A program made the position numbers and the translations under genes. 64,000 bases of DNA from NCBI GenBank assembly GCA_964016885.1, contig OZ024763.1:5146001-5210000 (forward strand), written 5' to 3'. Positions 1-64,000 of the stretch are shown in pieces. Position 1 is the first letter of the stretch, and each line of letters starts with the position of its first letter. This stretch comes from Eledone cirrhosa (Eukaryota). The notes under the pieces were generated by a model. It saw only the letters and a list, made by a program, of their open reading frames with translations. It made no database searches and was not told the origin of the DNA.

Positions 1-138
1 AACCTAGTGCAGCTCAACATAGCGTCGCTCAACACAGCACAGCTGAACCTAGCACAGCTCAACATAGCACAGCTCAACATAGCACAGCTGAACCTAGCAC
101 AGCTCATCACAGCAGAACTCCACTTAGCACAGCTCAAC
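1..138. repeat. 15-bp tandem minisatellite (AGCACAGCTCAACAT-like)
   Basis: About 9 degenerate 15-bp units. Explains the AQLNI ORF at 7-192. Confidence 0.9.
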
Positions 139-372
139 TTCTGCTTTTTATTAAGAATCTTCTGGCTTAACAACATCCTGTTTACTATATAACAGCAGAA
201 GAGTTCCATCACTGATCTTTATAAAACTTGGCTGATGATAATCTACCACAAGTGTGCATTTTATATAAACACTTTCTGGCATTTTGAAAATGGCATAATT
301 AAGGTTTTTATTTTATATTTTTATATCAATTTGCCGATCTTATCCAGACAGACATCATCATACAAACTGCAG

Positions 373-421
<49 letters not shown>

Positions 422-1129
422 CACACACACACACACAGACAGACAAATATTTGTTGATGTTGCATATATGATATATGTTAATCAGATTGTCATTTCTGCT
501 TGGTAAAGAGGATCATTCTTTCTATATCTTAATGTTAATTGGAAGATATATATCTATCTACATACATATATATATATATATATATACTTACACACACACA
601 TATATAAAGAAATAAAAAGAAAAAATTTAAAATGAAATGGCAACTGAAGAAATTTAATCTTTACTAACAAGTCTTCTTCTTCTTCTTCCACCATTTATTT
701 CTGACTTATTATATATAATTCTCTCATTTGTTCCATCCATATGTTGCTGCTTCCCTCCAACACATTAGTCAGAGTTGTATAGAAAGTCTGAGAGAGACAG
801 AAGTTATTTATTAAAACACAGAGAACACAAAGACTATTATATATATCAAATTAGTTCTGTGCATATAATATGTTTCACAAGAAAGTTGTTTTTAAAAGGG
901 TAACTAGTTCACATTGTCTGTGAATTGGCATTAGAAACATTTAGGGGGGAGCTGGAACTAGTGAGATATGTAGAGGTATGTGTGGCCTAGTTGTAAGGAA
1001 GGGTGCTGGACTTGTGAACATAATGTCGTGGGTTTTCAGTATAGTCGACTTTCTTTTGCCTTCTCCCAAATTGCTGGCCTTGAGCCTAAATTAGTGTCGT
1101 TTTAATTGCTGGCTTTGTGCCTTCTTCTT

Positions 1130-1378
1130 ATTCACCCACTTATTCCTGAGAGTGTCGTGGGGGGCAGAGTCCTCAAACGCTTCTTCCAGCGACTCCCGTC
1201 AGAAACAACTATCTCCACCTGATCCAGCTGGATCCCTCAAGGCCAAGCCTGACCAGCTAAGCTTATGGATTTGATCCAACCATCTTGCTCAGTCTACCCC
1301 TGGGTCCCTTGCCGTCTGGTTTTGCCCGTAAAATCTATCCAGCGGCATTCTATCTTGAGACATTCTAACCACATGTCT
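1130..1378 (-). mobile_element. Degenerate 3' end of an RTE-clade LINE
   Basis: Homologous by eye to 49675-49920 (cccacttattcctgagag...atccaaccatcttgctc...gagacattctaacca). Confidence 0.7.
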
Positions 1379-1469
1379 TGTGTCTAAATTAATGTCATTT
1401 TAATTGCTGGCCTTGTGCATAAATTAGTTTTCCACCTTTAATTTACTGAGCATATATCTGTAAATTAAA

Positions 1470-1712
1470 GGTGGAAAACTGGGAGAGGGCACTTGCCTTG
1501 GTGGTCAGGGTCATTGTGACTTTTTACTGGGCTTTCTCCACAAATGTCCCTCCGAAGTCTCCCCCCTATTGGGGAATTTTTCATTGTTATTTTTTGTTAC
1601 ATCCTCTGTTTTTGTTTTTTACACGCAGAAATGCCCATTTGTACCGTCCTGCATTGTCCTGCACTGTCCTTAATGTCTACTTTATGTAAACCCTTGTGGT
1701 TAATAAAGAAAT
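1470..1712 (+). mobile_element. Probable L1/Tx1-type LINE 3' UTR remnant
   Basis: Resembles the 3' UTR at 22850-23110 (ccctattg motif, T-rich stretch, ccattgtac, terminal AATAAAGAAA). Confidence 0.4.
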
Positions 1713-2111
1713 CATTATTATAATTTGTCTTTAACACTGCAATGGACTGGTGTCTTATCCAGGGAGGTGTCTTTTACTTTCAGTCAATTCACACCACAGA
1801 AACTGGAATAAGAACAAGCCTGAAACAGACTTTAACTCTGTGATCTTGTACCCTCTGTCACTTAATGCCACAGAAAACTGAGATAAGAACTAGCCTAATG
1901 AGTCTCCGAGCTTGGGACAGACTTTAACCCTGTGGTGGACTGGTATCCTATCCGGGGGGGGGGGGGTAATCTTGTACTCTCAGTGTCTTAACTCTATGAA
2001 AAGAAAGAGATAAGCACCGGCCTAATGAGTCTCCGAGCTTGGGACAGACTGAAGCTTTGTAGAACTACTAAGATACATCTTCATGATGGTGGGGCAACGT
2101 TATATAATTGA

Positions 2112-2667
2112 GGGCGGTGGATTGGCAGTATCGGTGGAGGGTCAGACGCCATGCTTTCCAGCATAGTTATGTCCCTTTATGATCTGAGTTCAAATCCCGC
2201 CGAGGTTGACTTTGCCTTTCATCCTTCCTTACGGGGTTCGATAAAATAAAGTACCAGTAATGCACTGGGTAATTGCTGGCCTTGTGCTTAAAGTAGAAAC
2301 AATTATTATTATCATTATTTGGCCTTGTGCCTAAATAAAAAAACATTCTTTCCCTTCATCCTTACCACCATTATCAGTAGCGGGTCGGACGCCATGCTTT
2401 GACGTATAGAGTTACGGCCCTTGCCATTCTGAGTTCAAATCCCGCCGAGGTTAACTTTGCCTTTCATCCTTACGGGGTCGATAAAATAAAGTACCAGTAA
2501 TCTACTGGGTAATTGCTGGCCTTGTGCCAAAAGTAGAAACAATTATATACAAATCCCGCCGAGGTTAATTTTACCTTTCATCCTTACGGGGGTTGGTCGA
2601 TAAAAATAAAATACCAGTAATGCACTGGGTAATTGCTGGCCTTGTGCCTAAAGTAGAAACAGTTATA
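2112..2667 (+). mobile_element. Cluster of three tRNA-derived SINE family 1 copies (one full, two partial)
   Basis: Box A-like TGGCAGTATCGGT, box B GAGTTCAAATCCC, body gccgaggttgactttgcctttcatcc...gtaccag, tail gtagaaacaattatt. Confidence 0.9.
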
Positions 2668-3192
2668 TCATTGACGATCTTCTCTAGAAAGGACATAGTT
2701 AGTGTTTGGTTGGTAAGTGAGAACTGGCAGCTAATTAGAAGTTGGTAAATAACAGAGTGTAGGATGGAAGGTTATGTTAAAAACATTTGTAGTGTTGTGT
2801 AACAGTAAAAGAGAGATTTGAGGGGTGGGGATGGGAATGATGAGAGGAAAGTGAGAATCAAAGGAGAGATTGGGGTGGGGGTGGGGAGAAGGTGGTGCGA
2901 GGGGAGATTGGGGGAGAGAGAGAGGGGGGGAGGGGGAACATTAGTAGAAAGAAGAGAATAACAGTAAAAGATAATTGTGTGTGGATATCATCTGTTAGTG
3001 TGTGTGTTTTAGTTTGTGTGTGTGTATGTTAGTGTCTATGTGTGTCTGTGTTAGTGTGTGTCTGTATGTCTGCGTTTTTGTGTATGCTTGTGTGCGTATG
3101 TGTTAGTATGTATTTTTCTGTTATTGTGAGTGTGTTTGTGTGTGTGTTAGTGTGTTAGTGTGTATTTATGCTAACATAGTGAGAACTGTTAT

Positions 3193-3286
<94 letters not shown>

Positions 3287-3789
3287 CATATATATTCAAA
3301 CAAAGAAATTAAACCCAGCAAAATAATGACTAAACTATTGGTTCCGCCAATTGCCAGTGGTTACGTCAATGTCCACTTTACATCCCATATCTTATGAGAA
3401 TGATAACATAAGTAGCAGACTTAATACTCGGGGGTCAATAATATTTGATTAAAACCCTTGGAGGTCACGTCTCATGATGACTGAAGTTCCTGGAGGTCAT
3501 GTCTCATGATGACTGAAGTTCAATGACTGAAGTTCAATGACTGAAACCAGTAAAACAAACAACATAAAGTAGACCAGTGAATCAACAGAATAAACCCTTT
3601 AGTTACCAAACATATATTAAGAACAAAAAGAGGTTTCACATTAATCTCAGTTAAGAATGTTTCTCAGATGAGTGACTCGGGATCTATATTTGTGTTATAG
3701 ACCCAACACCAGCCCCAATCTTCTTCGTTAGTCAGTCTAATGAGCAAATTAAGAACCTATATTCACCTTTTGTTTTATTTTCATTGTTC

Positions 3790-4055
<266 letters not shown>

Positions 4056-4229
4056 TGAACAATTGTCTTGCTAGTTAAATCCTGATATATATAGTCTAGG
4101 GATTGTAATGTCCAGTTACTGTAGGTTCACCAGAGTGAGCACTCAATACATAGTTTCCAGTAGGTATATTGGTGTTGTACTAAGCAGAGTGTAATACTAA
4201 TAATAATAAAAAGGACAAAGTGTTAGATT

Positions 4230-4449
4230 TTCATTACATTTATTGATGTGTGACACATGTTTCACAATTGATTAGCTCAAGGTTTGATCTGTATCGATCT
4301 GGCCTGACTCTGGAACCAAAAGATCGCCAGACTTCTGTTATGGTAATACCATTACCATATTGATTCCAGAGTCAGGCCAGATTGATACAGATTGAGTCTT
4401 GAGCTGATCCATTGTGAAATCCTCATTACACATCAATAAATGTAATGAA
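4230..4449. mobile_element. Fold-back element with hammerhead 3' half and AATAAA
   Basis: About 85-bp imperfect inverted arms. Minus strand reads GAAACATGTGTC-acacatc-AATAAA (4252-4263 for the GAAA..GTC part). Confidence 0.6.
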
Positions 4450-5263
4450 GACGTAAGACCTTAAGATCTAAGACACATATGTAATCCATAAACACAGCTG
4501 TGTAAAGTTTAATGAAGAAACTGAATATTACTTATTGCATCTGTAAAACAATGAGTTATGAAATGGTGTATATAATCTGTAACCTTTTCATGTGTACAAC
4601 ACAGACGTGAGAAAAATGACCAAGTTTAAGTGGCTTTTTCAAAAGTGATCCATCTTGTAGAGGCATTTTTATGACTGTTCAGCCATAAATATATATGGGT
4701 TAACATAGTCATAAAAAATATTGCAGGTTTGGGAAACTAAAAAAAAAAAAATGAGTTGAGGTAAACTAAGAAAGATTTATATGATTTGATATGGCAGATG
4801 AAATGACAAGAGAATATAGAAATATAGTGTTTTTACGGGTCTGTCTTAAACATATTAGCCTGGGACTGTGTGTGTGGTGGTAGTAGGGTGCAGACAATGA
4901 CTGATAGATAGATACATACTTCTTCTCTGGTCTACAACTAATGCCTGTGGTGATGGAGACTTCCGGTGTTCTTGGCCCTTATCCCTGGACCATCTCCCCT
5001 TCTCACTGCTATCGGAGTGGGGCTGGGTACCTGCTACTGCAAGCCCCATGAACTGGACTAACTTCATGTCAACACAATATCAGTGGAGACTTCCAGCATT
5101 CTTATCCCAAGGTCTACACCCCCTACTCACTGCTATCGAAGTGGGGTTGGCTATCCACAAGTGCAAACTCTGTGAGGTGGAATGTCAGTATCTCCCTCGT
5201 TATCCTCTTGAACAATGTCTTCTCCATTTTGTCTACCACTGGAACCATGAGGGTGACTGACCT

Positions 5264-5460
5264 TTAACCCTTTTACCATTTAAACCGGTCGTAACTGGCC
5301 AGAATTCTCTCACCTCTTTCCATTCAAACCGGCTGTGACCAGCCACTCCTACTGATGATAAGGTATTGTTACCAAAATAAATAAAATCAAAATTTTATAG
5401 ATTCAATATTATGTGTGAATTATGTGAGGTAAAGCCTTTACCTTGAAATTACAATAATAT
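5264..5460 (+). mobile_element. piggyBac-type MITE fragment (same family as 44681-45516)
   Basis: Starts TTAACCCTTT and contains ggccagaattctctcacctctttc. Confidence 0.7.
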
Positions 5461-5504
5461 ATAGACATGTTTATAACAAAGCAGTCTTCTCTCCTGCACA
5501 TTAT

Positions 5505-5745
5505 ATCTGATTCTTCTGATACCCAGGTCTACCTCTACTATAGCTTTCCTCCACTGGCATTTCCTGGCACCTCTTCATCCAGCTATCATTATCCATGCAT
5601 GTCACATGTCTGTACCAAATGCAGTCTTCTTTCCTGCCCACCACTTTGGATCCTTCTTAAACCCAGTTTCTTCCTCAGTTCATCCAAGCTCTGCCTTTCT
5701 CTCACACATATGTTGCACATCCAATGAAGCATGTCTGTTAAATTT
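5505..5745 (-). pseudogene. Decayed RTE LINE ORF C-terminal fragment
   Basis: Minus translation MLHWMCNICVRERQSLDELRKKLGLRRI...ERRL..WYRHV...RGRP aligns by eye with the 59337-60272 ORF. Frameshifted. Confidence 0.85.
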
Positions 5746-5984
5746 TCTCGTCAACATGCTTTGCTTTGTTACATTATTTACTAAGCTCCTTCAGGTTACA
5801 AAATATCTTGTAAGTTGATTAGGTAAAGGTTTCCTTGTGGTGAATTTTTTTAAAATTATGGTTTATCTAAAGAAAGACATTTTTTTATCGAGAGAGTTAG
5901 CAGCCACCCTAAACAAACATATTTCCAACCAAAACATATTTCTCTTCTTCTTCTTCTTCTTCTTCTTCTTCTTCTGAAGCATGT

Positions 5985-6330
5985 TTCATCATCATCCTCA
6001 TCACCGTTTGACGTCCATCTTCCACGCTAGCATGGGTTAGACAGTTTTGTTCCATTTGATGTGGGAATGGTCGGGAAACCGTGTCTCGCTCATATGGAAG
6101 TGTTTGTGGCAGGTTTTTTTACAGCTCGATGTCCTTCCTAACACCAACGACATTTACCGTGTGTACTGGAAGCCTTTTTTCTGTGTCTCCTACACGACCA
6201 CCTGACAGTGTGGACTGTTGTGTCATCTACACAATGGATGGAACGGGAAAGGGAGGATGGGGTGGGGTGTATATTGGGTTAAGAGGTGCCTACTAAATGT
6301 AGGTTTGTATGCAGTGGCAGTTGGGTCTTC
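5985..6330 (-). mobile_element. RTE-derived 3' tail fragment
   Basis: catcatcac-cgtttgacgtcc...gatgtccttcctaacaccaac, shared with the 3' UTR of 58977-59340. Confidence 0.75.
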
Positions 6331-7508
6331 TGTACAACTGCATGGCGCCAATTATTTTTCTTACATAATTTGTTTCTTACATAATATTAAAAATAGGGCA
6401 ATGCACCGATATTCTTAATATATGCTCAGTTGTTTCAACAAGACCTTGATGTAAGAATACAACAGATTCTCAAATTACAGACCATTGAAAAAGTTTGATT
6501 ACAAAGGAGTTTTTACAATGCGTCTATAAAAATATACATCATTTAAGAACCACAAAACCTCTGACATATCTACATCCGAAGATTGTATTAACAGATGCTG
6601 TAATTAAAAATGTTACATCTATTTGAAGTTTCAAGGACTAGGAAATTTTTTCATTGCATTGACGTGTATAAAATATAGTTTAAAAAAAGAATCACTTCTC
6701 AAATGTTTGTCCGTCCGCCAACACAAGACCCCCACATACACACATATACACACATATACACATATACACACACACCCATACATGTATACACACACACACA
6801 CACATATATATATACACATGCATAACATACAAGATCAGATACATACATACATCCCACATACAGACACACAGATGTACACATATACAAAAAAATCACTTAA
6901 ATAAAACATACACACATACAAGATCTTACACACACACACACACACAAGCTCCCCCCCCCCCCAACACACATATACATTCAGTAGACATACACCTACACAC
7001 ATACACACACAGCAGACATCCACCTCACACACAGCAGACACACACACACCAGACATACACACACACCAGACATACACACACACCAGACATCCACCTACAC
7101 ACACAGCAGACATCCACCTACACACACAGCAGACACACACACACAGCAGACACACACACACAGCAGACATACATCTACACACACAGCAGACACACACACA
7201 CCAGACATACACACACAGCAGACATCCCCCTACACACACACACCTATATTTCACCATCATTATCATAAGCTTTATTCTACCCCCAAGTGACATTAACTTC
7301 ATGCATCTGTTTAATCACAGTTGGAACCAGCCTAAGTAGACAGTTTTTACAGCTGGAATAGCAGAATAGCAGAATAGCAGAATAGTGTAATGTGTGAATG
7401 GAATTAGTGATGAGCTCTCACTAAATGTGTTTCACTGTAAAGATTTCATCTTAACACAGAAGCTGTGAAACCATCAATTTAAACTCTCCTCCAACCAATG
7501 TTATACAC

Positions 7509-8270
7509 CAGAGGTTCTCAAAGTGGGTGCAACCATCCCCCAGGGGGCATTGAGAAGGTCCAAGGGGGCGGGGTTGGAGCCTATGGGGGCGCTGGGAGGT
7601 AGTAGAGATGATATAATAGTATGTTAAATAGCAAATGATACATATTATATATATAAATATAGTAAAATAAAAATATATGATATTTATTTATACATAGTGC
7701 ATGGCATCAGCCAGATGGTTGGAACAGGTTAAAGAGTATATATTATATTATTTATTATATCTTACCTAAGTACAAAGCGAAACCTACTACAGTCAGTAGG
7801 CATCTCTAACAAAATACACCCCCGTCCCACTACCCCCACCCCATTCAAACCACCCTCTTAAATGTGAAGTTATGTCGGTACCACAACATCCAGCCTGAAA
7901 CAAATGAGGTCGTGTAGGTGTCACGACAAAAAACACACAGTCCACGCTGTAATGTGGCCGTGTAGGTAACACGGTAAAAACCTCCCAGACCCACACTGTA
8001 AACATGGTTGGTGTTGGGAATGGCATCCAGCCGTAGAAAACCTGCCAGACAGTCCTATGCGAGCAAGACAACCACTCTTGCCTCAAGTGGGAAAACTCCC
8101 GTCCAAACCCATGCGAGCGTGGAATATGGACGTTAAACGATGATGATGATGATGATGAAATTGATTTATTTATTATATATTATTTACAATTTGCGAAATA
8201 TGGTGGTGGTGGGGTGGGTGAATTACGTAACTGTGAGGGGGCGTTGACCCCAAAAGTTTGAGAACCTCTG
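7509..8270. mobile_element. hAT-type MITE with a nested RTE 3' tail
   Basis: TIR CAGAGGTTCTCAAA / TTTGAGAACCTCTG. 8-bp TSD ttatacac (7501-7508) / ctatacac (8271-8278). Confidence 0.85.
7761..8157 (+). mobile_element. RTE LINE 3' UTR copy ending in (TGA)n
   Basis: Near-identical to the reverse complement of 26804-27305 and to 15710-16100. Confidence 0.9.
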
Positions 8271-8631
8271 CTATACACCCATCTAGAGTTGATATATAAA
8301 TGACTATACCACACAAGTTGGGGTGGAGAGGTGTGTGAGGGGCTGTGTGATAGGAACTTCAATTGAGATTTTATCTTTCTGTTAAGTTGAACTGTGTTTT
8401 TCTAAAGTGGGTCCCAGGATGGGGGGGGGGGACATGCAGGTTTTAAACCTCTAGCATTTACATTACTCTATATTTACAATTATATCTTCACGGTGATGTG
8501 TTATGTCCTTGAGCAAGATGTTTTATTTTTATGTTGTTCCAATTTACTCAGCTGTAGGAATGTATTATGACATCACTGGTACCAAGCTGTTCCAGCCATT
8601 GCCTTTCTCTTGGACATCCAGTGTGTATATA

Positions 8632-9688
8632 TCATATGTATATATACACTATACATATAGTGTATATACAGTATACATATAGTGTATATACAGTGTACAT
8701 ATAGTATACATATAGTGTATATACACTATACATATAGTGTATATACATAGTGTATATACAGTATACATATAGTGTATATACAGTATACATATAGTATATA
8801 TACAGTATATATATGGTGTATATACAGTATACATATAGTGTATATACACTGTGTATATATAGTGTATATTCAGTATACATATAGTGTATATACAGTATAC
8901 ATATAGTGTATATACAGTATACATATAGTGTATATACAGTGTACATATAGTGTATATACAGTATACATATAGTGTATATACAGTATACATATAGTGTATA
9001 TACAGTATACATATAGTGTATATACACTGTATATATATAGTGTATATTCAGTATATATATAGTGTATATTCAGTATACATATAGTGTATATACAGTGTAC
9101 ATATAGTGTATATACAGTGTACATATAGTGTATATACAGTATACATATAGTGTATATACAGTGTACATATAGTGTATATACAGTGTACATATAGTGTATA
9201 TACAGTATACATATAGTGTATATACACTGTATATATATAGTGTATATACAGTATACATATAGTGTATATACAGTGTACATATAGTGTATATACAGTAAAC
9301 ATATAGTGTATATACAGTGTACATATAGTGTATATACACTGTATATACAGTATACATATAGTGTATATACAGTGTACATATAGTGTACATATAGTGTATA
9401 TACAGTGTATATACAGTGTACATATAGTGTATATACACTGTATATACAGTATACATATAGTGTATATACAGTGTACATATAGTGTATATACAGTGTATAT
9501 ACAGTGTACATATAGTGTATATACACTGTATATTCAGTATACATATAGTGTATATACAGTGTACATATAGTGTATATACAGTGTACATATAGTGTATATA
9601 CAGTGTATATACAGTGTACATATAGTGTATATACAGTGTACATATAGTGTATATACACTGTATATACAGTAAACAAATAGTGTATATA
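8632..9688. repeat. 22-bp minisatellite (TATATACAGTATACATATAGTG)
   Basis: Dozens of tandem units. The ORF track shows 22-aa periodicity. Confidence 0.95.
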
Positions 9689-9812
9689 ATTGTCAGTCCC
9701 AGTCAGGTCCAGAGCTGTGTCTCACTTTATGTCTGGCCGACGCTCCACCGAGTGCATAGGAGAGGTTGTCATGTCTTTAACACAACTGAGGGTCAGTCCT
9801 TATCATTAGCAA

Positions 9813-10818
9813 TAATAATTGTTTCTACTTTTGGCACAAGGCCAGCAATTACTCAGTGTATTACTGGTACTATATTTTATCAACCCCGTAAGGATGAAAG
9901 GCAAAGTTAACCTCAGCGGGATTTTAACTCAGATCATAAAGGGATGTAACTCTTTGCTGCAAAGCATGGCGTCCGACCCTCTACCGATACTGCCAATCTA
10001 CCGCCCTAACATGGCGTCCAACTCTCTAACGATACTGCCAATCTACCGCCCTAACATGGCGTCCAACTCTCTGCCGATACTGCCAATCTACCGCCCTAAC
10101 ATGGCGTCCAACTCTCTGCCGATACTGCCAATCTACCGCCCTAACATGGCGTCCAACTCTCTGCCGATACTGCCAATCTACCGCCCTAGCATGGTGTCCG
10201 TCCCTCTACCGATACTGCCAATCTACCGCCCTAGCATGGCGTCCAACTCTCTACCGATACTGCCAATCTACCGCCCTAACATGGCGTCCGACTCTCTACC
10301 GATACTGCCAATCTACCGCCCTAGCATGGTGTCCGACCCTCTACTGATACTGCCAATCTACCGCCCTAGCATGGTGTCCGACCCTCTACCGATACTGCCA
10401 ATCTACCACCCTAACATGGCGTCCGACTCTCTACCGATACTGCCAATCTACCGCCCTAGCATGGTGTCCGACTCTCTACTGATACTGCCAAGCCACCGCC
10501 CTAGCATGGTGTCCGACTCTCTACCGATACTGCCAATCTACCGCCCTAGCATGGTGTCCGACCCTCTACCGATACTGCCAATCTACCGCCCTAACATGGC
10601 ATCCGACCCTCTACCGATACTGCCAATCCACCGCCCTAACATAGTGTCCGACTCTCTACTGATACTGCCAAGCCACCGCCCTAACATGGCGTCCGACTCT
10701 CTACCGATACTGCCAATATACCGCCCTAACATGGTGTCCGACTCTCTACCGATACTGCCAATCTACCGCCCTAACATGGTGTCCGACTCTCTACCGATAC
10801 TGCCAATCTACTGCCTTT
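9813..10818 (-). repeat. SINE family 1 copy whose 5' head is amplified into a 45-bp tandem array (about 19 units)
   Basis: SINE body at 9813-10010 (minus). The unit catggcgtccgactctctaccgatactgccaatctaccgccctaa is the reverse complement of the SINE head. Confidence 0.9.
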
Positions 10819-11489
10819 AATATAAAGAAATAATAATCATGTATAACAATTAAACCTTTTTTTTTACCCAATTTTTTTTAGCAAAGGGCCTCAAATTTCA
10901 GATAGTTTAGGGTAGGGCCTCAACAAATGAAAGTCCCTTCTCTGTTATAATGTAATATATACACCTCATCCTACTTAGTACATTCCTTCCCAGCTCTTCC
11001 AGTCATACAATACGGTGGTCCCTTTCCTTCTATTATTTATACAGATACATTATATCTTTCTCTCCCTAAACATCTTATAACCAACCCTAACATAACAGCT
11101 TCATACCCAGAAAGAATCCTTTTATATGTGTGTGTATGTATGTGTGTGTATGTATATGTATATGTGTGTGTATGTATGTGTGTGTGTATGTATGTGTATG
11201 TATGTATATGTGTGTGTATGTATGTGTGTGTAAACCAGCATTCAAATTGGAGAGCCTTGCTGTGAAACACAATCATCTCTGACAATGAATACAGAGAGAT
11301 AATCCCTTATGGTTGATTCCCAACCTGCTAGAAATAGCAGAGAGGTTCGTTAGCATACCCAGGATGTATTTCTTCTTCTTTGATGTTATAAAATTAGAAT
11401 CGATAAACCTTTCTGGGTATACCCTTGTTCTATTGATGTCAATGGTGAATTCTTCACTTGCAAAGATCAGTGTGAAGAATTGCTGTCCT

Positions 11490-11730
11490 GTTCCGCATAT
11501 TGGTAAACCCTGAGGTGGCTGTAGAGGTCAATCTTGGACCCACAGGCTCTGTTACAGTGTGTACTTGGTCAGTTGGTGATTGGTGGACAGATTTCTTCTT
11601 TGATGTTTTGTCTTCAGCTGCCCTCTTCCTGCCCTCATCAAAGCTGTCTGAAGCTGTATTTATGGTCATTCTCCATTTCTCTCTGTCCTCTGCCAGGTGT
11701 TCCCATGCCCTGTGATCAATATTACCTTGC
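11490..11730 (-). pseudogene. RTE (BovB-like) LINE C-terminus with zinc-finger remnant
   Basis: Minus translation GNIDHRAWEHLAEDREKWRMTINTASDSFDEGRKRAAEDK, then after a frameshift CNRACGSKIDLYSHLRV. Typical RTE C-terminal pattern. Confidence 0.8.
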
Positions 11731-12120
11731 TGTACTTACTTTTCAGTTGTCAGTTCTCGTTATTGTGTGATGCTAAAGAAACCAACCAACAAACATCTCT
11801 CTTTTATAATATGTATATATTATATCTTTCGTTTATCATCATCGCTTAATGTCCACCTTCCACGCTAACGTGGGTTGGATGGGTTGTCCCATTTGAGGCA
11901 AGTTGGCTCAGGTGACCGTATCCTGCTCATACAGAACTGTTTCTGGCTAGATTTCTACAGCTGGTTACCCTTCCTAATGCCAACCACTTTACAGTGTGTG
12001 GTGGGTGCTTTTTGACATGACACATGACCAGTTTACAGTGTGGACTAGGTGCTTATATTATGTATATATTATATCTCTCTCCTCCGAAACAACATATTCT
12101 AGCCAGCCCTAACATAACGT

Positions 12121-12497
12121 GGAGGCAAATGGCCTAATGGTAAGGGTGTTGGACTTAAGATCATAATGTCGTGGGTTCTATTCCTGGGTTGTGTGTTGTG
12201 TTCTTGAGCAAAACACTTCACTCAACATTGCTCCAGTATACTCAGCTGAAAATGAGTACCAGTAATAGCTGGGGGTTTAACCCTGCAATGGACTAACGTC
12301 CTGTCCGGGGGAAAGTCTTGTACTCTCAGTCACTTCGCACCATGAAACCGGGATAAGTACCAGTAATAGCTGGGGGTTTAACCCTGCAATGGACTAACGT
12401 CCTGTCCAGGGGAAAGTCTTGTACTCTGAGTCACTTCATGCCATGAAACCGGGATAAGCACCAGCCAAATGAGCCTTCTGGCTTAAGACAGACTTTA
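12121..12497 (+). mobile_element. tRNA-derived CORE-like SINE family 2 with an internal duplication
   Basis: Box A/B-like head, ttcttgagcaaaacactt...ttgctccagt..actcagctg core, duplicated about 100-bp tail segment. Confidence 0.85.
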
Positions 12498-12872
12498 AAA
12501 CATAGCATAGCACATTCCTTCTCATCTCTTCCAGTCAAACAATATGGTGGTCCCTAGCCCTTACTCTTGTATTTCCTATCTATACACATATATCTTTCTC
12601 CCCCTAAACATCTGATAACCAATCCTAACAGTTTCAAACAGAGAAAGAATCCTTTCATTGCCTGAAATATGAGGAGTTCTTTAGTCTTTTATGTTATATA
12701 CATTCCTCCATTCTACACCCATGACAGTATATTATAGGGTCCAGCTTTGGAAAGAACTAAATTAGGGTCCTGCTTAAATAACAAGGAAACCTCTCTCTCT
12801 TTCTCTCTGGCTCTTTTTTTTTTTTTCTTTTCTTTTCTATGAATCATCACAGCAGTCCTTTGATTTTTCCCA

Positions 12873-12889
12873 GATATATATACACATGC

Positions 12890-12951
<62 letters not shown>

Positions 12952-13014
12952 GTACACGTATATATATATATACATACATACACACATATGTACATATATA
13001 TACACACACACATA

Positions 13015-13070
<56 letters not shown>

Positions 13071-13156
13071 TACATACATATACATACATATATTTATATA
13101 TATATATATACATACATATGCACACATATATTTATATATATACATACATACATATG

Positions 13157-13214
<58 letters not shown>

Positions 13215-13224
13215 CATACATATG

Positions 13225-13257
<33 letters not shown>

Positions 13258-13357
13258 CCACACACACACATATATATACATACATATATTTATGTATATA
13301 TATATATACATACATATGCACACATATATTTATATATATATATACATACATACATAT

Positions 13358-13388
<31 letters not shown>

Positions 13389-13483
13389 GATGAGATTCTA
13401 CAGGACTAGATAAAACTTTTATACTCTGCTATGTATTGAGTACCTTACTTACTGTGGTTACCTCCGATTCAACCCAGAATAAC

Positions 13484-13532
<49 letters not shown>

Positions 13533-13542
13533 CATACATATG

Positions 13543-13597
<55 letters not shown>

Positions 13598-13694
13598 ACA
13601 CACACACATATATATATACATACATATATTTATATATATATAAATACATACATATGCACACACACACATATATATATATATACATATATATATC

Positions 13695-13742
<48 letters not shown>

Positions 13743-13748
13743 CATATG

Positions 13749-13782
<34 letters not shown>

Positions 13783-13834
13783 CATATATATATCCACACG
13801 CACATATATATATATATATATACATATATATATC

Positions 13835-13870
<36 letters not shown>

Positions 13871-14285
13871 CATACATACATATGCACACACACACACATA
13901 TATATATATATATACACATACTATACAAGAGAATTATATATACACATATATATATCCACACACACACACATCATCATCATCATCATCATCAACGTTTAAC
14001 GTCCGTGTTCCACGCTTGCATGGGTTTGGACGGGGGTTTTCCCACTTGAGGCAAGAGTGATTGTCTTGCTCGCATAGGACTGTCTATACATACATACATA
14101 TACATATGCACACACACACATATATATATACATATATATATGTATATATATATATATATATATATACATATGTGTGTGTATTAGGGCTGGCTAGAATACA
14201 TATACACAGAGAGAGAGAGAGAGAATAGTTTCATGTTTCTATGCACCCACACATATATATACGTCAGATATCTTTACATGCATAT

Positions 14286-14327
<42 letters not shown>

Positions 14328-14587
14328 ATATATATATATATATATATATGTATATACACGTGTGTGTGTGTGTGTGTGTGCAGGGTTTGTGACTACTTAG
14401 ATCTGACTACCAAGTCTCAACTCATGTATTTGGTATGTGTTTAGTATAAATAGCACTTGATATGTGTTTATATACACTGTATATATGTTTATATTGTATA
14501 TTTATATACATCTGTCAGTGGCATATGTGGTAGGAGTATCTAGGTAGCTTAGTCTGGCTGAGAACTATTATATACACACACACAAAC

Positions 14588-14627
<40 letters not shown>

Positions 14628-14676
14628 ATATATATGTATTTATATATATATGTATGTATATATATATATATATATG

Positions 14677-14746
<70 letters not shown>

Positions 14747-14941
14747 TGTATGTATATGCATATATATGTGTGTATATATATGTGTGTATATATGTGTGTA
14801 TATATGTATATATAATCAGATATGAGTCTGTGTGTGTGTGTATGCATATATAAATATGTGTGTGTGTATTATATATATATATGTGTATATATATATATAT
14901 AAGTGTGTGTGTGTGTATATATGTATGTGTATATATATGTG

Positions 14942-14978
<37 letters not shown>

Positions 14979-14990
14979 ATGCGTGTGTAT
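12873..14990. repeat. Compound (TA)n/(CA)n/(TG)n microsatellite field
   Basis: Direct inspection. Confidence 0.95.
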
Positions 14991-15120
14991 TATATATATA
15001 TGTGTTCAGGAGTATGTGATTGTGGTTTTATGAATTGTTTACACACATATATAAATAATATAGAAATGTCCATTTCCCCTGTCCAGATAGAAGAGGGGGG
15101 TGAGACTGGGAGACAGACAG

Positions 15121-15162
<42 letters not shown>

Positions 15163-15163
<1 letters not shown>

Positions 15164-15340
15164 ACGAAGGAGTTGTAGTAAGTAACCAGATGGACCATAA
15201 TGCACCAGAGTACTCAATACTTAGGGTAATAGAGTGGGTAATAGGAAAAAGTATGACCCCGACGGCAGAGGAAATAGTCTAGAAATAGCCATCGAAAAAC
15301 GGCTTGAGCTCTGCCGTCGGGGTCATACTTTTTCCTATTT
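15163..15340 (-). mobile_element. Fold-back hammerhead-associated element, family A
   Basis: Body is the reverse complement of 17895-17998. Inverted repeat about 15240-15270/15310-15339. Flanked by (TA)n. Confidence 0.8.
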
Positions 15341-15353
15341 ATATATATATATA

Positions 15354-15697
15354 ATAATGAAATGACAGGAGGCTGGATTTGTGTAAATCCTTGAAAGGTT
15401 TATTATACTATGATCATTTCAATGACCGGGTTCCGTATGAATCCGGTGATATCATCAGGTATTCGAAATATAATACGTGAATGTAATAGATAAAATCCAT
15501 GGGGCTGAAAATCAAGGATTTACACAAATCCAGCCTCCTGTCATTTCATTATAATATTTAACTCCGTAATAGCACCACCAACTACAAAAACAAAGATGGT
15601 TGAACTGCCTTATGTTGAGTACTCTCTATATTATTACATTACGATTGACCATACGGAATAGACCAGCTCTATACAGTGGTAAACCTCAAACCTGAAT
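15354..15697. mobile_element. Penelope-like pLTR remnant with a 41-bp perfect inverted repeat
   Basis: Arms 15354-15394 and 15512-15552. The hammerhead lies in the spacer. (TA)n flanks. Confidence 0.7.
15405..15462 (-). ncRNA. Minimal type-I hammerhead ribozyme
   Basis: Minus strand: ATAC-CTGATGA-TATCACCGGATTCATACGGAACCCGGTCATT-GAA-ATGATCAT-A-GTAT-AATAAA. Stem I ATAC/GTAT, stem II ACCGG/CCGGT, palindromic stem III. Confidence 0.8.
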
Positions 15698-15709
15698 ATA
15701 TATATATAG

Positions 15710-16100
15710 CTTACCTAAATACATAGTAAAACCTACTACAGCCAGTAGGCATCTCTAACAAAATACACCCCCGTCCCACCACCTACACCCCATCCACATA
15801 ACCCCCTCCTATGTAAAGTTATGTTGGTGCCACAACATCCAGGCCGAAACAAATGAGATCGTGTAGGTGTCACGACAAAAAAACACACAGTCCACGCTGT
15901 AATGTGGCCGTGTAGGCAACACGGTAAAAACCTCCCAGTCCCACACTGTAAATGTGGTTGGTGTTAGGAAGGGCATCCAGCTGTAGAAAACCCGCCAGAC
16001 AGTCCTATGCGAGCAATGACAACCACTCTTGCCTCAAGTGGGAAAACCCCCGTCCAAACCCATGCAAGCGTGGAACACGGACGTTAAACGTTGATGATGA
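15710..16100 (+). mobile_element. RTE LINE 3' UTR copy
   Basis: Near-identical to 7761-8157. Confidence 0.9.
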
Positions 16101-16383
16101 TATATATGAGATTGGGAGAGAGTTATAGCGTGTGGCTGCCATGGAGTATATATAAAAATGCGGAGAGCAAGAAATGATAGTTTCTATGACTGTTGTGTTG
16201 GTTAACATCAAATTAGTAAGCATAGAGCAACACTTATTTCCTATTACTGATATAGGAAGTGTCTATAGGGTTTTAGAGACAGGGACAGATAGACAAGGGG
16301 CTGGGGAGAGAGGTGGTGACAAGGTACTGCCAGGTGACTAGACAGCAGAAGTTAACTGGGTATGTGTGAGATTATTATAACTT

Positions 16384-16411
16384 ATGTATATACTTTATAT
16401 AAACTATACTG

Positions 16412-16446
<35 letters not shown>

Positions 16447-16634
16447 ATATTTATATATATATATATGTATATATGTATATATTTATATATATGTATGTAT
16501 ATTTATATATATATGTATATATATGTATGTATATGTATTTATATATATATGTATATATATATATATATATATATGTGTATATATATATGCATATATACAC
16601 ACGCATATTTTAGAAATATGGACAGTAGCATGTA

Positions 16635-16677
<43 letters not shown>

Positions 16678-17035
16678 CATACATACACAGTATAGTTTTA
16701 CCTGTTAGAGAGAGAAAAACAGGTGAAGTTAAAGTTAAGCTAAAATCCATTCAGTCCTCATATATACATATATATGTACATATATATGTGTACATATATA
16801 TGTATATATATATGTATATATATGTACATATATATACATATATATATATATATATGTACATATATATGTACATATATATGTATATATATATGTATATATA
16901 TGTATATATATGTACATATATATATATATATATATGTACATATATATGTACATATATATGTATATATATATATGTACATATATATGTATATATATATATG
17001 TGCATATATATGTATATATATATGTATATATGTGC

Positions 17036-17106
<71 letters not shown>

Positions 17107-17159
17107 CACATATATATATACATACATATATGTGTTTGTGTAAATATGTATATATGTGC

Positions 17160-17198
<39 letters not shown>

Positions 17199-17245
17199 CA
17201 TACATATATATATCTATCTGTTTGTGTAAATATGTTTATATGTGC

Positions 17246-17308
<63 letters not shown>

Positions 17309-17329
17309 TACATATATATATATATATAT

Positions 17330-17426
<97 letters not shown>

Positions 17427-17427
17427 A
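16384..17427. repeat. (TA)n/(TG)n microsatellite field
   Basis: Direct inspection. Confidence 0.95.
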
Positions 17428-17780
17428 GCATTGTGGCCCTCAACAACATACAATAAAACAGTGTGAAATGTTCTGTTTGCCTTCTTCACCCTCCACAGCC
17501 ATCAACACAGTAATATCACTCTAGAAGGGACATTCCAAAGATTTTTAGAAAGATGATATCTATAGTTTTTTTGATATTTAAAAATAGCTACAACAAATAA
17601 CCTGTGTAGGGGTCTGTGTTCTGGTCTGGGTAGGGGACTGTGTTATACAGTGAAATAAATAATCAAGGATTCCTTTATTGCCGAGGTTAACTTTGCCTTT
17701 CATCCTTACGGGGTCGATAAAATAAAGTACCAGTAATACACTGAGGTAATTGCTAGCCTTGTGCCAAAAGTAGAAACAAT

Positions 17781-17818
<38 letters not shown>

Positions 17819-17821
<3 letters not shown>

Positions 17822-17996
17822 CCAGTAAGACCCCGACGGCTGAGCTCAAGCCGTTTCGACGGCTAATTCTGGACCGTCGAAACGGCTTGAGCTCAGCCGT
17901 CGGGGTCTTACTGGTTCCTATTACCCACTCTACTACCCCAAGTATTGAGTACTTTGGTGCGTTACGGTCCACCTGGTTCCTTACCACTTTTCCTTC

Positions 17997-17998
<2 letters not shown>
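17819..17998 (+). mobile_element. Fold-back hammerhead-associated element, family A
   Basis: Perfect 44-bp inverted repeat 17819-17862/17874-17917. GAA-ACGGC-ttgagctca-GCCGT-C motif. (TA)n on both sides. Confidence 0.8.
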
Positions 17999-18031
<33 letters not shown>

Positions 18032-18080
18032 ATAAATTAATCCTTTATTTTATATATATATATATATAAAATTAATCCTT

Positions 18081-18120
<40 letters not shown>

Positions 18121-18458
18121 ATAAATTAATCCTTTATTTTACATATATATATATCATCATCACCGTTTAACGTCCGTTCTTCCACGCTAGCATGGGTTAG
18201 ACGGGTTGCCCTGTTGTGGGCAGTGTCCGGTCGGCTGACCATGCCTTGCTCATACGGGAACTGATTCTGGCTTGATTTCTACAGCTGGATGCCCTTCCTA
18301 ACACCATTTATATATATATATATATATATATATTGATAATTGTTTCTACATTTGGCACAAGGCCAGCAAATACCCAGTACATTACTGGTACTTTATTTTA
18401 TCGACCCCGTAAGGATATATATTGATAATGTAATCCTTTATTATATATATATGTATAA

Positions 18459-18643
18459 GGGCAGTGGATTGGCAATATGGGTAGAGGGTTTGACGCCATG
18501 CTTTCCAGCATAGTTACGTGCCTTTATGATCTGAGTTCAAATCCCGCCGAGGTTGACTTTGCCTTTCATCCTTACGGGGTCGATAAAATAAAGTACCAGT
18601 AATGAACTGGGTAATTGCTGGCCTTGTGCCTAAAGTAGAAACA

Positions 18644-18645
<2 letters not shown>
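18459..18645 (+). mobile_element. Full-length SINE family 1 copy
   Basis: Same sequence as 2112-2305. A partial minus-strand copy lies at 18335-18415. Confidence 0.9.
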
Positions 18646-18674
<29 letters not shown>

Positions 18675-18686
18675 TATGTTTTTATA

Positions 18687-18736
18687 ACAGGCTGAATGAG
18701 TTGGGGTGCATAACCCAATGAAACTTAAGTACCTGT
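18687..18736 (+). ncRNA. Minimal type-I hammerhead ribozyme with a 1-nt core insertion
   Basis: ACAGG-CTGAATGA-GTTGGG-gtgcataa-CCCAAT-GAA-ACTTAAGT-A-CCTGT. All three stems form. Confidence 0.8.
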
Positions 18737-18971
18737 ATATGTCCCTGTTGTAACTATCTATACTTAACTCATCCTATGGACTGAGTGCTCTTACGCTTGG
18801 ATATTTCTACCTAACTTCTTGTACTACAGCATATATATATATTCGAAAGAAACCATCAGAAGCCATTTCTGTATTCAATACAATGTTTACACTCTACTAA
18901 TGTATTGAGTACCTCCTAACTGTGTTTACCCACGATTGAACCCAAGACACACACACACATATATATATACA

Positions 18972-19277
18972 GCTCCCATGAGCTTTGGAAACATATTTTT
19001 ATGCTCAGAGTTGCTGAGGCATGGAACAAACTCCCTGCATCAGTTGTTAGCTGTCGAGACACTGCATCCTTCAAAACTTCCATACTTCCAGAAATTCCCC
19101 AACACTACACCTGATATTCCCCTCCATACACATGCACACATGTCTGTGTGTATATCATGACTCATACACTGTTCACTTTCCTGAATTTTGTACATTATTC
19201 TATGTACTATGCATGCACTTTTGATGTGTTGTAGTGCACCTGAGCACTGTACAGAATAATTTTCATTATTATTATTA
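18972..19277 (+). mobile_element. CR1-clade LINE 3' end
   Basis: Encodes ...RVAEAWNKLPASVVSCRDTASFKT (CR1-type RV..WN.LP..VV motif) and ends in (ATT)n. Other copies at 20590-20845, 25259-25328 and 48247-48372. Confidence 0.8.
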
Positions 19278-19645
19278 TCTAAGAAAAGCAGCCATATGAA
19301 CAATGATGATAATGAGTTATATTAAGATGAAGTACAACAAATCGTCTGATATGTTGTTCCAACTGTAGTTATAACCACAATACAATGCTGGTGATGATAG
19401 GATATGAAATGAAAACCTTTTCAGTCTGTTGTTTAAACAAATGTCTGCTGAGTCAACAAGGAAACCATTATACAGTTATTTAATCTGCAGCAAATAGCAG
19501 ACAAATTTCATTTAAATCACACCCTACCATCTTAAAAAAATAGTGATGTGATTTCTAATTTAAGCACACGGAGAGGGGAAAGTAGATTTTATTGACCCCA
19601 GTACATAACTGGTGGAGGTCTGTGGCCTAATTTTAAGGGTGTAGG

Positions 19646-19788
19646 CAGTGCCAGATTTAAGACAAATGAGGCCCCTTATTTGGGCCCTGAAGGGGGTAAA
19701 ACATTTTTTTGGCAGGAAGATGGGCCCCTCCTGGTCAACGGGGCCCTGTGCTTAAGCACACCTAAGCACAATGGTAAATCTTGCACTG
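19646..19788. mobile_element. Short hAT-like MITE inserted in the head of a family 2 SINE (19613-20020)
   Basis: 14-bp TIR CAGTGCCAGATTTA / TAAATCTTGCACTG with 1 mismatch. SINE sequence resumes after it. Confidence 0.7.
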
Positions 19789-20318
19789 GGTAAGGATGTT
19801 GGATTTACGATCAGAATGTCATGGGTTTGATTCCTGGGCTGGTTTGTGTGTTGTCTTCTTGAGCAAAACACTTCATTTTCATGTTGCTCTATTATACTCA
19901 ACTGAAAATGAGTACCAGCAGTAGCTGGGAGTTTAACCCTGTGATGGACTAGCGTTTTGTCCAGGGGTGAGTCTTGTACTCTCATTTACTTCATGCCACA
20001 AAACTGGGATAAGCCTCCTGGTTGGTATAAAAAAGTGTCAACACATACACTGGAGCCTAATCCAGGAAAGAAATATGATAATTTGAACTGAGGGAGTGGG
20101 GATACTTTATTTATTAACCAAAAGGCAAAGTTAATAATGCTATACATTCATAAAATTACTGTTAAATGTCATAACATTTCCAGGATGAGATAAATGTTTG
20201 TCTGAGGGAAAAAATGAAAGAAATAAAAATCATAAATCAAATCTCGGTAGCCATGAGCCCTAATAGTCAAGTTCCCTACAGAATTTATTTAAAAAATTTT
20301 TTTTTTGGTTCCTTAAAG

Positions 20319-20484
20319 CCGTGGTTCCCAAAGTGGGTTCTGCAAAGGAGTGTTTGGGGTTCCATGAAAAAGGTAGAGGAGTATATTTATATTACAACCA
20401 TATAACAATATTAGACTTTGGGGTTCCCCAAAAGGTTTCTGAACAAAAAAGGGTTCCACATTTGAAAAAGTTTGAGAAACCCTT
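20319..20484. mobile_element. hAT-type MITE (degenerate)
   Basis: ccgtggttcccaaagtggg ... aaaagtttgagaaaccct termini, like those of 7509-8270. Confidence 0.6.
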
Positions 20485-20589
20485 TCTTAGAAGAAGAGGG
20501 ACCGTTCTAAGGAACCTTTACAGAGCCTCTTTGACTTGTATTCAGGGTTTATAAGAAGGATGTTTAGCTAGTATATTAGCATGGCACAA

Positions 20590-20845
20590 ACTAGCTGCAT
20601 CAGTTATTAGCTGTCGGGACACTGCTTCCTTCAAAACTTCCATACTGCCTGGATTCGCCAACACCACACCTGATATTCCCTTTTCATACACATGCACACA
20701 TGTGTATGTGTCTATATGGATATCATGATTCATACACTGTTCACTTTCCTGACTTTTGTACATTATTCTATGTACTATGCATGCACCTTTGATGAGTTGT
20801 AGTGCACCTGAGCGCTGTACACAATAATTTTCATTATTATTATTG
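20590..20845 (+). mobile_element. CR1-clade LINE 3' end
   Basis: Homologous to 19035-19277. Confidence 0.8.
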
Positions 20846-21962
20846 TTATATCAAGAGTCAAAAAAGCAAATGGAGGCTTTGTGAATATCTAATGCCTGCT
20901 CCTTGCTCCTAAAATCAAATCTGTCAGGTTTTTTTTAATTTTGAGAGGTGCTCCACCCCAACCCTGTGGAAGCGAAGGGGAAAGTAAGGGATATGAAAAC
21001 AGTCATGCTCTGCCTTGCTAAATTGGCTCTCATTAGGCCTTACTTGGGTGTAATGAAATAAAACAGTACTTTCTAAAGTAATTCAGTGTTGTCTTACATA
21101 ACTTGTGTTGTGGTTTGGAGGCAGGGAGGTCAGTAAATGAATACTAGAGGGGGTCAGTTAAATTGAACTACACCTCTTGCTTGATATTTGAAACTTTAGG
21201 ACCAGGGCAGAACTAGCACCTGTTGAAGGCCTAATCTATACGAAATTTGATACACCTTTCTCTAAAAAAATATAATTTATATCTTTTATATTAATGTTAG
21301 TGATAAAGAATATATATATAGGGTGTGTGGCCCTACGTTATGGTTTATTTAGCTTATAGGTAAGTCCAGCACTGAGTACACTGAGGCCCGCCTGTAAAGT
21401 GGTCATATAGGTGTCACAAAAGAATAATACACAGTCCACATTGTATGGTGCCATGATAAAAGGTACCCAGCACACACTATAAAGGGGTCGTTTAGGTGTC
21501 AGGACAAAAAGACACCAGGTCCATGTGTGTATATATATGTGTGTGTGTAAATCTGTATGTATGTGTGTGTGTATGTATATATACATGTATGTATATATGT
21601 ATGTGTGTCTGTCTGTCTAATACTGAACAACTTGTAAAATAAACTCTCCTTGTCAATCATTTTGCTGTAAAATCTTTCTTAAAACCTGGCACAGTAAACT
21701 GATAAAAAAATCCAACAAAACATAAAACATTTGAAAGTTAGTTGCTAGGAAATGTTGAAGGATTTGACAACATAAGCTCATGTATAATCTTTTTGATTAC
21801 CAACTGTAAGGAGTACTCGATAGTTCCCTTAGTCTGTCATGGCTTACTAGCTCTATACGGACATTTAAATTTATTAAATACATAAATAGATATTGTTTGA
21901 ATGTTGTGGAATTAATTTAAAGGGGTCTCTTAAAACATTCATGCAAAGTTCCCTGTAGAATC

Positions 21963-22250
21963 TAAAGTCTGTCTTAAGCCCGGAGTCTCATCACGCAGGT
22001 GTTTATCCTGGTTTCTGTGGCATAAAGCAGAAGTGACAGAGTACAATACTCCCCCTGGACAGGACGCCAGTCCGTCGCAGGGTTAAATCCCCAGTTATTG
22101 CTGGTAGTACTCCTTTTCAGCTGAATATACTGGGGAAACATGAAATGAGATGTTTTGCACAAGAACACAACACACAGCCCAGTCCGGGAATCGTACTCAC
22201 AACCTTATGATAGTAAGTCCAACACACATACCACCTGGCAACACACCGCC
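21963..22250 (-). mobile_element. SINE family 2 copy
   Basis: Reverse complement of the 12121-type sequence. Confidence 0.85.
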
Positions 22251-22849
22251 ACTCTTCTCCATTCTTTTTTCCTAAGACATTCTAACTAAATGTCTGTAAT
22301 ATCAGAACTGTGATCTCTCAAACCTGTCCAGTGATTCTTTCCTGAGACATTTTAACTAAATGCCATTAACAATTTTAAATAAAATAAAATTTTATTTATT
22401 TTACTTTTTTTTTCTATGAACTATACTACACTCTTAGGCTGGGTTGAAGTTAGGATGACAAAAAAAAAAAAAATAAAATAAATGGTTTAGCAGGTGCTCA
22501 GCATAAACTAGTGACATGAGCTACAAGTCAAGGACTTAGTTGGATGTTTTACAGAATCAACTGACTTGGCATATCAACACATCATCAGACCTTGAACTAC
22601 AAACTTCAATTATTCTTCTGTTTTACTGTCTTATCATCATATATTTTATACACTACATAAGCCATTATTATATTGTATTGCTCTCACTTTGGCCGTCACC
22701 AACCCAGGTTTTTTTAAACCATAGCTTCTTCTTCTTCATGGTAAAAAAAATGTCTTTGGAAATTATTTATTTTCATGCATTTCCCCCCTCTTCATTCCCC
22801 CACTCCTCTCTGTGTAATTTTTCTGTGACATTGTCTCAGAATAGATAAT

Positions 22850-23280
22850 TTTCTTTTTATTTGCCACCAGGGCATCAAAAAGTGGGACAAGTACAATGGG
22901 GGGGGGGGGAGTTTACATAACAAGGCGTCCTCAATAAGGAGGAGGCAATAACAAAATATAAAAATAAAATAAAATATAACAAGATAAAATTTATAACAAA
23001 ATCCTCAATAGGGAGGAGGCGCCTTGGGGGGTCGCACACACCCCCGAAAAAAAGTGTGCAACCCTTCTCCTCAGGATCACAGAGAGGGGGTGCTCCCTTG
23101 GTCTTTCATCTTCCTCACCTATAGTCTGATGTAGAGTGAAGGCCCATTCACACGGGCCATTCTCGCCACTTTCCACCCATCTTTCATAAAAATGGCTGGG
23201 GTGCAGCACCTCTCTCTCCATCCTGATCCTTCTTCCGAAATGATATCGGAAGAAACGGACCAGTTGTTGGCCAGAGAGAT
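22850..23280 (-). mobile_element. L1/Tx1-clade LINE 3' end (ORF2 C-terminus plus 3' UTR)
   Basis: Minus translation LSGQQLVRFFRYHFGRRIRMEREVLHPSHFYERWV, then after a frameshift KVARMARVNGPSLYIRL*, with an F..RW-type C-terminus. T-rich UTR ending AATAAAAAGAAA. Confidence 0.65.
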
Positions 23281-23469
23281 CTCAGAATAGATAGATAGAG
23301 AGATGGATATCTAGATAGATAGGTAGGTAGGTAGGTAGGTAGGTAGGTAGGTAGGTAGACAGATAGACAGATATGGAAGAAGAGTAGAAATGAGAAGAGT
23401 GTAAGAGAGGTCTAATACTAATCACAATAGACAATAGTATTTGTATTGCTGTCTGACATGACTTCCTAC

Positions 23470-23920
23470 TCCTCCATCAGCACCACCATACCACCACCAC
23501 TACTACCAGTACTACCACCACCATCAACACCTCCATTACCACCACCACCACCTCCATCAGCACCACTACCAGCACTACCACCACCACCAACACCGCCATC
23601 ACCACCACCATACCACTACCACTACCAGCACCACTATCAGCACCACCACCTCCCCCACCCCCATTACCACCACCATACCACCATACCACCACTACCAGTA
23701 CTACCACCACCATCAACACCTCCATTATCACCACCACCACCACCACCACCTCCATCAGCACCACTACCACTACCACCACCACCACCACCAACACCTCCAT
23801 CACCACCACCACCATACCACTACCACTACCAGCACCACTACCAGCACCACTACCAGCACCACCACCTCCCCCACCCCTATATCACCCCCACCCCCATTAC
23901 CACCACTGCCACAACCACCA
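23470..23920. repeat. (ACC)n-rich low-complexity repeat with an internal duplication of about 190 bp
   Basis: Direct inspection. Confidence 0.85.
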
Positions 23921-24228
23921 GGTGTTTGCTGCTTTTTTTTCTGTTTTTTTGTTTGTTTGTTATTGTCTTATTTTAGTAGATTCAAGTGGAACTTTATCCT
24001 GAAATACCATTCCTGAAATGAGGAATAAATAATTGGATAAACAAGTACCCCCCCCCCTCTCTCCATTCGCCATCAGCCACCCCTCCCCTTCCCAGTCACC
24101 CAACTCACCCCCTCCCATCATCAGTCCCCACCCACCCACCCCAATAAAACAATATCCAGCTTGGCTCTGTATAATTTAAAAATAATTTTAACTGAAGTAG
24201 CTTAAAATATTAATTTCAAGTATTGAAA

Positions 24229-24413
24229 AGGCGGTGAATTGGCAGTATCGGTAGAGGGTTGGACGCCATGCTTTCTAGCATAGTTACGTCCCTTTACATT
24301 CTGAGTTCAAATCCCGCCGAGGTTAACTTTGCCTTTCATCCTTACGGGGTCGATAAAATAAAGTACCAGTAATGTACTGGGTAATTGCTGGCCTTGTGCC
24401 TAAAGTAGAAACA
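24229..24413 (+). mobile_element. Full-length SINE family 1 with a 19-bp TSD
   Basis: TSD attaatttcaagtattgaa at 24209-24227 and 24414-24432. Confidence 0.95.
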
Positions 24414-24741
24414 ATTAATTTCAAGTATTGAATTGTTTTAGTATTCGACATCTGTTTGTTGTCTGAAATGTAGAGAATTCAGTGGTAAACTGCCCCAGCC
24501 CCTCTCTCTCTCTCTCTCCCAATAACTTACCCCATTATTGAACGCCCTGGGGGTAGATATATTGTCTTTAAAGTGTTGAAATATCCGAGACCCCCAGGAG
24601 ATAACTGACAAGGAAAACTCCCCCACACCCGTTCTTGCTTTCTTCTTTCTCTCATTTCATTTTTAAGCCTAAGTTAACTAGCAACTACACAGCCACCATA
24701 TATATATATATATTTGTGTATATATATATATGTATGAGTGT

Positions 24742-24781
<40 letters not shown>

Positions 24782-25044
24782 GTATATATATGTATGAGTA
24801 TATATATATATATATATATATTTGTGTATATATGTTTGAGTGTATATATATATATTTGTGTATATATGTTTGATGTATATATATATATTTGTGTATATAT
24901 GTATGAGTGTATATATATATATATTTGTGTATATATGTATGAGTGTATATATATATTTGTGTATATATGTATGAGTGTATATATATATATATTTGTGTAT
25001 ATATGTATGAGTGTATATATATATATGTGTGTATATATGTATGA

Positions 25045-25084
<40 letters not shown>

Positions 25085-25296
25085 GTATATATGTATGAGT
25101 GTATATATATATATTTGTGTATATATGTATGAGTGTATATATATATATTTGTGTATATATGTATGAGTGTATATATATATATATTTGTGTATATATATAT
25201 GAGTGTATATATATATATTTGTGTATATATGTATGAGTATATATATATATATATATGAGATGAGTTGTAGTGCCCCTAAGCACTGTACACAATATT

Positions 25297-25360
<64 letters not shown>

Positions 25361-25361
25361 T

Positions 25362-25408
<47 letters not shown>

Positions 25409-25464
25409 GGTGTTGGATGTTTAAAGCATCTGTATGCAGTAGACCATATGAGCACTCGATACCC

Positions 25465-25640
25465 TCACAGAAAAAAGAGAATCAGTGTTGAGACGAAAGG
25501 AATTTATTAGACATATTACAATTGTTTCTCGGGCGACCAGCTGGAGGTACGATCGATATGGTGATCAAACCTCCGAGAAGCAATTGTAAAATGTCCAATA
25601 AATTCCTTTCATCGCAGCACTGATTCTATTTTTTCTGTGA
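25465..25640. mobile_element. Fold-back element with hammerhead 3' half
   Basis: Arms about 25465-25532/25573-25640. Minus strand GAA-ACAATTGT-A followed by AATAAA. Confidence 0.7.
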
Positions 25641-25741
25641 TATATATATATGTAGGAGGTGAGTTTTATTGTAGTACAATAAAGCAATGCAGATATCGGA
25701 TAAGAAGCACTCTACAGTTTGTAGGACTGGAGTATACATAA

Positions 25742-25927
25742 TATATAAGAACAAAAGATGGTTAAAAGAGTTCTATGTATTTTATTATGCGCATTTCAAA
25801 AACAAACATCATCATGCAATAATATTTTCTGATGAAAACACAAATATTATTGCATGATGATATTTGTTTTTGAAATGCGCATAATAAAATACATGGAACT
25901 CTTTTAACCATCTTTTGTTCTTATATA
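25742..25927 (+). ncRNA. Hammerhead ribozyme core inside an 86-bp fold-back repeat
   Basis: CTGATGA at 25829-25835, 14-bp stem II, GAAA at 25872-25875, palindrome ATGCGCAT, A, then ATAAAA. Confidence 0.75.
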
Positions 25928-25928
25928 T

Positions 25929-25965
<37 letters not shown>

Positions 25966-25968
<3 letters not shown>

Positions 25969-26102
25969 GAAGGAAATGTGGTAAGGAACCAGGTGGACCA
26001 TAACGCACCAAAGTACTCAATACTTAGGGTAGTAGAGTGGGTAATAAGTCCAGAATTAGCCGTCGAAACGGCTTGAGCTCAGCCGTCGGGGTCCCACTCG
26101 TT

Positions 26103-26140
<38 letters not shown>

Positions 26141-26274
26141 GAAGGAAATGTGGTAAGGAACCAGGTGGACCATAACGCACCAAAGTACTCAATACTTAGG
26201 GTAGTAGAGTGGGTAATAGGTCCAGAATTAGCCGGCGAAATGGCTTGAGCTCAGCCGTCGGGGTCCTACTCGTT

Positions 26275-26279
<5 letters not shown>
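25966..26279 (-). mobile_element. Two tandem family A elements separated by (TA)n
   Basis: 25966-26106 and 26137-26279 are nearly identical. Each is a minus-strand body plus an inverted GAAAC..GCCGTC segment. Confidence 0.85.
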
Positions 26280-26311
<32 letters not shown>

Positions 26312-26520
26312 CGTTTCTGAATTTGTTTAGCAAGATTCTTTATCTGAAAACGTGTGTTGAAACCGATATTGTTATACTTTGGGAGGGTCATGTTGCCAAT
26401 AAGAAACACACGCACCAGTTGCTTTCACTTCAATTTATTATAAATTAAATTTATAAATTTAGGAATTTATAAATTTCCGGTTGGTTGGTTGATTCCACAA
26501 CCAGATGATTGTTCATATAT

Positions 26521-54396: not shown

Positions 54397-55362
54397 AGCA
54401 ACATGAAATAAAGTGTTTTGCTCAATCTACAGATCATATATACCTGAATTAAGCCGAGGAATATGTGACCAAAAAACCAATGGTAGAACGGTGGGGGACT
54501 TTTATATTTGGGGTCAATATTTTGACAATTTTCACTGACTTCAAATACTACAAAAGTAAGGTTTAGATTTTAGCCCATTTCTCAGGCATAAAATACAGGG
54601 TCGGGGAGGTCAGTGGGATCAACTTATATTGGTTTTGGCTTATATCCAAGTATATACACTAAGTAAGACATAATTTAGTTTATAGATTTTAGTTTATATT
54701 TCACTAGGGTCCTTCTCCTTAGGGGTTGCTGATAAAATAACTTCCTGTATTATTTACTCAAAGGATTGAAATATATATTTTTTATCCTGTCTCTTGGGTA
54801 TTTCTTTTTTGTTTTTGTTTGTTTCTTCTTTAATTCTTCTGGGTAAATATGACATCTTTCTTAATTCGTTACATAACAAGAAATAAAGTGGCATAGCAAG
54901 TTTGTAGTACCCCAGGGGTGGGAGTAGATCTTTAATTCCTAAAACACTAACCCAGACCCCAACATACACACATACACACATATGACAAACGGATTTTCCA
55001 ATGCAGTAGACCAAAAATGGCACCTCCAGGGTATTACCCCCCCCCATTCCTCCCCAAGCCCATTATAAGGTAGGGGAAGAGGGCATTGGATGGAACTGCC
55101 CCCTCCCACCCTCTGTTTTTTCATTTGTGCACCCTCAAAGTCAGAAAACAGTCCATTGCAGGGTTAAACCCCCAGATATTACTGGTACCCATTTTCAGCT
55201 GAGTACTGGAGCAAAGTGAAGTTTCACTCAAGACACAACATAAAACCCAGTCCAGGAATCGAACCCCTGGCATTATGATTGTAAATCCAACAACACCCTT
55301 ACCACTAGGCCATGTGTGTCCAACATGTCATTACTCGACTGAAGAAATTATTATATATTTAG

Positions 55363-55397
<35 letters not shown>

Positions 55398-55614
55398 GAT
55401 AAAAGGTTCTGTTTTACCTACATTCAACAATTACAGCATCTGATATTTGGTTATGTACTTCATTATATATAGACTCTCATCTGATGATAGCTCATGTCTT
55501 TATAAACTGAAGCATTTGAAAGTTGTTTGTAATTCATAGCTAAAACTCTCACTTTATCTGAATCTTAGTTGTTTTATCTCTTCCGAACACACTCAGCAAA
55601 TTGCACTAAATCTC

Positions 55615-56007
55615 TAACACACACACATTTACACATACTCAGACACTAACACACACACACACATGCACACATACTCAGACACTAACTCACACCCACACAT
55701 TTACACATACTCAGACACTAACTCACACACACACATGCACACATACTCAGACACTAACTCACACACACACATTTACACATACTCAGACACTAACACACAC
55801 ACACACATACTCAGACACTAACTCACACCCACACATTTACACATACTCAGACACTAACTCACACACACACACATGCACACATACTCAGACACTAACTCAC
55901 ACCCACACACATGCACACATACTCAAACACTAACTCACACACACACACATTTACACATACTCAGACACTAACTCACACACACACATGCACACATACTCAG
56001 ACACTAA

Positions 56008-56039
<32 letters not shown>

Positions 56040-56045
56040 TGCACA
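55615..56045. repeat. CA-rich minisatellite of about 32 bp
   Basis: acacatactcagacactaactcacac units. Confidence 0.9.
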
Positions 56046-58084
56046 CAAACATACCATCATTTAACGTCAATTATTTTCACACTAGCATGGGTTAGATGAG
56101 TTGTTCTGTTGTAAGACAAATCAGATCAGATGTCCATGTCTTGCTGGTGCAGAACTGTTTCTAGGTTGGTTTCTCCAGCTGGATGTCTTTTCTAATGCCA
56201 ATCATATTTACAGTGTGTATTGGGTTCTTTTTTTTGTTGTGACACCAAAACAACCAGGTGACAGGTTAGGCCGTGTATATTTTTGTCATTACATCAACAA
56301 GACCACTTAACAGGTTGTACTGGGCGCTTTATTGCAATGATACCAAAACGACCACTTTACAGTGTGGACTGGGAACCAAAAAGATATATATATTCAAAAG
56401 TATAAGGAATTCAAGGATATAAAATTATCATTTATTGGAATAAATGAAAATTTCATACTTTTGGAAGTTGAAAAAAATGTCTCTTTATTTCTGTGTAATG
56501 AGAATATCTGGGTTTATCTGGAAGAGTTATTCTTTATATATACTAATGTGGAAGAATGGACGTAAAAGGGTGACGATGATGATGATATACTATTCTTTGT
56601 GTGGGTACAGTAGTGGGATTTCAACAGTTGGTCAAAAATTCAATTGAATTTCTTTTTATGAGGAGGTTTGTGTGTGTATGTGTATGTGTGTGCATTGTGG
56701 TATACAGTGGTCAAAAGTTCAAGGTTTTTTCTGGGTTGATAGGACATCCAGAGTTGACATTGCACTCAGTGCTCTTACTAGAAGAGGAAGACCAAGGTTA
56801 ACGTATGTTGATGCCCTAAGGACAGACACTGGGCTGTTGGAGACGCAGGACATGGCAGCGATAATGAGGGACAGAGACCGCTGGAGGGAACTCGTTCATG
56901 GAATCCGGGAATTTTACCCGCTTTAGATAGATAGATAGGAAGACAGAAAATCAGAATTTGTCAAAGATCTGTTTTTGGAGAAATGGTTATTTGTGAAAAA
57001 AAAAAAATATTTTCTTTTGTGTCATGGTGCATGTGTGTGTGGGTGAAGGTATATATATGCATATACACACATATACATATGTGTGTGTGTGTATGTATAT
57101 GTGTGTGTATGTATGCAGTGTGTGAGCATGTGTGTGTGAAGGTATATATATGCATATATATACATATATATATTTGTGTGTATGTATGTATATATGTGTG
57201 TATGTATGTATATATGTGTGTGTGTGTGAGCATATGTATGAGGGTATATGTATGTATATACATATATATGTGTGTGTGTGTGTGTATGTATGTGTGTGTG
57301 TGTGAGTGTATATATGTGTATGTGAGTGTGTGTGAGGGTATATGTATGTATATACATATATATATGTGTGTGTGTGTGTGTGAGGGTATATATATATATA
57401 TCTGCCACTTTGACAACTTAATGATGATGTTGCTCCACCGTCCCAGTTTATTCTACACCAGTTCTTCAAACTACTGCACCACATGACAAGTAGGGAAACC
57501 TTTTAGATTAATTAAAACTAAATTAGTTTGAAAAATGTCGCAAAGAAGTCAGAGAGACATCAAAGGATGCAATAATAGGACAACAACAGCAACAACAACA
57601 ATAATTATAATAATAATAATAATAATTATAATAATAATAATATGTCAAGAAGACACTTAGTAAGAATTGGAAACAACAAAAAAAAAAGGAAGTGGTAAAA
57701 CACAAAATAATAATGATGATGATGATGATAATGATGTTGAGAATGATGATAATAAAAATGATGATGATGATGATAGAAATAATAATAATGACAATAATAC
57801 AAAATGCCGTGGACAAAAGTTCAAGCTAAGTACTTTGTTATAATATATCAGTTTTCTTTAAAAACAAAGACAAACAAACTAGAACACATTTATAAAGAGA
57901 AGGAAACAATTTCTTTTCCGTTCTTTCAAAGAAGTGTTGATAATAAATAAAAATTAACAAAAAAGAAAGGAAAAAGGTATAGAAACAAGAAAAGGAAAGA
58001 AAGGTGTATTACTTCTATTGTCCATTTCTTAAGTAGCCAGAATCATTTTACAGTCACCAAGACACAAAAACCTCTTACAAAAAA

Positions 58085-58137
<53 letters not shown>

Positions 58138-58289
58138 TAATATATATTATATATAATATATATATATATGTGTATATATATAGTATATAAAAATATATAT
58201 ATATATATATATATGTAATATATTTTATATATCATCATCGCTTATTGTCCATTTTTCCACGCTAGCATGGGTTAGCTGGAACTATATAC

Positions 58290-58324
<35 letters not shown>

Positions 58325-58627
58325 ATTATATATATGTATATTACATATATATATATTATATATATATTATATATATTATATATATATACACACACATACA
58401 TATATATACATTATATATATATATATGTTTCTATATATATGTATATATATATATACATATATATACATTATATATATATATATATAATGTCGAAGTGTGT
58501 ACTGCCACTCTAAATTTTGTAATGAATGTTGACCCACAATGTTTGAATATGTATCAATGTTTGAATATGTATTGGTATGTCTCTCGGCTGAAAAGGAGGT
58601 CATATAACTGTCCATGCATTAATAAAT

Positions 58628-58674
58628 TGCTCCGAAGAATCCAAACCTCGGTTTGGAGGAAACAGCTGTAAGCA
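58628..58674 (+). ncRNA. Minimal type-I hammerhead ribozyme with a U4>C core change
   Basis: TGCT-CCGAAGA-a-TCCAAACC-tc-GGTTTGGA-g-GAA-ACAGCTGT-A-AGCA, inside a unique insert of about 220 bp within (TA)n. Confidence 0.8.
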
Positions 58675-58976
58675 CAATAATGTTTTGAACAGTTCTTTGA
58701 TTCTTATATTTCATATATATATATATATATTATATATATATATGTATTATATATGTGTATTATATATATATATATATTACATTTATATATATTATATATA
58801 TATATATTATATATATATATATTATATATATATTATATATTAGCCAGGTGGTGCTATTAAGTTAGACATGGCCTGGGCCAATACTGGCCAAAACATTTCA
58901 AAGTTATTCAAAGTTATATATATTATATATATATATTATATATATATATTATATATATATATTATATATATATATT

Positions 58977-60408
58977 CATCATCATCATCATCATCATCAA
59001 CGTTTAACGTCCGTGTTCCACGCTTGCATGGGTTTGGACGGGGGTAGTCCCACTTGAGGCAAGAGTGATTGTCTTGCTCGCATAGGACTGTCTGGCAGGT
59101 TTTCTACAGTTGGATGCCCTTCCTAACACCAACCACATTTACAGTGTGGGTCTGGGAGGTTTTTACCGTGTTGCCTACACGGCCACATTACAGCGTGGAC
59201 TGTGTGTTTTTTTGTCGTGACACCTACACGATCTCATTTGTTTCGGCCCGGATGGCGCGGCACCAACATAACTTTACATAGGACGGGGTGGTGTGGATGG
59301 GGTGGGTGTGGTGGTGGTGGGACGGGGTGTATTTTGTTAGAGATGCCTACTGGCAAGGCGGGTCTTCTCTGTTACTGAGTACCGCCAAAGGTCTCGGTCC
59401 AGTGACATTGTCTTGGAGAGGTGTAAGTGTGTGAGGTCGGAGTTTATCAGCTCGTCCCAGGTTTTTCTAGGTCTGCCTATTCCGTGGCTACCGTCTATCT
59501 TTATTGCCCTGCACTTTGTTATACAGCTATCGACTTTCATGCGCATCACGTGTCCATACCAACGTAGCCTTCTCTCGAGTAAACAACATCTGATCCCTCT
59601 TATCTCTAATTTTTTCCTTAGTTCGTTTATGCTTTGCCGTTCACGTATATTACTGTTACACATCCAGCGGAGCATGCAAGCTTCGTTCCTCTCTAGTCTG
59701 CGTATATCCTCTGCACACAATGCCCAGGTCTCACTGCCATGCAACATTGCTGTTCGTATGCAGGCATCGTACAACCTGCCTTTCATTTTTAGGGAGAACC
59801 CTTTAGCAGCTAATAGTGGTATAAGCTCTCTGAACTTTTTCCAACCAGTTCTGACTCTAGCTACAGTACTTTCAGAGCACCCTCCCCCACTGCTGATTTT
59901 ATCGCCCAGGTAACGGAAGCTGTCCACTATTTCTATAGAACCCTCTGCGCAATTGAAAGAGCTAGTATTGTGTGGGCACTTGCTGCTACTTATTGCACCA
60001 GAACACCGGCCACATGTAAAATCTATGTTCTTAGTTAGCTTACCTGTGATCCCACTACATCTTTTATGCACCCATACTTTGCATTTAGGACACAAAATGG
60101 AGTTTCTACCTACGCCTTTCCTACACACCGAGCACGACCATTTCCCAGAAGGGACCGCCGCCTTGTTTTCTTTCCTACAAACTAGAACTTTGGTCTTAGC
60201 CAGGTTAATTTTAAGTCCTTTTGACTCTAGGCCGTGCTTCCATGTTTGGAATTTCTTTTCTAGCTCGGCCATTGATTCCGCTATGAGTGTCAGGTCGTCT
60301 GCGTATAGGAGTTCCCATGGGCAGCCTGTCTTGAACTCCTCTGTTATAGCCTGAAGGGCAATAATAAATAGTAGGGGGCTGAGAACAGAGCCCTGATGGA
60401 CGCCAACT
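58977..60408 (-). mobile_element. 5'-truncated RTE-clade LINE inserted in (TA)n
   Basis: RT region plus 3' UTR ending in (TGA)n. Confidence 0.95.
59337..60408 (-). CDS. Partial RTE reverse transcriptase with a PHD-like zinc finger (5'-truncated open frame)
   Basis: The frame extends upstream of the annotated Met: GVHQGSVLSPLLF...LLYADDL. Then GLKINLAKT, CSVC..CPKC..HKRC..CGRC, FRYLG, LHGSETW, RLRWYGHV, GRPRKTW. Confidence 0.9.
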
Positions 60409-60409
60409 T

Positions 60410-61020
60410 TTATATATATATATATTATATATATCTATATATATATATTATATATATATTATATATTATATATATCTATATATATATATTATATATATAT
60501 ATATTATATATATATATTATATATTATAAACACACATATATATATATATTATATATTATATATATATTATATATTATAAACACATACATATATATACATA
60601 ATATATATATATGTATTATATATATATACATATATATATATATTATATATATATGTATTATATATATACACACACACACACATACATATATATACATTAT
60701 ATATATATATATATATACACACATTATATATCCTTATTAGTTCTTAGCTGTGTATCTGTTTCCTCCAATGTGGTGAATATAATGGCTATTGTTGGGTCCC
60801 TTAAGTAGAGCTGTTGTGACCTAGTTCAATTAAAGAGAACAATACTAAGTAAATAGAAACATCACACATACATACATATATGTATATATATATATATGTA
60901 TATATGTATATATATGTATATATGTATATATATGTATATATGTATATATATGTATGTATGTGTATGTATGTATGTGTATATATGTATGTATATATATGTG
61001 TGTATGTATATATATGTATG

Positions 61021-61053
<33 letters not shown>

Positions 61054-61057
61054 ATAT

Positions 61058-61098
<41 letters not shown>

Positions 61099-61142
61099 TA
61101 TATATGTATGTATGTATATATATGTATGTATGTATATATATG

Positions 61143-61173
<31 letters not shown>

Positions 61174-61318
61174 GTATATATATATATAAATGTATATATA
61201 TATGTATATATATATATACATATATATATATGTGTATATATATATATATATGTATGTATATATATGTATATATATATGTATATATATATATATGTATATA
61301 TATATGTATATATATATG

Positions 61319-61366
<48 letters not shown>

Positions 61367-61810
61367 CATATATATATGTATGTATATATATATATACATA
61401 TATACATATATATATGTATGTATATATATATATGTGTGTGGGTATGTGTGTCTGTCTGTGCTTGTATATATATATATGTATGTATGTATATATATATATA
61501 TGTGTGTGGGTGTGTGTGTCTGTCTGTGTATGTATATATATATATATATACATATGTATGTATGTGTTTGTGTATGTATGTATGTGTGTGTGTATGTGTT
61601 TGTATGTATATATATATATACACACACAAACGTGTGTCTATGTATATACATATATGTAGGTATGTATGTGCATATATATATATGTTTGTGTGTGTATATA
61701 TATATATATGTCTGTGTGCGTGTATGTCTGCTGATGTATGATACCTGATTGTTTTTCTCTGTGTGCATGTGTATGTCAGTGTCTATATGTGTCTGTATAT
61801 GTTTGTTTCT
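60410..61810. repeat. (TA)n/(TG)n microsatellite field
   Basis: Direct inspection. Confidence 0.95.
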
Positions 61811-61952
61811 AGCATAGTTACGTCCCTTTATGGTCTGAGTTCAAATCCCGCCGAGGTTGACTTTGCCTTTCATCCTTATGGGGTCGATAAAATAAAGTAC
61901 CAGTAATGCACTGGGTAATTGCTGGCCTTGTGCCAAAAAGTAGAAACAATTA
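61808..61952 (+). mobile_element. SINE family 1 copy (5'-truncated)
   Basis: Same body and tail. A diverged copy lies at 62638-62860. Confidence 0.9.
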
Positions 61953-62010
61953 TACATATATTTGTATGTATGTGTGTGTATATGTGTGTGTTTTTCTATG
62001 CATATATATT

Positions 62011-62051
<41 letters not shown>

Positions 62052-63422
62052 AATCCATCCTGGCAGGGAACCCCTCCCAGCTATTAGATGATGTGTGTGT
62101 ACATATATATATATATATATATATACCTACAAACACACATATGTGTGCATATGTACATGTGCATGCACACGCTCTCATATATGTGTGAATGTGTGTACAA
62201 TGTAGTAAAAGTATATAAAAGGCAAATGATGACAAATCATTAAAAAAACAAAGTAATGTTTTACTCAGTATATTTCAACATAATATTTCAGAGCTATAAC
62301 CCCCTTTTCAAATGTGAAACAGAAACGCTTCAAAACAAAAATGAATGATTGATGTGTTCTCCTCTAACTAATCTACGTGTCTGAAATACCCATGTGGGGA
62401 ACTACTATAGTAACTAATCTGCTTCAAGTATTTTAATCTATTATTTATTTGTGGCTTTTTCTTATTTAAGCCTTTAGTATTTACATTACTCTATATGTAA
62501 TATTGTATTTTTGTGGTAAAGGCTTTATCTTATATAATTAACAATACCTTAACATCAGTATGAGCAGCCAGTTATGGCTGATTTGAACAGAAAGAGGTGA
62601 GAGAATTCTGTCTGGTTACAGCTGGTTTAAAGGATTAAGGGCAGTTTATTGGTAGTAATCGGTAGAGCGTCAGACAATATGCTTTGTGACACAGAGTTAT
62701 GTCCCTTTACATTTTTAGTTCAAATCCTGCCGAGGTTAACTTTGCCTTTCATCCTTACTGGGACGATAAAATAAAGTACCAGTAATGCACTGGCTTTGAT
62801 ATAATCAACTTCCTCCCCCCAAAATTGACTGGCCCTGTTCCTAAAAGCAGAAATCATTAGGGTGAAGGAAAATATGGGCTTTCATTAGAGTAAAAATATT
62901 ATCTCTATGAAATTTCTGCTGTTTCTTTTGGGGGATGGGGGAAGGGGGGGGTCTATAGTATTTTTGGAGGGTTGGGGAATTATAGTTTTGGGTTTTGGGG
63001 GTTTTTTTATAGCCCAGGATAATTCTACCATATGTTGGTCCTTACAATAAATGTTAGTTTGTTTTGTTTAAATAGATTACAAAAGCTCTGTATATTTTAT
63101 GGGGGAGGGGAACATATGGTAAGGATAATACTGCTGCATTTCTCAAGGGCTTAAGGAAAGTGAAATAAATCCCTTTTACTTCAAACCAGGAATCATAACT
63201 AAGTGAAGAATTGGTTTGCCAAGAACTCACATTTTATTTGACAATAATTAATTAGAGAAAATCAAAATCAAAATCCAGGTCTGGATTAAAAATATGTTAT
63301 GGGCCAAAACATTCACTTGAGGTAAGGGTTTTATCTTCTTTGAAGACCTTCTGCTGTCCAGCTCCCCTGAGAGTTTCTTACCACTGTATATGATGGGAGA
63401 GTCTATCATATATATATATATA

Positions 63423-63767
63423 TGGAGGCACATGGCTTTGTGGTTAGAGCATTGGCCTTGCAATCAAAAGGTTGTGAGTTCAATTCTCAGACCGGGTGAT
63501 GTGTTGTTTCCTTGAGCAAGACACTTTATTTCACATTGCTCCAGTTTACTCAGCTGTAGAAATGAGATGATAGGGACTGGGGTCCATATCATTCCACTGA
63601 AAAGTGGTCGTGGAGGTGCCACGGCAAAAAAAGCACCCAGCACTCACTGTAAATAAGGTTGGTGTTAGGAAGGGCATCCAGCTGTAGAAATCAAGCCAGA
63701 ATCAGTTCCCATCCCACCCTTGCAAGCAGGGAAAAGTGGACGTAAAATGAAATGATGAAATGATGAT
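63423..63767 (+). mobile_element. Tripartite SINE: tRNA head, CORE-like domain, RTE 3' tail
   Basis: Tail gttggtgttaggaagggcatccagctgtagaaa...ggacgtaaaatga matches the RTE 3' UTR. Confidence 0.85.
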
Positions 63768-64000
63768 ATATATATATATAGTTTGTTTGCTTTTTACGTG
63801 AACTTGAAGTATACAAATTCACTTTAACGCCTCTTGAAAAAATATTATTAAATATTCAATTTGCGTGAATAATGTGGTATAGCACTATGGTTATTTATTT
63901 TTTTATTTATCAGAAAATTAGACTTGAATTACACAAATTTGCTTTACACATGAACGCATCTTCGCATAAGAAGTGAACAGACTGTGTGTGTGTGAGTATA

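What the first reader, a model, noticed from the sequence alone, without database searches (positions are those of the whole stretch)
15354..15697. Intact-core hammerhead between 41-bp perfect inverted repeats
The minus strand has all conserved core nucleotides (CUGAUGA, GAAA, UA), 4-bp stem I, stem II, palindromic stem III ATGATCAT and AATAAA just after stem I. The base of stem II is imperfect. This is the best candidate for a still-active ribozyme, and the layout matches an inverted pLTR.
Basis: partly seen in the sequence, partly recalled or inferred. Interest (0 to 1): 0.75.

Follow-up and report, generated by a model that had tools for sequence, protein, structure and literature searches.

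The report
Hammerhead end of non-coding Penelope passenger
This is a short, folded-back leftover of a young protein-less repeat found thousands of times in the genome; its predicted self-cutting RNA motif is the family's normal form, and the repeat likely borrows the copying enzyme of a Hydra-type Penelope retrotransposon, a known kind of system.

Summary
In detail: a type I hammerhead motif (minus strand, 15462-15405) lies between perfect 41-bp inverted repeats (15354-15394, 15512-15552). The copy is not special: 1,817 genomic sites carry the identical 58-mer and 4,787 match the core pattern. The U.U at the base of stem II is fixed in the family, is not decay, and has a published cleaving precedent (axolotl HHR_Amex2). 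The 344 bp are two head-to-head, 5'-truncated 3' ends of a non-coding Penelope-like element (unit about 2.9 kb), in a TA run. One piece stops at end-site 1, the other about 145 nt further on; the repeat is their overlap. The hammerhead changed less than its flanks between subfamilies (2/58 vs 33/242), but cleavage is untested, the monomer is predicted to misfold, and copies do not begin at the cut site. The tail matches one coding Hydra-clade family in spacing, bulged hairpin and weak sequence similarity: the likely enzyme donor. This scan has already reported Hydra-type ends, the two-end rule and the hairpin on other DNA of this genome. New here: this family and its candidate donor.

The parts
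15354..15511 (-). Inverted, 5'-truncated pseudo-LTR piece ending at end-site 1 (no tail)
   Evidence: 0 of 158 differences from the young-subfamily majority; 66 of 166 classified pieces end at this site
15405..15462 (-). Type I hammerhead motif: 4-bp stem I, CUGAUGA, long stem II with U.U at its base, GAAA, 8-nt palindromic stem III
   Evidence: 1,817 identical sites; 4,787 core-pattern sites
15409..15409 (-). A17; predicted cleavage 3' of this base (between 15409 and 15408)
   Evidence: hammerhead numbering; cleavage not tested
15399..15404 (-). AAUAAA just after stem I; role unknown (possible polyadenylation signal or distal stem I)
   Evidence: same majority sequence in both subfamilies; an AAUAAA also follows the hammerhead of the coding Hydra family
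15354..15394 (.). Left arm of the 41-bp perfect inverted repeat
   Evidence: the stretch present in both pieces
15512..15552 (.). Right arm of the 41-bp perfect inverted repeat
15512..15517 (+). Head-to-head junction with a 5-of-6 microhomology
   Evidence: the same junction recurs at L002 and nearly at L003, with different 3' flanks
15512..15697 (+). Direct, 5'-truncated 3' piece with the ~145-nt tail, ending at end-site 2
   Evidence: 4 of 186 differences from the majority; 82 of 166 classified pieces end here
15561..15620 (+). Bulged hairpin (ACUC/GAGU, 2-nt bulge, 4-bp inner stem) just past end-site 1; candidate signal for the reverse transcriptase
15340..15353 (.). (TA)n target, left side
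15698..15708 (.). (TA)n target, right side
   Evidence: 143 of 148 site-1 and site-2 ends run into TA

Best explanation
The 344 bp are two head-to-head, 5'-truncated copies of the 3' end of a young, non-coding repeat family (unit about 2.9 kb) sitting in a TA run, likely pasted in by the reverse transcriptase/GIY-YIG enzyme of a Hydra-clade Penelope-like element. Shown: family size, two fixed 3' ends about 145 nt apart, TA flanks, no coding frame in the unit, family-wide U.U hammerhead. Inferred mechanism: the donor enzyme cuts both strands of a TA run; the two DNA ends each prime copying of the same element RNA, one just before hairpin 1 (site 1) and one just before hairpin 2 (site 2); both copies stop early and are joined through a short microhomology, so the stretch copied twice becomes the 41-bp inverted repeat. 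The hammerhead is likely a slow ribozyme that works only as a dimer or with protein help and acts on longer tandem transcripts; the RNA that gets copied is uncut or re-joined. This single-hammerhead copy is likely inert. Odds: element identity 0.9; Hydra-clade enzyme 0.75; the particular donor family (HyB) 0.5; the motif cleaves in some setting 0.55.
For: Family: 40 of 40 scored candidates (of 1,330) match; best 97-100%. Eight hammerhead-to-hammerhead units of 2,376-2,932 bp; longest ATG frame 70 aa in one A unit, 88 aa in one B unit region, no tblastn hit at E<=1 to four neighbouring PLE protein pieces. Ends: 148 of 166 classified pieces stop at site 1 or 2; 39 of 51 head-to-head pairs are one of each; 143 of 148 ends run into TA. 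One template: arms share rare variants at 2.9 per 1,000 sites (17 in 5,822; 50 pairs) against 0.21 in 2,872 unlinked pairs. Selection: 2 of 58 majority differences in the hammerhead against 33 of 242 in flanks between the young subfamily and an older one chosen by its tail alone, one-sided Fisher p 0.018; one change is A-U to G-U, the other is in loop II. Uncut template: 1 of 173 pieces starts within 2 nt of the cut site; genome-wide 19 junction-like sites there against 13 at a control position. Donor: a coding family with RWK, DKT, YRDD, CxCx5C and YIGST has two ends 145 nt apart (14 and 9 of 23 copies), the same hairpin geometry (span 64 vs 60, hairpin to end 138 vs 135), a U at the base and a mismatch at pair 4 of stem II, and global similarity above 0-1 of 1,000 shuffles; three other PLE families show none. 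Literature: layout and one-sided tail (PMC8557442); internal priming, protein-assisted cleavage, hammerhead dispensable for insertion in vitro (PMC11167929); U.U variant cleaves (PMC7229834).
Against: No Rfam hammerhead hit. No covariation above shuffles in 24 aligned copies (score reached by 67 of 500). The monomer is predicted to pair its CUGA box with the palindrome (p 0.9-0.98); the double hammerhead (-22.6 kcal/mol) is less stable than two misfolded monomers (2 x -13.9) or the cofold optimum (-31.4). G10.1-C11.1 is described as highly conserved in PLE hammerheads (PMC4209133) and is absent. The donor link is weak in sequence: nhmmer with the family profile gave only E 3.5-6.8; the older subfamily scored z 2.0, 14 of 500 shuffles; the best body matches to HyB loci were AT-rich low-complexity only. 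Arm sharing could come from gene conversion. A rare coding master with this pseudo-LTR is not excluded: only two units were scanned for frames in detail and searches score 40 candidates. Loci were picked by my queries, so end counts are not a random sample.
Confidence: 0.8

Rival explanations
1. The hammerhead no longer cuts; it is kept as a structural or protein-binding RNA element (or hitchhikes), and the element spreads from uncut tandem transcripts.
For: Predicted misfold and three stem II mismatches; no copies begin at the cut site; 3 of 50 head-to-head pairs share a change in G12, A13 or A14 in both arms; catalytic mutants did not affect insertion in vitro for the anole element (PMC11167929).
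Against: All core positions are unchanged between subfamily majorities while flanks differ at about 14% of sites; a U.U variant cleaved 22% in 1 h as monomer and more as dimer (PMC7229834); folding energies leave out core tertiary contacts (own knowledge).
Confidence: 0.35
2. The family is the truncated end of a protein-coding Penelope-like element whose full copies I did not find.
For: Earlier scan notes found many such fold-backs to be ends of coding Hydra elements; genome searches score only 40 candidates.
Against: Eight tandem units of 2.4-2.9 kb close on themselves; 40 of 40 scored hits to the unit's 5' part are 92-100% alike; the older subfamily has a collinear shorter body; coding frames next to copies belong to other families with their own ends.
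Confidence: 0.08
3. The element is a large retrozyme: tandem transcripts are cut by paired hammerheads, circularised and copied from the circle.
For: One older copy (L111) runs from site 2 round to site 2 as a single unit between TA runs; more-than-unit copies are common; a re-joined circle also gives no 5' ends at the cut site; retrozyme circles are documented (PMC7229834).
Against: Compatible with the best explanation as a sub-case.
Confidence: 0.3
4. A DNA transposon (MITE) with 41-bp terminal inverted repeats, or a designed hairpin that presents the ribozyme.
For: Perfect 41-bp repeat, TA flanks.
Against: The right arm is internal (145 bp continue beyond it); overlap length and junction vary from copy to copy; many copies have the pieces in direct order.
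Confidence: 0.01

Closest known systems
Hammerheads in pseudo-LTRs of Penelope-like elements (Cervera and de la Pena 2014, PMC4209133; parts 1-2 of 4 of the text read)
   Same: Type I motif in the 3' repeat; short stem I, long stem II, small palindromic stem III; pairs on opposite strands; thousands of truncated copies.
   Different: No G10.1-C11.1 pair (U.U instead); 8-nt palindrome; the carrier has no reading frame.
Hydra clade and inverted/tailed insertions of EN+ PLEs (Craig et al. 2021, PMC8557442; passages; supplements not read)
   Same: (TA)n target; inverted 5'-truncated copy next to a direct copy; tail on one end only; candidate donor has RWK, DKT, CxCx5C.
   Different: Tail about 145 nt rather than 30-40; this family encodes no protein. 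Non-autonomous PLEs are described there for Chlamys (MRC1), not for Hydra in the passages seen.
Animal non-LTR retrozymes (PMC7229834, passages and section 15; bioRxiv 10.64898/2026.07.22.740005, part 1 of 5 and passages)
   Same: Non-coding, type I hammerhead, head-to-tail units, proposed PLE dependence; axolotl HHR_Amex2 also has a U.U at the base of helix II (figure not seen, so the exact position is unchecked).
   Different: Unit 2.4-2.9 kb against 51-972 bp; mostly truncated fold-backs, not arrays; RNA circles not shown here.
Anole Poseidon element PAc (Frangieh et al. 2024, PMC11167929; parts 1-2 of 4 read)
   Same: Two fixed internal start sites that define the tail; AT-rich target; insertion from uncut RNA.
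   Different: Different clade; there the tail lies in the ORF start and spans 30-40 nt; here it is non-coding and about 145 nt.

Membership tests
Type I hammerhead ribozyme | CUGANGA, GAAA and UH around three stems, ends in stem I | tested here: met
Type I hammerhead ribozyme | Purine-pyrimidine pair 10.1-11.1 closing stem II (usually G-C) | tested here: not met
   U.U; 0 sites with G..C in this context, 45 sites with a non-U at 11.1; cleaving U.U precedent in PMC7229834
Type I hammerhead ribozyme | Match to an Rfam hammerhead model | tested here: not met
   no hammerhead family at E<=10
Type I hammerhead ribozyme | Stems supported by covariation or constraint | tested here: inconclusive
   no covariation above shuffles; lower divergence than flanks, p 0.018
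Type I hammerhead ribozyme | Site-specific self-cleavage | not testable with these tools
   needs in vitro transcription
Penelope-like element insertion | Pseudo-LTRs in partial tandem and inverted 5'-truncated copy, tail on one end | tested here: met
Penelope-like element insertion | Hammerhead in the pseudo-LTR | tested here: met
Autonomous EN+ Penelope-like element | Single ORF with RT and GIY-YIG endonuclease | tested here: not met
   longest ATG frame 70 and 88 aa in the two units scanned; no tblastn remnant
Hydra-clade dependent element | (TA)n target | tested here: met
   143 of 148 ends; not unique to Hydra
Hydra-clade dependent element | 3' end shared with a coding Hydra family | tested here: inconclusive
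   same spacing and hairpin, global similarity 0-1 of 1,000 shuffles, but nhmmer E 3.5-6.8
Hydra-clade dependent element | Mobilisation in trans by the Hydra protein | not testable with these tools
   needs purified protein or a cell assay
Non-LTR retrozyme | Non-coding head-to-tail unit with a type I hammerhead | tested here: met
Non-LTR retrozyme | Small unit (up to about 1 kb) | tested here: not met
   2,376-2,932 bp against 51-972 bp
Non-LTR retrozyme | Accumulates as circular RNA | not testable with these tools
   only contig runs of unrecorded kind were offered

The most novel reading that the evidence does not exclude
A 2.9-kb protein-less RNA is mobilised by one identifiable Hydra-clade enzyme that reads two short bulged hairpins and primes from both cut DNA ends on one RNA; its hammerhead is kept by selection in a self-locked fold (catalytic box paired to its own palindrome) that opens only on dimerisation or enzyme binding and yields a large circular template. 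This would be a natural donor-passenger pair showing that about 200 nt of 3' signal let a Penelope enzyme write kilobases of unrelated sequence into TA repeats.
Probability: 0.2. Interest if true: 0.65.

Novelty: new member of a known kind. Interest (0 to 1): 0.36.

Why it matters
The window copy itself is ordinary mobile-element debris. The family is useful as a test system: what hammerheads do in Penelope-like elements is still open, and here a non-canonical motif is conserved although inserted copies come from uncut or re-joined RNA. A non-coding passenger with a candidate donor lets the RNA signals for priming be separated from protein-coding constraints.

Tried and rejected
Rfam scans gave only microsatellite-driven miRNA hits, no hammerhead. 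Neptune-like element beside one copy (L036): own minimal hammerhead, no similarity to the unit in 20 of 20 loci; rejected as donor. The 1,077-aa frame in L098 ends at its own terminus; rejected. Hydra family HyA (L040): has the hairpin but a much shorter hairpin-to-end distance (72) and no significant similarity; less likely. Pfam found no family for 4 of 4 PLE protein pieces, so clade labels rest on motifs from PMC8557442. A canonical G..C version of this hammerhead: 0 sites. How many copies repair the C.C mismatch was left uncounted. Expression: no RNA holder listed; the two read-layings were contigs of unrecorded kind and say nothing on expression. De-duplication failed (no coordinates in headers); its counts are superseded. 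Four of the 24 rows of alignment A1 were picked for a non-U at 11.1, so its column counts there are biased. Window frames of 110 codons or more are simple-repeat frames or retroelement fragments by eye; host-gene context was not established. Lunse et al. (RNA Biol, hammerhead variants in PLEs) is not held; it may already describe 10.1/11.1 variants. Paper searches for this family in octopus, for a Hydra tail stem-loop and for non-autonomous PLEs listed nothing that describes it by title or abstract start; supplements of PMC8557442 were not read and may hold the donor family.

Full report
Observation. The sequence is as described. The perfect inverted repeat is 41 bp, 15354-15394 and 15512-15552. 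On the minus strand a type I hammerhead motif runs from 15462 to 15405, with A17 at 15409 and AAUAAA at 15404-15399. Stem II has U.U at its base, C.C at pair 4 and A.C at pair 10. No Rfam hammerhead model matches, and the fold alone is not unusual (z -1.5).

It is one of thousands. A DNA search of G000 (3.0 Gb) gave 1,330 candidates; all 40 scored matched. The core pattern has 4,787 matches and 0 for the reversed control; the window's exact 58-mer has 1,817. Only 45 sites have a non-U before GAAA in this context and none has G..C. The window's left piece equals the young-subfamily majority at 158 of 158 sites, the right piece at 182 of 186. The mismatch is therefore the family state, and the copy is young.

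Anatomy. In tandem copies the order is pseudo-LTR with hammerhead, a 41-nt block, a tail, then the body of the next unit. The window holds two pieces of this, head to head: a minus-strand piece that ends after the 41-nt block, and a plus-strand piece that starts at the block and carries the tail. Of 182 distinct pieces in my loci, 166 could be classified: 66 end at site 1, 82 at site 2, 10 read through, 8 end elsewhere; 39 of 51 head-to-head pairs have one end of each kind; 143 of 148 ends run into TA. The loci were chosen by my queries, so these are not random counts. Junctions and overlap lengths vary between copies, so the 41-bp repeat is only the stretch copied twice. The window's junction has a 5-of-6 microhomology, and the same junction recurs at L002 with a different 3' flank. 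This layout, with a tail on one end, is the published one for endonuclease-bearing Penelope-like elements (PMC8557442, passages); the tail is about 145 nt instead of 30-40.

The family is non-coding. Eight hammerhead-to-hammerhead units measure 2,376-2,932 bp. The unit holds internal duplications and GC-rich blocks but no frame over 70 aa from ATG; an older subfamily has a shorter collinear body with none over 88 aa; neither shows a tblastn hit to four neighbouring PLE protein pieces. Coding frames next to copies belong to other families with their own ends.

Is the hammerhead functional? For: in an older subfamily chosen by its tail alone (30 loci, 32 hammerheads) the majority differs from the young one at 2 of 58 hammerhead sites and 33 of 242 flank sites (one-sided Fisher p 0.018). 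One change turns A-U into G-U, the other lies in loop II, and U.U is kept. An axolotl hammerhead with U.U at the base of helix II cleaved 22% in one hour as monomer and more as dimer (PMC7229834, section 15; figure not seen). Against: G10.1-C11.1 is called highly conserved in PLE hammerheads (PMC4209133); there is no covariation above shuffles; the monomer is predicted to pair CUGA with the palindrome, and the double hammerhead (-22.6) is less stable than two such monomers (-27.8). I put cleavage in some setting at about 0.55. The window copy has one hammerhead, so it cannot dimerise in cis.

The copied RNA was not cut there. A cut linear template would leave copies starting just after A17. 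Only 1 of 173 pieces starts within 2 nt of it. Genome-wide there are 19 junction-like sites at the cut position and 13 at a control position 4 nt away (the patterns differ slightly). Arms of head-to-head pairs share rare variants at 2.9 per 1,000 sites against 0.21 for unlinked pairs, and 3 of 50 pairs share a core change. This fits two primings on one template that need not have a working core, though gene conversion between arms is not excluded. It agrees with the anole element, where priming is internal at two sites, the hammerhead cuts only with protein and is not needed for insertion in vitro (PMC11167929). A re-joined circle would look the same; one exact unit-length copy (L111) hints at it, 8 tandem pairs are uninformative.

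Signals and likely donor. The consensus fold showed a bulged hairpin just past site 1 (window 15561-15620). An earlier scan note on such a hairpin was in view when I looked for it elsewhere. A strict form occurs in this family, in a coding Hydra-type family and in about ten other single sequences with different inner stems, most followed by a TA run, against 1 hit in 1.9 Mb of shuffled sequence. A second hairpin (GCUC/GAGC) lies about 7 nt past site 2 in 9 of 10 read-through loci (the tenth did not match the locator) and in the older subfamily; its inner stem is weak in the young subfamily. One coding family, here HyB, carries RWK, DKT, YRDD, CxCx5C and YIGST, the motifs given for the Hydra clade. 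Of 25 HyB loci, 23 had the end block: 14 stop at one site and 9 about 145 nt further on. Hairpin span is 64 against 60 nt, hairpin-to-end 138 against 135; its long-armed hammerhead also starts stem II with U and has a mismatch at pair 4. The window's right arm aligns to three HyB ends better than all but 0-1 of 1,000 shuffles; three other PLE families give nothing. But nhmmer finds no significant match and the older subfamily scores only z 2.0. HyB is the best candidate, not a proven donor.

Comparison and novelty. It works like the known hammerhead-bearing ends of Penelope-like elements, and like a retrozyme in being non-coding; it fails the tests for an autonomous element (no ORF) and for a typical retrozyme (unit three times the longest reported). 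Earlier reports of this scan already describe, on other DNA of this genome, Hydra-type ends, the two-end rule, the twin hairpins and shorter non-coding passengers; look-ups by this sequence found nothing. New here are this 2.9-kb family, the evidence that its U.U hammerhead is constrained, and a candidate donor matched by tail geometry. Verdict: new member of a known kind, interest 0.36.

Noticed in passing
window 15162-15339: Directly left of the finding lies a second fold-back of another Hydra-type family (HyA, as in L040), sharing the same TA run; further HyA ends at about 3956-4057, 17815-17999, 25965-26107, 26137-26279 and 33364-33454, most with the bulged hairpin.
   Followed up: partly
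window 42121-42299, minus strand: 3' end of a third PLE family (97% like L098 3481-3660) with a minimal hammerhead whose GAAA reads AAAA in this copy.
   Followed up: partly
L040 2217-4568, minus strand: Open 784-codon Hydra-type RT-endonuclease frame; its pseudo-LTR has no plain CUGANGA box.
   Followed up: no
L032 23-77: A GC-rich hairpin about 55 nt upstream of the hammerhead is kept across subfamilies while its loop varies; absent from the window copy.
   Followed up: partly
L032 about 1630-2650: Two tandem 513-bp repeats with GC- and CpG-rich blocks, also present in older subfamilies; possibly an internal promoter.
   Followed up: no
L146, L162, L170 (HyB 3' end): Hammerhead with an 85-nt stem-loop II and U.G at its base.
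   Followed up: partly
L036 1573-4059: Neptune-like element with a compact hammerhead about 1.3 kb after its frame in sister copies; 2,176 search candidates, 98-100% alike in the 40 scored.
   Followed up: partly
window 59337-60434, minus strand: 365-codon 3' fragment of a LINE-type reverse transcriptase, by eye; also at about 27297-27560.
   Followed up: no
window 9819-10820: 333-codon open frame made of a 45-bp tandem repeat; probably a minisatellite.
   Followed up: no
runs X4 and X5: The pseudo-LTR also occurs at low depth in runs labelled as two other organisms, with no difference listed at the base of stem II; source unclear.
   Followed up: no
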